A stretch of DNA of 64,000 nt from NCBI GenBank assembly GCA_945861145.1, contig CAMATL010000005.1, positions 2,653-66,652 of the forward strand, read 5' to 3'. How positions within the stretch are numbered: the first letter of the stretch is position 1; every line of letters begins with the position of its first letter. This document shows, in pieces, positions 1 to 64,000 of this stretch. Under the pieces are notes generated by a model. That model ran no database searches. It was not told where the DNA came from and saw only the letters and a list, made by a program, of their open reading frames with translations. A program made the translations under genes and the position numbers. Origin of the DNA: a candidate division TM6 bacterium GW2011_GWF2_37_49. GTDB taxonomy: Bacteria; Babelota; Babeliae; Babelales; RVW-14.

Positions 1-477
1 CTCATTGCGAATCGGAGAGGTTGGATCTTCTTTTCGTTCTGATGCATTTTTAAGAGCCAAAAGAGCTGCTTGATTTGCAGGATCATGTTCAAGTATTTTG
101 CTTGCAACAGAGACAGCCTCTTCTACACTTACAGCTCCCCATGGATAATCGAAAAGAAAAAGTAATCCTCCATCATCAGTCGGATCACGCGGCTGCACTA
201 ATTCATACATCACTCGCGCATGATGTGCTGCAACGGCATAAGCCCCCTCTAGATAATTAATGCCACAATCCGCTATAACAAATGCAAGTCGGAGAAAAAA
301 TTCTTTTTCTTGCGTTGCAAGCAAAAACTCAACAAAGGCGTAAGAACAAAAATTGCTATCGTCATAAGCTAAAAGAAACAAAGACTCATCAATTTGCTTT
401 TCAGTAAGATTGAGTATTTGTTCGCAGGCAGCAGAAAAATCGCCACTCCTGACAGCTTGAATAAATTGCTCAGACAT
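1..477 (-). CDS. Putative immunity protein (runs off the window edge), paralog of 2532..3479
   Basis: Not in the ORF track. Manual translation from ATG at 477 gives MSEQFIQAVRSGDFSAACEQILNLTEKQIDESLFLLAYDDSNFCSYAF...YLEGAYAVAAHHARV...EDPTSPIRNE, which aligns along its length with 2532..3479. It lies directly downstream of the toxin gene. Confidence 0.8.
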   Translation of the reverse strand, partial: MSEQFIQAVRSGDFSAACEQILNLTEKQIDESLFLLAYDDSNFCSYAFVEFLLATQEKEFFLRLAFVIADCGINYLEGAYAVAAHHARVMYELVQPRDPTDDGGLLFLFDYPWGAVSVEEAVSVASKILEHDPANQAALLALKNASERKEDPTSPIRNE

Positions 478-500
478 AATTTCAATCTCCACAATAGATT

Positions 501-1415
501 TTACTTTACCCATGCATTACTAATCGTTTCGATACCATTAATTAATCTATATTGAACCTCAACAATGCGATTACAGTAACTCGCTGCTTTAATAAAAACA
601 TCAGAGGTTTTACTATCAGGTCTAGATGCACCCGCTGTCATAACCGTTGTAATTATCTTTACAACCTCATCCCAATTGTTTTTTGGATCTGGAACTAATT
701 CAGGCCATTTGTGTTTATCCTGCAAAATATGATGCTTTTTATTTGGGTCAGATAAAGAATCCTTAAAACACTTCTCTAAGTCCCGCACCGCCTGCGCTTG
801 ATTGATTGCTATCCCTGCTGTACCTATGGCAATGGCTCCGACAGAAACTACCGCCTCAGCAAATGCCCATGACCCTAAAGCAAACAAACTATCAAAGACA
901 AGCTTTACCCCTATCGCAATAGGAACAACATTGTGAGTAAGAAATTGAAATTTCGTTATAAAAAACGTATGCGGCGCCTCCGTTGAAATGTCGTAAACAA
1001 TACACATTTCTTCATTTGCATTACACCGCATCACTTCACGACACGGTACATGATTGCCCTTGCTATCAAGAAAATGGCTTGTAAGTGCAAAGTCAGACGC
1101 TAAAACCCACTGTTGCTCTTCTGGATCAAAGAAGTACTGATCAGGGGCTGCCACAATAACTTCTTCTCTTGTTGTCGTGAGGACCACCGCACTGCTGCTT
1201 GACCGGCTAGAAATAGCCGTTACTCGCGACTGCACAATTTTTTGTGCCGATAGATCAAAGCCAAGAATTTCATCCCCAACCTGAAAATCCTCAACACTCT
1301 TTTCGTCTAGCGCAGTCGCAATTACCGTTCCCTTAACAACAGATGGGGTAAGTTGATTTGTAGACAGTAAAAACACGGCAACGAAAATCATTACAAAGTG
1401 AGAAAATATCTTCAC
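501..1415 (-). CDS. Secreted polymorphic toxin: signal peptide + Hint domain + Ntox35-like predicted RNase tip
   Basis: Hydrophobic N-terminus; Hint-like SVVKGT...EDFQVGDEIL...VYDISTEAPHTFF...LTHN; C-terminal HHILQDKHKW...VEVQY...ISNAWVK resembles Ntox35 (His plus KH motif). Confidence 0.75.
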   Translation of the reverse strand: MKIFSHFVMIFVAVFLLSTNQLTPSVVKGTVIATALDEKSVEDFQVGDEILGFDLSAQKIVQSRVTAISSRSSSSAVVLTTTREEVIVAAPDQYFFDPEEQQWVLASDFALTSHFLDSKGNHVPCREVMRCNANEEMCIVYDISTEAPHTFFITKFQFLTHNVVPIAIGVKLVFDSLFALGSWAFAEAVVSVGAIAIGTAGIAINQAQAVRDLEKCFKDSLSDPNKKHHILQDKHKWPELVPDPKNNWDEVVKIITTVMTAGASRPDSKTSDVFIKAASYCNRIVEVQYRLINGIETISNAWVK

Positions 1416-1435
1416 GCTTCACCATTTTTCTTCAC

Positions 1436-2287
1436 GCACATTCAACATTGAAGTGCATAGAAAGTTATGAAAACGCGCCAGGTGAGGGTACAATGATTCT
1501 TCGTTCAATCGAAAAGAATGAAGTGATCAATCATGCCATAAGACTACCCTCACCTGACACAGGCACAAAGATGCCAAATTTATGGGCTCAAGGGAAGTAA
1601 AATCACGCAACAAAAAATTGCCGCTGAGCTTGATGTAAATCAAGCAACAATAAGCAGAGAATTGAAGAGAAACTCTGGCAAGCGGGGTTATCGTTACAAG
1701 CAAGCTAACGAGAAGGCTGAGCAGAGAAAGTATCCATCAAGAGGTGCGTGTTGCAAGATGACACCTGAAAATACTAGCCAAATAGAGAAAATGCTTTGAG
1801 AAGATCAGCTGCCTCCTGAGCAGATTATTGACCGACTGGAGCTGATTGGCACTATGCAAATAAGCCATGAGAGGATCTAACTGCCCATCTGGAGAGACAA
1901 GCGCGCTGGTGGATCTTTATATAAGCATCTACGCCGGAGTGGTAAAAAGTACAACAAGCGTTCAGGAAGGCTGGCCGGTCGCGGCCTTATCCCTAATCGT
2001 GTTGATATAGGGCTCCGGCCAGTTGAGGTAGCTGCAAAAACGCCCGTGGGTGACTTCGAAGGTGATACTATAATTTGCAAAGAGCATCGTGGTGGTATTA
2101 TGACCATGGTTGATCGTGTAACTAAGGTTGCCCTGATACACAATCTTTCAAGCACCAAGGCAGACTAAACTGCTGCTTCCATAATCAAGCGCATGCTTCC
2201 AATTAAGGAATTGGTGTTTACAATCACAACGAATAACGGCAAAGAACTTGCAAAACATGAATCTGTTGCTGAGAGCCTCAAGGCAAG
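1436..2287 (+). mobile_element. Decayed, 3'-truncated IS30-family element
   Basis: Frame from ATG 1533 reads YPHLTQAQRCQIY..IAAELDVNQATISRELKRN..ISHERI..FEGDTI..VDRVTK..TNNGKEL, with four in-frame stops (1539, 1797, 1878, 2166). Probable left IR near 1436-1460 (TTCAACATTGAAGTGCA). Confidence 0.85.
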
Positions 2288-2290
2288 TAA

Positions 2291-2518
2291 AATAAGAATA
2301 ATTGGTCAAAGCTTGTGCCAGATCCAAATAACAATAATAACTGGGATAAAATTGTTGAAATCATAGCAACGGTTATGGCACAAGGGGCACATGGACCATA
2401 TAAAAACAGTAAAGAGGTTATGGTTGCCACAGAAACAGTGAGTGGGCATGTTGTTGAGGTGACGTACAAAATTATTGACGGTGTTAAGACTATTAGTAAC
2501 GCTTGGGTAAAGCCTTAG
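2291..2518 (+). pseudogene. Orphan toxin C-terminal fragment (Ntox35-like)
   Basis: NKNNWSKLVPDPNNNNNWDKIVEIIATVM...VEVTYKIIDGVKTISNAWVKP is clearly homologous to the C-terminus of 501..1415; the N-terminal part is lost at the IS30 junction. Confidence 0.8.
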
Positions 2519-2531
2519 ATTAAGGATAAAG

Positions 2532-3479
2532 ATGAACTCTGAGTTGTTTGTTAAAACCGTTAAGATTGGTGCTTTTGATGAAGCACAAAAACAAATGTCT
2601 AATTTTAGTGATCAGAAGATAAGGGACACTTTATATCTTATTGCTAGTCATGATAGCAATATTTGTTCATATGCATTTGCTTTATTTTTAATTTCTACAG
2701 AGAAGTCCGTTCTATTTCATGGATTTGCCAGCTTGATAACTGAAATGGGAATATGCTATCTGAAAGGCGCTTATGAAGCGTCGGCCTATCATGCAAGGGT
2801 GATCTTTGAGTTATCTCGATTAAATGATCCGACAAACGATGGAGGTATATTTTGTCTTTGCGGTTATCCAGAAAGGCCTATTAGAGCAGAAGAGGCGTTT
2901 GCAGTTGCTCATGAAATTCTTGTACATGACCCAAATAATAAGTTTGCTTTGGAGGTTATTAACGAATCGGCTGAATGGGTAGAAGATCCTTTGGTCCCTC
3001 CTCGTAATGAGTCTGAGCAATTGGAGCAGTACATCATTGCCGGTAAATTTACTCAAGCTAAGGAACTACTTTCTGCTGTGAGTACGCGAGAATTGTATGC
3101 AATGCTGCTGTGCCTGGGTTGCGAAGAGCGTAACTTATGCGCCTATGCATTCACCTGGTACCTCATGCAAGAGAAAGAAGAAGCGGAGTTGCACTACCTT
3201 GCCTATCGGATTGTAACGCTTGCGTATCCTAGAAATATGAACGGCTGTGATGCTGTTGGCTTATTTCATCTTAGGCGAGCGATGGCTCTTGATCATGAGA
3301 ATGAAAAGTACGTAGAGCATTTTTTAATGCTTCATACGCCTGCAATGGGACCTACTCCATTGATTAGTGATGATGAAGCAGAAAAAATAGCGAAACAATC
3401 GATTGAAAGAGATAACTGCAATATGGTAGCGACCAATCTTTTGAAAAAACTTGGCAGGCATGATTCAAAATATGACTAA
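2532..3479 (+). CDS. Putative immunity protein with internal tandem duplication
   Basis: Follows the toxin tip, with an AAGGA RBS. Two ~145-aa halves: SNICSYAF..GAYEASAYHAR..EEAFAVAHEIL..DPNN and RNLCAYAF..GCDAVGLFHLR..DEAEKIAKQSI..DNCN. Confidence 0.75.
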   Translation: MNSELFVKTVKIGAFDEAQKQMSNFSDQKIRDTLYLIASHDSNICSYAFALFLISTEKSVLFHGFASLITEMGICYLKGAYEASAYHARVIFELSRLNDPTNDGGIFCLCGYPERPIRAEEAFAVAHEILVHDPNNKFALEVINESAEWVEDPLVPPRNESEQLEQYIIAGKFTQAKELLSAVSTRELYAMLLCLGCEERNLCAYAFTWYLMQEKEEAELHYLAYRIVTLAYPRNMNGCDAVGLFHLRRAMALDHENEKYVEHFLMLHTPAMGPTPLISDDEAEKIAKQSIERDNCNMVATNLLKKLGRHDSKYD

Positions 3480-3728
3480 ATGGTAAAGCCACCTTTGAAT
3501 CATCTATTAAATCTTGATCTAGCAGTTGTCACCGAAAAGATTTCTAAAAAAATCCTTAATGTTGGTACGTACAGTACGGATATTAAAAATCTGAATGAAG
3601 CGACTCCGGAGCAAGAAGAGGCCGAAAAGCGGCAGAAAGAGGAAGCCGCGAAAAAAGAGCATGAGAGGGAAAAGCAAAAAGAAGCGGGGCAGGGAAAAAA
3701 AGGAGAAGAAAGAGAAAGAGGAACTTGA
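3480..3728 (+). CDS. Small, highly charged hypothetical protein (possibly a fragment)
   Basis: Abuts the stop of the immunity gene; E/K-rich tail. Confidence 0.35.
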   Translation: MVKPPLNHLLNLDLAVVTEKISKKILNVGTYSTDIKNLNEATPEQEEAEKRQKEEAAKKEHEREKQKEAGQGKKGEERERGT

Positions 3729-3817
3729 GTAATCTAAAAATGACCTTGATTTACGGACCATGCGACAGCGCACAAGATACAGACCAAATCACAAAGCCAT
3801 ATTTTCAACCATAAACA

Positions 3818-4177
3818 CTAAGCATCTAGCATCATTTGTAGATTACGCACAAATCCTTGAGTCTTCTTTCCAAGCACCCCAAAAAATTGCGCATCAACCG
3901 CTTCAACATCTTTCATCGCTTTTTTAAGCTTCGCAAGACCAGATAATGTAACTTGTGGGTATTTTGCTCCTTCATCACCCTCTTTTTGGATGCGCTGAAT
4001 CAATCCCTTTTTCTCAAGACCTCGCAGAACTTGCGAGGTCATCGTTACATCACAGCATGTAAATTTTGCCAAACTTTGTTGAGTGACAAGAGCACCGCTT
4101 TTAGCAAGATAACCAAGCCCTGCCAGCAAAACAAATTGCATATGCGTAATCTCGTGACCGTCAAATAGGGTTACTTT
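3818..4177 (-). pseudogene. MarR-family regulator, N-terminally truncated
   Basis: ITHMQFVLLAGL..TQQSLAK..DVTMTSQVLRGLEKKGLIQR winged-HTH signature; the frame is closed by a stop at 4178-4180, so the usual first helix is missing. Confidence 0.6.
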
Positions 4178-4182
4178 TCAGC

Positions 4183-5283
4183 TTATTTCGTCCTAAAAAG
4201 ATCCTTAAAGTCCCCTCGCACATTCTGCTTGCGCTGACCAATTACTTTTTCAGCCCCAGCGATCACATGGCGAGCACACACGGTATCACTACGTTCACGC
4301 ACTGCCCAGATAGCCATCTCATTAACCATATTTTTAAAATCTGCAGCACACAGGCCTTCGCTGCCATTTGCAATCTGTTCATATAACTCGTCAGTTATAT
4401 CTTGGCCCAAGAGGGGTAATTTTTGTACATAATGACGCAAGAGCTTTGTGCGAGCAACTTCATCAGGCAGCGGCACATGAATAAGGCGATCAAATCTACC
4501 AGAACGCTTAACAGCAGGATCAAGCGAACCTGCGTTATTTGTAGCAGCAATCACCATCACCGAATCATCGGTAGAAAAACCATCAAGCTCTGTCAGTAGC
4601 TGATTAATAGTCTGTTTATATTCTTGATCTCCGCCCCCGCCTGTAAGCGCCGAACGATCTACACCGGCAACCGCATCAAACTCATCAATAAACAAAATTG
4701 ACGGGCGACGCGCTCGCGCTTCAGCAAAAAGCTGCCGTACGCGTGCAGCACCCGTACCAACATACATCTCAATAAATGACGAGCCGCTGGCGTGTACAAA
4801 GCTACAATTTGCTTCGTTAGCTATTGCTTTGGCAATCATTGTTTTACCGTTACCAGGAGGACCTTCCAGCAAAATGCCTCGCGGCATACGTGCACCAAGC
4901 CGACGATATACTTCTGAAAATCGTAGATAGTCAACGATCTCTGTAACTTCAAAAAGCACTGCTTCAATACCCACAATATCTTTAAAATAAACCCGACTAG
5001 GATCTTGTGGTTGCTGCTTTTGATTTCCTGGCGAGCGCGTTGGTGCGTTATCCCAACCACCTCCATTATTCCCCCCACCGTCGCGCTGCTGCGGAGGCAA
5101 AGAATTATTATCCCGCCCTTCCTCAAAAGATTCAGCCGCCTGCATTAATGGGTTTCCCGCAGGCAAAACAAGCTGTCGCGCAGACTTATTCATCTTATTC
5201 AATAAATTAAAGAGCTGGAAAGCGTGTATGTGAGTTACCCCAACTCCAAGAAATGTAAAAACAAGTAGTTTCCCTATCTTCAC
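4183..5283 (-). CDS. FtsH-like AAA+ ATPase lacking the M41 protease domain, with signal peptide
   Basis: Walker A GPPGNGKT, pore loop FIEMYVG, Walker B ILFIDEFD, SRH LDPAVKRSGRFDR; ends after the AAA lid with no HEXXH. Confidence 0.85.
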   Translation of the reverse strand: MKIGKLLVFTFLGVGVTHIHAFQLFNLLNKMNKSARQLVLPAGNPLMQAAESFEEGRDNNSLPPQQRDGGGNNGGGWDNAPTRSPGNQKQQPQDPSRVYFKDIVGIEAVLFEVTEIVDYLRFSEVYRRLGARMPRGILLEGPPGNGKTMIAKAIANEANCSFVHASGSSFIEMYVGTGAARVRQLFAEARARRPSILFIDEFDAVAGVDRSALTGGGGDQEYKQTINQLLTELDGFSTDDSVMVIAATNNAGSLDPAVKRSGRFDRLIHVPLPDEVARTKLLRHYVQKLPLLGQDITDELYEQIANGSEGLCAADFKNMVNEMAIWAVRERSDTVCARHVIAGAEKVIGQRKQNVRGDFKDLFRTK

Positions 5284-5469
5284 CGCAACTCCTCCAGAAT
5301 TCTTTACTGATCACTTAAGTGTTATGTCATTTTGAACTAGTATCTCCAGCAAGGTTTGACAATAAAATCTATAATTTTAGAATGGAAGTTATTCTTTTTG
5401 CCCGATCAAATAAGGCATTTGCTTACTTTTACCATAAAAGGTGTGACTTAAAAAATAAAGGCTTACGTT

Positions 5470-6069
5470 ATGTTGAAGGTATTTGGGTATATTTTAGCTA
5501 CTTGCGCATTGTTTTTTTTAAATGGATGCATTTATTACACGCCCCGTGCATTACGCTCACAAGTTTATGGCGCAAAGGTAGAAAACAAATTAGTAAAAGT
5601 TACAGCGAAAGAGCTAAATAAGACCGATTTGGATTTTTATTTCAAACAAAACTTGAATAGTAATCGTATTCATGCAGTACAAGTAAATATATTCAATCAA
5701 ACAGCTACCCCCCTCACCCTAGACGGTAATAGCATTGATTTGGAACTTGAAAATCTAGAAGCCGTGGCAAAATTACTTCATTACAATACCATTGGTCGCG
5801 TTATTTTATGGTGCATTCCAGCTCCTTTTTGGTGGTATACCCTCTACGGCGCAGCTGCTGACGGCGTTAACTGTGTAATGCAAAACAAACGTATTAACGA
5901 AGATATTGAACAGAAAATTTTAACAAACAACAGCAAGTTAACAATCAGGCCACATGCGAGCGTTAATAAAGTTATGTTTATTCGTGAGTCAAATTATTAC
6001 AATAATTTTACACTTAGCTTCATAAGAAAAGACTCCAAAGAAGTAATAGACCTCTCTATAAATGTTTAA
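5470..6069 (+). CDS. Hypothetical lipoprotein
   Basis: Lipobox-like FLNGC after a hydrophobic stretch. Confidence 0.65.
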   Translation: MLKVFGYILATCALFFLNGCIYYTPRALRSQVYGAKVENKLVKVTAKELNKTDLDFYFKQNLNSNRIHAVQVNIFNQTATPLTLDGNSIDLELENLEAVAKLLHYNTIGRVILWCIPAPFWWYTLYGAAADGVNCVMQNKRINEDIEQKILTNNSKLTIRPHASVNKVMFIRESNYYNNFTLSFIRKDSKEVIDLSINV

Positions 6070-6079
6070 AGTGTAAAAT

Positions 6080-6871
6080 ATGACCAAAAAACACAGTACT
6101 CGTCTTACGATTTTATTTATTAGTATTTGCATGATTATGTTCCTGGGTGGATGTAGCCGCAAATACCGTCCCCCTGTTTTACCCTATGCGCCCACCATTG
6201 AAAAAATTGCTGACAATGATGTTGCTATTATTAAGCAGGGCTCTTTAATGGATCAGGATGTTGAAAAGATTCTCTGCGGCGCTCCCACAACTATGCGTAC
6301 TACCACAGTCCTGATTGAGAATAAAACAAACAAACCTCTTATTGTAGAAATTGATCGTAGCAACCTAAGTATTTACGACACGGAAGATTTAGCGCATATC
6401 TGCAGCAAAGAAGCTCTTTTGAATTCATCTAAAAATAAATATGCCTTCGGATACAGCGCCGCACGCAATGTTATACAAATATCCACAGGCATCGCGGCTC
6501 TTGCATGGGCAGGCTTTGTAAATGCCAGATGGCAACCCTATGCAGGAGATGCACTTGCTAGACTAGGTTGGACGTGGGTGCCCGCCATAGCTATATTTGC
6601 ATTAGGCTCGTACATTAACCATAACGTTTCTGCGAGCCAAACTGACGGACTAGAAAGCGAAGAAGAGTTGTTTTTTGAACAATTTAGGCAAATGTTTGAA
6701 CGCACAACACTCTCTTTTGATGATTGCGTAGAAATAGCGCCTCATAAATCAATCAAACAAATCATATTTTTCGATGCAGAGCCAACAGAGGGTGCTAGCG
6801 GCGGACAACGCAAACTTGTGCTTCGCCTCACCAGTGATACACTGCAAACTCTCGTTCCATTAGAGCTCTAA
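6080..6871 (+). CDS. Hypothetical lipoprotein, distant paralog of 5470..6069
   Basis: Lipobox FLGGC; shares IxNxTxxPL and I(R/A)PHxSxxxxxF motifs with the upstream gene. Confidence 0.65.
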   Translation: MTKKHSTRLTILFISICMIMFLGGCSRKYRPPVLPYAPTIEKIADNDVAIIKQGSLMDQDVEKILCGAPTTMRTTTVLIENKTNKPLIVEIDRSNLSIYDTEDLAHICSKEALLNSSKNKYAFGYSAARNVIQISTGIAALAWAGFVNARWQPYAGDALARLGWTWVPAIAIFALGSYINHNVSASQTDGLESEEELFFEQFRQMFERTTLSFDDCVEIAPHKSIKQIIFFDAEPTEGASGGQRKLVLRLTSDTLQTLVPLEL

Positions 6872-6894
6872 CGATTCAAGCAAAAGGATAATCA

Positions 6895-7524
6895 GTGATA
6901 GACATAATCAAAGGAACAATCTACGAAGTTCAAGACAAAATGGTTGGTATTTTGGTTGGTGGATTTGGTCTTAAAATAGCCACGCCCCGCGGTAGCGAAT
7001 GGATTATTGATCAACAAGTAACACTCTACGCCTACCTTCATTGGAACGCTGAGCAAGGACCATCACTGTTCGGATTCCCAACAGCTTTTGAACGCACTGT
7101 CTTTTTGCTGATTATTGATTGCCCTAAGATTGGTCCCGGCATCGCTCTTAATGTTTTACACCAACTCAGACCAGGACAATTTCTTGAAATTGTTACCAGT
7201 CAAAATGAAAAAGGCCTCAGCAGTGTCAATGGTATTGGCGCTAAAAAAGCCGAACAAATTATTGTTGAACTAAAGCACAAGGTGGCAAAATTAACGAGCA
7301 ACGGCCTTCTTGTGGCCCCACAAGAAGCTCAAGAAAATTTTATGCATTGGCAACAAGTAAGCGAGGTCTTATCATCACTTAATTACTCGAAACAAGAAGT
7401 ACAGAAAGTCCTACAACTCTTAACTAAGAAATATGCTGACCAAACGGTGGCGTTAGATCAGCTCATACGAGCGGCTCTCGCGCTTCTTTCTACTGTTAAC
7501 CCTGCACACATTGACCGCGCATGA
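6895..7524 (+). CDS. ruvA: Holliday junction branch migration protein RuvA
   Basis: LFGF..ERTVF..PKIGPGIAL, VNGIGAKKAEQIIVELKHK, LSSLNYS. Confidence 0.93.
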   Translation: MIDIIKGTIYEVQDKMVGILVGGFGLKIATPRGSEWIIDQQVTLYAYLHWNAEQGPSLFGFPTAFERTVFLLIIDCPKIGPGIALNVLHQLRPGQFLEIVTSQNEKGLSSVNGIGAKKAEQIIVELKHKVAKLTSNGLLVAPQEAQENFMHWQQVSEVLSSLNYSKQEVQKVLQLLTKKYADQTVALDQLIRAALALLSTVNPAHIDRA

Positions 7525-8051
7525 GCAGACGCGGCGGGTATACGCTGATCGAAGTCAGTATTACCCTAGCCGCCTTGCTTATTATGACCGCCTTCTGCGT
7601 AAACCTTGTCTTAAATTCTGCAAAAACAACGCTAACTGACGCACTACACTTGTTACAGGTTGAATTTATGTGCCTCCAACAACAAGCAATTGCGTGCAAT
7701 ACGGCTTACCAAGTAAATTTTTTACCAGAACGTAACGCCTACCAAATTATTCAGGGTGAAAAAAAAATCCTTCATCAATTACCAAAAACAGTTACTTTTG
7801 GCTTTATTTCAGGGATTAAAGGCCCTCCAGGCAAGCCAATAAATCCTATCAAGCAACCAATAAGATTCGAAAACCCCTACCCCCTGGCTGCAATTATTCA
7901 ACCACATGGTAGAATAAGCAGTGGAACCGTATACTTAAAGCACAGCTCCGGATCAATAATGGGGGCTCTAACAATTACACCACATCAAATTGCTCATGTG
8001 CGGGTATACCTCCTTGAAAATAAAAAAACGTGGAAACTGCTGGCGATGTAG
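7521..8051 (+). CDS. Prepilin-type N-terminal cleavage protein (GspH/FimT/ComG-like minor pilin)
   Basis: G|YTLIEV followed by a hydrophobic helix; GRISSGTVYL motif. Confidence 0.75.
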   Translation: MSRRGGYTLIEVSITLAALLIMTAFCVNLVLNSAKTTLTDALHLLQVEFMCLQQQAIACNTAYQVNFLPERNAYQIIQGEKKILHQLPKTVTFGFISGIKGPPGKPINPIKQPIRFENPYPLAAIIQPHGRISSGTVYLKHSSGSIMGALTITPHQIAHVRVYLLENKKTWKLLAM

Positions 8052-8063
8052 GGATTTTTGTTC

Positions 8064-10850
8064 ATGAAAAAACAGGTACTCAAAATTTTTGGCTGCATAC
8101 TGATCAGCATCTGCTGCAGTATTTTTTTACTCCAACAAAGCGCGTATGTAAAAAAACGCATTGTTGGAGACCTAGTCACACTCCTAGAACGGACCCTAGC
8201 AATCAAAATCACTAGCAAAAATGAACTACTCAATTTCTTTACCACCTCTCTTATTATCGAGGGCGGCACCATCACACCAACCAAGCAGGCACACACAACC
8301 TGGGGCTTTGAACAGGCAAAAATTTCATGCAGCCTTTGGGACTTATTATTCAAGCGAAAAATTTCGCTTTATTTGAGCTTTTATAAAGTTAATGGCTCAA
8401 CAGTAACAACGACAAATGGCGTCGAAATTGTAGATCATATATTTGATCTTTTGATGCCAAAAAATAAAGATTTTGGTGTCTCAATTAAAAAAGTCTTGGT
8501 CACCGGCGGTGCTATCAAAGTTGCACATGCCGATCAAGTATTTGATGTACTCGTAAATGGATCATTCACTTTCGGTAAAACAATGAAAGACAATCACAAG
8601 GTCTTACAGGGCTGCTTCTTGCTTGAAAAAAGCTCTCTTTACCTCAATAACATGGCACTACTTGAGGGTGTAAGCGGCTCTAATATTTTTTACAAAGCGA
8701 AAAACGAAAAGTTTTGGCATGCCACACTACACAATTCCATCAAAAAAATTGCCGAAGACACGCCTCATCACTATATTTTGACCGGCTCACTGTATAAACA
8801 AGAACAAACGTTTTTACTCCAAGAAGCAACGCAACAGCTCAACATCAAGGCCGCAACAACGGCAGAAAACCTTACCCTAGAAGGAAATATTCCGGCACAA
8901 ACTATTGCTCGACTGTATGACGTAATTAAAAAACCAACAGCAGCACTTGCACCAAATACTGCCGGGCAATGCCTAATTGACCTGACGCTGAGCAAACACC
9001 CAACCGCAAGCTGGTTATGCCGCGGTACTATTGCTCTTGATCGCCCGCGCTTTAAAGATGTCACCTGCGAAAATTTTATTTTAAAAAATATTTACATCAA
9101 TCAAGAAGCAGCCCGCGCTGATATTCACGCAATTTACAATACTGCCTATGCCGCTCAAGGCAACGCATGCTGGTACCAAGACAAACAAGAAGGCTCTATT
9201 TCACTGGCCAACAGCAAAGAAATCATTGCCGCTCGCCGACCAGGATCACCTGTCTACTGGAGTATCCAGCCCCAACAAGCTAACTTGATGCTGCATATTG
9301 ATAAGCAATTTCAAGTTCAAGGATCTTATGAGGCATTGCTGCATAACAGCATCAATGAAGAAACTAAACAAGTTAAGGGATCTATCCAAACCGCCGGTGA
9401 AGCAATTACCCTCACAGGCAATGCACAAGCCTATAGCTATACAATTAAAGGACAACTCGGGCCTTCACCTTACCTTGCAAAAGTTATTTGTACACAGGCA
9501 AATGAGCCAAGCCCTGTAATTGATTTTACCGTACAAGATGACGCAACAAAAACACTTCGTGGCTATGCGCAGTACAGCCTTATCCACCAACTATTACCAG
9601 TCGAAGTCAAAAACAAAGTACTAGGCAAACACAACAAAATTTTCGCCTCCCTCAAGCAGGACAAGTTCTGCCCTCTTGATGGTGAGCTCTGGACTGAAAA
9701 TAGTAAGTTTTTTATCCCAAGTGTTCAAAACATGATCAAGACTGGGCATCTACAGTTTAGCCTCAACCCTGTATCAAAAAAAATAACCATTCAAAATGCC
9801 GTTATCGGTTTCGCTCGAGGACAGCTCAAGATCCCACTTGCAAGCTGTGAGTTCAACCCAGAGACATGGGATATCCAATCTTTATATGCCCCTATTTCTG
9901 TAAATAATATGCTTATTAACATCAAACGTGATTTTTATAGTTTTGTTTATGGCAACCTACTCTTGCAGCAGCAAGCTGAAAAAGCTCTCAATCTTTCAGG
10001 GACGCTAATTCTGCGCAAAACATTGGTTCATGGCGACGTTTTTAACGATGTACAGACCACGCCAACTAACCCATTTGAGCAAATCCAAGAGCTTAATAAA
10101 AATTTTGATTTTTCTATCCGCCTGGTCAATGAGCAACCAATCATTATCAAGACGCCAACGATTGACGCGCTTGCTCATGTTGATTTACAAGCAGCTCATA
10201 AACATAATGCAACGGTCGCTCAATTGCCTCACGTTACCGGCACGATTAATCTTGATACGGGTCATTTAAAATTCTTAGAAAACAACCTTAAAATCGAGTA
10301 TGGTAAGATCCAATTTCTTACACGTCAACTTGATGATCCAATTATTGATTTGATCGCAAAAAACCGTATTAATAAATATGTCGTCACGCTACAGGTAACC
10401 GGTTCACTAAAAAAACCAACGGTCATCTTAGAATCAACACCAGAGCTGAGCGAAGAACAAATTTTAGGTCTCTTGTTTACTGGCTCTGAAAATGCTTCAC
10501 TTCAAACTGATCTACCAGTAATGATTATGCAAAATCTTAATACTATTTTACTTGGGCACCGCAAGCCATACGATAAAACATCTCTACTACTCGATACACT
10601 TTCAAAGCCTCTTAAATATGTCCAGATCACGCCAGATTTTACCGACCAAAGCGGCCGCAGCAGCGTGCGAGCTCTGGTCTCGCTGCCACTAACTAAACAA
10701 CTTAGGGCTCAATTTCAAAAAAATCTTACCTTTGATGAAGAACTTGAGGTCGAAATCGATTATCTACTCTCAGATGACATCAACCTCAAGCTTGTTAAGG
10801 ATCAACGCGGCGAGCTTGGATCAGAAGTTGAAGTTAGATTCAAATTTTGA
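8064..10850 (+). CDS. tamB: Translocation/assembly module TamB-family protein
   Basis: N-terminal TM anchor, long beta-rich body, C-terminal DPIIDL..VTLQVTGSLKKP..LESTPELSEEQILGLLFTG..EVRFKF. Confidence 0.8.
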   Translation: MKKQVLKIFGCILISICCSIFLLQQSAYVKKRIVGDLVTLLERTLAIKITSKNELLNFFTTSLIIEGGTITPTKQAHTTWGFEQAKISCSLWDLLFKRKISLYLSFYKVNGSTVTTTNGVEIVDHIFDLLMPKNKDFGVSIKKVLVTGGAIKVAHADQVFDVLVNGSFTFGKTMKDNHKVLQGCFLLEKSSLYLNNMALLEGVSGSNIFYKAKNEKFWHATLHNSIKKIAEDTPHHYILTGSLYKQEQTFLLQEATQQLNIKAATTAENLTLEGNIPAQTIARLYDVIKKPTAALAPNTAGQCLIDLTLSKHPTASWLCRGTIALDRPRFKDVTCENFILKNIYINQEAARADIHAIYNTAYAAQGNACWYQDKQEGSISLANSKEIIAARRPGSPVYWSIQPQQANLMLHIDKQFQVQGSYEALLHNSINEETKQVKGSIQTAGEAITLTGNAQAYSYTIKGQLGPSPYLAKVICTQANEPSPVIDFTVQDDATKTLRGYAQYSLIHQLLPVEVKNKVLGKHNKIFASLKQDKFCPLDGELWTENSKFFIPSVQNMIKTGHLQFSLNPVSKKITIQNAVIGFARGQLKIPLASCEFNPETWDIQSLYAPISVNNMLINIKRDFYSFVYGNLLLQQQAEKALNLSGTLILRKTLVHGDVFNDVQTTPTNPFEQIQELNKNFDFSIRLVNEQPIIIKTPTIDALAHVDLQAAHKHNATVAQLPHVTGTINLDTGHLKFLENNLKIEYGKIQFLTRQLDDPIIDLIAKNRINKYVVTLQVTGSLKKPTVILESTPELSEEQILGLLFTGSENASLQTDLPVMIMQNLNTILLGHRKPYDKTSLLLDTLSKPLKYVQITPDFTDQSGRSSVRALVSLPLTKQLRAQFQKNLTFDEELEVEIDYLLSDDINLKLVKDQRGELGSEVEVRFKF

Positions 10851-11443
10851 TCCAACATAGCATCTTTTTTGATCTCTCCAGACACCCCAGCTACAGCCTC
10901 TTTTTTTGAAGCATTACCTGGTTTTGCACCATCACGTTTTTCAACACCTGCAGCGAGTTGCTCATCGATTTTAGATATTTCAGCGGCAATCAAATCAGTC
11001 TGCGACGAATGCTTTTGAGCCAACTGTGTATTTTGCTCTTTAAGAGAGATCACCTCCGCATGTTTTCTTTCCACTTGAAGTTGCGCTGCTTGGAGTGATT
11101 GCTTTAAATTTTCAGACTCTTGCTTGGCAAGCAAAAGTTCCTTTTGCAACACAGCACTCTCAAGAGTCCGCGTCTCTAACTCTTTCAAAGTCGCATGATC
11201 TTGGTGTAGCGATGTGTTAGTTGCTTTATACATCCGATCAACATCATCAAGCACAGAGCTGATCTTACCCGCACAGGCAGGAGCTAACTTCTTAACCTCT
11301 GCAAGCTTACGCCCAATATTTCCATATAATTCACCTACATTATGATGAGAGGGAGCTTGGCGCTTACCCTTTGCTCCAAGTCCACTCACCCAGAGCGTAA
11401 AAAAAACCAACACAATAGTTAGACGCATGACAACTCCTTGCAA
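10802..11443 (-). CDS. Hypothetical exported coiled-coil protein
   Basis: Signal-peptide-like N-terminus; heptad-rich Q/E/L central region. Confidence 0.65.
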   Translation of the reverse strand: MQGVVMRLTIVLVFFTLWVSGLGAKGKRQAPSHHNVGELYGNIGRKLAEVKKLAPACAGKISSVLDDVDRMYKATNTSLHQDHATLKELETRTLESAVLQKELLLAKQESENLKQSLQAAQLQVERKHAEVISLKEQNTQLAQKHSSQTDLIAAEISKIDEQLAAGVEKRDGAKPGNASKKEAVAGVSGEIKKDAMLDQNLNLTSTSDPSSPR

Positions 11444-11532
11444 TCATTGAAAGAATTTAGCTACCGTTTCATAGCGGCTGAATTACAATAGGAAAATAAT
11501 GTCTTATTTTTCAATAGAAAAAAGGAAGAGCT

Positions 11533-12165
11533 ATGAAGATACGCCGTATCGCCTTGGCCTTGCTTTGGTTTGCTATGGCTGCTGGGTATGTCTCAGCACG
11601 CACAGAAGTTCTTTTTTCTCCCGACGACAAACCAACCACACGACTTCTAGAATGCATTAAAAACACTCAACGCCGCATCTATGCAGCTGTGTATATGCTT
11701 ACCGACAAAACGATAGCTGAAGCCCTCATTGATGCGAAAAAAAAGCGCAATATCGATATTCAAATTGTGATAGATAAAATCAGCTATGACAGTATTTACG
11801 GAAAAGGCAAAATGCTACACGAAAGCGGTCTAACACTTTTTGTATTTGATCCACCAAAAACAACGACTAAAACACGGGCCTGGGGTGCTGGTCCAATCAT
11901 GCATCACAAATTTGCTCTTTTTGACAACATTTTATGGACCGGTTCTTTTAATTGGACCGTGGCGGCGAATCGCGCCAATCAGGAAAACGTCATCATAACC
12001 GATGACTATGAAGCCTGTCGAAAATATGAGGGGTGTTTTGAACGCTTAAAAAAATTAAGCGCTCAAAAAGTAGCTGAATATCGCACGCCGCAGAGAGAAT
12101 CATCAGCGATCGAAACATTCATTCATGCGTGGAAAAATTTCACCCACAAAGACACTATTAATTGA
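11533..12165 (+). CDS. Phospholipase D-family nuclease (Nuc-like, single HKD), exported
   Basis: MHHKFALFD...TGSFNWTVAANRANQEN; signal peptide; GGAAG RBS. Confidence 0.88.
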   Translation: MKIRRIALALLWFAMAAGYVSARTEVLFSPDDKPTTRLLECIKNTQRRIYAAVYMLTDKTIAEALIDAKKKRNIDIQIVIDKISYDSIYGKGKMLHESGLTLFVFDPPKTTTKTRAWGAGPIMHHKFALFDNILWTGSFNWTVAANRANQENVIITDDYEACRKYEGCFERLKKLSAQKVAEYRTPQRESSAIETFIHAWKNFTHKDTIN

Positions 12166-12287
12166 ACAAAGGGGCTTGATTACTACTCTCGAAATTCTCT
12201 CCCAGCCCCATGTTCTAAACGTAACTTAGTGACACTTGAAATGCAAAGCTTGTTGGAATAGTTCTATCAATCAATGCATTTAAACAA

Positions 12288-12953
12288 CTATTCCAACAAG
12301 CTTTGTTTGCCTAACTTCTGCCAATCTTGATCAAATTTTTTGATACCAAGCTCAGTGAGCGGGTGATGACAAGCAGCCTCAATAAGCGCTGGTGGCACCG
12401 TTGCGACATCAGCACCAAGCAATGCTGCTCGCTCCCAATGCATAACGTGACGAATCGATGCTGCTAAAATTTGCGATGGAAATTCATACTGTTGCTTAAG
12501 CGTAACAAGATCTTCAATCAACACCATGCCATCAGAGCCGATATCATCCAAGCGACCAACGAATGGCGAAATATAAGTCACACCAAGCTTAGCAACCATG
12601 AGCGCCTGCAGAGCACTAAACACGAGAGTAATATTAAGCTGCACACCATCTTCAACCAGCTTTGCAATGGTCGGCAAATACTCAAAAGCGAAGGGGATTT
12701 TAACAATCGCATTATCGCCAAGCTTAGCAATCTGATGGGCTTGTTCGTAAACAGCATCAGGTGATTTTTCTACCACTTCAATACTCACATCGCCAGGCAC
12801 CATGCGTAAAATATCAAGAATAACTTCTTTGGTATTTTGCCCTTGCGCTGATAGAAGTGATGGGTTAGTGGTCACACCATCAATGAGCCCGGTAGATAGG
12901 TATTTTTCAATCAGTTTGCGATCAGCAGAATCTAAAAATATTTTCATAAGCAC
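12288..12953 (-). CDS. fsa: Transaldolase / fructose-6-phosphate aldolase family
   Basis: IFLDSA, GVTTNPSL, IVKIP, NITLVFS, YISPFVGRLDD, AASIR. Confidence 0.9.
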   Translation of the reverse strand: MLMKIFLDSADRKLIEKYLSTGLIDGVTTNPSLLSAQGQNTKEVILDILRMVPGDVSIEVVEKSPDAVYEQAHQIAKLGDNAIVKIPFAFEYLPTIAKLVEDGVQLNITLVFSALQALMVAKLGVTYISPFVGRLDDIGSDGMVLIEDLVTLKQQYEFPSQILAASIRHVMHWERAALLGADVATVPPALIEAACHHPLTELGIKKFDQDWQKLGKQSLLE

Positions 12954-13113
12954 TCCGTATTTTCTTAAAAATTAACACGTCCCCAAAAAACAGATTATGT
13001 TTTTGGTATTCTTACAACACGAATGATTTTTGCAAGCAACGACTACAACTATCACTCTTTTTGTTTTTTTGATCTTATCCGTAAGTAATTAAGGATAAGG
13101 TAAATTCTGGTAC

Positions 13114-13671
13114 TTAGGCTTCTTGTGATTCCCGCTGCCACTTTTCAATAAGACGTAAAACTGACTTTTGCTTAGTTTTTTCCATCACTTCGCTCACAGA
13201 AGCCCAAATAACTTCCAATGATTCGTCATTACTAACAATAACTGCATCAGCAGACGCTTGTAGTATAAAACGAATATCGTAATGCCAATGAGCAGGAGCC
13301 TTGCCTTCTGGAATCCAGTGAACATCAACATCAAAAATTTCTTGAGAAAGCGGATACAATTCTTCAATGCCTGTTTCTTCGAGAGCTTCTTTAAAGGCTA
13401 CACCAAGAACATTACTATCACCATCAGCATGACCACCGGGCTGCACCCACATATCAAGCTTTTTGTGATGCATTAAAATAACTGCGTCATTGCTTCCATT
13501 AACAATGAGAGCTGATGCAGTAATGTGTCCAGCAAGATGCTCGCGCTTAAAACAATCTGGTACACTGTTAACAAATTCAACGATACGCTCAAGCATTGGC
13601 TTTTCTTCAGCGGTGAGTAATGGACTTAGATTATAACGCTCTAATAATTTCAATAATGGGGTGCGATGCAT
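13114..13671 (-). CDS. NUDIX hydrolase
   Basis: GHITASA..HHKKLDMWVQPGGHADGD..AFKEALEETG..HYDIRF. Confidence 0.9.
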   Translation of the reverse strand: MHRTPLLKLLERYNLSPLLTAEEKPMLERIVEFVNSVPDCFKREHLAGHITASALIVNGSNDAVILMHHKKLDMWVQPGGHADGDSNVLGVAFKEALEETGIEELYPLSQEIFDVDVHWIPEGKAPAHWHYDIRFILQASADAVIVSNDESLEVIWASVSEVMEKTKQKSVLRLIEKWQRESQEA

Positions 13672-13746
13672 AGTGATTTCCTTTGGGTTTTATATTTACG
13701 CGCTAGCCTATCACAAATTTTTGAGTAGCTCTTTCAAAAACTAAAA

Positions 13747-13772
13747 GGGCGGAAGTAGTACTACTTCCGCCC
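13747..13772. terminator. Hairpin downstream of leuS
   Basis: GGGCGGAAGTAGT-ACTACTTCCGCCC palindrome with adjacent A-runs. Confidence 0.7.
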
Positions 13773-13796
13773 CTAAAATTAACTCAGTTTTATGTT

Positions 13797-16238
13797 CTAT
13801 TTTATTACAAAGCTCACCAAGCGATCTTTCACCACAACTGTCTTGATCAGATCTTTGCCTTCTAGCCATCTTGCTGCCGCAGCCTTAGCCATCACCGTTA
13901 CTTCATCAGCAGCTAAGCCTTTTGTAGTATTGATCGTTGTGCGCAGCTTGCCATTGATCTGCACAGCAATCTCAATCTCATTAACTGCAGCCAACGCTTC
14001 ATCAACCACCGGCCATACAGCGTGTTCAAGCTGTTTGCCAAGCACCACTTCAAAAAGCTCGCTTGCAAAATGAGGCACCATCGGCGCAATCGCCGTTAAA
14101 AACTGCTCCATCAATACATGGTCAAACAGTAGCTTTTCGCTCTGCAGGTCATTCAAGTATTCCATAATCGATGCAACTGCTGTGTTGACACGATAACCAT
14201 CCAACCGTTCTTGGTATGCTTTTAGGAAACGGTTAAAACGACGGTATGCAGCTTCATCACCCTTCTGACCAATCGGCAATAAATTGCTCGGCTCGGTCAA
14301 GAATGCCCACAAGCGATTCAGAAAGCTCTTCACGCCGCGGATAGAATCTGTCTGCCATTCAGTATCAAGCTCAGGCGGCCCCATAAACAGCATGTACATG
14401 CGCAATGAGTCACTACCCAATTCTTCGACAATCTCATCAGGGCTGACAACATTCCCCTTTGATTTTGACATTTTTTCTACACGCCCACTCAGTGGTGACT
14501 TCATGCAAACCATGCCCTGATTGAAGAGACGCTTAAACGGCTCATCAAATGGCAGATGCCCAAGATCATAAAGCACCTTGACGTAGAAGCGCGCGTAGAG
14601 TAAATGAAGAATTGCGTGCTCAATACCGCCCACATACAAATCAACCGGCATCCAGTAAGCCATATCTTCAGCGGTAAAAATATTATCGCTTAGTTTTGGA
14701 TTTGGATAACGCAAGAAATACCAGCACGATCCAGCCCATTGCGGCATTGTGTTAGTTTCACGCTTGGCAGCGCCGCCACACGATGGGCAGCTTGTATTTA
14801 CCCAATCAGTCACATCAGCAAGCGGCGATTCTCCGGTGCCTGTTGGCTGGTAGCGCTCCACTTCTGGCAACAAAATTGGTAATTGATCTTCTGGTACTGG
14901 CACTACACCACACGGTTTGCAATGCACCAAAGGAATAGGCTCACCCCAGTAACGCTGGCGAGAGAAGACCCAATCGCGCAACTTGTACGAAACCTTAGGA
15001 ATCGCAAAACCCTTGTCTTGGCAATGCTGGATAATTGCCTGACGGCTATCCCCTGCACGCTTACCATCAAAAGGACCAGCGTTTTCCAAGATGCCGTTTA
15101 CCATATCGGTGTAACAAACTTCCTGTGCTCGTACACGAGCTGCAAGCTCAGGATCATTTGGTGGCACCATGCCCGGCTTAATACGGATGTCATATTTTTT
15201 AGCAAATTTAAAATCACGATCATCATGTGCTGAGCACTTCACCATACCGGTTCCGTAGTGCGCTAACGCAAAATTGGCTACCCAGATAGGTAAGTCGGTA
15301 CCACTAACTGGATCTTGAATATAACGACCAGTAAAGATACCGTCCGGCTCCTGCTCTGCGTTCAGATCACGCTCATCAAGTATTTTTTTACAGTAGGCAA
15401 AAATCTCAGCTTTGTTTGCAACGCCTTCAAGTAACTGTGGCAACAAAGAATGATCTGGCGCCACTACAACATAGGTATCGGCATGAAAAGTTTCAAAATG
15501 GGCACTAAAGGTCTCAATACTCATATCAAGATCTTTGACCTTAGCAGTGAAGAGCAGGCCTTCACTCTTGCCAATCCAGTTACGCTGCATGAGCTTAACT
15601 TTTTCTGACCAGTCTAAACGATCTAAGCCCTCAAGTAATTTTTCGGCGTATTGAGTAATTTTGAGTACCCATTGGCGCACCGGCTTTTGTTCAGTCAACG
15701 CGCCACATCGATCACAACCACCGTTAACTACTTCTTCATTTGCCAAACCGGTAAGACACTTTGGGCACCAATTGATTGGCAGGCTACCTTCATAGGCAAG
15801 GCCGGCTTTATACATTTTCAAAAAGATCCACTGCGTCCACTTGTAGTAACCAGGATCAGTCGTATTGACCTCTTTATCCCAATCATACATCGCGCCAATA
15901 GTTGCTAGTTGACGACGAAAATTGTCTACATTGCGTGCCGTACCGATAGCTGGCTGAATACCTTTTTTGATAGCATCATTTTCAGCTGGTAATCCAAAAG
16001 CATCCCAGCCCATAGGATGGAGCACATTGTAGCCCTGCAGGAGCTTAATGCGCGAGTAAACATCAGAGAACACATAGCCCTTCCAGTGACCAACATGAAG
16101 TCCTGATCCAGAAGGATATGGAAACATATCGAGGCAGTAATATTTTTTCTTTGTCTTGTCAGACTTTGTTTTAAAATAAGGGTTAGCAGCCCAACGAGAG
16201 CGCCATTTCTGCTCTACCTCTTTAAATTCATACGCCAT
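13797..16238 (-). CDS. leuS: Leucine--tRNA ligase
   Basis: [64 protein letters not shown]. Confidence 0.97.
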
Positions 16239-16349
16239 AGATAATCCTGCAGAGTTAAAATAATACTATGTAGTCAACTCAAGCAGTGTAGCGCATGTTT
16301 TTAATCAGGTAAACGCAGTATGCGCAGCCAGTAAGTCCTGAATCTAAAG

Positions 16350-16381
16350 GTTAAAGCCCATGAAACTTCATGGGCTTTAAC
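16350..16381. terminator. Hairpin between the licD-like gene and leuS
   Basis: GTTAAAGCCCATGAA-ac-TTCATGGGCTTTAAC. Confidence 0.65.
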
Positions 16382-16387
16382 ATAAAA

Positions 16388-16708
16388 TAACGTGAGTTCA
16401 TAGCTTCAATTTATATGGAAACATTGAGTCGTCCTTTGCATTACAAAAAGAATATACCTGCGTACGTCGTCCCCGCGAAAGCCTGCCCTCGGCTACGATC
16501 GAGGGGCGGGGATCCAGGCTCAATATAAAAATCCATATGATTAAAATTGGCAAAACACCACACAGATAATCATTTTTATAAATTTTGATGAATTATCAGC
16601 CTGGATCCCCGATCAAGTCGGGGACGACGTAGGCGTGTTCTAATTTTTTTATAAAAATATCGATAGGCTCTTCCTTTTGAAGAATTTTATAACTCCGAAC
16701 TCACGTTA
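16388..16708. repeat. MITE/REPIN-like element with 12-bp outer IRs and an inverted pair of REP-like palindromes
   Basis: TAACGTGAGTTC (16388-16399) / GAACTCACGTTA (16697-16708); inner arms TACGTCGTCCCCG..CGGGGATCCAGGCT (16463-16520) and AGCCTGGATCCCCG..CGGGGACGACGTA (16598-16631). Confidence 0.75.
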
Positions 16709-16721
16709 CAATAAGCCTTTT

Positions 16722-17582
16722 TTAGTCTTCTTGTACACACTCAGAAAGCGGTTTATTAATAAGATCAGCAACACGCTCACGCAGCGGGCCTGTCGGCTGT
16801 GCAGGAACCTTATCTTTTTCAGTAAGGTGTATTTTTACTGAAGTGACTTTATGCATAAAATCATTGCTGTGCGCATGCCATTGGTATGCTACCTCAAAAA
16901 CATCTTTCCCGTACATGCTTTCCAGGTACTTGCTTGGCTCTTTGGGCCCCATGACAGTACACTCGCCAAATTTATATTCCTTTAAAGGAAATAATTCATC
17001 GTTGTTTATAAAAATTTCTTCACCATCGCGATACCCATAAATACCATTATTCCCAAAAAGCATATGGTACACGCCTGTTAAAATAAAAATAGGTGCGTAA
17101 TAAACCCTATTACCGCGTTGCTCGGTCAAGAGAAGGTCAGCAAAAATTTCTTTGTTTTTTATTTTTTCAATTCTAAGAACCACGCCCCAAACCTTTGTGA
17201 CTCGATAGCCCAAAAAGTTAAAAACTGGATCTAAGCTATAAATTTTTTCTTCACTACTCTTATCAACACAAAGATCAATATCATCGTCCCAAGGGATTAT
17301 TCCTTGGTGTCGCACAGACCCCAACAATGTTCCGCTATCAATCCAGTACGTAACACCGCAATGTGTAAAAATTTCATGAACATCCTTCATAAGCTGGTAC
17401 ATTTCATGAATTTTACTTGGAGCTGTAAAAATCGGTATCCCAAGTGGCGTTTCGGCAGAACAATTTTCTTTTAGTTGCAACATTTTAAATTGAGTTTTAA
17501 GCCAGGCTACCCCTGGAATTTCAAAACAATGGACCGGATTGGCAACCAGAGATAATGCAAAAAAAATATAAGCTATCTTCAT
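16722..17582 (-). CDS. LicD/fukutin-family nucleotidyltransferase-fold protein, exported
   Basis: YWIDSGTLLGSVRHQGIIPWDDDIDL; LFPLKEYKFG..PKEPSKYLESMYG; signal peptide. Confidence 0.88.
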   Translation of the reverse strand: MKIAYIFFALSLVANPVHCFEIPGVAWLKTQFKMLQLKENCSAETPLGIPIFTAPSKIHEMYQLMKDVHEIFTHCGVTYWIDSGTLLGSVRHQGIIPWDDDIDLCVDKSSEEKIYSLDPVFNFLGYRVTKVWGVVLRIEKIKNKEIFADLLLTEQRGNRVYYAPIFILTGVYHMLFGNNGIYGYRDGEEIFINNDELFPLKEYKFGECTVMGPKEPSKYLESMYGKDVFEVAYQWHAHSNDFMHKVTSVKIHLTEKDKVPAQPTGPLRERVADLINKPLSECVQED

Positions 17583-17619
17583 GAAAGAGCCTTATTTTAA
17601 AAGAAATTTATGTTAGTTA

Positions 17620-18657
17620 CTAAACACGAATTAACGGCGTCTGTGCAAGCTCTTCAAGAGTACGCGCTGACGCGCATTGCATTGCAATCCGCAACTGAGC
17701 GCTAAAAATTTTAATTTCTTCATCCAGCGCCTCAGGTGACTGGACCGCAGCGCGCAAGAAAGGAGCTGCAAGGCCTCCCAATGATGCTCCTAGTGCAACG
17801 CATTTTGCCACATCAATACCATTGCGCAACCCACCACTGGCAAACAATGGTAGATTCGGAGCCACCCGATGAGCTATTAAAAGTGCTTCAGATGTTGAAA
17901 TCCCCCAATCAGCAAATGCACGCGCCACTTGTGCATGAAAGCGTGTCGGTGAACGATGATACTCAACTTCGCTCCATGAAGTACCACCAGCACCAGCTAC
18001 ATCTATGGCAGATACACCAGCCGCCACAAGGCTTCGTACGGCGGCATCAGAAAACCCCCACCCAACCTCCTTAGCAACAACTGGCACATTGAGCGTACAA
18101 CAAACCTGTTCAACTTTTTTTAATAATCCAGCCCAGCGAGTATCACCTTCTGGCTGTACCGCTTCTTGCAACACATTAAAATGAAGTACAAGCGCATCAG
18201 CACCAACCATCTCAACCGCTCGCCTACATTCATCAATGCCATAGCTATAATTCAACTGAACAGCGCCAAGATTAGCCAACAGCAAAATATCTGGCGCTAC
18301 TGACCGAACCTGAAAGGTGGCTGCTAATTTAGGATTTTCAATCGCTGCCCGCTGCGAACCAAGCCCCATCGCAATGCCATGCTTCTGCGCAGCTTGAGCA
18401 AGTATAAGATTGATTTGGTGAGCTTCTGGAGTGCCCCCTGTCATCGCAGAAATAAGAATAGGCGCCCGCAAGGAGCGCCCAAAAAGATTTAGGCTCGTAT
18501 CAATATCTTCTAGATTAATTTCAGGGATAGCCTGATGTTCAAAACGGTAACGCTCTAAGCCAGTTGTTAAATGCGGGAACTGCACATCTTCTTCAAGGTT
18601 AATACGGATGTGATCAGTTTTTCGCGTACTGGTAACACTACCCACTATTGTTTGCAT
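17620..18657 (-). CDS. fni: Type 2 isopentenyl-diphosphate delta-isomerase
   Basis: [55 protein letters not shown]. Confidence 0.95.
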
Positions 18658-18687
18658 AATCCAGTACCCTCTCCCTTATAAAATTAA

Positions 18688-19446
18688 TTAAGCATCGCAA
18701 ATCAATAACCTTGCTTTAATAATTTCAATCATTGCAGCAACATCAGCTGCAGTATCGCCTTCACCAGAAACAATATGGTCAACCCTACCCTTACAAGGCT
18801 CTACATATTTATCATGCATAGGTCTTACCGTGGCCTCAATTTGAGCCTCAATGCTTTCAGCCGTACGCCCGCGCTCTTCCATATCTCTTGCTTTGCGTCG
18901 TGCATAACGTTTTTCAGCAGGTGTATCTATAAAAAATTTAAGATCAAAAAGACCATCTAATTCAGGAACTGCAAATATAAGGATACCCTCAACAAGAATA
19001 ATGTGTTTAGGCCGTACAGTCTTTGCTTCTAGATTATCTCTTGATACCACCACTCTTGAATGAGTCGCAAAATCATAATCTTGTATAACAATAGGCTTCC
19101 GCTCTTTAAGATCTAACAGATGCTCTCTGAGCAAGGTAGATTCAAGAGCGTCAGGATGATCAAAATTAGTAACTGCTCGCTCCTCTACTGTTAAATCAGG
19201 GGGGAGCTCTATGTAATAAGAATCATGACTAATATCGGCAACATTATCCCCAAAAACCGCTTTTAACTCAGCTGCTAACGCTTTGGTAAATGTAGTTTTA
19301 CCTGACCCTGTACCACCGGCAATACCAATTACAAGAATCTTTTCAGGGTTAATCATAGAAAAATTTGCTCCAAAAACAAAAACCCTAGCACAACAAACCA
19401 GCACCATTAAAACTGACAATATTAATGTACAAAGAAAAAACATCAT
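18688..19446 (-). CDS. udk: Uridine kinase with hydrophobic N-terminal extension
   Basis: IGIAGGTGSGKTT, HDSYY, NFDHPDA, YDFATHSR, ILVEGIL, RDMEERGR. Confidence 0.9.
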   Translation of the reverse strand: MMFFLCTLILSVLMVLVCCARVFVFGANFSMINPEKILVIGIAGGTGSGKTTFTKALAAELKAVFGDNVADISHDSYYIELPPDLTVEERAVTNFDHPDALESTLLREHLLDLKERKPIVIQDYDFATHSRVVVSRDNLEAKTVRPKHIILVEGILIFAVPELDGLFDLKFFIDTPAEKRYARRKARDMEERGRTAESIEAQIEATVRPMHDKYVEPCKGRVDHIVSGEGDTAADVAAMIEIIKARLLICDA

Positions 19447-19551
19447 TCCCCAGAATCAAAGTTCTTGAGAAATATTACTCAATCAGAGCAAACTAGCAAA
19501 TTTTTAATCGAATTTCACTACATTAAATCTCTTTTTGGTATACTATTCTTT

Positions 19552-21528
19552 ATGGAAAAAAAAGAATTTAAATTAAAATCTCCCTTCCCGCCTGCTGGCG
19601 ACCAACCAGCTGCAATAAAAGGCTTAGCACGCAATCGGCCAGGCAAATCCTTGCTGCTCGGCGTTACAGGATCAGGTAAAACATTTACGCTGGCAAATGT
19701 TATCGAGAAAACACAAAAAAACGTTTTGGTCCTTAGCCCGAATAAAACACTTGCTGCACAGCTTTACGAAGAATTTTCTCTTTTTTTTCCTGATAATAAA
19801 GTGTGTTATTTTGTGAGCTACTACGATTACTACCAACCAGAATCGTACATGCCAGCACAAGACATCTACATCCCCAAAGAAACAAAAATTAACAGTGAAA
19901 TCGAGCGGCTCCGCGTTGAAGCAACGGCTTCGATCATCAATCGCAATGACGTTATCGTGGTAGCTTCAGTTTCAGCCATATACTCGCTCGGCAACCCAGA
20001 AGACTACCGCAACCTAGCGTTCCCCATTAAAGTTGGCGACAAAATCACGCGCAAAGACCTTATCGATAAGCTAATCTTCATCCAGTACCAGCGCAATGAC
20101 GTTGACCTAAAGTTTGGTAATTTTCGGGTTATTGGCAATACCATCACGATTAATTTGCCCTACATCAAAGAAAATTTACGCATAGAGCTTTTTGGTGACC
20201 GCATTGATCTGATTGAATTTATTGACAGTAGAGATCATAAATTTTTACAGGCGTTGGATAATTTTCTTATCTTCCCTGCCAAGCATTTTGTCACCCCGCA
20301 AGACAAGCGCGATGGCGCCATCGCTCAAATTAAAGCAGACCTTGAGCGTGAGACAGCCGCCATGACTAACCCCCTGTACAAAGAGCGGCTTAATACACGC
20401 ATCAATCATGATATCGACATGCTACGCGAAACAGGCTACTGCAGCGGCGTTGAAAATTATTCACGTTATTTTGATGGCCGAGCTCCTGGCGATGCTCCGT
20501 ACAGCTTGTTTGAATTTTTTGGTGATGATTTTTTACTCATCATCGATGAATCACATATCACGCTGCCCCAGCTTGGCGCCATGTACAAAGGTGACCGCTC
20601 GCGTAAAAACTCACTCATCGAGTATGGCTTTCGCTTGCAGTCGGCATACGATAACCGTCCGCTGCAATTTGAAGAAATCGAAAAATATTTTAAGGACGTT
20701 ATTTTCGTCTCCGCGACACCAAGTGCCTATGAGCTTGAGCATGCAGATACAATCATCGAGCAAATTGTGCGCCCTACCGGGATCCCTGACCCGCTGATCG
20801 AAATATATCCACGAGAAGGGCAAATCGAACATTTGATCGCACAAATCAATGCCACAACCGAAGCTGGCTATCGCACACTCGTTACCGTGCTAACTAAGCG
20901 CGCCGCCGAAGAAATGGCTAACTTTTTAGAAAATCAAAAAATCAAGGTGTGCTACATGCACAGCGATATCAAGACACCACAGCGCACCGAGATGCTGCAT
21001 AAACTACGCTTAGGTGTCTTTGACTGCCTTGTTGGTATTAACCTGCTGCGCGAAGGCCTCGACTTACCAGAAGTAGCTCTGGTCACGATTATGGATGCCG
21101 ACATTGAAGGCTTTTTACGCAACGACCGATCATTAATCCAAACCATCGGCCGAGCAGCGCGCAACATCCATAGCAGAGTTTTGTTTTACGCTGATCGCAT
21201 TACCAATTCAATGCAGCGAGCAATCGATGAAACCCATCGTCGACGCGAGATTCAAATAGCTCACAATGAAAAACAGGGAATCACGCCGATATCAGTACAT
21301 CGTGATGTCACCAAGAGCATCTCAAGCCTGCAAGAAGCTATCGCTCTGGCTTCCAACTTTAAAAATAAAAAAACCAAGATCAAACCTAAAAACGCAGAAG
21401 ATGCGCAACAACTTATTGCTCAATTTCAAGAAGCAATGCAGCAGGCAGCTGAGGACCTCGATTTTGAAAAAGCGATCGATTTGCGCGATCATATTATCGC
21501 ACTGCAAAAACAATTTTTGGATAAATAG
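19552..21528 (+). CDS. uvrB: Excinuclease ABC subunit B
   Basis: PAGDQP, LGVTGSGKTFT, FVSYYDYYQPE, DESH, GINLLREGLDLPEV, C-terminal UVR domain. Confidence 0.97.
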   Translation: MEKKEFKLKSPFPPAGDQPAAIKGLARNRPGKSLLLGVTGSGKTFTLANVIEKTQKNVLVLSPNKTLAAQLYEEFSLFFPDNKVCYFVSYYDYYQPESYMPAQDIYIPKETKINSEIERLRVEATASIINRNDVIVVASVSAIYSLGNPEDYRNLAFPIKVGDKITRKDLIDKLIFIQYQRNDVDLKFGNFRVIGNTITINLPYIKENLRIELFGDRIDLIEFIDSRDHKFLQALDNFLIFPAKHFVTPQDKRDGAIAQIKADLERETAAMTNPLYKERLNTRINHDIDMLRETGYCSGVENYSRYFDGRAPGDAPYSLFEFFGDDFLLIIDESHITLPQLGAMYKGDRSRKNSLIEYGFRLQSAYDNRPLQFEEIEKYFKDVIFVSATPSAYELEHADTIIEQIVRPTGIPDPLIEIYPREGQIEHLIAQINATTEAGYRTLVTVLTKRAAEEMANFLENQKIKVCYMHSDIKTPQRTEMLHKLRLGVFDCLVGINLLREGLDLPEVALVTIMDADIEGFLRNDRSLIQTIGRAARNIHSRVLFYADRITNSMQRAIDETHRRREIQIAHNEKQGITPISVHRDVTKSISSLQEAIALASNFKNKKTKIKPKNAEDAQQLIAQFQEAMQQAAEDLDFEKAIDLRDHIIALQKQFLDK

Positions 21529-21559
21529 ATTAGGCTCTGTTGAGTTTTTAACGTAACCA

Positions 21560-21593
21560 TATGATAGCCCCCATCTTTGTGGGGGCTATCATA
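21560..21593. terminator. Hairpin after uvrB
   Basis: TATGATAGCCCCCA-tctttg-TGGGGGCTATCATA. Confidence 0.65.
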
Positions 21594-21748
21594 GTAATAC
21601 CAATTACACAAATTAATCATACATTTTAAAAACAGCTAACTCTTGCCAATAAGAGGCCACTGGTTATGCAATCCTGCTTTTCGAGCCATAGCTTACTTCG
21701 ATACGCGATTGCAACGCAATTGTATCGAGGGGTGATCCGAGATCCATT

Positions 21749-22408
21749 CTAATTCATATGATTGACATCACTAATCAGCTCTAATTCTTTAATCGAATAA
21801 GCGCCTTCGCGAATAACGCGTAAATTTTCGCTAGAACAATCAATAATTGTTGATGGGGTACTTACGTGTGTTTTGGTTGTTTCATCAACCACAATACAAG
21901 CAACCTCTTTAGCAATCAAAAGGTCTAAATCCTCAACGCGCTCAGCTACCGGCATGCCAGATTTATTGGCGCTTGTTGAAAATAAACCATCGAAATGTTG
22001 TAGCACACCCAAAAGTCCTGCGTGGTTGGGGACGCGTAAGGCAATCGTGCCGTCGTGTGATTTTAAATAGGCTGGCAATCCTACATGTGCTTTGAGGATC
22101 AAGGTGAGTGGTCCTGGCCAGCAATGCTCTATTAATTTTTGTACTGGTGCTAGTAATGGCCCTGGGATGAAATGTACAAGTTTTGACTTGTCGGCAATTA
22201 AAACAATATATGATTTTTCAGCGCGACCTTTAATGTTATTGAGAGCAGCATGTCCAACCGCCGTGGTGTTTGCCAGCAAGCCTAGAACTGTGTCAGAGGC
22301 GCCGGCAATAACTTTGCCGTTTTTTATTAATGTGATGATTTGTTGCTGATCGGTAGTGTTTTGCCAAGACAGCTGATTTAAATTATGGTCCATAATCACA
22401 ATTTCCAT
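21749..22408 (-). CDS. tsaC: L-threonylcarbamoyladenylate synthase (TsaC/Sua5/YrdC)
   Basis: SDTVLGL, IKGRAEK, WPGPLTLIL, TIALRVPNH, STSANKSG, PSTIID. Confidence 0.9.
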   Translation of the reverse strand: MEIVIMDHNLNQLSWQNTTDQQQIITLIKNGKVIAGASDTVLGLLANTTAVGHAALNNIKGRAEKSYIVLIADKSKLVHFIPGPLLAPVQKLIEHCWPGPLTLILKAHVGLPAYLKSHDGTIALRVPNHAGLLGVLQHFDGLFSTSANKSGMPVAERVEDLDLLIAKEVACIVVDETTKTHVSTPSTIIDCSSENLRVIREGAYSIKELELISDVNHMN

Positions 22409-22480
22409 TCATTTGAATTAATAGATATTTTTAGCTAATTGCACAGCGATGATTCCTTGAGTTCAATGTAATCATCAGAG

Positions 22481-22502
22481 GAGGGGAGTTTAAACTCCCC
22501 TC
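22481..22502. terminator. Hairpin downstream of the fis-like gene
   Basis: GAGGGGAGTTT-AAACTCCCCTC. Confidence 0.55.
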
Positions 22503-22527
22503 TTTTTCTTTGCCAACAAAATCTAGA

Positions 22528-22764
22528 TTATTTAACCTCAATATGCAGATCTGCAATTTTACGATACAGTGTGCTGCGGCTTATGCCAAGCATTTTTGCA
22601 CTAGCAAACATATTGCCATTTGTTTCTTCGAGCACAATTTTAATGACTGAGCGTTCAACCTCTTCCACAATGAGTGGGTAGATGTTGCCTTCATTGTGAA
22701 TGCCGATACCGTGGATCATGTGTAGTACTTCTTTGCGTAAAAAATCATATAACGATCCAGTCAT
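22528..22764 (-). CDS. fis: Fis-family DNA-binding protein
   Basis: YPLIVEEVERSVI..LEETNGN..SAKMLGISRSTLYRKI (Fis HTH). Confidence 0.8.
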   Translation of the reverse strand: MTGSLYDFLRKEVLHMIHGIGIHNEGNIYPLIVEEVERSVIKIVLEETNGNMFASAKMLGISRSTLYRKIADLHIEVK

Positions 22765-22776
22765 AAGATACCGTCC

Positions 22777-23739
22777 TTATTTCTTCATACGCGCAAAGTG
22801 CTGTGCGTACAAAAAATCAAAAAAACAAAATGAATGTCCACGCTTAATGTTGTAATCGATTGTGTAGAGCTGCGCCAATAGCTTTTGAAAATATTCTGGC
22901 TGGTAGTTTTGCCACTCGCGGGTGATGAAGCTGTAGGGAAGTTTAAATCCCATCTTCTTTGCTAATATAATATTTTTTTGTTGTGCAAAAGTAATCACGT
23001 GAAACGCTCGCCACCATTGATCGTGCCAAAACGCGAGCCAAAAAACCGGTGGGTATTCGCTACTGATATTGCTCCAGGTTGTAAAAAAGCTGCGGTCTCG
23101 TTTAAAAAACGCCTGACTTAAATTTGAAAGCTCCGCACTGAGCGGCAGCAACGGCGTGAGGTAGCGCACAAAATCAGGAAGGTGTTTGACGTGGACCAGC
23201 TCAATGCTATCTAGAATTGTTATAAACAAATTAAGAGGGAGCTGCTGATTTTGATTGAGCAGCGCTTCGATGACGCTCCGCTTAGGCGGATTAGCTAACG
23301 TTTTAGATGCAAATAGTTGCGCTAGCGCCATGCCATCCGCCGCGGTTATATCAACAGGGAGCTGGATCGTTTGTAGCGAAATTTTTGCTGGAACTTCTTG
23401 CACAAAAAGCGCAATGCGGTTCTCGCCTACATAACCATTTAAGCCAGCCAGTAAAGCATCACGGTTTTTTGTTGTAAAGCCATCTTCTACATCACCAAGC
23501 CAGAAAAATGAAGCTTGGCCGAGGACAGTTTGTTGTAATAGAGGTAAAAGTGTTTTTACGTCTTGGGTTGAAAGCTGCACGCGGCTGCGAGGGATTGTTA
23601 AAATTTTGTCTGCTTCAATTTTTTGCAGTACCTTGCGCATGAATTGATACGGAAAGCTGTTTGATACAAAACAGGTTACTGGTGTGCGCTGCCAGTACGC
23701 AGGATCAAAAACAATATTTAAAATTTGTTGGATAGTCAT
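22777..23739 (-). CDS. Probable divergent DNA polymerase III delta subunit (HolA-like)
   Basis: About 320 aa; directly downstream of an lptE-like gene (lptE-holA synteny); C-terminal LYTIDYNIKRG matches the HolA D-xx-IK-G motif. Confidence 0.55.
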   Translation of the reverse strand: MTIQQILNIVFDPAYWQRTPVTCFVSNSFPYQFMRKVLQKIEADKILTIPRSRVQLSTQDVKTLLPLLQQTVLGQASFFWLGDVEDGFTTKNRDALLAGLNGYVGENRIALFVQEVPAKISLQTIQLPVDITAADGMALAQLFASKTLANPPKRSVIEALLNQNQQLPLNLFITILDSIELVHVKHLPDFVRYLTPLLPLSAELSNLSQAFFKRDRSFFTTWSNISSEYPPVFWLAFWHDQWWRAFHVITFAQQKNIILAKKMGFKLPYSFITREWQNYQPEYFQKLLAQLYTIDYNIKRGHSFCFFDFLYAQHFARMKK

Positions 23740-23743
23740 ATTT

Positions 23744-24391
23744 TTACTGCAGGTGTCGTCTAAAGGTTTGTTCGATAATTTGAATATGGTGCTCAAGCAT
23801 ACCACGCAAGCTGTGCACCGTGTAGGCATCTTGTTGTAATGGTGCTAGCGCTTTGGAAATAATCGTTTCAAATATAAACGTTTTTTCTAGAACCAACTCT
23901 TTGCGGAAATTATACAGCGAGCAAATAGCTTTGAGCTCAACTAATTTGTGCAACAATACAACGTCTTGGGAGATAAAGTGTTGTGTTGGCATTAGCCATT
24001 CAACCGTTGTTTTGAGTACATAACCTTGCTGTGGGCAGGTTGCAACATCGTAACCTTGTCGCTGAAAAGTGTTAACCAATGCATCATAAAGCAGCTGGCT
24101 TATTGGTTCGGCAGCGGTGTCATTGATTGGCATGGCAATAAAAATTGGGGTCTGTGGCCGTGAGGCAATGCGCACGCGGTGACTGCAGGCAGGTAGCATG
24201 AGAAGAAGGAATAGAGGAATTACTCTGAACAGGCCATTGAATAATTTCTTGTTAAAAAGAAGCCTGTTTTTGCTGTCGTTTCCTCGAAGGAGGGAATCCA
24301 GGTTTTTTATTAATTTAAAAAAATTAAGGATATTTCCCTGAAGAGATCTATGAGTGAATATTGTTTGGAACAAAGCTGAATTTAAAATCAA
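23744..24391 (-). CDS. LptE-like lipoprotein (start uncertain; N-terminal extension overlaps a palindromic element)
   Basis: Lipobox LPAC; PIFIAMPINDT..LYDALVNTF; position upstream of the holA-like gene. Confidence 0.6.
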   Translation of the reverse strand: MILNSALFQTIFTHRSLQGNILNFFKLIKNLDSLLRGNDSKNRLLFNKKLFNGLFRVIPLFLLLMLPACSHRVRIASRPQTPIFIAMPINDTAAEPISQLLYDALVNTFQRQGYDVATCPQQGYVLKTTVEWLMPTQHFISQDVVLLHKLVELKAICSLYNFRKELVLEKTFIFETIISKALAPLQQDAYTVHSLRGMLEHHIQIIEQTFRRHLQ

Positions 24392-24436
24392 TGCAATCCT
24401 TGCTCTTGCCTGGATCCTCGCCTTCGCGAGGACGAC
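24275..24436. repeat. Inverted pair of REP/RPE-like palindromes
   Basis: GTCGTTTCCTCGAAGGAGGGAATCCAGG (24275-24302) and CCTGGATCCTCGCCTTCGCGAGGACGAC (24409-24436). Confidence 0.75.
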
Positions 24437-24487
24437 CGAACAAGTAATGTTCTAGATTGGTACTAGCAATGCACAAAAATTTTATTT

Positions 24488-25387
24488 TTATGATTTCACA
24501 ATGCGGTTACCAAGGCTGAATGGGCCGGGTTTTTGATTGTTTTGTTGAGTGGGTGTGGCAGGTGCTTGGCGAGAATTGCGTTGACGATCTTGGCTCATAT
24601 TCAGCAACGCTGTGATGTTTTCGTTGAGCTCACTTGCTTCAAGATCAAGTGTGGCAAGCTTTTGCGCGGTAACGGTAAAAATCTGTTTTACGCTTTCTTG
24701 AGCAAGTGCTTTAGCCGCATCAAATTGCTCCCAGGCGAGTGGTGTTTTTTCTGACGTGCCTTGCACCTCAACGAGACGGTTGCCTTGCGTGATGATGAAA
24801 TTAAAGTCAGCTTCGGCAGCACTATCTTCTGGGTAGTCAAGATCGGTAGCTAAGTGGTCCTTAACGAATCCAACAGAGATACCGGCGATACGTTCAACAA
24901 AGATATTAGAGCTGGTAATTTTTTTATCAAACCAGCGCTTGGTAGCTATTTCAAGCGCTAGACTTGCGGCCGTAATACAAGCAACGCGTGTGCCGCCATC
25001 AGCTTGCAAGACATCGCAATCGATAAGAATAGTTTTATCGCGTAGCAATGAAAGATCAACGCAGGTGCGTAAGCAGCGACCAAGAAGTCGCGAGATTTCA
25101 ACACTGCGAGCGTTGCGCTGCGCTTGTGATGATTCACGATTATTGCGTTGATGAGTAGAGCTTGGCAACATGGCATATTCGGCGGAAAGCCACCCAACAG
25201 GTTGACCCTTGAGAAAGGGTGGCAACCCTTGTTGTAGCGTAATGCTGGCAAGTACCTTGGTGTTGCCCTGCGAAAATAGAACTGATGCGCTTGTATAACC
25301 AAGCGCATCAACTACAAAATCTATCGCACGAATTTCATGCGGTGCGCGCTCAAGGGCGCGCACCAAATTAGTGAGATTGCTTTCCAT
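24488..25387 (-). CDS. rph: Ribonuclease PH
   Basis: GWLSAEYAMLPSST..R..RE, RSVEISRLLGR, DCDVLQADGGTR, EVQGTSE. Confidence 0.95.
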   Translation of the reverse strand: MESNLTNLVRALERAPHEIRAIDFVVDALGYTSASVLFSQGNTKVLASITLQQGLPPFLKGQPVGWLSAEYAMLPSSTHQRNNRESSQAQRNARSVEISRLLGRCLRTCVDLSLLRDKTILIDCDVLQADGGTRVACITAASLALEIATKRWFDKKITSSNIFVERIAGISVGFVKDHLATDLDYPEDSAAEADFNFIITQGNRLVEVQGTSEKTPLAWEQFDAAKALAQESVKQIFTVTAQKLATLDLEASELNENITALLNMSQDRQRNSRQAPATPTQQNNQKPGPFSLGNRIVKS

Positions 25388-25400
25388 CGCGTAATTGCTC

Positions 25401-27491
25401 TTATTTTTCGAGTTCAGGAGCAATAAGGCGGACTTTGCCTGTATCAGGGTCAATCGCAATAACCTTAACCATTAGCCTGTCATTCAGTCTAAGATCTTGG
25501 TTTAGAGTTTGTTGGCGATGACGCGCGATGGTGGAAATGTGTACTAAGCCATCTTTGCCTGGAATAACTTCAACAAAGACACCAAAGTCAGTTAGGCGGC
25601 GAACAACACCTTCATAGGTGACGCCGATTTCAACTTCTTTAGCCAAGCGACGCACCCATTCTTCAGCCATCTTTGCAGACTCTGCGTTCTTTGCAAAGAT
25701 CAGCACGGTACCATCGTCTTCAATCTCAATCTGAGTTCCAGTTGTAGCAACGATTTCTTTAATGATTGAACCGCCAGGTCCAATAATCGCACCAATTTTA
25801 TCTTGTGAAATCTTCAATGAGAAGATTCTCGGTGCGAGTAGTGAAAGCTCTCTCTTCGGTTCGGTCATAACTTTGCGCATTTCGCCCAAAATATGTAGAC
25901 GAGCTACGCGTGCTTGACCAAGTGCCTTAGCAAGCAATTCACGGGAAAGACCAACTTTGTCTTTGATGTCGAGCTGGAAAGCCATAATGCCATCGTCGGT
26001 ACCGGTGACTTTAAAGTCCATCAATCCAAGCGCATCTTCTTCACCTAAAATGTCGGTCAATACATGGTGTTGGCCTTTTGAGTCAAAGAACAACCCCATA
26101 GCAATGCCACTTACCATTTGCTTGATTGGGATGCCAGCTTCCATAAATGCAAGTGTAGTAGAACATACAGTTGCCATTGATGAAGAACCGTTAGATTCAA
26201 GCACATCCACTACTGAGCGTATTGTGTAAGGGAAGCTCTCGATGCTTGGCAATACAGCCAAGAAAGAGGTTTCAGCCAAGTAACCATGACCAATTTCACG
26301 ACGACCAACTGCGCGCATAGGCTTTGCTTCACCAGTTGAGAATGGTGGGAAATTGTAATGAAGCATGAAACGCTTTTCTTGTAATCCGCCATGAAGACTC
26401 TCAATTTTTTGAGCATCTTGTCCTGAACCAAGAGTGATCGATGCAAGCGCTTGTGTTTCACCGCGTTGAAATACCGCTGAACCATGCGCGCAAGGCAATA
26501 CGCCAACTTCACACATAATTGGACGTACTTCATCTAAGCGACGGCCATCGATACGAATTTGGCGTTTAGCAATAACATCAGGAATGATTTTTTTGATTTG
26601 AAGATTGAACAAGTAGTTAAGAACTGAAGTAGGAATAGTTGCTGCTGCGATATCAGCGGCAAAGTTTTTAACTACTTTTTCTTGCAATGCAGCTAACGCT
26701 TCGCTGCGAATTTTCTTTGCTTTACCAAAGAAAGCATCAACATCGTCATAGCTAACATGTTTAGCAATTTGTTCTAACCAGTGATCAAAATTATAGGTCT
26801 TTTTAAGAGCAACTTTAGGCTTGCCTACTTCTTTTTGTAGCGCAAGTTGCCAGTCGATTTGTTTTCTAATGATCTCATGGGCTTTAAGTAAAAGCTCAAT
26901 GAGTTCTTCTTCGGTAGCGTTGTTACAATTACCTTCAACCATACAAATACCAGCTTGTGTGCCAGCAACGATGATGTCAGCGGTAGATGTTTCTTGGTCG
27001 GTATGGGTAAGATTAAATTCCCACTTACCGTCAATTTTACCAATCTGTACAGCGCCTATAGGCCCCAAGAAAGGGATATCAGATATTGTCAAAGCAATGG
27101 ATGAACCAAGAATTCCCAACACGCTGTTTGGAAAAGTACCATCCGAAGAATGAACGGTAGAAATAATCTGCACTTCGTTAAAGTATTCTTGTGGAAATAG
27201 CGGACGAATTGGACGATCGATAAGACGTGAGTTTAACACTTCTTCATCGCTCAGTTTGCCTTCGCGCTTGAAAAAACCACCAGGTACTTTACCAGCAGCG
27301 GAAGTACGTTCACGGTACTCAACTGTTAATGGGAAAAAACCCATGAATTCCTTGGGTTCATTTCCGGCAACAGCCGTACAGAGAATTATGTTCTTACCGG
27401 CCTTAAGCCACGCAGCTCCATTTGCCTGCCGAGCATACTTGTTCAGTTCTACTTCAAGTCCCAACTCAGGGTTAGAAAAAATTTGATTCAT
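25401..27491 (-). CDS. pnp: Polyribonucleotide nucleotidyltransferase
   Basis: FFPLTVEYRE, GGFFKREG, RLIDRPIRPLFP, RREIGHG, ESNGSSSMA, KH and S1 domains. Confidence 0.97.
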   Translation of the reverse strand: MNQIFSNPELGLEVELNKYARQANGAAWLKAGKNIILCTAVAGNEPKEFMGFFPLTVEYRERTSAAGKVPGGFFKREGKLSDEEVLNSRLIDRPIRPLFPQEYFNEVQIISTVHSSDGTFPNSVLGILGSSIALTISDIPFLGPIGAVQIGKIDGKWEFNLTHTDQETSTADIIVAGTQAGICMVEGNCNNATEEELIELLLKAHEIIRKQIDWQLALQKEVGKPKVALKKTYNFDHWLEQIAKHVSYDDVDAFFGKAKKIRSEALAALQEKVVKNFAADIAAATIPTSVLNYLFNLQIKKIIPDVIAKRQIRIDGRRLDEVRPIMCEVGVLPCAHGSAVFQRGETQALASITLGSGQDAQKIESLHGGLQEKRFMLHYNFPPFSTGEAKPMRAVGRREIGHGYLAETSFLAVLPSIESFPYTIRSVVDVLESNGSSSMATVCSTTLAFMEAGIPIKQMVSGIAMGLFFDSKGQHHVLTDILGEEDALGLMDFKVTGTDDGIMAFQLDIKDKVGLSRELLAKALGQARVARLHILGEMRKVMTEPKRELSLLAPRIFSLKISQDKIGAIIGPGGSIIKEIVATTGTQIEIEDDGTVLIFAKNAESAKMAEEWVRRLAKEVEIGVTYEGVVRRLTDFGVFVEVIPGKDGLVHISTIARHRQQTLNQDLRLNDRLMVKVIAIDPDTGKVRLIAPELEK

Positions 27492-27567
27492 TAAGATCCT
27501 CGACGCTTGTGAGCTCTATAAAAAATTATCAAAAGGTGCGTAGGGTAAGACCGCCACTGGCGATAGC

Positions 27568-27840
27568 CTACAGATAGCCAACCTGTTTGAGTGAGGCTAC
27601 AAGCTTGTTATGTGCTTCTGGCTTATTTAATTTCAAGTACTTTAGGAACGCTCTGCGTTTACCAACTAAACACACCAAACCGCGACGGGAGTGATGGTCT
27701 TTTGGAAATTGTCCCAAATGTACGTTAATTTGACGAATGCGTTCAGAGAAAATCGCAACTTGAACTTCTGAAGAGCCGGTATCAGTAGTGTTTACGGCAA
27801 ACTTCTTGATCAGTTCTTGTTTTTGCGCTGTGTTTATCAT
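27568..27840 (-). CDS. rpsO: 30S ribosomal protein S15
   Basis: DTGSSEVQVA..KDHHSRRGL..LVGKRR. Confidence 0.96.
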   Translation of the reverse strand: MINTAQKQELIKKFAVNTTDTGSSEVQVAIFSERIRQINVHLGQFPKDHHSRRGLVCLVGKRRAFLKYLKLNKPEAHNKLVASLKQVGYL

Positions 27841-27890
27841 GAAAAGTACCTCATTTAATCTAGATTAAAAATTCAAGTTTATTCAAAAAT

Positions 27891-27962
27891 TAGGCGCGAG
27901 CAGGATCGAACTGCTGACCCTCGCTACGTCAAAGCGATGCTCTACCACTGAGCTACGCGCCT
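27891..27962 (-). tRNA. tRNA-Val(GAC), CCA not encoded
   Basis: AGGCGCGTAGCTCAGTGGTAGAGCATCGCT-TT GAC GT-AGCGA..GTTCGATCCTGCTCGCGCCTA. Confidence 0.9.
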
Positions 27963-27981
27963 AAAAACTCTAAAGACCGCT

Positions 27982-30900
27982 CTAGGTTGACTCTTGAAGC
28001 TTAATTTTATCAAGCCCCGCTTCCAACTGCTCCTCGGTACGTGCTTTACGCTCATACTCTGAAACATCTTCACCAAGCATTTTTTGCTTAAATGAAGCTA
28101 TGCCTGTACCAGCCGGGATGAGTTTACCAATTACTACGTTTTCTTTCAACCCGTATAAGTAATCAATTTGACCTACGAGTGAAGCTTCCGTTAGAACACG
28201 CGTGGTTTCTTGGAACGAAGCTGCTGAAATAAAGCTTTCTGTGCCAAGTGACGCTTTGGTAATACCCATAAGGATAGGCTTTGTTGTAGCAATACGCTTA
28301 CCAGCCTTCATCATTGTAGTATTAACCGCTTTTAAGTGGTTCTTATCAATGCGATCACCAACAACGAAGTGCGTTTCGCCTGGATCAACAACACGTACTT
28401 TTCGTAGCATTTGTTTAACAATCAACTCTATGTGTTTATTGTTAATTTCTACACCTTGCAGGCTGTAAATTTCTTGAATCTCTTTTGTGAGGTATTTTTG
28501 CACCTCGTCTGGTCCAAGAATGCGCAAAATGTCATGTACGTTTGGTACGCCAGAACTGAGTGCGTCACCAGCTTTTACGTATTCATTATCTTCGACGTTA
28601 AGATGTCGTGATCGTGGTACGTTGTATTCAAATACTTCGCCGATGTCAGTTGTTACTGTGACGCGACGTTGTCCGCGATGCAAGCCACCAAATTTTACCA
28701 CACCATCAACATCACTGATGATAGCCGGATCTTTTGGAATACGAGCTTCAAAGAGTTCCGCAACGCGAGGCAAGCCCCCGGTAATATCCTTTGTACGCTT
28801 TTCTTCACGAGGAAGCTTTGCAAGAATATCGCCCGGTAAGACTTCAGTACCTTCTTCAATAGTTAAGACTGCACCAGTTGGCAGGTAATAACGACCTTCT
28901 TCCATACCGTCATTATCAACAACCATAATATACGGTTGTCGTTTTTCTTCTCGACGCTCTAAAATCGTTTTACGAGAACAACTACTTGTATCATCGTATT
29001 GCTCTTGGTAGGTAACGTTTTCAATCAAATCGACATACTGAATTTTTCCAGCTTTGTCTGTCAAGATGATCTTAGACGGTTCCCATTCTGCAAGTTTTTG
29101 ACCAACGATAACGTTATCGTTTGGTTTGACGTGCAAGAGGGCGCCATAACCAAGCTTCAATTCTTCAAGTTCGCGCCCGTCTTCAGCAACGATAACCAAT
29201 TTTGCTTTACGGTTCATAACAGTCAGCGCGCCAACTCTATTCTTAACAGCCTGTACTTCACGGAAAATTACTTTTCCTTTGAACTGAGATTTGTGAGCTG
29301 TTTGTTCAACAACACCGGTTACTGTACCCCCAACGTGGAAGGTTCTCATGGTTAGCTGTGTACCAGGTTCACCGATCGATTGTGCGGCGATAATACCAAC
29401 AGCAGCACCAACTTCAACCAATTCATGCGTTGAAAGATCCATACCATAACAGGTTGCACATACGCCACGTTTAGACTGGCAGCTCAATACAGAGCGAACT
29501 TTGACTTCAACGGCTGATGATTCACGAACCGCATTAACGATTGATTCGGTAAGTAGCTCACCTTTTTTACAAAGAAGCTGACCCTTAACCGGATCCATAA
29601 CATCTTCAGCTGCAATACGACCGAATATTTGACGAGCAAGTGACTCTATCACTTGGCCAGATTCAGCGAGATCGGTAACTGAGATATAACCAAGCGAGTT
29701 ACAATCTTTATGATTGATAACTACGTCCTGAGCAACGTCAACTAAACGACGGGTCAAATAGCCCGAGTCAGCTGTTTTAAGTGCTGTATCCGCAAGACCT
29801 TTACGAGCACCATGTGTTGAAACAAAATATTCAAACACATTGAGGCCTTCTTTGAAGTTTGCTAGAACCGGAGTTTCCATAATTTCGCCGGATGGTTTAG
29901 CCATAAGACCTCTCATCGCAGCCAACTGACGGATCTGAGTTCTAGATCCACGAGCACCAGAATCAAGCATCATGAAGACAGGATTGAACGGTGTCTTTTC
30001 CTTGTCGTCATTAAGTGATGCTTCACGATCTTGCGCTTCAAGGACTGTTATCATGTCGTTAGTAATATCTTCGGTTGTACGCGCCCAAATCTGTACGATT
30101 TTGTTATAGCGTTCACCGTTTGTTATTGCGCCATCAAGGTAAAGCTTTTCAGTCTTTTCTACCTCTTTAGTGCTACGCTCTAACGATTCTTTTTTAGTTT
30201 CTGGGATAATCAAATTGTCGATAGACAATGAGATACCACCAAAAGTTGCATAAGAAAAACCAAGTGATTTGATTTTATCAAGTGATACAACAGTTGCTTC
30301 GCTACCAAAACGTTTGTGAAGTCTTGAGATAAGTTTTACCAAATCTTTTTTCTTCACTGCTTTGTTAATCCACTCAAAATCAGATCCAGCTGGCAAGGTT
30401 TCATAAAGTATGATGCGACCAACTGTCGCACTTACTAGAGCTTGATCAGCCGCTAGGCGGATATTAACCGAAGCGTGTACATCTACTTGACCGTGTTGAT
30501 ACGCAGCAATAACTTCTTCAATATTTGAAAAGTTCAGCCCTTCACCAAGAATATTTTTGCGGCCTTTGGTCAAATAATAAAGACCAAGAACCATATCTTG
30601 TGATGGTACAGCAATCGGACGTCCATTTGCTGCTGAGATAATATTCTTTGTTGAAAGCATTAAGTTTAACGCTTCTGTACGTGCTTTTTGGCTAAGCAAA
30701 ACGTGAACGGCCATTTGGTCACCGTCAAAATCCGCGTTGAATGCCGAACATACAAGAGGATGAATCTTAATAGCTTTGCCTTCTACAAGAATAGGAAAGA
30801 ACGCTTGAATACCAAGGCGGTGAAGCGTTGGTGCACGATTTAGCAATACTGGGCGATCTTTAACAACCGCTTCAAGAGCTTCCCATACTTCAGGCGTCAT

Positions 30901-32118
30901 TTCTTCAACCATGCGCTTTGCTACACGCAAATTTGGAGCAAGTTCGCGCATTTGTAGTTCTACATAAACGTATGGCTTGAAAAGTTCCAAAGCCATAATT
31001 TTAGGAAGACCACATTGGTGCATCTGTAGCTCAGGATCAACAACGATAACCGAACGACCTGAATAGTCTACACGCTTACCGAGCAAGTTTTGACGGAAAC
31101 GACCTTGCTTGCCACGCAGCATTTCACTGAGCGATTTGAGAGGGCGCTTGTTGGAGCCTCGTACTGGCTGGCCACGCCTACCGTTATCGATCAGAGCATC
31201 GACTGATTCTTGTAACATACGTTTTTCGTTTTTGATAATAACGTCTGGAGCTTCAAGCTCAATCAAACGCTTTAAACGAATGTTTCTGTTCAGTACGCGT
31301 CGGTATAGATCATTTAAGTCTGAGCTCGCAAAACGACCACCCTCAAGAGGTACAAGCGGACGCAAGTCAGGTGGCAGCACAGGCAACACTTCCTGAATGA
31401 TCCACTCAGGTCTCATATTAGCGTGCGAAAGGCCTAACAGTGCTTTAAAGCGCTTTGCCAAGCGATGTTTTGCAGCAACAGATGACGTTTTGTTGTACTC
31501 TTCTTCAATCTTACGAACTTCAAAGATTAGATCCATGCTTGCAAGCAAAATACGAACTGCTTCTGCGCCCATGTCTGCCTTGAAAACAATGTCGTCCATA
31601 TTCTGATTCAAGTATTCTTCATGTTCCTGAGCAGACAATAAAGTCTTTTGAGGGTATGGAGAATTACCTTGGTTGAGAACAACGTAACTATCAAAATAAA
31701 TGATACGTTCAAGATCACGTACCGTCATATTTAAAATCAAGCTTAAATAGCTTGGAATGCCCTTCAAAAACCAGATATGGCAGACCGGCGAAACCAAATT
31801 AATGTGGCCCATACGTTCACGACGTACACGGGCCTGAATTACTTCAACACCGCACTTTTCACAGGTAACACCGCGATGTTTCATGCGCTTGTATTTGCCG
31901 CAGTTACATTCCCAGTCTTTTACTGGACCGAAAATGCGTGCGCAAAAAAGACCATCACGTTCAGGCTTAAGTGTGCGATAATTGATAGTTTCTATCTTCT
32001 TCACTTCGCCATAAGACAATGAGCGAATCTTTTCCGGTGATGCAATCCCTATGCGGATTGCATTAAATTGAGTTGTGTTTATATACTCGCGAAAACGTTC
32101 TAGCATTCTGTTATTCAC
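27982..32118 (-). CDS. rpoC: RNA polymerase beta' subunit
   Basis: [40 protein letters not shown]. Confidence 0.99.
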
Positions 32119-35100
32119 CGACTTGCTCCTTACTGGTCTTGAAGAGGTCTACTTGTAAACCTAGACTCTGCAATTCTTTGACTAACACGTTGAAGGACTC
32201 TGGGATACCCGGCTCTGGGACTTCATCACCACGGACAATTGCTTCATACGCTTTAATACGACCGTTAACGTCATCAGATTTAATGGTTAGCATTTCTTGC
32301 AAGGTAAAGGCAGCACCATATGCGTACAATGCCCAAACTTCCATTTCCCCGAGACGTTGACCACCAAACTGGGCTTTACCGCCGAGTGGCTGCTGGGTAA
32401 TAAGTGAGTATGGCCCAACAGAGCGTGCGTGGAGTTTATCATCTGCTAAATGGTTCAGCTTCATCATATAGATTTGTCCAACCGTAACTGGTTGATCAAA
32501 CGATGTTCCTGTTCTTCCATCAAACAACATGAAGGTACCGTTTGCTGGCAAACCAGCATCAAGCATGAGACTTTGAATATCTCTTGTATAATCAGCACCA
32601 TCAAATACTGGTGTTTTGGTATGTAGGCCGGATTTTGCAACTTTTTCAGCAAAAATCGTAAGGCCTTCATCACCGTATTCTTTTTCAACTGAGTTAACAA
32701 CTTCAGCGCCAAAGTACTTGGTCAACCATTGCTTGGTTTCTTTAGCTGAAAAATCACCAAGTTGCGCACTAAGCGATTCAGCGATTCTCTTGCCGGCAAT
32801 ACCAAGCATTGTTTCAAGAATTTGACCAATATTCATACGTCCAGGAACACCAAGTGGATTTAGTACTATGTCTACTGGGGTGCCATCTTCAAGGTACGGC
32901 ATATCTTCTGGATTAACAATTCGTGATACCACACCCTTGTTACCATGACGACCTGCCATTTTATCACCAACTGAAAGTGTGCGCTTTGTAGCAACATAGA
33001 CCTTAACCATCTTAATAACACCAGATGGTAGATCATCCCCTTTACGCAGGCGGTTGATTTGCTCTTCTTTAAGAGCAGTCAACACGTGTACTTGGTTATC
33101 AAGTACATCGCGGAATGATTTAATTTGGTCAAAAGCTTCTTTACTTGAAGGTTCAACTTCAAGCAAGCGCTCAGTTGTAGCTGCTTCTAAAAGAGATTTA
33201 TCAAAGACTCCCTGAACAACCAAATCTTTATGTTTGGCGCCCGAGCTCTTAAGACCTTCTAATTGCTGAAGAAGTCTCTCTTTGATGTTTTCTTTTAAAA
33301 CATCAAGTTGATAAGAGAAGTTTTCTTCAATGCGAGTGGTTTCTTTTTGAACAATGTCTTTATAACGCTTGTCCTTACGAATACCGCTACGCGAGAAAAC
33401 CTTTACATCGATAACACTGGCTTCAACCCCTGGTGGCACGCGCAAGGAGGTATCACGTACTTCACGAGATTTTTCACCAAAAATTGCGCGGAGCAATTTT
33501 TCTTCTGGCGAAACTTGTACGTCGCCTTTAAGCGTTACTTTACCAACAAGAATATCCCCAGGCTTCACACGGGTACCGACTTTTACGATACCATCTTCAT
33601 CAAGCGCTTCAAGATCTTTTTCAGGAACGTTTGGAATATCACGAGTGATTTCTTCAGCCCCAAGCTTGGTATCGCGTGCTTCAACGATAAATTCTTCAAC
33701 GTGTACAGAAGTAAAAACGTCGTCAGAAACCAATCGCTTGTTTACAACTATAGCATCCTCAAAGTTGTAACCTTGCCATGGCATAAAAGCCACCAAGATA
33801 TTAGAACCAAGTGCCAGTTCACCATTACGTGTTGCTGGGCCGTCGGTAAGAATATCACCCTTTTTGATCTTCTGCCCAACTATTACTATTGGTACATGAT
33901 GTATCCAAGTGTTGTGGCTGGATCGAGCATATTTTTTAAGAGTATAAATATCAACGGATCGCGAAAGGACTTCAGCATCGCTGCCAGTAATTTTATCCAA
34001 CTTGACGATAATCTTATCTGCTGCGACATAAATAATGGTACCTGGATTTTTTGCTAGAACAACTGAACCTTCAGTTGAACCAAGCTCAAATTCCATACCG
34101 GTACCGACGAGCGGTGTTTCACATTTAACGAGAGGCACGGCTTGTCGTTGCATGTTCGAACCCATCAATGCTCGGTTTGCGTCATCATGTTCCAAGAATG
34201 GAATAAGTGCCGTTGCAACAGAGAACAATTGCTTAGGTGAAGCATCAACATAAGAAAGTTCATCAACTTCTTTTTTAACGTAGTCACCATCGTGGCGAGC
34301 TAATATTTTGGTTGATAAAATGTTGTTCTTAGCGTCAAGCTCAAGATTTGATTGCGCGATGAATTTACCCTGTTCCTGAAACGCATCAAGATATATTGCA
34401 TCACTAGAAACCTTGCCATCCTCTACCTTGCGGTATGGCGTTTCAATGAAGCCAAGCTCATTGACTTTTGCATAGGTTGAAAGCGATGAAATAAGACCGA
34501 TGTTTTGACCTTCAGGAGTTTCAATTGGACAAATGCGGCCATAGTGGGAGGTGTGAACGTCACGCACTTCGAAAGTAGCGCGTTCACGCGTAAGACCACC
34601 GGGCCCAAGAGCAGAAAGTCGACGCTTGTGAGCCATTTCTGCAAGCGGATTGGTTTGGTCCATAAACTGAGAAAGTTGACCAGTGCCAAAAAACTCACGT
34701 AGTACGGCAGATAGCGGTTTAACATTCAAGAAATCATATGGCATCAATGCTGCATAATTTTCTTGCAAACGGAATCGCTCCTTAACAATACGTTCGATAC
34801 GTGCAAAACCAACATAAAGCTGACTTTGTAACAATTCTCCAACGAGACGTACGCAACGATTACCAAGGTGATCGATATCATCAAGCTCACCTTCACCACG
34901 CTCTTTTAAGCCAATGAGGTATTTAACGGTAGCAACGATATCTTCTTTGCTGAGATGGGTGATTTCTTCTACAACCTTCAGAGCAAGTTTGCGGTTGGTG
35001 CGGATACGTCCAACAATTGTTAGGTCGTAAAAACGAGGATTGAAGAACATATTGCTTACGTATTCTTCCATAATCTTAAGCGTTGGAATATCTCCAGGCT

Positions 35101-36466
35101 TAAGCTTGGTATAAATTTCCTTAAGCGATTCTTCATATGTTAGATTTGTATCGTGAGCAAATGTAAGCGCTAAGGTTGGTTGTAATACATAACCAGATGA
35201 TTGAATAACACTAATAACATAGCCGCTTAATGATGAGAGATGCTCAATAATTTCTTCAGTCAAGATTGTGCCTTGCTGAATGATAATTTCGCCAGTCTCT
35301 TCATCCATAATATCGCGAGCCATGATACGACTAACCAAGCTGGTTTTACGTACTTGCATGTAAACGATGCCATCCTTCAAAAGTTTGTCGATATTTGCTT
35401 TTGTAAGACGTTTACCAATAGTTAACTTAGCTTCAACTTCTTTAACCAGGGTGCCAGCTTCAAGTCGTTGGCCTACAAGGTTGTAAGTAATAGGCTTAAA
35501 AAAACCTTCATCACGGATTTCGATATCATCGAAACCATAAAAAGTTTCAAGAAGCAGCTTACGATCTATACCAATTGCTTGTAAGAAAGTGGTAACAAGG
35601 ATTTTTTTCTTTTTATCGATACGAACGTACAATAGATCGTTGTGATCAAATTCAAAATCGATCCAAGAACCGCGGTTTGGAATGATTCGAGCAATATGAT
35701 AAGGCTGACCTCTAAAGTCTTTGGATTTCTTGCTCAATGAGAACATAACACCGGGCGCACGATGCATTTGGCTGACGACTACGCGATCAACACCATTGAT
35801 CAAAAAAGTGCCTTGACTGCCAAGAGCAAAACGATTGTCTTGGTCTTCATATAAATCAACCATAGCTGGAAGATCACAGAAGAACACGTCTTGTTCTTTG
35901 ATGTCGCGAATGCTTTTAACATTCGTTTGCTCATCAATATCCCAACTGATGAGCTGCATTTTCACCTTAAGAGGCAATGAAAATGTTTTACCACTGTAAC
36001 GACATTCATCAACTGATGGTGATGGTTTAATGGTTACGCGTGAAAAACATTTTTTGCAATGTTGGTATGATGCAGTTTCTTTTTTGCAATGAGGGCAGGA
36101 ATTATTTTTTAAGGTATTGGTACCACCTTTTTTACAAGAGGAGCAAGTCCACTTGTAGCGGTTTTGAATACCGGTTGATTGCCCGCAAACACATTTCCAC
36201 TCACCAAGCTCATAACTCACATATTCAAGCGAAATGCGCTCGTTATGTTCAATTGGAAAGGTATCTCTTAGAACCTTTTCCAAACCAATGTTACGTCGTT
36301 CACTAGGTAAGCAGTCAAGTTGTACAAAATCGTTGAACGACTTTGATTGGACTTCGATAAGATTAGGAAGTGAAACCACTTCCTTGATTTTCCCGTAATT
36401 TTTTCTAAAAAGGCCTTTACTTACGAGAATCTTATCAAGCTGGTGTGCCCGTGCCATTTGAGACAT
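32111..36466 (-). CDS. rpoB: RNA polymerase beta subunit
   Basis: SQFMDQTNPL, HYGRICPIETPEG, GDKMAGRHGNKGV, GGQRLGEMEVWAL. Confidence 0.99.
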   Translation of the reverse strand: MSQMARAHQLDKILVSKGLFRKNYGKIKEVVSLPNLIEVQSKSFNDFVQLDCLPSERRNIGLEKVLRDTFPIEHNERISLEYVSYELGEWKCVCGQSTGIQNRYKWTCSSCKKGGTNTLKNNSCPHCKKETASYQHCKKCFSRVTIKPSPSVDECRYSGKTFSLPLKVKMQLISWDIDEQTNVKSIRDIKEQDVFFCDLPAMVDLYEDQDNRFALGSQGTFLINGVDRVVVSQMHRAPGVMFSLSKKSKDFRGQPYHIARIIPNRGSWIDFEFDHNDLLYVRIDKKKKILVTTFLQAIGIDRKLLLETFYGFDDIEIRDEGFFKPITYNLVGQRLEAGTLVKEVEAKLTIGKRLTKANIDKLLKDGIVYMQVRKTSLVSRIMARDIMDEETGEIIIQQGTILTEEIIEHLSSLSGYVISVIQSSGYVLQPTLALTFAHDTNLTYEESLKEIYTKLKPGDIPTLKIMEEYVSNMFFNPRFYDLTIVGRIRTNRKLALKVVEEITHLSKEDIVATVKYLIGLKERGEGELDDIDHLGNRCVRLVGELLQSQLYVGFARIERIVKERFRLQENYAALMPYDFLNVKPLSAVLREFFGTGQLSQFMDQTNPLAEMAHKRRLSALGPGGLTRERATFEVRDVHTSHYGRICPIETPEGQNIGLISSLSTYAKVNELGFIETPYRKVEDGKVSSDAIYLDAFQEQGKFIAQSNLELDAKNNILSTKILARHDGDYVKKEVDELSYVDASPKQLFSVATALIPFLEHDDANRALMGSNMQRQAVPLVKCETPLVGTGMEFELGSTEGSVVLAKNPGTIIYVAADKIIVKLDKITGSDAEVLSRSVDIYTLKKYARSSHNTWIHHVPIVIVGQKIKKGDILTDGPATRNGELALGSNILVAFMPWQGYNFEDAIVVNKRLVSDDVFTSVHVEEFIVEARDTKLGAEEITRDIPNVPEKDLEALDEDGIVKVGTRVKPGDILVGKVTLKGDVQVSPEEKLLRAIFGEKSREVRDTSLRVPPGVEASVIDVKVFSRSGIRKDKRYKDIVQKETTRIEENFSYQLDVLKENIKERLLQQLEGLKSSGAKHKDLVVQGVFDKSLLEAATTERLLEVEPSSKEAFDQIKSFRDVLDNQVHVLTALKEEQINRLRKGDDLPSGVIKMVKVYVATKRTLSVGDKMAGRHGNKGVVSRIVNPEDMPYLEDGTPVDIVLNPLGVPGRMNIGQILETMLGIAGKRIAESLSAQLGDFSAKETKQWLTKYFGAEVVNSVEKEYGDEGLTIFAEKVAKSGLHTKTPVFDGADYTRDIQSLMLDAGLPANGTFMLFDGRTGTSFDQPVTVGQIYMMKLNHLADDKLHARSVGPYSLITQQPLGGKAQFGGQRLGEMEVWALYAYGAAFTLQEMLTIKSDDVNGRIKAYEAIVRGDEVPEPGIPESFNVLVKELQSLGLQVDLFKTSKEQVGE

Positions 36467-36539
36467 TCAGTAGCTCCTAACAGTAATGCGCCAAAACCGC
36501 TGGATAAAGCAACGCTTTATTATGTTCTCTAGAAAACTA

Positions 36540-36582
36540 AAGACTCCGTTTCAGATATTTTGACTATCTGAAACGGGGTCTT
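36540..36582. terminator. Hairpin between rplL and rpoB (attenuator/terminator-like)
   Basis: AAGACTCCGTTTCAGATA-loop-TATCTGAAACGGGGTCTT. Confidence 0.6.
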
Positions 36583-36617
36583 TTTTAAAAAATCTCGAAC
36601 TGTGCAGAGAGTAAGAA

Positions 36618-36989
36618 TTATGATAGTTCTACTTTTGCGCCAGCTTCTTCTAAAGCCTTTTTGATCTTTTGAGCATCTTCTTTTGGTGCTGATTCAGCAA
36701 CAACAAAAGGAGCGCTTTCAACAGCTTTCTTAGCATCGCCCAAAGATAGGGTTGAAACAGTTCTCAAAGCTTTAATAACTTTGATTATTTCTGTGCCTGA
36801 TTCTTTCAACGTTACTTTGAATTCGTTCTTTTCTTCAGCTGCTGGAGCTGCTGCGCCTGCTGCTGGAGCTGCGACAGCAGCCATTGCAGTAACGCCAAAA
36901 CGTTCTTGAAGGTCTTTAACGAACTGGGAAAGATCCATTACGGACATTTTGCCAATTTCTTCAATTAGATGTTCATGTTTGGATGCCAT
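36618..36989 (-). CDS. rplL: 50S ribosomal protein L7/L12
   Basis: Ala-rich hinge, EEKNEFKV, IKVIKALR, LEEAGAKVEL. Confidence 0.96.
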   Translation of the reverse strand: MASKHEHLIEEIGKMSVMDLSQFVKDLQERFGVTAMAAVAAPAAGAAAPAAEEKNEFKVTLKESGTEIIKVIKALRTVSTLSLGDAKKAVESAPFVVAESAPKEDAQKIKKALEEAGAKVELS

Positions 36990-37097
36990 GCTTTTGACTC
37001 CCTATTGGTTAGCAAATCGATTGAGCTAAGTGGTACTAAACTTAAAAATACGCCTAAATCACATTTAACACGAGCATCACGTGCAAAAATACGACAA

Positions 37098-37604
37098 TTA
37101 CTGCTGTGCTTCTTGTTGTTCTTGGTCTTTGTTTACTTTAGCTTCCAAGGTGCCAACTAGGCTGACCATTGGTGCTTGTAAAGTGTACACAAGTGTAGCA
37201 AGAAGGACTTCACGTGATGGAATGGAACCGAGTGCAACAACTTCTTCTTTAGAGATCAAACGCTCTTCGAAGAATCCTGCTATAATCGTAAGAGCCTCGT
37301 TTGCTTTTGCAAATTCAACAATACGTTTTGCAACGACGGTAGCTTCAGTTTTTGCAAAAATTAGACCAACCTGGTCTTCGAATTTTTCTGCAAACGCAGC
37401 AACGCCAGCAACATCTTTTGAAGCGATCTTCATAAGACGAGCTTTTGTTACTTTAAAAGTACCTGATGCTTCACGGACTTGCTTTCTCAATTTCTGCATC
37501 AGCTGTACTGGCAGACCTTTATAATTGATCAAGAAGGCTGCTTCGGCACCTTTAAACATTGCGCGAACGTCGGCTACAACTTGTTCTTTTTCTTGACGAT
37601 TCAT
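37098..37604 (-). CDS. rplJ: 50S ribosomal protein L10
   Basis: MNRQEKEQVV, YKGLPV..LRK, IPSREVLLA; position between rplA and rplL. Confidence 0.93.
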   Translation of the reverse strand: MNRQEKEQVVADVRAMFKGAEAAFLINYKGLPVQLMQKLRKQVREASGTFKVTKARLMKIASKDVAGVAAFAEKFEDQVGLIFAKTEATVVAKRIVEFAKANEALTIIAGFFEERLISKEEVVALGSIPSREVLLATLVYTLQAPMVSLVGTLEAKVNKDQEQQEAQQ

Positions 37605-37640
37605 GATTTTATTCCTTTATTTTAGCCGCAGACTAAAACG

Positions 37641-38333
37641 TTACACCATCTCATCGGGATTAAGTACAAGACCAACACCCATGGTTGATGATACAGAAAG
37701 TTTTTTAACAAACTTACCTTTGGAAGCTGCAGGCTTGTTAGAACGAACCGCCTGAACGAGTGCTGAAAGGTTTTCAGCAAGTTTTTCAACGCCAAATGAC
37801 ACTCTGCCAAAAGGAGCGTGTAGTACGCCAGTTTTATCGTTTCTGAAAGAAACGCGACCTTTTTTTAGATCACTTACGATACTAGTAATATCAAAAGTTA
37901 CCGTGCCTATTTTTTTGTTAGGCAGTAAACCCCGAGGCCCAAGTATCTTTGCAACGCGCCCCACGAGAATCATTAAGTCAGGCGTGGCAACAGCTGCTTC
38001 AAAATCCAACCAACCGGATTCGATCTTAGCAACTAAATCTTCCGTACCGACATAGTCAGCACCAGCTTTTTTAGCTTGTTCTTCGTATTCGCCTTTTGCA
38101 AATACAAGTACGCGCATTTTCTTACCAGTACCGTGAGGTAATAGTACAGACCCACGAACGGTTTGTTCGCCCTTTGCAGCGTCGATACCAAGGCTGATAT
38201 CTACGTCAACTGATTCGTCGAATTTTGCAGGGGCGTTTTTTACAACAAAATCCAGAGCATTTTTCCAGGTCGCTACATTAGCGGTCTTCAAAAGCTCTTT
38301 GGCCTTTGCTAGTTTTTTTCCAGCTTTATTCAT
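37641..38333 (-). CDS. rplA: 50S ribosomal protein L1
   Basis: AKFDESVD, VRGSVLLPHGTGK, ILGPRGLLPN, SSTMG. Confidence 0.96.
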   Translation of the reverse strand: MNKAGKKLAKAKELLKTANVATWKNALDFVVKNAPAKFDESVDVDISLGIDAAKGEQTVRGSVLLPHGTGKKMRVLVFAKGEYEEQAKKAGADYVGTEDLVAKIESGWLDFEAAVATPDLMILVGRVAKILGPRGLLPNKKIGTVTFDITSIVSDLKKGRVSFRNDKTGVLHAPFGRVSFGVEKLAENLSALVQAVRSNKPAASKGKFVKKLSVSSTMGVGLVLNPDEMV

Positions 38334-38363
38334 GAATTTTCCACGAGTTGAACAACATTATTA

Positions 38364-38810
38364 CTAATCAATTACAACAAGACCCATGCTGCGAGCGCTT
38401 CCTACGATCATGCGCATTGCAGCTGCTACGTCAAATGCGTTAAGATCTTGCATTTTTATTTTTGCAATTTCTTCTACATCACTCATTTTGACGGTACCAA
38501 CCTGTTCTTTGCTTGGATTTTTTGCGCCTTTTTTAACGTTGGCACGTTTTTTCAAAAGCTCTGACACTGGAGGTGTCTTGCAGATGAAATCGTAAGTCTT
38601 GTCGACGTACACAGTAATGATTACCGGTACTGTTTCGCCCTTGCGACTTGCAGTAATAGCATTGAACTTTTTACAAAAGTCCATGATGTTCAAACCGTGT
38701 TGGCCCAATGATGAACCAATCTGCTGACCAGGAGTAGCTGCGCCACCCGCGATTTGCAGTCGAATATTAGCTTTGATCTTTTTCTTTGAAATATTTGACA
38801 TATCAGCCAC
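38364..38810 (-). CDS. rplK: 50S ribosomal protein L11
   Basis: LGQHGLNIMDFCKKFNA, KTPPVSELLKK, KMQDLNA, GSARSMG. Confidence 0.96.
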   Translation of the reverse strand: MADMSNISKKKIKANIRLQIAGGAATPGQQIGSSLGQHGLNIMDFCKKFNAITASRKGETVPVIITVYVDKTYDFICKTPPVSELLKKRANVKKGAKNPSKEQVGTVKMSDVEEIAKIKMQDLNAFDVAAAMRMIVGSARSMGLVVID

Positions 38811-38828
38811 CTATGAAGTTTGGAGTGA

Positions 38829-39347
38829 TTACTTTTTCACTTGATCGAACCCAAGTTCGACCGGGGTCATGCGTCCAAAAATACTTACCATAACAGTGAG
38901 GCGCTCTTTGTCTTCATCGACCTTGTCAATGATGCCAACGAAGCCAGAAAATGGCCCACTGCAGATATGAATTTCACTTCCTGATATGAAGTTTTCCTTA
39001 TCTGACGCAAGCGCAAGCTGTCCGGACATTTGCGTAAAGATTCGTTCTACCTCACGATCCGAAAGTGCGACCGGACGTTCTCCCCCAAGGAAACGGGACA
39101 CGCGTGGAGTGGTCGAAACCATTCTAAACGTTTCTCCTGTCATTTCCATCTGGACGAGAAGATATCCGGGGAAAATTTTTTCTTTTTTGGACTCCCCCTC
39201 GGAGAATAACGAAGCAATTTCACTGGCAGGGATGAGAATTTGACCAACTAAGTCATCAAGAGTTTCCTCTTGGACCCGTTTCTCAATGTCCCTTTTCACA
39301 ATGTCTTCGAAACCCGTGTAAATTTGAATTACATACCAGCGCTTCAT
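38829..39347 (-). CDS. nusG: Transcription termination/antitermination factor NusG
   Basis: RWYVIQ, IFPGYLLV, GPFSGFVG, VSIFGRMTPVEL. Confidence 0.96.
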   Translation of the reverse strand: MKRWYVIQIYTGFEDIVKRDIEKRVQEETLDDLVGQILIPASEIASLFSEGESKKEKIFPGYLLVQMEMTGETFRMVSTTPRVSRFLGGERPVALSDREVERIFTQMSGQLALASDKENFISGSEIHICSGPFSGFVGIIDKVDEDKERLTVMVSIFGRMTPVELGFDQVKK

Positions 39348-39403
39348 ATCTTACTTGTCAACTCCATCAGGTACTTTTATCAAAAAAACCTAGCTGTAAA
39401 CTC

Positions 39404-39601
39404 TTACGCTACGAAAGTGCGGGTGACATAACCAAATATGCCATCCATCGAGCCTAGTATTGCTGCAAATACTACAACAAGCAGGCAAACAATAATTACC
39501 GAGCCCGTCAGTTCATCACGTGAAGGCCAAGTAATTTTTTTGACTTCAGATTTTGTTTCATTAACAAAAACTATAAACTTGCTTATAAAATTTGCGTTCA
39601 T
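39404..39601 (-). CDS. secE: Preprotein translocase SecE
   Basis: EVKKITWPSRDE followed by a TM helix; ATG at 39601. Confidence 0.92.
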   Translation of the reverse strand: MNANFISKFIVFVNETKSEVKKITWPSRDELTGSVIIVCLLVVVFAAILGSMDGIFGYVTRTFVA

Positions 39602-39637
39602 AAAAAGCTCTTTCCAATTCGTCTTCAAACTATTCTT

Positions 39638-39713
39638 TGGCGGGTCAGGAGGGACTCGAACCCCCAACAAGCGGATTTGGAGTCCGCCGCTCTACCATTG
39701 GAGCTACTAACCC
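39638..39713 (-). tRNA. tRNA-Trp(CCA)
   Basis: Anticodon arm GCGGA-CT CCA AA-TCCGC; 3' CCA. Confidence 0.95.
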
Positions 39714-39723
39714 GCGCCTTTTC

Positions 39724-39882
39724 CTATTTTACTTCTTTATGAATTGTATGGCGTCTCAATCTTGGGCAGTATTTCTTCAGAGACAGTTTGCCGAATTGTC
39801 TTTTCTTAGAAACCATAATGCTGTAGTTACGCATCCCGCTTTCCGTACACTCAAGATGTACGATCGTTCTATTTTTTGCCAT
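39724..39882 (-). CDS. rpmG: 50S ribosomal protein L33 (not in ORF track)
   Basis: MAKNRTIVHLECTESGMRNYSIMVSKKRQFGKLSLKKYCPRLRRHTIHKEVK. Confidence 0.92.
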   Translation of the reverse strand: MAKNRTIVHLECTESGMRNYSIMVSKKRQFGKLSLKKYCPRLRRHTIHKEVK

Positions 39883-39916
39883 TTTCGCTACCTTTGCATG
39901 AACCTATCGAACAACC

Positions 39917-39992
39917 TGGAGCCCGCGAGCGGACTCGAACCGCTGACCTCCCCCTTACCAAGGGGGTGCTCTGCCAACTGAGCTACGTGGGC
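39917..39992 (-). tRNA. tRNA-Thr(GGT)
   Basis: Anticodon arm CCCCC-TT GGT AA-GGGGG; 3' CCA. Confidence 0.95.
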
Positions 39993-40082
39993 CTGCATAA
40001 TTTTCAAACCAATGATATACAAATTTTAAAACATCGCAAATTTTTTCTATAAAAACAGCGATGTTTTACAATTTATCTTAAA

Positions 40083-40157
40083 TGGAGCTGGCAACTGGAT
40101 TTGAACCAGCGACCTGCTGATTACAAATCAGCTGCTCTACCACTGAGCTATGCCAGC
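40083..40157 (-). tRNA. tRNA-Thr(TGT)
   Basis: GCTGA-TT TGT AA-TCAGC; 3' CCA. Confidence 0.95.
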
Positions 40158-40168
40158 CCAAAATTTTC

Positions 40169-40245
40169 TGGAGCGGGAAACGGGGCTCGAACCCGCAACC
40201 TACAGCTTGGAAGGCTGTCGCTCTAGCCAATTGAGCTATTCCCGC
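40169..40245 (-). tRNA. tRNA-Gly(TCC)
   Basis: ACAGC-CT TCC AA-GCTGT; 3' CCA. Confidence 0.95.
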
Positions 40246-40274
40246 ATGCTTAAAACGGCTTCATGGTTGGTTTA

Positions 40275-40359
40275 TGGTGGGGAGAACAGGATTCGAACCT
40301 GCGAAGGCTGAGCCAACGGATTTACAGTCCGTCCCCTTTGGCCGCTCGGGAATCTCCCC
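40275..40359 (-). tRNA. tRNA-Tyr(GTA)
   Basis: ACGGA-CT GTA AA-TCCGT, long variable arm; 3' CCA. Confidence 0.95.
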
Positions 40360-40471
40360 ATAATTTTTAATCGGAAAGCCGAAAAATGATGTGAGCAAAC
40401 CAATATCAACCGCTATAAGCGAAAATGATGATAGATGGTTTGGCAAAAAATGCAACATTTTTATTTTATTT

Positions 40472-40939
40472 TTATAGCAATTTTACAGGTGTAATGGTCA
40501 GATAGCGCGTTTCTGGTTGTGCAAAATTATGATCAAGATTTAAGCAATAAATGCCGCTTATTGTTCCTTGCAATTGTTCAAAAAAGGACATTAAAATCTC
40601 AGGCCATTCAATAATGGCTAATGCATTTTTCTCTTGCAATAATTCGTCAAAACCCTGCATAAAGAACTCATCCACAGAGTTTAAACGATATAGGTCAAAA
40701 TGGTGCACAATAAGGCCCGTGTCTGAATTATTATATGAATTTACATAGCTAAAAGTTGGGCTTGATATATTGTCAACAATTCCGATCTGTCGCATTAAAG
40801 CTTTAACGAGAGTTGTTTTTCCAGCGCCAAGCTGACCGCATAAAAGTAAAATTGAGCCAGCTTTTACAAGAGGTATAATGTGCTTGTTGATAATGGCGTC
40901 TAGCTTGTCTAATGGGACTATTATTGTATGTGTTTGCAT
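40472..40939 (-). CDS. tsaE: tRNA threonylcarbamoyladenosine biosynthesis ATPase TsaE
   Basis: GQLGAGKTTLVK, SSPTF, HFDLYRL, IIEWPE. Confidence 0.93.
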   Translation of the reverse strand: MQTHTIIVPLDKLDAIINKHIIPLVKAGSILLLCGQLGAGKTTLVKALMRQIGIVDNISSPTFSYVNSYNNSDTGLIVHHFDLYRLNSVDEFFMQGFDELLQEKNALAIIEWPEILMSFFEQLQGTISGIYCLNLDHNFAQPETRYLTITPVKLL

Positions 40940-40946
40940 TGGTTTA

Positions 40947-41582
40947 TTAGTAAATCTTTTTTAATTTTTTAATGAGATTTTTATCTTGTTTTGAGAGTGG
41001 CGCAGTATTTTTTGGTGGAGTTTTTGTTGCAATGTCATGTTTTTTTTGTTGACGCATGAGAGCTCCATCGCTCATGAGGTCATCAATATTAACATCTGTT
41101 ATTGATATTTCAATGTCAGTTTCTATGTTTGCCTCAGCAAATTTAAGCGTGTTGCTTGCGGGGGCAGGGGTAAATTCTCTTTGAATAACCGTATTTTTTA
41201 TGATTTGATCGACTGCGTGAGCAAAATCAAAGACACCCATACTGAAAGCGCCATGCTGTTCGCAAGTAAAACATAAAGCGCGATCCATTGAGACAATTGT
41301 TATTTCTTGGGTCTTATAGCGATCGACGTATTCAATTATCCAGTCGTCGGCTGATCGTTTATAACCAGCTTCCAAAACAGTAACTCCGTGATGAACTTCA
41401 CGAATAGCGTGTACGAGGCTGCCACCATCCAAAACAACAATGATTTCTTTGATGGTGCCTTGCTTAATTTTCTTATATACCCCAAGCTTTCTAAATAAGG
41501 TTTTTTTGTGTAATTCAAGATTTTCTTTATTGTTTGGGTATAACTGCTTTAAAAGATTATAACCATCCACTATAATGATCAT
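40947..41582 (-). CDS. NYN-domain (YacP/Rae1-like) ribonuclease
   Basis: IIVDGYNL, VVLDG, SADDWI, IVSMDRAL. Confidence 0.8.
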   Translation of the reverse strand: MIIIVDGYNLLKQLYPNNKENLELHKKTLFRKLGVYKKIKQGTIKEIIVVLDGGSLVHAIREVHHGVTVLEAGYKRSADDWIIEYVDRYKTQEITIVSMDRALCFTCEQHGAFSMGVFDFAHAVDQIIKNTVIQREFTPAPASNTLKFAEANIETDIEISITDVNIDDLMSDGALMRQQKKHDIATKTPPKNTAPLSKQDKNLIKKLKKIY

Positions 41583-41623
41583 CGCATTGTTCCATATAAA
41601 TACTATTGCGCAAAGGATCAGGC

Positions 41624-42514
41624 GTGTCACATCTAGTTCAGCTTAGAGAGCAAATCAAGGCTGTTCAAACTACTAAAAAAATAACGCATGCTGTGCGGTT
41701 AGTTTCTATGTCTATGTATTCAAAATTGGAAAAGTTTACTACCCCGCATAAGACTTATTTCGAGAGTATAGCAAATTTTTTTACAGCATTGTTAGAACAG
41801 AAAGCTGGATGGCAGCACCCAGTCTTTAAGCCTGATGATATACTTGACTCTAGACCGCTTTTTATCGTTATTGCGACATCAAAAGGCCTTTGTGGTAGCT
41901 TGAATTCAAACCTATTTCGCTTTCTTGAGCAAAGCATTTTCCCTCAGCCACACCAAGATGCCGAATTTATTGTCCTTGGGTTGCGAGGGATTCGCTATAT
42001 CAAAGGGCGTTCTTGGGGTGAGGTTGTCTACGCTTACCCTGAATTAAGCTCCAATAATTACACAACGATTGCAGAAGACATTGTTGATCGAATCGTGAAT
42101 TCTAACAAAAATTATTCATCGGTGACTTTTTTTGGATCACGCTTACAGTCTTTCTTCCAACAAAAAGCAAAAAGGATGAGCTTATTGCCTTTGCGGCATG
42201 ATGATCTTGGGCTCTTTCGGCGAGATGATGCTGTTGTGGAAAACCAAGATTCGCTTGGTGACGACCCTATCCTTGAGCAACAGATTGATGAGTTGCTCGA
42301 ATATACGGCCGCTTCATACACCTATGCCTACGTGCTTAATGTTCTTTTTCAGGCAATTTTGGCAGAACATGCAGCACGATTTTTGGCTATGGATTCATCA
42401 ACAACTAATGCTGAAAAATATCTGGAAAAACTAACTCTGCAGTACAACAAAATCAGACAGGCTGTGATTACTAAAGAGGTCGCAGAACTTTCAAGCAATA
42501 CGTTTCTTGAGTAA
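41624..42514 (+). CDS. atpG: ATP synthase F1 gamma subunit
   Basis: IKAVQTTKKITHAVRLVS, KGLCGSLN, AEHAARFLAMDSSTTNA, YNKIRQAVITKE. Confidence 0.93.
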   Translation: MSHLVQLREQIKAVQTTKKITHAVRLVSMSMYSKLEKFTTPHKTYFESIANFFTALLEQKAGWQHPVFKPDDILDSRPLFIVIATSKGLCGSLNSNLFRFLEQSIFPQPHQDAEFIVLGLRGIRYIKGRSWGEVVYAYPELSSNNYTTIAEDIVDRIVNSNKNYSSVTFFGSRLQSFFQQKAKRMSLLPLRHDDLGLFRRDDAVVENQDSLGDDPILEQQIDELLEYTAASYTYAYVLNVLFQAILAEHAARFLAMDSSTTNAEKYLEKLTLQYNKIRQAVITKEVAELSSNTFLE

Positions 42515-43849
42515 TTCGCCATTCGGGAGCATCAGATTATCAATGTTGCTTGCTTCTATGAGATTTATATTGCCGCCCATAAAACGCAATTTTTCTTCTA
42601 ATTTGTCATAACCGCGCTCCCAGTGATGAACGCCGCCAATTTTTGTTTCCCCAATTGCTATCAATCCAGCTAGTGCAAGACCGCACGAGGCGCGGATATC
42701 GGTGGCTATTAATTCTGTGCCGTATAGTTTTTCAACACCACGAATAGTTGCTTTTTGCCCTTCAACGGTAATTTGCGCGCCTAGCTTTGTCAGCTCTTTA
42801 ACATGCATTAGGCGGTTTTCAAAGACTGTTTCTTCTACCGTGCTAATATCCTTACTTAGCGCCATAGCTGTCATTAATGGTGCTTGTAGATCGGTAGGAA
42901 ATCCAGGGTATGGCCCCGTTTTAATGCTAACGCCTTGAGGGTTTTGGCAAGCTTTAAGGGAAATGCCTAGCAATGGAAACAGCGGTGTTTGATGGGTACC
43001 AACATAGACTTCGTGGCCCATTTCACGGAGCTTTTCGAGAAAAAGATCCATATGGTCAGCGCGTGCGTTTGGTAAATGTACTGAGCCTTTGGTAATGCAT
43101 GCAGCAAGCAAAAGAGCTCCGGCTTCGAGGCGATCAGGAATAACCGTATGCTCAACGGGATTAAGCTTATTTACACCAATAATGCGAATAAGTTGTCCCG
43201 GTTCGCAATAAATTTTAGCGCCCATTTTGTTTAAAATATCGATTAAATCAAGCACTTCTGGCTCAAGGGCGGCATTTACTATGACGGTTTCGCCAGGTTT
43301 GAGCGTGGCATACATTAAAAGATTTTCTGTTGCCCCAACGCTTGGATATTCCAATATCACTCTATCGTGAATAGGGTTTGAGGAATCTGTGCTGATACTG
43401 GCAGAAAGAAAAGGCTTATCTTCAATAAGCGAGACACCAAGCTTTCTAAACCCTTGAAGGTGGTAATTGATTGGGCGAGCACCAATTAAACATCCGCCGG
43501 GCAGTGCAACACGAGCTTTACCAAATCTTGCTAGGAGTGGACCCATTACAAGAATAGAGGCGCGCATTTTATTCATTATTTCTGGTGATACTTCAATGCT
43601 GTTTACCATTGTAGTATCGATAGTCAGCGCTTTAAGCTTTACGTCAAAGTGAACTAGAGCCCCAAGTTCCGTCATAAGAGCGATAAAGCAACGAACATCT
43701 GCGGAATTCGGTACGCTGTAGAGTGTTGATTTACCTTCGGCGAGCAAAAGTGACGCTATAATGACCAGGACAGCATTTTTTGCGCCTGTTAGCTCAACAG
43801 TGCCATGAAGAGGTTGGGATTGCTTGACCAGCAAAAAACGTTCGCTCAT
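42491..43849 (-). CDS. murA: UDP-N-acetylglucosamine 1-carboxyvinyltransferase
   Basis: GAKNA, MRASILVMGPLLAR, PGGCLIGARP, PSVGATEN, PGFPTDLQA, FENR, TDIRA. Confidence 0.96.
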   Translation of the reverse strand: MSERFLLVKQSQPLHGTVELTGAKNAVLVIIASLLLAEGKSTLYSVPNSADVRCFIALMTELGALVHFDVKLKALTIDTTMVNSIEVSPEIMNKMRASILVMGPLLARFGKARVALPGGCLIGARPINYHLQGFRKLGVSLIEDKPFLSASISTDSSNPIHDRVILEYPSVGATENLLMYATLKPGETVIVNAALEPEVLDLIDILNKMGAKIYCEPGQLIRIIGVNKLNPVEHTVIPDRLEAGALLLAACITKGSVHLPNARADHMDLFLEKLREMGHEVYVGTHQTPLFPLLGISLKACQNPQGVSIKTGPYPGFPTDLQAPLMTAMALSKDISTVEETVFENRLMHVKELTKLGAQITVEGQKATIRGVEKLYGTELIATDIRASCGLALAGLIAIGETKIGGVHHWERGYDKLEEKLRFMGGNINLIEASNIDNLMLPNGELLKKRIA

Positions 43850-43930
43850 GAGGGTTCCTTTTGGGATGAATCTTGATACACTTTGCGAGGGAGAGATTAG
43901 CAGAATTTTTAGTAAGAAAAAGGAAATAGT

Positions 43931-44701
43931 ATGCTTGGTTCAAAAAAAGTTGTGTGTATTATTCCAGCACGCTTGGCATCGACTCGTTTTCCTGAGAAAG
44001 TTTTACAATCACTTGCAGGCAAACCAATGCTTCAATGGGTCTGGGAGGCGGCTAAAAAAGTGAGTCTTTTTGATGAATGCCACTTTGCTATTGATGATGT
44101 CAAGATTGCAAGCCTTTTAGATGGCTTTGGGGCTTCATGGTTTATGACATCTAAGTCAGCCGAAGCTGGCACTGACCGCCTTATTGAAATAATGGATCGC
44201 AAGCTTGTTGTTTCTGATATTTGGGTGAATTGGCAGGGTGATGAGCCTTTTATTAACGCTGCGATGATACAAGATCTTTTGCAATCAGCAGCAGATGACG
44301 GTATGGATGCTTGGACTCTTAAAAAGCTAATTACCATAAAAGAACAAATTGTGGCCCCAAATACGGCAAAGGTGGTAACTGATCACGAAGGCAATGCTTT
44401 GTATTTTTCTCGCAGCCCAGTTCCTTTTTATCGTGATCATCACCTTGAACAAGGTGTTTTTTACAAACATGTTGGACTGTACGCTTTTACCACCAAGGGG
44501 TTGCAGATGATGCAGCAATTACCAATTGGTAAACTTGAGCAAGCAGAAAAACTAGAGATGCTCCGTCTTTTAGAGAATGGTATAAAGATTCGCCTACATG
44601 AGACCTTGTTTGAGGTGATAGGGATTGATACCGCTGAAGATTTGCGTCACGCAGAAATTGTTGCACAAACAAATAATACTTCAGCGTGCAATCAGGCCTG
44701 A
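43931..44701 (+). CDS. kdsB: 3-deoxy-manno-octulosonate cytidylyltransferase
   Basis: IPARLASTRFPEK, GTDR, QGDEP, ALYFSRSPVP, HVGLYAF, LEQAEKLEMLR. Confidence 0.95.
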   Translation: MLGSKKVVCIIPARLASTRFPEKVLQSLAGKPMLQWVWEAAKKVSLFDECHFAIDDVKIASLLDGFGASWFMTSKSAEAGTDRLIEIMDRKLVVSDIWVNWQGDEPFINAAMIQDLLQSAADDGMDAWTLKKLITIKEQIVAPNTAKVVTDHEGNALYFSRSPVPFYRDHHLEQGVFYKHVGLYAFTTKGLQMMQQLPIGKLEQAEKLEMLRLLENGIKIRLHETLFEVIGIDTAEDLRHAEIVAQTNNTSACNQA

Positions 44702-44921
44702 ATTCTAGGCTATTAATCAAAAAATTTTTACTCATGGAATTAATTTTTCCAATCTGCTAGATTTCTAATTGGGACGTGGGGTGGAAAAATTCTCGTTGTC
44801 AACGACGCCTTTTGACTTTTCTTAAAACTCTTCTAAAGTAGCAAGTCCTTAATATTGGGCTTGCAAAATAGAGTGCCTTTGATTGGTTTTTTGCTGTTGC
44901 AAGCTAAAGAAAGACAGGTTC

Positions 44922-46610
44922 ATGATAACGAGATTATTTAAATATTTATGTTCATTTGTCCTTCTTTTAGCAGTCGCGTCACCAGAAGCGTCTTTTGCTG
45001 GATTGCCTGGCTATTTTAGCCAAGAGGTTATAGGTCTGCCAAAATTAGTTGAAGTAGCTAAAGATTCTTTTGAATCAGCTTATTTTGACACTTTGATAAA
45101 AAATGAGAAATTTTTTGACGATGCCTACAATAACAATCTTGTTATAAGCTCAGAGATTGATTGGGATTTTGCCAATAATGGCGTTACCTTCATGAAGCTG
45201 ATCGATTTTCTGGAAAAAAAGAACGATGCTGAATCTGTATTGATCCTTTCCAGGCTCAATGAGCTTTATTATCTTATATTCCATCAACACTTGTCCCATC
45301 TTGATGTTCCTCGTGAAAAACAAGTATCTCTGATAAATGCTTTGCATTATCTCTATAGCTTTAAAGATGCCAATGGGAAAGAAGTAATCCGCTCTATGCT
45401 GACGCGTGTTTTTATTTATACCATCATGGTTGAGATGATGGGGCTTCATTATTATGAAAAAAAAGAAGTTTTATTTCTCGCTTATGAAGAGTTTCGTACG
45501 GCTTTAAAGAGTTTTGCGATTGAATGTGCAAACAATATTGAAGCATTGAAGCAGATAGAAATTTTCATCAATGATCTTTCTGCTTATGGCATGAAAGAAC
45601 CGATAGTAAAACCTCACAATTTCAAGCGCTGGGTAATTACAGCCTTAGTAGTTGGCGTTGTAGTTGGTGGTGTTTATTACACCGGTGAACATTTTGGTGT
45701 ATGGAAAAATTTCAGCAAATTTATAGATGATGCTGTGAAAAAATCGACAAAGACATTCAGTGATACTCTTTATGAAAATTTCTCTGTACCAACAGCAAAA
45801 GCAATGATGGATGAGCTTGAAGACCGAAGCATAAGGCTTGGCGAAGGTCTTGGTACGGGTGCTATTGATGGTATGGCGAATGATTATGATTATGTACCTG
45901 TACCGCCTGCTGTTCCTTTTGTGCATGATCCTAAAAACCCAGATGCAAGACCTCCTCGTGCTGTTTATGAACGTATAAATAAGCGTCCAAGCGCGAATAC
46001 TGGGGCTGTTGGCAATTTGATGGGCGGTAACCTTGCGGCATCCGCTATTGAGACGCTCCTCTATGAACAAAGTGATGCTCTTGTAGGTAGACCTCTAAGA
46101 GTAGAAAATCGTGATCTAAATAAATTAATTCATAAAGCGGGATCAAGGCTTATGTCCGGGGCTTTAGATCAAGTAGAAGGTGTTACGCTTACGGTGCCTA
46201 TGTACGGAAATATTGTCAACGTAGGGACTCATGCAACACGATCCGCTAGAAGGGTTGCAAGCGATCGCAGGGCTGGTGATGAAATTGAAGCATTAGCTGT
46301 CGCTCAGAGAGCTGAAATTGCCGCACGTAATCCTGCAGAGGGGCTTACTAGAAGGCCTACTGCTGAACCAATCCGAACAGGTGGGGTTCGAGCTGAGGGC
46401 GGAGTCGAAAGAGGTCAAGACGACGCAGCTCTTACTGCCACAGGTCTTGCTGTCGGTGGTGCAGGTAATCATCCTGCAGAAGAGGATCGAGTTGTGGCTG
46501 AAGTCCAAAACGACGCAGATCTTGCTGTCACAGGTCTTGCTCCTGGTGGTGCAGGTAATCCTCCTGCTCCTAAAAAGGGGGGATGGGGTTTTTTAGGATG
46601 GCTTGGTTAA
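44922..46610 (+). CDS. Hypothetical exported/membrane protein, paralog of 48982..50301
   Basis: Signal peptide, shared N-terminal domain, central TM (WVITALVVGVVVGGVYY), C-terminal repeats. Confidence 0.8.
   Translation: MITRLFKYLCSFVLLLAVASPEASFAGLPGYFSQEVIGLPKLVEVAKDSFESAYFDTLIKNEKFFDDAYNNNLVISSEIDWDFANNGVTFMKLIDFLEKKNDAESVLILSRLNELYYLIFHQHLSHLDVPREKQVSLINALHYLYSFKDANGKEVIRSMLTRVFIYTIMVEMMGLHYYEKKEVLFLAYEEFRTALKSFAIECANNIEALKQIEIFINDLSAYGMKEPIVKPHNFKRWVITALVVGVVVGGVYYTGEHFGVWKNFSKFIDDAVKKSTKTFSDTLYENFSVPTAKAMMDELEDRSIRLGEGLGTGAIDGMANDYDYVPVPPAVPFVHDPKNPDARPPRAVYERINKRPSANTGAVGNLMGGNLAASAIETLLYEQSDALVGRPLRVENRDLNKLIHKAGSRLMSGALDQVEGVTLTVPMYGNIVNVGTHATRSARRVASDRRAGDEIEALAVAQRAEIAARNPAEGLTRRPTAEPIRTGGVRAEGGVERGQDDAALTATGLAVGGAGNHPAEEDRVVAEVQNDADLAVTGLAPGGAGNPPAPKKGGWGFLGWLG
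46420..46568 (+). repeat. Two imperfect ~59-bp direct repeats, 90-bp period, in coding sequence
   Basis: ACGACGCAG(C/A)TCTT..ACAGGTCTTGCT..GGTGGTGCAGGTAATC(A/C)TCCTGC at 46420 and 46510. Confidence 0.8.
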
Positions 46611-46744
46611 CCTAATTGGCACGTTAGTTAGTATGTTACGAGCCCAAGATGAAGAGCCACTGTATGAGCTAGTTATAGATGAAATAGATTAAATAGCGTA
46701 AGCTGATGCTTAAAATTTAAGTACATTTTTTTTGATTGACAATA

Positions 46745-46782
46745 AGAGGCGAACATTTTAAAACAATAAAATGTTCGCCTCT
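46745..46782. terminator. Hairpin upstream of tdk
   Basis: AGAGGCGAACATTTT-loop-AAAATGTTCGCCTCT. Confidence 0.6.
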
Positions 46783-46813
46783 ATTATTTTATTTTTAACC
46801 AAGGTAGATCACC

Positions 46814-47449
46814 ATGACTGTTGCTTCCGCTGGTAAAAAAGGCCGATTAGAAGTTGTTTGTGGCTCAATGTTCTCTGGTAAAACAGAAGAACTTATGAGT
46901 AAGCTTAAACGTGCTGAATATGCGCGCCAACGTGTTCTTGCGCTTAAACATCAATTAGATAATCGCAAGAGTATGACCTGTATCGTTTCGCATGATGGTC
47001 GTGCTCGAGCTGCACATCCGATTGATAATTGCGTGCTTTCTATACAAACAATTATTGATCTTGCAGATCAATTCGACGTTATTGGTTTTGATGAAATACA
47101 ATTTTTCCCTGAAGATATTGTTCAAGTAGTTGCCAAGCTTGTTCTCATGGGTAAGCGTGTTATTGCTGCGGGGCTTGATCTTGATTTTCGCGGTGAGCCT
47201 TTTGGGCCAATGCCTTATCTTCTAGCCATTGCGGATGAAGTGGTAAAGCTTAAGGCAATTTGTGTAGTTTGTACGAAAGATGCGCATTATACTCAACGCT
47301 TGGTCAATGGTGAGCCGGCACGTTATAACGATCCAATTATTCTTATTGGAGCACAAGAGTTTTATGAAGCTCGTTGCCGTGATTGCTTTAAAATAGATCA
47401 AGAGCCGCTGATTCTTCCTGCCGCTCGTCAAGCTGCTGCACAGGTTTAG
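46814..47449 (+). CDS. tdk: Thymidine kinase
   Basis: CGSMFSGKTEEL, DEIQFF, AGLDLDFRGEPFG, CVVC...YEARCRDC. Confidence 0.96.
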   Translation: MTVASAGKKGRLEVVCGSMFSGKTEELMSKLKRAEYARQRVLALKHQLDNRKSMTCIVSHDGRARAAHPIDNCVLSIQTIIDLADQFDVIGFDEIQFFPEDIVQVVAKLVLMGKRVIAAGLDLDFRGEPFGPMPYLLAIADEVVKLKAICVVCTKDAHYTQRLVNGEPARYNDPIILIGAQEFYEARCRDCFKIDQEPLILPAARQAAAQV

Positions 47450-47457
47450 TAGCTACC

Positions 47458-48828
47458 TTGGCAAAAACTCAATATCGGTGCACCAATTGTCATCACGTCT
47501 CAATAAAATGGGTTGGGTGTTGTCCTGGCTGCAGTGAGTGGAATAGTTTAATTGAATCTGTTGCTCCAAGCGCAAAAAAACGTTCGGAGCAACGCTCTCA
47601 AGCTAGCGCTACGCTGTCTTTAAATTCCCAATTGGTAACGTTGGCCGATATCCCTGCTGGCGTAACGGAGCGGTTTTTGTCAGGCGTGCCTGAATGGGAT
47701 CGTGTGATTGGTGGGGGAATACTGGCTGGTTCATTTGTAATTTTGACCGGTGATCCAGGAATTGGTAAATCAACCTTGTTGTTGCAGATAGCTGATAAAA
47801 TTGGCAAGCAGCGACGAGTGTTTTATTTTTCATCAGAAGAATCACTGCAGCAGCTAAAGACTAGGGCAACTCGCCTTAAGGTTAGTGCGGCCAATCTTTT
47901 GTTTTCTGATCAAGCAAACCTTGAAAGCATTATCGCCACGGCGCGTGAGCACAAACCTGACTTATTAATCCTCGATTCAATTCAAAATTGCTACCTGTCT
48001 GAAACCTCAGAGGCTATTCCTGGCACCATTGCACAGCTGAGGGAGGCTGGATTTCAGCTTATGAAGCTTGCCAAAGAAAATAATATTGCTGTACTAGTGA
48101 CCGGTCATATCACCAAAGACGGTACGATGGCTGGCCCTAAAGTGCTTGAGCATTTGGTAGACGCTGTGTTTTATTTGCAGGCGGAGGATCGGTTTCAGAC
48201 GCGGATTTTACGTTCAGTGAAAAATCGCTTCGGCGAGGTGAATGAGGTTGGCTTCTTTCAGATGGAAGAGCACGGCTTGATAGAGATGAGCAATATCAAC
48301 GAAATGCTGCTTGCGGAGGCATCCTCGTCGCCAGGGTCGATAATGGTTTGTAGTGTTGAAGGCTCAAGACCGTTACTGTTAGAATTGCAAGCTCTTTGCG
48401 TGCCAACCAAATTTGGCATGCCGCAACGAGTTGTGACTGGATTAGAGCCAAAAAGAGTTGTGTTGATCGCTGCAATTTTAGAAAAGTACTTACACGTTAA
48501 ACTAAGCTCGCAAGATATCTTTTTTAAAGTGAGCGGTGGCTTTAAAATTAAAGAAAGCGCTGCGGCCGATCTTGGGATAGCATTGGCGTTACTTTCAAGC
48601 TATTTTCAGAAGCAGTTGCCGCCTAAATCTGTAGCCATTGCAGAAATGAGCTTAACTGGCCAGGTTAAGCCGACCAATCAAATTAATCTAATCATCAAAG
48701 AGGTTGAAAAATTTCGCCTAGACAACGTTTTTGTAGCTAAGAGGCAGCAGATAAAGTCGACAAGCAATCTTGTTGGTTTTGATTCTGTGTACCAGTTATT
48801 AAAGCTTTTCCCTGATGATGGTGTTTAG
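47458..48828 (+). CDS. radA: DNA repair protein RadA/Sms
   Basis: N-terminal Zn finger, GDPGIGKSTLLLQ, GHITKDG..AGPKVLEHLVD, KNRFG. Confidence 0.96.
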   Translation: MAKTQYRCTNCHHVSIKWVGCCPGCSEWNSLIESVAPSAKKRSEQRSQASATLSLNSQLVTLADIPAGVTERFLSGVPEWDRVIGGGILAGSFVILTGDPGIGKSTLLLQIADKIGKQRRVFYFSSEESLQQLKTRATRLKVSAANLLFSDQANLESIIATAREHKPDLLILDSIQNCYLSETSEAIPGTIAQLREAGFQLMKLAKENNIAVLVTGHITKDGTMAGPKVLEHLVDAVFYLQAEDRFQTRILRSVKNRFGEVNEVGFFQMEEHGLIEMSNINEMLLAEASSSPGSIMVCSVEGSRPLLLELQALCVPTKFGMPQRVVTGLEPKRVVLIAAILEKYLHVKLSSQDIFFKVSGGFKIKESAAADLGIALALLSSYFQKQLPPKSVAIAEMSLTGQVKPTNQINLIIKEVEKFRLDNVFVAKRQQIKSTSNLVGFDSVYQLLKLFPDDGV

Positions 48829-48981
48829 TTTTACACATTGCACTATTTCAGCCCAAAATTAGCCGTTAGTTTTTCATTGCGACTACACCCCTTTGTTTTT
48901 TTTTACAGTTTTTCTAGAGTAAGAGCCTCCTTATTTTATAAAATAGGTGAAATAAATACTGCGACCCTCAAAAGGATGATA

Positions 48982-50301
48982 ATGACGACGCGCCTAAGAA
49001 ATTTTTTATTATTATTGAGCCTCGGGTTATCTCAGGTTGGTTTTGCTACGCCTGAGATTTGTTCCGAGAATGTTTATTTGGTATCTCCTGATTTTTTGCA
49101 TAACGTTGTTGATTTGCCTGAGGCTTTAGCGAGCGCTCAGGAAGCTTTTGAAGCAATTTATTTCGATAAATTGATCGGGAATAAAGAATTTTTTGATGAT
49201 TGTTATAATAACAACCTTGTTATAAGTACCGCAATTAACAGTGATTTTTCCAGTAATGGCGCTGTGCTTATGAAATTAATAGATTTCTTGGAGCAAAAAA
49301 ACGATTTAGAGATTCTCTGCAAGCTTAATAATTATTTTTATATTTTATTTCATCAGCACTTGGCGCACTTAGAAATTCCTCGTGAAAAGCAAGTGGCAAT
49401 GACCAGCGCGCTCTACTACCTTTACCATAATCCAGCAAGCAATGAAGTTTTGCGTTCGGTGCTAACTCGTATTTTTATACACACCGTCATGGTAGAGATA
49501 AAACGTTTTAGGCACTCAAGGAAGAAAGAATTGCTACTTCTTACCTATGAGTATTTTCGCTCGGTATTAAACAATTTAGCCGCTAATCCCACCGCTAACA
49601 TTGAAGTTTTCAATAAGGTAAATGCTTTTGTTGATGACTTTGCAGCCTATTCTATACAAGCGCCAATTGTAAGCTCTGGAAATATCAAGTACTGGTTAAC
49701 TGTAACAGCAACAGTTTCCGCAGTGGCTCTTATTGGTGTTGGTAGTGTTTGGTACGTCGGCGAGCATTTTGGCACGTGGGATAATTTTTGGAATCATATC
49801 GGCAGGAGAATATCAGGCATGGCTGCTGCTGGGGTTAACGGCATGGTTAAGGCTATTGCTTATGAATACGACCCTGAGACAGGAGAGCCTATACTGATTG
49901 ATCCTCTAACTGGGCAGCCTATCCCTGCTGGTGGTGTTGGTGGCATAGAAAAACCAAATCCACATACCGAGAAATTGTTTAAATCTCTTAGTAGAGGTTT
50001 GATTGAAGGGGTTGTGTATGATTTAGATCCTGTTACTGGACAACCAATACTGGATGCTAGTGGACAACCAATGCCGAACAGAGCTTTGCAAAGAGGTGTG
50101 CATAACCCTCTTGAAAGTATTAACGCAACACTTCGCGGCATAAGAGCAGAGCAAGCGGTTATTAATATTCCTATTCCATTTTACGGAAATCTGCCTGTAA
50201 TGGCTATGGGATTAGAAGCAAGGCCCCTAGTAGCACCTCCAATAGTACCTCCTGCACCACGGCAGGGTATGCTTGGTTTGGGTTGGAGAATCGGTCTATA
50301 A
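48982..50301 (+). CDS. Hypothetical exported/membrane protein, paralog of 44922..46610
   Basis: FFDDCYNNNLVIS..SNG..MKLIDFLE..FHQHLAHLEIPREKQV shared with the paralog; signal peptide; TM segment. Confidence 0.8.
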   Translation: MTTRLRNFLLLLSLGLSQVGFATPEICSENVYLVSPDFLHNVVDLPEALASAQEAFEAIYFDKLIGNKEFFDDCYNNNLVISTAINSDFSSNGAVLMKLIDFLEQKNDLEILCKLNNYFYILFHQHLAHLEIPREKQVAMTSALYYLYHNPASNEVLRSVLTRIFIHTVMVEIKRFRHSRKKELLLLTYEYFRSVLNNLAANPTANIEVFNKVNAFVDDFAAYSIQAPIVSSGNIKYWLTVTATVSAVALIGVGSVWYVGEHFGTWDNFWNHIGRRISGMAAAGVNGMVKAIAYEYDPETGEPILIDPLTGQPIPAGGVGGIEKPNPHTEKLFKSLSRGLIEGVVYDLDPVTGQPILDASGQPMPNRALQRGVHNPLESINATLRGIRAEQAVINIPIPFYGNLPVMAMGLEARPLVAPPIVPPAPRQGMLGLGWRIGL

Positions 50302-50316
50302 TTCAAAAAATTCATA

Positions 50317-50367
50317 AAATAAAAAAGCGGGGCAAAGATTTGTAATCTTTGCCCCGCTTTTTTATTT
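50317..50367. terminator. Bidirectional rho-independent terminator
   Basis: AAATAAAAAAGCGGGGCAAAGATT-tgt-AATCTTTGCCCCGCTTTTTTATTT between convergent genes. Confidence 0.85.
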
Positions 50368-50387
50368 AACGTAGATATAAAATGGAA

Positions 50388-51809
50388 TTAGCTTACTTCT
50401 TGTTTATTGGTTTTTAGCATTAAAAAAATAGCTGCAAAGCCACCTAAAAATCCAGGAATCATTGCTGGGATTGGGGTATTCAAGAGTGGCCACAAGGCGG
50501 CAGCAATGCCCCCGGCAAGAATGCAATAAAAAGCACCCTGAACGCTTGTTCTTACGCCACACACTGAGGCTAACATGAGTGGTCCAAAAGTGCAGCCAAG
50601 CCCTGTCCATGCATATTTTACAAGAGCGAAGATACCAATATTATGGTTGTGATAAGCAATGAGCAATGAAAGTGCGCAGATACCGATCACGCTTAAGCGT
50701 GAAATAAGAACAATAGCCTTATCGGTAAGCTTCTTGAAAAAAGGTCTAAATAGATCTTCTGAAAGGACTGAAGCCGAAACGAGGACTTGAGCTCCCATAA
50801 CGTTGATAGCTGTTGCAAGAATTGCGCAGAGCACTAATCCTGCGACAAAGGTAGGAAGCAACTGCTGTACGAGATAAATGAAAATAAACTCATTTTTAGC
50901 AAGCCCATTTGGAAAATAGAGCATGCCGACAAAACCTACCAACACGGCAGCTGTTAGTGTTATTGCTTGCCAGGAGAGGCCAATCCATTGAGCCTTTTTT
51001 ATTGTAGTGACATCACGAATTCCCATGAATTTGGTAATGATGTGTGGCTGGCCAAAATAGCCAAGTCCCCAGATGACTTCGCCAAGAACAATATATAAAT
51101 CATGCTTATTGAGCTGTGGAAAAATATTAAGAGAAATCTGCTTTATTGATGCAAAATCTCTGATTGATGGGAGAATCCCCTGTGCTGTTGCTGGCAACAT
51201 GTAGAGTGCGTACGAAGGAACAAAAATAATGGCTGCAAGTAAAAATAGGCCTTGAAAAAAGTCAATCCAAGAGATAGAAAGAAAGCCCCCAAGAAGGACA
51301 TAAAAAACAACGAGCGCTCCTATGCAAATACCGAGAGTGTATGAAAGACCAAAGGCTGATTCAAAGAGTAGCCCCAGCGTGATAAGGTTTGCTGAAATAT
51401 AGATAGTAAAAAAATAGAGACAGAATAGTGCGCTTGTCACGCGTAGCAGGCCGTTGGTATCGCCAAAATGTTTTTCAAAAAAAGTAGAAAGCGTCATAGC
51501 ATTGTACTTTTCACTCAAAACGCGGATGCGCGGCGCGACGATTTTCCAGTTTAAGTACATGAAAAAAGTAAGACTGATTGCGGTCCATATTTGCAGTGTG
51601 CCTGTAGCGTAAATCATCGCTGGAAAGCCCATAAAAAGCCAACCACTCATATCGCTTGCATGTGCTGCGATTGCAGTTACCCATGGCCCTGAAGAGCGAC
51701 CGCCAAGTGCGAAATCAGCAGCGTTTCTGCTGCGCATGTACGCGGCATAGCCGATAACAAGAAGAATGGAAAGGTATATAGCAAAAGCGATGAGCATAAG
51801 CATATTCAT
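50388..51809 (-). CDS. putP: Sodium/proline symporter (SSS family)
   Basis: DFALGGR..GPWVTAIAAHASDMSGWLFMGFP, DFFQG, WGLGYFGQPHI, YAWTGLG..FGP. Confidence 0.9.
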   Translation of the reverse strand: MNMLMLIAFAIYLSILLVIGYAAYMRSRNAADFALGGRSSGPWVTAIAAHASDMSGWLFMGFPAMIYATGTLQIWTAISLTFFMYLNWKIVAPRIRVLSEKYNAMTLSTFFEKHFGDTNGLLRVTSALFCLYFFTIYISANLITLGLLFESAFGLSYTLGICIGALVVFYVLLGGFLSISWIDFFQGLFLLAAIIFVPSYALYMLPATAQGILPSIRDFASIKQISLNIFPQLNKHDLYIVLGEVIWGLGYFGQPHIITKFMGIRDVTTIKKAQWIGLSWQAITLTAAVLVGFVGMLYFPNGLAKNEFIFIYLVQQLLPTFVAGLVLCAILATAINVMGAQVLVSASVLSEDLFRPFFKKLTDKAIVLISRLSVIGICALSLLIAYHNHNIGIFALVKYAWTGLGCTFGPLMLASVCGVRTSVQGAFYCILAGGIAAALWPLLNTPIPAMIPGFLGGFAAIFLMLKTNKQEVS

Positions 51810-51843
51810 AAAAAACCTTTTCTCTAGGTTAAGTCTGCTCATA

Positions 51844-51883
51844 TCCTTCGAGACAGCCCGTTGGGCTTCCTCAGGATGAGCGG
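51844..51883. repeat. REP-like palindrome of a second type
   Basis: TCCTTCGAGACAGCCCGTTGGGCTTCCTCAGGATGAGCGG. Confidence 0.5.
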
Positions 51884-52016
51884 GTTATTTTTCAGTACGA
51901 GTTATTTTCTCATACCGCTCGGCCTGCGGCTGTTTTTTGATGCCGAATTCTGGACCAAAGTCGACTCATATTTGGTATGCTAGTTTTTTATTATGAGTTG
52001 GATTTTTATATTTTTG

Positions 52017-52044
52017 CTGGATCCCCGATCAAGTCGGGGACGAC
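52017..52044. repeat. REP-like palindrome identical to 16601-16628
   Basis: CTGGATCCCCGATCAAGTCGGGGACGAC, 28/28 identical. Confidence 0.85.
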
Positions 52045-52139
52045 AGAAGCTACAAAATAATCACCTATTAAAACAAATTTAGGCGAGCAATTCATGCCAT
52101 TATTGTACAAAATCACAAAAGCACGGTTACTTGTTGAAA

Positions 52140-54056
52140 TTACTCAACAGTCACTGATTTAGCAAGATTTCTGGGTCGATCTATTGGCCTGCCCAGAACG
52201 CGAGTGATGTGGTAAACAAAAAATTGCATGAGGCCTGTCATTGCTAGAGGCGCAAGAAGCGGCTTGACGCGCGGGATAATGAATACTGTATCGGCAAGAT
52301 CAATAAGCTCTTGTTGCCCTTCAAATGCAAAGATTACGAGGTGGCCATTGCGCGCCTTAACCTCTTGAGCATTAGATATAATCTTCCAATACAAAACATC
52401 ATCGAGAACTGAAAATAGAATGACGGGTGTTTTTTCATCAATAAGTGCTATGGGGCCGTGCTTAAGTTCGCCGGCAGGGTAGCATTGTGAAAAAATATAA
52501 GAAATTTCTTTAAGCTTAAGTGCTGCTTCAAGTGCAAATGGGTAATTGATATGGCGTCCCAAAAATATGAAGCGCTCAAACTTTGCATACTTTGGTGCGA
52601 GCTCATTAACAATTTTAAATTTATAATTTTCGATTACTGTCTCGAGAATTTCTGCTGCAATAAAAAGATCTTCTTCTGCTTCGTGCATATCGTTCCAGCT
52701 TATGGTGCCACGTTCTAGTGCGACACGATTTGCTAGCCAATACAAGGTAGCAACTTGCGTTGAAAAAGCCTTAGTTGAAGCGACTGAAATTTCTGGACCA
52801 GCTTGCATAGGCAAAAAACCACCGGCTTCTCGTACCATGGTGCTTGAAGCAACATTGGTGATGGCCATTGTTGGCAACTCAAACGAATTTACCAAGCGCA
52901 ATGCCTCGAGGGTGTCGGCTGTTTCGCCTGACTGTGAAATAAAAACATAAGCGGAATCATCTTTAGGGAAAAAAGGCATGTAGCGAAATTCTGATGCTAG
53001 TGATACTTGGCATGGAATTTTTGCGATCATTTCGAAGAAAAATTGTGCGATGCGGCCTGCATGCCATGAAGTACCTGCAGCAATTAAATTGATTGATTTT
53101 AAGCGCTTAACTTGATCTTTTGTCACGCTGAGTTGGCGCCAAATTTGATCGCTGTATTCATCTTCTAGGTGAGAATGCTTGAATGAATCAACTATAGAAT
53201 CTGAATACTTACTTGTTTTATTACCAATCAATCTGCAGAAATAAATAGTGCGTGTGATGGCTCGTTTTTGCTCATAAATCTCTTTGAGCATGTAGTGCTC
53301 AAACCCATCTTTATCGATTGCAGCATATTTTTGATCAATAGGCTCAAATATTGGTGTGAGTTTATTGCCTGCAAAATCAAAAAGCTCTATTGATCCTGCG
53401 CTAAGCAGAGCAAAGCTGTTGTCTGGCATAAAGCATGCATCAGTAGCTTTATCTGAAAAAGCAGCAAGGTCTGACGCGACGTAAACATCATTGTTGGTTT
53501 TAGCAATTACGATTGGTGAGCGATGGCGTAAAACAACTAAATGATTTGGTTGTTTCTCAAACATAAGCACCATTGCATAAGCGCCATGAATTTTTTTAAC
53601 CAATTCAGTGCACACCTGCGCTAACGATCCATATTGGTCGTACATATCGCTTGCGATATGCGCGATAACTTCTGTATCAGTGGCAGAGTGAAAATGATGA
53701 TTTCTTTCTAAAAGATCTTTACGTAATGCTTCATAATTTTCTATCACACCATTGTGAACAACGGCTACCGTATTATCACAATTAAAATGTGGATGAGCGT
53801 TTTTTTGATCAGCAACACCATGTGTCGCCCAACGCGTATGCCCCATGCCAATATGGCCATCAAAGCGAGCTGCTTCGTTCATTCTTTTGATTAGAGAGAC
53901 GCCACCAGCTTCTTTGTGGAACACAAAATGCTGATGCTTGGGATCGATACAGACAATTCCTGCAGAGTCATAGCCACGGTATTCAAGGCGAGCGAGCCCT
54001 TCGAGAACGAATTGCTTACAAGTGCCTTCACCAACGTAACCAACAATCCCACACAT
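52140..54056 (-). CDS. glmS: Glutamine--fructose-6-phosphate aminotransferase
   Basis: MCGIVG, LEYRGYDSAG, GHTRWATHG, SQSGETADTL, VASTKAF, RNLAKSVTVE. Confidence 0.97.
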   Translation of the reverse strand: MCGIVGYVGEGTCKQFVLEGLARLEYRGYDSAGIVCIDPKHQHFVFHKEAGGVSLIKRMNEAARFDGHIGMGHTRWATHGVADQKNAHPHFNCDNTVAVVHNGVIENYEALRKDLLERNHHFHSATDTEVIAHIASDMYDQYGSLAQVCTELVKKIHGAYAMVLMFEKQPNHLVVLRHRSPIVIAKTNNDVYVASDLAAFSDKATDACFMPDNSFALLSAGSIELFDFAGNKLTPIFEPIDQKYAAIDKDGFEHYMLKEIYEQKRAITRTIYFCRLIGNKTSKYSDSIVDSFKHSHLEDEYSDQIWRQLSVTKDQVKRLKSINLIAAGTSWHAGRIAQFFFEMIAKIPCQVSLASEFRYMPFFPKDDSAYVFISQSGETADTLEALRLVNSFELPTMAITNVASSTMVREAGGFLPMQAGPEISVASTKAFSTQVATLYWLANRVALERGTISWNDMHEAEEDLFIAAEILETVIENYKFKIVNELAPKYAKFERFIFLGRHINYPFALEAALKLKEISYIFSQCYPAGELKHGPIALIDEKTPVILFSVLDDVLYWKIISNAQEVKARNGHLVIFAFEGQQELIDLADTVFIIPRVKPLLAPLAMTGLMQFFVYHITRVLGRPIDRPRNLAKSVTVE

Positions 54057-54079
54057 CTTGTTCTTTCTCGATTAATAGA

Positions 54080-54118
54080 TACGAAAAATGGCCTGTAAAG
54101 CACAGGCCATTTTTCGTA
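54080..54118. terminator. Hairpin after rpsI
   Basis: TACGAAAAATGGCCTGT-aaagc-ACAGGCCATTTTTCGTA. Confidence 0.7.
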
Positions 54119-54137
54119 CTGAATTTGTATTTGAAGA

Positions 54138-54551
54138 TTACCGCTTAACGAATTGGAACTTAGCACGAGCGCCTCGTTGGCCGTACTTCTTACGTTCTTT
54201 CTTACGAGCGTCTACGGTTATTAAACCGTTCTCACGTAAAATTCTTCGCAAGGTCTCATCATTTATTAGGATAGCACGTGAGATAGCAAGGCTTACAGCG
54301 CCAGCCTGGCCCATCATGCCACCACCATTAACGTTTACCTGGATATTAAACTTTTTATCAAGCCCGGTAAGTTTCAGCGGGTTTACGACGCAATCACGCG
54401 CAATATCCGTGTCAAAGTAAGTGGCATGTGTTTTACCGTTTACTTCAATCTGTCCTGAACCTTGTCTTAACCAAACACGCGCAACTGATGACTTACGGCG
54501 GCCAACACCATGTACTGGATGTTCAGCTTGTGCCTTTTGTAAATTTTTCAT
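54138..54551 (-). CDS. rpsI: 30S ribosomal protein S9
   Basis: GRRKSSVARV, GGGMMGQAGAV, KERKKYG..AR..QFVKR. Confidence 0.96.
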   Translation of the reverse strand: MKNLQKAQAEHPVHGVGRRKSSVARVWLRQGSGQIEVNGKTHATYFDTDIARDCVVNPLKLTGLDKKFNIQVNVNGGGMMGQAGAVSLAISRAILINDETLRRILRENGLITVDARKKERKKYGQRGARAKFQFVKR

Positions 54552-54662
54552 AAACCCTTACGCCTTATACGACTTTGTACAACAACACTTGGTGTCATAA
54601 CGCCAGCTAGGAAGATAATAAAATTCGCGGGGTTTGTCAAAATAGTTTAACCCCGGCCGAAC

Positions 54663-54737
54663 TGGAGCCGATGATCGGACTTGAACCGACGGCCTACTGA
54701 TTACGAATCAGTTGCTCTACCACTGAGCTACATCGGC
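54663..54737 (-). tRNA. tRNA-Thr(CGT)
   Basis: ACTGA-TT CGT AA-TCAGT; 3' CCA. Confidence 0.95.
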
Positions 54738-54779
54738 ACGACCCATAGTGTAAAAAATTTACCAAATCTTCAAATATTT

Positions 54780-55124
54780 TTATTCTTCAAATGCTTCCTG
54801 ACAAACAATGCATCTGGCAGCATACGGAAAGTTTTCTAGTCGACATACTCCAATTTGCTCATCGCAATCTATGCATAGGCCATATTCATCGCGTTCGATT
54901 CTTTGAAGTGCATCTTCTATAAGCCTAAGCTCGTCGATTTCCGTTTGCTGGAGGGAATCTTGGAGTTTTTCCATTGTCAAGGAAAGAGCTTCATCGCCAC
55001 TGTCTTGAACTTGACCATCCGAAACTTTTTCAGATGCTGATCTTGAAAGGCCAGAAGCCATATCAATTTGCCGCGCCAAGAGCTGATCTTTAATCTTCGT
55101 AAGAAGGTCAGATCTTTGCTTCAC
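54780..55124 (-). CDS. DksA/TraR-family C4 zinc-finger protein
   Basis: DSGDEA coiled-coil tip, ALQRIE..YGLCIDC..RL..P.A..CIVC. Confidence 0.9.
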   Translation of the reverse strand: MKQRSDLLTKIKDQLLARQIDMASGLSRSASEKVSDGQVQDSGDEALSLTMEKLQDSLQQTEIDELRLIEDALQRIERDEYGLCIDCDEQIGVCRLENFPYAARCIVCQEAFEE

Positions 55125-55600
55125 GATAGTCCTTTCTTTTTTGCTCTAGTGAGCTTAAAAAAGAGTTTTAGCAACTCGGCGCACTCTTGTTCTCGCACGC
55201 CAGAGATAACGTGAACTCTTTTTTCATAAAATGAAAAATCAAGATTAGTTTTCCCTAGGCCTGTGCCAAAGAGGGGTGACGTTGCACCAAAGCATATTCC
55301 GTCAATCCTGCTCAACTGTATCAAGCCTAAGCACATCAAACAAGGCTCAAGGGTAACATATAACCAATATCCGTTCAATCTCCAAGTTTTTAATTTTTTA
55401 TTTGCCTTAGCAATTGCTTGCGCCTCAGCATGGGCGAGTTGTGTTGTTTTGTGTTCAACAAGATTGTAGCCCTTACTTACTACGGTGCCAAATTGATCGA
55501 CCAAGACTGCACCAATAGGTACTTCGCCGCGATCTAAGCTTTTTTTTGCCTCGCATAGTGCTAGCGCCATGCCGGCTTCATGATTATGAATCTGCTTCAT
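55121..55600 (-). CDS. tadA: tRNA adenosine deaminase (TadA family)
   Basis: GEVPIGAV, AHAE, WRL..LYVTLEPCLMC. Confidence 0.88.
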   Translation of the reverse strand: MKQIHNHEAGMALALCEAKKSLDRGEVPIGAVLVDQFGTVVSKGYNLVEHKTTQLAHAEAQAIAKANKKLKTWRLNGYWLYVTLEPCLMCLGLIQLSRIDGICFGATSPLFGTGLGKTNLDFSFYEKRVHVISGVREQECAELLKLFFKLTRAKKKGLS

Positions 55601-55738
55601 TAGAAGATCTTTTTGCCCCAAATGTAAAGCTTTGCTATACTACTTTTCTAAGATTTTGAGTTTTTTAACACACTGAGCACTATACTACGATACGCATTTT
55701 TTTTTCTAGAGTTTTTAGCAGATAGTTTTTGGTGATAA

Positions 55739-58183
<2,445 letters not shown>

Positions 58184-58203
58184 AGCTTTTTATATTTCAG
58201 AAG

Positions 58204-58240
58204 CAAAGAAGGCTAAGGAAAATTTCCTTGGCCTTCTTTG
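58204..58240 (+). terminator. Terminator after gyrB
   Basis: CAAAGAAGGCTAAGGAAA-a-TTTCCTTGGCCTTCTTTG followed by TTTT. Confidence 0.7.
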
Positions 58241-58384
58241 TTTTAAAAACGCGCTTGATCTTAGAGGCGTGTTTCTAATCTGTAAAAAGCAAAAAGGCCT
58301 TTATTTTTAGATGCTTCATGATATTGTTCACTCAAATAGTTCTTTTATCGCAATGCGTATAACTACTTTAATGAAAGGGCCATT

Positions 58385-58798
58385 ATGGAAACAGTGGAAC
58401 TATTCTTGAAGATGAGATGTGACAAGTGTGGAAAGGAGATGCATCTATTTGAATTTCTTACTTATGCTGAAGCATATTTACTCAAAGCTATCGTTATAGC
58501 GTCGGTACCATTTGTTCTAGCAGCAATAAAGAATCTGTTATTGACGCCAACCAGGGGCTTAATAAATGATACTATGGCAGGATTGGCGAATAATTTTAAA
58601 ATAAAATGTCCAAAATGTAAAAAGCGTTGTTGCTGGGAAGCGCTTTCGGAATCTAATAAAGGAACTGTTGTTCAATTAGCTGGTCAATGCGAAAAGGCTC
58701 AAGAAAATGATAAATTTCCATTGGTAGATAAACCTACGACAACAAAGAATAAAAGAGCAAAAAACAAATCAACTACAGTAGAGCAACCGTCTGTTTAA
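58385..58798 (+). CDS. Hypothetical protein with split zinc-ribbon (two CxxC)
   Basis: RCDKCGK...KCPKCKK with a hydrophobic segment between; GAAAGGG RBS. Confidence 0.7.
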   Translation: METVELFLKMRCDKCGKEMHLFEFLTYAEAYLLKAIVIASVPFVLAAIKNLLLTPTRGLINDTMAGLANNFKIKCPKCKKRCCWEALSESNKGTVVQLAGQCEKAQENDKFPLVDKPTTTKNKRAKNKSTTVEQPSV

Positions 58799-58825
58799 TT
58801 AAATAAAAGTTGAGGGGAGAGTATT

Positions 58826-59320
58826 ATGAAGCTATTTCTTTATAGGGTTGCGATGGTGGCATTGTTAAATTCGCCTTCTTTCAGCATTGCTCAGAGTCGT
58901 AGTATTGAAGAGGCAGCAACTTTACAAATAGTTGCTAAGTGGGAAGACCGTTTTACAGGACTCTATAAAGCAGCTTTTGCCTATGAGGCTGTATGTGGTA
59001 ACGCTCCTGAAATTAAGTGTAAAAATTGTACTAAGAGGTTGCCTTATTACGAATATCTAGGTGCCTTACTGGGGCAGACAATTCAGAATCTGACAAAAGA
59101 TCCAAGCTCTTTTAGTGTGACTGAAGCATTTTTAAGTGAGCTTGAGGGTTTATTTTTGAAAAAAAATTCTGATGCTGTAGCAGCTTTTATTATTCAGAGC
59201 TTAGAGGGTGATAAAAAAATAATGGACTATCCTTGTAATTCAGTTTCGTGTCGTAAAAAAAAGCTTGCTAATGCTGGTTGGAAAGAGCTAAAAACAGCTA
59301 AAACTCGTCATAAAAAATAA
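58826..59320 (+). CDS. Hypothetical exported Cys-motif protein, likely related to 58385..58798
   Basis: Signal peptide; KCKNCTKRLPYYEYL..PCNSVSC; GAGGGGAG RBS. Confidence 0.7.
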   Translation: MKLFLYRVAMVALLNSPSFSIAQSRSIEEAATLQIVAKWEDRFTGLYKAAFAYEAVCGNAPEIKCKNCTKRLPYYEYLGALLGQTIQNLTKDPSSFSVTEAFLSELEGLFLKKNSDAVAAFIIQSLEGDKKIMDYPCNSVSCRKKKLANAGWKELKTAKTRHKK

Positions 59321-59444
59321 AATCTGCGAAAATAAATAAATTTTTCTTTGTTGGGTTCTTTATACGTATCTACCACGAACGTGATAATAATCTCCCTTGA
59401 TAAGATGGTTTTTTGAGCCCCTTTCAATACATTGAGAAATTATT

Positions 59445-59474
59445 GGAGATAGCGATATCGTTATCTCCTTTTTT
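59445..59474 (+). terminator. Terminator-like hairpin
   Basis: GGAGATAGCGAT-ATCGTTATCTCC followed by a T-run. Confidence 0.55.
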
Positions 59475-59487
59475 ATTAAAAATCTCC

Positions 59488-59518
59488 TTGACCCTTACGT
59501 TACCTTATACCGTAGGCT
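59488..59518 (+). promoter_or_regulatory. MerR-type promoter with 19-bp spacer
   Basis: TTGACC-N19(CTTACGTTACCTTATACCG)-TAGGCT directly upstream of the merR-like gene. Confidence 0.65.
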
Positions 59519-59540
59519 GTTTTTTAAGGAGGAAAACGAT

Positions 59541-60125
59541 ATGAATTGCTTTGTAAAAGAATTTAGTCAATTAACTAAGGTATCGGTGCGTACGCTGCAT
59601 CATTATGACGATATCGGCTTATTGAAGGCTTCTTTGCGCTCATCAGGGAACTATCGTTTGTACTCTGAGGTTGATTTGCTCAAGCTGCAGTGCATTGTGG
59701 CACTGAAGTTTTTTGGTTTTAGCCTCGAGCAAATCAAGGTATTGATAAAACAGAATGCTGCTGTTGTGGCGCAGCTTAAAGCGCAACAACCTTGTTTGCA
59801 AGAGCAGCTACAACAGCAGCAACAAGCAGTTGCGAGCATTCACGAGCTCATCCTTTCGGCCGAGGCGGGTGAGCACTTGGAGTGGGCAAAGATTGCAGAA
59901 TCTTAAAGGTATACGATATGAAAAAGAATTTGACTGAAGCGTTGATTAATCGCGTTTTTTCACCGGAACAAATTGCGTTGTCTGCTAAGAATATGGCGCG
60001 TTTCACCGAAGAAGAGCTTGCCGACCAGGAGCGACGTGGTGCTGCATTGTGGCAAAGGTAAAAGCTAACCTTGATAAAGATCCTACCTCTGCTTTTAGGT
60101 TGAAGCTAGCGCAAGAATGGTTGGA
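59541..60125 (+). pseudogene. MerR-family (TipA/Mta-like) regulator, frameshifted and truncated
   Basis: VSVRTLHHYDDIGLL..NYRLY HTH. After the stop at 59906 the homology continues in other frames (LKVYDMKK..FSPEQ..FTEEELAD; VKANLDKDPTS..LAQEW) and ends at the transposase fragment. Confidence 0.75.
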
Positions 60126-60599
60126 TTATACTGGTGTGTCCAATTTGCGCTTTTTCATCTCTAGCTGCGTGATTGCATATGCCAATAAAACAGCCGCAAC
60201 GTGATTGTGCTGAAGCTGAAGTGATCTCGACTGACATTCTTGCAATCCAAGTGATTGCTTGCTTCTTCTAAAGATCATTTCAATGGCCCATCGCTTTTGA
60301 TAATGTGCTACGTGAGCTTCTGGGCGAGCTTTATAAGTAGCTACTTGAAATACAATGCTTTCATTTCCATGCTTATCAATGCGACGCACTATTGTTATTT
60401 CTAGGTCAATGTTATGCCATTTTAAAGAGACCGCTCTGCAAGTCTGGCGCCCCCTTGGTCTTACATTTCTTTCTAAAACAAGCTGCTTGGGTGATAATTT
60501 CTTTCCTTTGTAGACAACAACACAACTACTTCTCATCCGCATTTCAGCTTTGACTTTATTTTCAATGCACCAGGTTAATAGAAGAAGCAACCGATACAT
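60126..60599 (-). mobile_element. DDE transposase C-terminal fragment (IS701/IS4-like)
   Basis: YQKRWAIEMIFRRSKQSLGLQECQSRS..HNHV..VLLAY; the N-terminal half is absent. Confidence 0.75.
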
Positions 60600-60626
60600 A
60601 TGCTTTTTTATTCAAAATATTTGATA

Positions 60627-60954
60627 TGAAATTTCGTAACTCCCCAGGTACCCTAACGGTGGTGACAAAAAACTTAAATTACTGCATTGGAAGCAATTTT
60701 CCTGTCATCCCGGGGAAGGGGCCACGGGATCCATATTAGATATAAAATTCAACTACAAAACAGACTTGAAAAACCACAAATATTTGTCAATTTTGCCGAT
60801 CAGATCAAGATTCTCGCTGGATCCCAGGGCCCCCAAACCCCGGGATGACAGGACTTTAGTTCCATGCTCATGTTAATTTAAATACGTGCAGTGGATCGTA
60901 TAATTTATTAATTTTAAGTTGTTGCATTGGTACCTGGGGAGTTACGAAATTTCA
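60627..60954. repeat. 26-bp perfect inverted repeats enclosing a REP-like palindrome pair
   Basis: TGAAATTTCGTAACTCCCCAGGTACC (60627-60652) / GGTACCTGGGGAGTTACGAAATTTCA (60929-60954); inner arms 60700-60733 and 60818-60853. Confidence 0.85.
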
Positions 60955-61073
60955 AGATTTACGTTGATTGTAAATTGGCTTTTTATACATAACGAACTTG
61001 TACAAAATAGATCAGTTCATCCTATTAATTTTTGGGGGTCAGTATAAGATGGGGTTTATTTTGTTTTTAAAAA

Positions 61074-61880
61074 ATGCTGGAGTTTGTTGTGTTGACCAAT
61101 ACATTTTGTCATATGTCGAACATTGGTCTTAAAAAAGAAATAGATTTGTGGCGGCAGGGAGTTCTTACTTGGCGTGATTATCGTAAGCATTTTCCTGAGA
61201 GTAATTGTTTAGATAAGTCTGAGGAACACCTTAGCAATAAAAACCCATCTTTTTTTGCCGGAGTATTGGATAGTGATCAATATTGGCGGCTGGTACCAGA
61301 CTTTCGCGATAGCATTGCTTATATCGACATAGAAACAACTGGTTTAAGTAAGGACTATAACGAAATTACCACGATTGCTCTTTATGACGGCAAAGACGTT
61401 CACACGTATGTTAATGGGCAAAATTTAGCCAAATTCAAAACCGACATCCAACAGTACAAAATGATTGTGACATATAATGGCAAGACGTTCGACGTGCCAT
61501 TTATTGAAAAATACTTTGGTATACAGTTAGAGCATGTGCATATTGATCTACGATACTTACTTAAAAATCTTGGTCTTACTGGCGGTTTGAAAATGATTGA
61601 ATACAAGCTTGGTATTGATCGCGGTGATTTGCGAGCTGTCGATGGTTTTTTTGCAGTTACTTTATGGCGAGAATATCAACGAAATAAGAATGCACATGCA
61701 CTTGAAACACTTCTGGCCTATAACTGTGCCGACGTTGTTAATTTGGAATATTTACTTTTGCATGTGTTTAATAAGAATCTTGAATCTACGCCGTTTCAAA
61801 GCCAGAAAATATTGCATTCTGCGGCGAGGGTTACAATTCCCTTTCAAGCAGATAAGAAGTTGATTGAGCGTTTATCCTAA
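61074..61880 (+). CDS. YprB/RNase_H_2-family exonuclease-like protein
   Basis: AYIDIETTGL, VTYNGKTFDVPFI, HIDL, GGLKMIE, YNCADV. Confidence 0.88.
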   Translation: MLEFVVLTNTFCHMSNIGLKKEIDLWRQGVLTWRDYRKHFPESNCLDKSEEHLSNKNPSFFAGVLDSDQYWRLVPDFRDSIAYIDIETTGLSKDYNEITTIALYDGKDVHTYVNGQNLAKFKTDIQQYKMIVTYNGKTFDVPFIEKYFGIQLEHVHIDLRYLLKNLGLTGGLKMIEYKLGIDRGDLRAVDGFFAVTLWREYQRNKNAHALETLLAYNCADVVNLEYLLLHVFNKNLESTPFQSQKILHSAARVTIPFQADKKLIERLS

Positions 61881-61902
61881 AATAAAAATTTTATGAGGCA
61901 TC

Positions 61903-62331
61903 ATGGTTGCGCTATTTGCTATTGCTCTACTAGAAAATAAAGACCAATTTCTTATGGTCCGGCGTATTGCCAACGCGCCCTTTGGTGGGGGCATGTATAG
62001 TCTTGTTGGCGGAAAAGTGGATGCAGGCGAATTGGGCTTACATGCCATTGTGCGAGAGGTTTATGAAGAGACTGGGTTAAATATTGCTCAGCAAAATTTT
62101 GAGCTAGTTCATACTTTCCATCGGAGAGGGATTGAATCAGAATTTATTGCTTTATGTTTTAAAGCTGATATTTCTCATTTACCTGCTCCTACCAACAAAG
62201 AGCCTGACAAGCATGACGATATGCGCTTTTTTTCGATAAATGATCTGCCAGAGAAAATGCTGTCTGGGCATAAACAAGCGATACAGTTGATTCAAAAGAA
62301 TATCCGATATTCGGAGCATGGCTGGGAATAA
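61903..62331 (+). CDS. NUDIX hydrolase
   Basis: GGKVDAGE..AIVREVYEETG; NKEPDKH. Confidence 0.9.
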   Translation: MVALFAIALLENKDQFLMVRRIANAPFGGGMYSLVGGKVDAGELGLHAIVREVYEETGLNIAQQNFELVHTFHRRGIESEFIALCFKADISHLPAPTNKEPDKHDDMRFFSINDLPEKMLSGHKQAIQLIQKNIRYSEHGWE

Positions 62332-62446
62332 GATCAGCTGTTTGTTGAAAAAAGAAGTGGTCCTGCCGTTGTTGAACGTGGCTATTTAAAATATTAATCA
62401 AAGGGCTGTCCTGAGAAATATATTAAGAACATCCTACAACACACTA

Positions 62447-63430
62447 ATGATTTTTTTATTATCTTTGTCTATTGCGTCCGCTTCAGATCTTTCCTCATCA
62501 CCGCTTGACCAAAAGGGCGGGAACGATTCCGCAAAAACAACTGATATTTTTGCTGAAGAGGGTGATTACGAAACTGCATTGGAAGCGATGCGCGTAAGTC
62601 AAAATTTTTATTGGCTTGTTGAAGGAGTGATTGCCGGCATGGCTCAGCCGAAAAAAAACAGTCAGACACTGCGCAATATAAAAACTCTTGGCATTGGCAC
62701 AGTAATTTCTCTCAATGGCTTTAGATCGGATTCATTGGGAGAAAATGATATCAATCATATAAGTTATGATCTTGAAGACCCAATTTTGATACCAAATCCT
62801 TTAATAGATGCTGAAGAATATGCCCGTTTTACTCGACTTCTCAAAGAAATGATCACTGCAACAGCTCGAACTTTTAGTGAAGAACCAAGCAAGGCAGTTG
62901 TTATTCATTGCGAATACGGTACCTCTCGAACAGGCGCGCTACTTGCAGCATGGTTACAAATTCACCACAAAGAAACAATTGAAGAGATAATAGAGGCACC
63001 TTACAGGCAAATTTCTAAACCAATTCAAAAAATAAAGAAATCTGCTCATCCAGGGATTTTTATGCTGCTTAAAAAAGAAAAAGATTTACTCGGCGAACTC
63101 CTTGCTCTGCGTCACCCAAAAGCAATAGCCTTAGCAAAAGCTCAATTAGATGACATTAGTGAAGTAAAATACGCGAACAAAGAAAGCGAGCATGAGAAAC
63201 CAACGCCCACAGGGCTGGGTGATGCTGATGATGAAACCAGCTGCGCCAAGCAACCCCTTATACTGCCACTAGAAAGTGATACAGAAGATGATTTGACCTA
63301 CGAAGAAGGGCCATGCCGTCCATTCATGTCTCTAAAAATATCACCAATACAAAATTCCGCTAACAATTCTTCAGAAGCTACTATCAAGCCTAAATCATGC
63401 ATGGATTGGTTAAGGGACTGCTTCAAATAA
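62447..63430 (+). CDS. Dual-specificity/tyrosine phosphatase-like protein, exported
   Basis: NFYWLVEGVIAGMAQP, GIGTVISLN, VVIHCEYGTSRTG (HCx5R); signal-like N-terminus (possible CTG start at 62411). Confidence 0.8.
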   Translation: MIFLLSLSIASASDLSSSPLDQKGGNDSAKTTDIFAEEGDYETALEAMRVSQNFYWLVEGVIAGMAQPKKNSQTLRNIKTLGIGTVISLNGFRSDSLGENDINHISYDLEDPILIPNPLIDAEEYARFTRLLKEMITATARTFSEEPSKAVVIHCEYGTSRTGALLAAWLQIHHKETIEEIIEAPYRQISKPIQKIKKSAHPGIFMLLKKEKDLLGELLALRHPKAIALAKAQLDDISEVKYANKESEHEKPTPTGLGDADDETSCAKQPLILPLESDTEDDLTYEEGPCRPFMSLKISPIQNSANNSSEATIKPKSCMDWLRDCFK

Positions 63431-63487
63431 AATCGATTCAACAGACCACGATTAAAATCGGCCACAACAAAACAAACTAAAACAAGC

Positions 63488-63522
63488 AAAAGCGCCCAGA
63501 AGTTTTCCTTCTGGGCGCTTTT
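63488..63522. terminator. Bidirectional terminator
   Basis: AAAAGCGCCCAGAAG-ttttc-CTTCTGGGCGCTTTT between convergent genes. Confidence 0.85.
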
Positions 63523-63543
63523 TATTAACGGGAAAATGGGGGC

Positions 63544-64000
63544 TTAGTACATGCCGCCCATACCGCCCATGCCTGGGTGACCATGGCCACCGCCTGCTTG
63601 AGCAGCTGATTTTTCTTCAGGGATATCTGAGATCATAGCTTCTGTTGTTAGAAGCAATCCAGCGATTGAAGATGCGTTTTGCAACGCGAAGCGAGCAACC
63701 TTGGTTGGATCTACAACGCCAGCTTTAACCAAGTCAACATAAGCTTCTGAGCGAGCATCAAAGCCTATATTACCTGTCGCATTTTTCACTTTATCAACAA
63801 CCACTGACGGTTCAAAGCCAGCATTTTGCGCAATGATGCGAATAGGTTCTTCAAGTGCACGGCGTACGATAACAACGCCAATTGCTTGATCGCCTTCAAG
63901 CTTAAGAGCTTCAAGCACTTTTTGGGTGCGTAAAAGCGCCAAGCCACCACCAGCAACAATGCCTTCTTCAACTGCAGCACGTGTTGCATGCAGAGCATCG
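63544..64000 (-). CDS. groL: Chaperonin GroEL (3' part; continues beyond the window)
   Basis: [44 protein letters not shown] tail. Confidence 0.97.

Follow-up and report, generated by a model that had tools for sequence, protein, structure and literature searches.

Near one end of a 64,000-nucleotide stretch of contig CAMATL010000005.1 (hereafter the window), from a genome of the Babeliales (Dependentiae), a gene for a 304-aa protein is followed closely by a second gene on the same strand. Is this pair a secreted toxin with its immunity gene, and how would so small a protein leave one cell and act in another? The Dependentiae, parasites of protists, occur widely and are almost uncultured, and little is known of the means by which they attack hosts or rivals. 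The best explanation of the locus, to which we give about an even chance of being right, is a small Sec-exported, self-cleaving polymorphic toxin together with its immunity gene. In what follows, we set out the evidence for this reading and weigh it against other ways of accounting for the same genes.

Anatomy of the two genes

A preliminary description had divided the 304-aa protein into a signal peptide, a Hint domain, a hydrophobic stretch, and a toxin tip. All four segments are present in this order, as judged from the open reading frame, Pfam, and an AF2 model, with the leader read off the sequence (Table 1). The gene begins with GTG, a start supported by the M-K-x-F opening that is common to close homologues. 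Its putative leader has a single Lys and a core that is strongly hydrophobic, and the site T-P-S|V lies where the Hint domain begins. Relatives are built in the same way: among 131 of them, K or R precedes the hydrophobic leader core in 124, and Hint position 1 lies a median of 25 aa from the Met. A lipoprotein signal was ruled out because the leader has no Cys. The Pfam scan returned no RHS, FHA, PAAR, or LXG match, and the protein thus carries no classical carrier domain detectable by that scan, as the preliminary description had stated for RHS, CDI/FHA, PAAR, and LXG carriers. A scan of NCBIfam gave no informative match.

The toxin stop codon (501-503) is separated by 23 nt from the ATG of the second gene at 477 (MSEQF...), and GGAG lies 9 nt upstream of that ATG. 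Homologues of the encoded protein share its start position. An alternative ATG at 513 (326 aa) is less likely, since it would overlap the toxin gene. The second gene passes the window edge; its full length in the contig is 314 aa. With only 159 of 314 codons inside the window, it would be missed by an ORF track, which agrees with the earlier claim of an unannotated putative immunity gene 23 bp after the toxin.

Table 1. Features of the toxin locus, in window coordinates
Feature	Position	Strand	Basis
Toxin gene, 304 aa	501..1415	-	ORF, Pfam, AF2 (mean pLDDT 83), close homologues
Sec-type signal-peptide-like N-terminus MKIFSHFVMIFVAVFLLSTNQLTP, aa 1-24	1344..1415	-	Read off sequence; 131 relatives
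Hint/A-type bacterial intein-like (PT-HINT) domain, aa 25-162, ending T160-H161-N162	930..1343	-	Pfam, Foldseek, profile alignment, catalytic columns
Gly/Ala-rich hydrophobic segment, aa 163-206, from +1 of the predicted cleavage site	798..929	-	Hydropathy, pLDDT
Ntox35 tip, aa 207-304, BECR-like fold, H229 ... K234-H235 motif	504..797	-	Pfam, AF2, VIA-align
Immunity gene, 5' part (159 of 314 codons)	1..477	-	Contig ORF C5:2185-3129, start, RBS, homologues
Degraded IS30-family transposase remnant, aa 1-251 of 330, 4 in-frame stops	1533..2285	+	tblastn, translation
Orphan 3' remnant of a second Ntox35 tip	2291..2518	+	Pfam (35.8 bits), DNA alignment
Intact paralogous immunity gene, 315 aa	2532..3479	+	ORF; 61% identical to first immunity protein
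82-aa fragment homologous to the linker of a third toxin	3480..3728	+	Sequence comparison

Toxin tips, immunity genes, and their spread

The tip matches Ntox35 (PF15534) over aa 224-303 (E = 4.9e-9; 37.2 bits against a cutoff of 23.6), bearing out the family named in the preliminary description. The genome contains four Ntox35 copies, each above the Pfam cutoff. H229, K234, and H235 are invariant among five close homologues, and H229 and H235 are at least 90% conserved across 43 tips. For comparison, the table of Zhang et al. (2012, Biol Direct 7:18) gives an H and KH motif for Ntox35. When modeled alone, the tip (pLDDT 92) consists of helices followed by four strands. Its best matches in VIA-align were CdiA-CT 6cp9 (Z = 7.1), BrnT 3u97 (Z = 7.1), and colicin D (Z = 6.5), and the top 14 (Z = 4.9 to 7.1) include six CdiA-CT structures, two entries for colicin D, BrnT, RelE, and YoeB. 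Because Z did not exceed 7.1, with no match at 8 or above, this support for an RNase-toxin fold is only moderate. Foldseek found no match to the tip at E ≤ 0.001, and a sequence search of the PDB found none at E ≤ 10. On the strength of the modeled fold, the tip is probably an RNase domain of the BECR type. Ntox35 of Staphylococcus aureus is a toxin active against bacteria and depends on the second His of the same H-x5-H pair (H199/H205); proteolysis outside the cell activates it and releases a membrane-active helix (Mwangi et al. 2025, preprint 10.1101/2025.07.24.666436).

The protein encoded downstream is made of two tandem helical, TPR-like modules of ~145 aa each, an internal duplication, and its sequence has no leader. 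Its family matches no Pfam family, its profile resembles designed TPR proteins (E = 3.7e-7), and one member comes from Paenibacillus. A gene of this helical family lies directly downstream of each of the 11 Ntox35 tips examined. We also modeled the toxin and its neighbor as a complex. The model scored 0.81 compared to 0.00 for the best of three controls, with at least 84% contact agreement between runs and partner pLDDT of at least 87. For such models, 58 of 80 solved complexes reach the mark, as do 2 of 110 mismatched pairs, counts that are rough because our own alignments were used, and the pass may partly reflect likeness to TPR-type immunity complexes, if any have been solved. The modeled interface includes toxin residues 228-229 and 234-235, which supports the prediction that the partner binds over the catalytic His residues of the tip. 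Together, the adjacency and the model that passed its controls favor the immunity function proposed earlier for this gene.

The N-terminal Hint module was found in 94 of 261 Dependentiae genomes scanned and in 125 of the 153 proteins examined from a metagenome search. Relatives share this N-terminus and differ in their tips: in 149 proteins scanned, we found Ntox35 (34), ColE3-type Cytotoxic (17), Ntox21 (8), and Ntox37 (7) domains. The genome itself carries five proteins with the module and at least three kinds of C-terminus. Some relatives are mosaics. Identities across Hint domain, hydrophobic segment, and tip are 80%, 33%, and 90% in one pair and 54%, 80%, and 80% in another. As read from these sequences, a constant N-terminal module is joined to varied C-terminal toxin domains, the arrangement that marks a polymorphic toxin system. 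Word-index homologue searches were nearly blind to the family (4 matches with the protein as query and 6 with the 149-row alignment), and a family scan of the genome contigs returned one locus only. Clusters containing 20 relatives are named only "hypothetical protein." As a lead only, the ESM Atlas contains short PT-HINT clusters in Bacillota, Actinomycetota, and Pseudomonadota (scores of 0.80 to 0.85).

The tips could be aimed at the eukaryotic host, a reading that we consider distinctly unlikely. The freed hydrophobic segment would insert in the host or vacuole membrane, the tip or the domains of paralogues would act on host RNA, and the immunity protein would serve for self-protection only. 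The reduced genome (1.26 Mb, 95.5% complete) has the look of an energy parasite, with four to five genes for ATP/ADP-translocase-type (TLC) transporters compared to none in 14 control genomes. These features fit the lifestyle of an intracellular protist parasite that had been assumed from the window. In many module-bearing relatives, moreover, the long C-terminal regions match no toxin family. Chlamydial inclusion-membrane proteins have bilobed hydrophobic domains, and the length of the segment is reminiscent of these. Intracellular bacteria are described as turning such toxins on their hosts by Zhang et al. (2012, Biol Direct 7:18), but the same source treats adjacent immunity genes as marks of inter-bacterial conflict. 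Here, every Ntox35 tip examined has its immunity gene, and orphan immunity genes are maintained, while the Ntox35 studied by experiment acts against bacteria (10.1101/2025.07.24.666436).

The toxin/immunity pair is present as first described, but it is not a lone pair: it is one copy within a toxin island rearranged by IS30 and a member of a phylum-wide family. The IS30 remnant is 54.6% identical (tblastn) to an intact copy at contig C5:1159-2151. It abuts the remnant of the second tip, which covers Ntox35 profile positions 21-78 only, lacks the H...KH region, and has in-frame stops upstream. A third island toxin is a Hint-Ntox35 protein of ~557 aa. The ends of contigs C20 and C5 share an in-frame overlap of 74 nt.

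Given an island with two IS30 copies (one intact, the other degraded), a shortened tip, and a piece of a toxin linker, the locus could be mostly the remnant of a decaying selfish cassette, and the 304-aa gene could be out of use. We regard this as very improbable. The 304-aa frame is intact, with all positions of the C-terminal Hint set and of the Ntox35 catalytic motif retained. A paralogous toxin/immunity pair (65% identical) exists elsewhere in the genome, and a pair with 48% identity in a sister genome. The toxin gene also occurs in contigs of RNA libraries from two studies, although DNA carry-over is possible and these contigs attest to presence only. In one RNA run, no contig covers window positions 1525-2032, where the IS30 remnant lies, and the 1,802-nt contig of that run ends at 1464. 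Since a contig from a DNA run also ends at 1463, this is a repeat boundary of the assembly rather than a transcript end.

Hint domain, hydrophobic segment, and topology

For aa 25-162, the profile match to PT-HINT (PF07591; aa 32-157, E = 7.4e-6) scored 26.7 bits, 1 bit below the cutoff of 27.7, with weak matches also to Hint_2 and Intein_splicing. A paralogue on contig C24 scored 41.9 bits, and 105 of 149 relatives matched PT-HINT at E ≤ 0.001. The Hint assignment made from the sequence stood on structural grounds. The AF2 model has pLDDT above 90 across the domain, and its best Foldseek match is 2LWY, a bacterial intein-like domain (E = 4.6e-12; target TM of 0.92), on which it superposes with an rmsd of 1.4 Å over 139 columns. 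In a sequence-profile alignment, aa 25-162 correspond to 2LWY residues 4-138, with ends ...THN and ...VHN, respectively. The predicted structure therefore confirms the Hint fold.

The residues for C-terminal cleavage are intact (H149, H161, and N162). Position 1 is Ser25, at the putative signal-peptidase site, block B reads A-P-D-Q, and the +1 residue is Val. We compared the catalytic columns of 140 N-terminal Hint domains with those of 11 Hint domains inside long proteins. The block-B His column contains Gln in 115 and His in 23 of the N-terminal domains, whereas the His is retained in 11/11 domains within long proteins. At the block-B Thr column, the N-terminal domains have Ser (51), Ala (37), or Thr (13). 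The F-block His is retained in 121/140 and the terminal His-Asn in 131/140, the other rows being gaps. Position 1 among 131 relatives is Gly (52), Ser (40), Ala (31), or, once, Cys. Measured against the Hint domains of long toxins, and as far as these alignments tell, the N-terminal domains no longer have the N-terminal catalytic residues but still end in His-Asn, and the hydrophobic segment just past the cleavage site is an addition. A splicing intein was rejected because the catalytic set is incomplete, with no block-B T-x-x-H and no +1 Cys/Ser/Thr nucleophile; the residue after the Hint Asn is instead Phe, Val, or Ile. A-type bacterial intein-like domains cleave without a +1 nucleophile (reviewed in PMC7765530).

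In 109 of 126 relatives, a hydrophobic segment (median length, 33 aa) begins at +1 of the His-Asn. The motif at this junction is (T/V/A)-H-N-F-x-P, and 77 of these 109 relatives have the +3 Pro. In the 304-aa toxin, the stretch is 44 aa long, has a mean Kyte-Doolittle value of 1.5, and includes 5 Gly and 9 Ala; aa 167-205 are unstructured in the AF2 model (pLDDT < 50). On the translocon scale, the best 19-aa windows have a median of +3.3 kcal/mol, compared to +1.2 kcal/mol for 18 membrane-helix windows from two transporters of the same genome. The segment is thus only marginally hydrophobic on this scale, and passage through SecYEG is plausible.

These data bear on a different topology, in which the leader brings just the Hint domain across the inner membrane, and the hydrophobic segment, as a stop-transfer anchor, leaves the tip in the producer cytoplasm, where the immunity protein restrains it. 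Cleavage by the Hint domain would then shed a periplasmic domain, and the toxin would be spread by vesicles or lysis, or would act in cis as an addiction or abortive module tethered to the membrane. Under the positive-inside rule of membrane protein topology, the charge of the 15 residues after the segment is informative. It is net positive in 80 of 109 relatives, zero in 19, and negative in 10 (zero in the 304-aa toxin itself), and a net-positive flank also fits a stop-transfer anchor. Kyte-Doolittle windows rate the segment as membrane spanning, the immunity protein has no leader, and no exporter is encoded near the toxin genes. Putative outer-membrane vesicles have been described in another member of the phylum (PMC6561590). 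On the translocon scale, however, only 9 of 126 segments contain a 19-aa window below +1 kcal/mol. Furthermore, the tips belong to exported antibacterial toxins (ColE3, Ntox21, and Ntox35), a conserved external self-cleaving domain makes little sense if the cargo stays behind, and orphan immunity genes stay intact, which fits defense against an incoming toxin. We consider an anchored toxin possible but rather unlikely.

Our preferred reading remains export followed by self-cleavage. In this sequence of events, signal peptidase would remove ~24-25 residues from the exported precursor and leave a Hint domain with no N-terminal flank. The domain, having retained only its C-terminal chemistry (F-block His, penultimate His, and terminal Asn), would cut the bond after Asn162 through Asn cyclization. 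The freed fragment would carry the 44-aa Gly/Ala-rich segment as its new N-terminus, followed by the Ntox35 BECR-type RNase. Once unmasked, the segment may engage the target membrane and aid entry of the RNase, whose activity we infer, into the target cytoplasm. The target would most likely be a competing bacterium, either another Babeliales strain or a bacterium in the same host cell. The cytoplasmic TPR-like immunity protein, with its two modules, would mask the catalytic His face in the producing cell and its kin. The genome encodes export-related components, namely, signal peptidase I (LepB), two Omp85 proteins, and three secretins, the last of which might provide the outer-membrane route for a toxin of this presumed topology. 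Near the toxin genes, we found neither a dedicated exporter nor a receptor-binding part, and 33 loci contained no conserved accessory gene except for immunity-like small ORFs.

A broader interpretation is that the signal peptide-Hint-hydrophobic unit is an undescribed, self-contained delivery device with a caged translocating segment and is the main effector route of the phylum, which we think unlikely. Asn cyclization would uncage the segment. The C-terminal cleavage of inteins depends on pH, and acidity in the host phagosome could be the trigger. Varied cargo, from RNases to hundreds of residues of unknown domains, would then cross bacterial or host membranes with no need for a dedicated secretion machine.

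Comparison with known systems

The toxin is of a kind already known, while its compact delivery design, common in the phylum, appears to be undescribed. Among Sec-dependent polymorphic toxins, Table 1 of Zhang et al. (2012, Biol Direct 7:18) already lists "signal peptide + HINT + toxin." Of the stripped-down toxin class proposed in the preliminary description, the minimal layout and lack of a carrier hold, but the kind itself is not new. Like the Sec/T2SS HINT-processed toxins of that paper, the 304-aa protein has a signal peptide and a pretoxin HINT domain just before the C-terminal toxin, and the family shares with them interchangeable tips, orphan cassettes, and a neighboring gene for a cytoplasmic immunity protein. 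Unlike those toxins as they are described there, the Hint domain is here the whole carrier, starting at the signal-peptidase site, with Cys1 and the block-B His lost and a hydrophobic segment placed after the His-Asn. Ntox35 appears in the table of that paper without a HINT association or a listed immunity family; the genes described here extend its pairing with an immunity family to a second, distant phylum.

A-type bacterial intein-like domains (Amitai et al. 2003; Dassa et al. 2004; summarized in PMC7765530) share the fold and the C-terminal His-Asn, occur in variable secreted proteins, and cleave at the C-terminal Asn without ligation, as the Hint domain here would do. Unlike in 2LWY, where block B has T..H, it has A..Q, and unlike in A-type domains, there is no N-terminal flank. 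The family may offer a natural case of a Hint domain pared down to C-terminal self-cleavage, set directly at a signal-peptidase site, and joined to a conserved hydrophobic segment that would form the new N-terminus. With colicins E3 and D and CdiA-CT or RelE-type RNases, the toxin shares the likeness of its tip to CdiA-CT, BrnT, colicin D, and RelE (Z = 5.3 to 7.1), the ColE3 cytotoxic domain on module relatives (17/149), and an immunity protein predicted to cover the active site. Unlike colicins and CdiA-CT, it lacks domains for receptor binding and translocation, and the neighborhoods of the toxin genes showed neither a lysis gene nor a gene for two-partner secretion (CdiB).

The words "toxin" and "intein" do not occur in the Dependentiae genomics papers searched for them, and the Hint toxin family is a concrete candidate for a weapon of this phylum. 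It is best read as an analogue of the staphylococcal S8/BetaH-Ntox35 system (S8-PTS) of S. aureus and other Gram-positive bacteria (PMC9424270; 10.1101/2025.07.24.666436). Unlike S8-PTS, the genome has no match to the S8 peptidase (PF00082) at 95.5% completeness, and the N-terminal domain has a Hint fold instead of BetaH, so that the protease would be built in. The segment to be unmasked is hydrophobic and Gly-rich here and a cationic amphipathic helix in S8-PTS as described, and the producer is a two-membraned intracellular parasite. If the hydrophobic segment carries the RNase across membranes, it would make a very small, portable protein-delivery module and a built-in counterpart of the S8/BetaH activation mechanism. 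The immunity family may correspond to one of TPR-Imm1-4 (Li et al. 2022, PMC9424270), which are described as helical TPR-like repeats without a leader, encoded after a BECR toxin; the two were compared by description, together with the TPR-like profile match given above. In S8-PTS, too, BECR tips pair with TPR-type immunity families (PMC9424270). Both systems feature a small Sec-exported toxin without a large carrier, overlapping tips (Ntox35, ColE3, and Ntox21), the same H-x5-H catalytic pair, and proteolysis beside the toxin that is proposed to unmask a membrane-active segment.

Domain anatomy of the 304-aa toxin and its immunity protein

The 304-aa toxin is encoded by an intact open reading frame, and its domains agree with the preliminary description, which had assigned a Hint domain and an Ntox35-like tip. 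Pfam placed Ntox35 at aa 224 to 303 (37.2 bits; cutoff, 23.6) and PT-HINT at aa 32 to 157 (26.7 bits; cutoff, 27.7), with Hint_2 and Intein_splicing as weaker matches. RHS, FHA, PAAR, and LXG, the carriers that had been described as absent, gave no Pfam match in the protein. In an AF2 model built from an alignment of 149 sequences (mean pLDDT, 83), the Hint domain scored above 90, aa 167 to 205 below 50, and the tip ~93. The top Foldseek match of the Hint domain was 2LWY, a bacterial intein-like domain from Clostridium thermocellum (E = 4.6e-12; target TM, 0.92; RMSD, 1.4 Å). Consistent with this, a profile of five close homologs aligned toxin aa 25 to 162 with the entire 2LWY, ending on THN in the toxin and VHN in 2LWY.

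When modeled alone, the tip (pLDDT, 92) comprised helices followed by four strands. Foldseek returned no match for it at E ≤ 0.001; BrnT, ParE, and two CdiA-CT toxins were among the weak rows. A VIA-align search of 48,161 chains ranked RNase toxins at the top: CdiA-CT of K. pneumoniae (6cp9; Z = 7.1; RMSD, 3.2 Å; 87 aligned residues), BrnT (3u97; Z = 7.1; 2.6 Å; 73 residues), and colicin D (Z = 6.5; 2.7 Å; 78 residues), followed at lower Z by other CdiA-CTs, RelE, and YoeB. Because 12 chains had Z ≥ 5 but none reached 8, support for an RNase fold is moderate, and to that degree the modeled tip is consistent with Zhang 2012, whose table predicts a BECR fold for Ntox35. Two histidines, H229 and H235, are almost invariant across 43 tips. 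The equivalent pair in S. aureus Ntox35 is H199/H205, and H205A is reported to abolish killing of Listeria (10.1101/2025.07.24.666436).

The immunity gene, proposed to begin 23 bp after the toxin, was located there. The toxin stop occupies window positions 501 to 503, the first same-strand ATG downstream of it lies at 477 after a gap of 23 nt, and a GGAG is found 9 nt 5′ of this start, which homologs share. The gene runs past the window edge and is complete in the contig at 314 aa; a less likely upstream ATG would give 326 aa. The protein has no Pfam family and consists of two tandem helical modules of ~145 aa each, while single-module relatives have 144 to 168 aa. Its family profile shows similarity to designed TPR proteins (E = 3.7e-7). 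Four TPR immunity families have been paired with BECR toxins (Li et al. 2022, PMC9424270), a set to which the present family may belong. Across this genome and six relatives, all 11 distinct open reading frames with Ntox35 tips directly precede one or two immunity-family genes. One immunity homolog is letter-identical to a reading frame of another genome of the order (G040). A wider search yielded 25 members, one of which, a 159-aa hypothetical protein of Paenibacillus nuruki (P0178; E = 1.5e-37), indicates that the family is not confined to Dependentiae. If an Ntox35 toxin adjoins P0178, toxin-immunity pairing spans phyla.

We modeled tip aa 206 to 304 in complex with the 326-aa form of the immunity protein, whose residue numbers are used here. 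The complex scored 0.81, compared with 0.00 for the best of three controls. Among solved complexes, 58 of 80 attain this mark, as do 2 of 110 mismatched pairs, counts that hold only roughly because in-house alignments were used. Runs agreed on at least 84% of contacts, with partner pLDDT of at least 87. Modeled contacts involve mainly module 1 (residues 42 to 152) and, on the tip, residues 223 to 235 (H229, K234, H235) and the sheet. The model supports binding of the immunity protein over the H229/K234/H235 region.

Distribution and residues of the Hint module

A profile of the N-terminal module, built from the five closest sequences, matched 94 of 261 genomes available for the phylum, all 261 of them belonging to one order. 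At the same threshold (E ≤ 1e-5), the module occurred in 70 of the 189 genomes of good quality and in 61 of the 145 genera, nearly always at the protein N terminus and mostly in open frames of 250 to 650 aa. Among 1.84 billion representative metagenome proteins there were 2,991 matches at E ≤ 1e-3, of which 299 had E ≤ 1e-10. We inspected 153 proteins, comprising the best 150 of the 2,991 matches and three known beforehand; the Hint domain was present in 137 and started within 60 residues of the N terminus in 125.

The expectation that relatives would carry the same N terminus with swapped tips was borne out. Across 149 members, Pfam identified PT-HINT (105), Ntox35 (34), Cytotoxic (ColE3; 17), and, more rarely, Ntox21 (8), Ntox37 (7), Ntox17 (1), and GIY-YIG (1); EndoU was found on one relative. 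Identities among close relatives are mosaic by segment: the window toxin and its homolog P0002 are 80% identical in the Hint domain, 33% in the hydrophobic segment, and 90% in the tip, and the corresponding values for the paralog on contig C4 and P0004 are 54%, 80%, and 80%. Judged from sequence, the family behaves like a polymorphic toxin. In 33 loci, no accessory gene recurred beside the toxin genes save small downstream open reading frames. At four loci (see table), such frames follow Hint-module toxins that lack recognized tips, and they recur between genomes or as tandem pairs; they are likely further unnamed immunity families.

Among 131 nonredundant proteins, intein position 1 holds Gly in 52, Ser in 40, Ala in 31, and Cys in 1. 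Its median distance from the initial Met is 25 residues, and it is preceded by a strongly hydrophobic core, with Lys or Arg ahead of the core in 124. Of 140 N-terminal Hint domains, 115 carry Gln and 23 carry His at the position of the block-B His. The F-block His persists in 121 of them, and 131 keep the terminal His-Asn, for which the other rows are gaps. From the same search, 11 Hint domains lying within long proteins all retain the block-B His, and eight retain the block-B Thr. Of 126 proteins that extend 60 residues or more beyond His-Asn, 109 have a hydrophobic segment starting at +1 (median, 33 aa; range, 19 to 58; 16% Gly), with a junction motif of (T/V/A)-H-N-F-x-P. Over the 15 residues after this segment, the net charge is positive in 80 proteins, zero in 19, and negative in 10. 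Most internal Hints of long proteins (e.g., 2,186, 2,552, and 3,411 aa) precede nonhydrophobic sequence (mean hydropathy over 30 aa, −2.2 to +0.2; same search), an exception being one 563-aa protein with a hydrophobic follower. The subfamily has thus lost the N-terminal half of intein chemistry while retaining its C-terminal half, and it has acquired a hydrophobic follower that is conserved.

The toxin island and its genome

The window covers C5:2653-66652. Contig C5 extends into contig C20 through an exact in-frame 74-nt overlap, and the gene order across the join reads as a rearranged toxin island (see table). Contig C4 encodes a 305-aa toxin paralog (65% identity) together with an immunity gene of its own (318 aa). 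Elsewhere in the genome, two further proteins, 534 and 347 aa long, have the same N-terminal module with other C termini. The genome encodes four Ntox35 tips, each over the Pfam cutoff.

Features of the island, its surroundings, and related loci
Feature	Location	Strand	Description
Long toxin	C20/C5 join; first in island		~557 aa: leader, Hint, hydrophobic segment, ~230-aa middle, charged linker, Ntox35 tip
Single-module immunity gene	next after long toxin		153 aa
IS30-family transposase gene	next after 153-aa gene		intact
314-aa immunity gene and 304-aa toxin	beyond intact IS30; toxin, window 501-1415	−	strand opposite to preceding island genes
Degraded IS30 copy	window 1533-2285		aa 1-251 of 330; 54.6% identical; 4 in-frame stops
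Orphan Ntox35 3′ remnant	window 2291-2518		starts past H...KH region; stops upstream
Immunity paralog	window 2532-3479		315 aa, intact
Fragment of long toxin's linker	window 3480-3728		82 aa
Small open reading frame	window 3818-4141	−	107 aa
AAA+ ATPase	window 4183-5283	−	366 aa
AAA+ ATPase	C20:1899-3797	+	632 aa; two ATPase modules
Hint-module paralog (locus L004)	C24:1212-2816	−	534 aa; PT-HINT, 41.9 bits
TLC-transporter-like fragment	C24:2969-3226		short
trmD-like gene	C4:53511-55022	−	503 aa; long insert
Hint-module toxins, then small frames	L012:2441-3043 with L016:407-1039; L030:4166-5222; L031:3819-4925		no recognized tips

AAA+ ATPase paralogs flank the island in opposite orientations. 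Both have a leader-like N terminus and an FtsH-like ATPase core with no visible protease part. No such gene lies near the C4 paralog, where the trmD-like gene is 1.5 kb from the toxin pair. The 107-aa frame between the island and an AAA+ gene presumably resembles a small winged-helix (MarR-like) regulator. On contig C24, the ~330-aa C terminus of the 534-aa paralog has no Pfam match, and its gene adjoins the transporter-like fragment and two paralogous secreted proteins of ~460 aa.

The assembly (57 contigs, 1.26 Mb, 95.5% complete) falls within the 0.8 to 1.8 Mb seen among the 41 phylum genomes scanned first, its own included. It contains four to five TLC-type nucleotide transporter genes, compared with none in 14 control genomes. 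Signal peptidase I, two copies of Omp85, and three secretins are also encoded, and the organism can accordingly be described with fair confidence as an energy parasite of protists that has two membranes. Every TM6 genome examined is reported to have type II secretion components and two copies of gspD (PMC4776705), and the TM6 literature also reports Sec export with many leader-bearing proteins (PMC6561590). DNA nearly identical to window 1-3800 occurs in lake and freshwater metagenome runs from 10 studies, two rows possibly being the source DNA. One metatranscriptome run includes a contig of 1,802 nt that matches window 1-1464 identically and spans the toxin, the immunity gene, and beyond; further contigs of that run cover the orphan tip and the immunity paralog. 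A run from a second study includes a 241-nt identical contig within the toxin gene. These contigs document only the presence of the toxin gene in RNA libraries of two studies.

Proposed release and comparison with known systems

Read from its anatomy, the 304-aa toxin would be exported by Sec and have its leader removed where the Hint domain begins. Cyclization of Asn162 would then cleave after the Hint domain and release a fragment with the hydrophobic segment at its front. A-type intein-like domains are described as cleaving at the C-terminal Asn without ligating their flanks (PMC7765530).

Topology is the weak point of this exported, self-releasing model. The hydrophobic segment could instead be a stop-transfer anchor, as Kyte-Doolittle rates it membrane-spanning and the trailing positive charge suits such a role. 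The translocon scale places the best 19-aa window at a median of +3.3 kcal/mol, and only 9 of 126 fall below +1; the median is +1.2 kcal/mol for 18 helix windows from two transporters of the same genome. The scale values are reportedly those of Hessa et al. 2005. Weighing hydropathy and charge against the translocon scale, we give export with self-release about an even chance, consider anchoring rather improbable, and regard a toxin directed at the host as similarly doubtful.

The toxin-immunity feature is real. Signal peptide, HINT, and toxin make up a listed polymorphic-toxin class (Zhang 2012), and antibacterial activity of Ntox35 is experimentally supported (10.1101/2025.07.24.666436), so the kind of system is already known. 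Our search of the main texts of available open-access papers found none that connects Dependentiae, TM6, or Babeliales to polymorphic toxins, Hint domains, or bacteriocins, and the phylum's two main genomics papers (PMC6561590, PMC4776705) contain neither "toxin" nor "intein." What we did not find described, and is apparently new, is a leader-fused, Gln-variant, C-terminal-only Hint with an obligatory hydrophobic follower, spread through Dependentiae.

The nearest working parallel is S8-PTS, the BetaH-Ntox35 system of S. aureus and other Gram-positives. There, a separate S8 peptidase cleaves BetaH extracellularly and frees a caged amphipathic helix, which takes Ntox35 to the target membrane (10.1101/2025.07.24.666436). 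In contrast, we found no S8 peptidase gene in this genome (95.5% complete), where the Hint domain would fill that role in cis. The tip repertoire of S8-PTS (ColD, ColE3, Ntox21, and Ntox35; PMC9424270) overlaps that of the Hint-module family.
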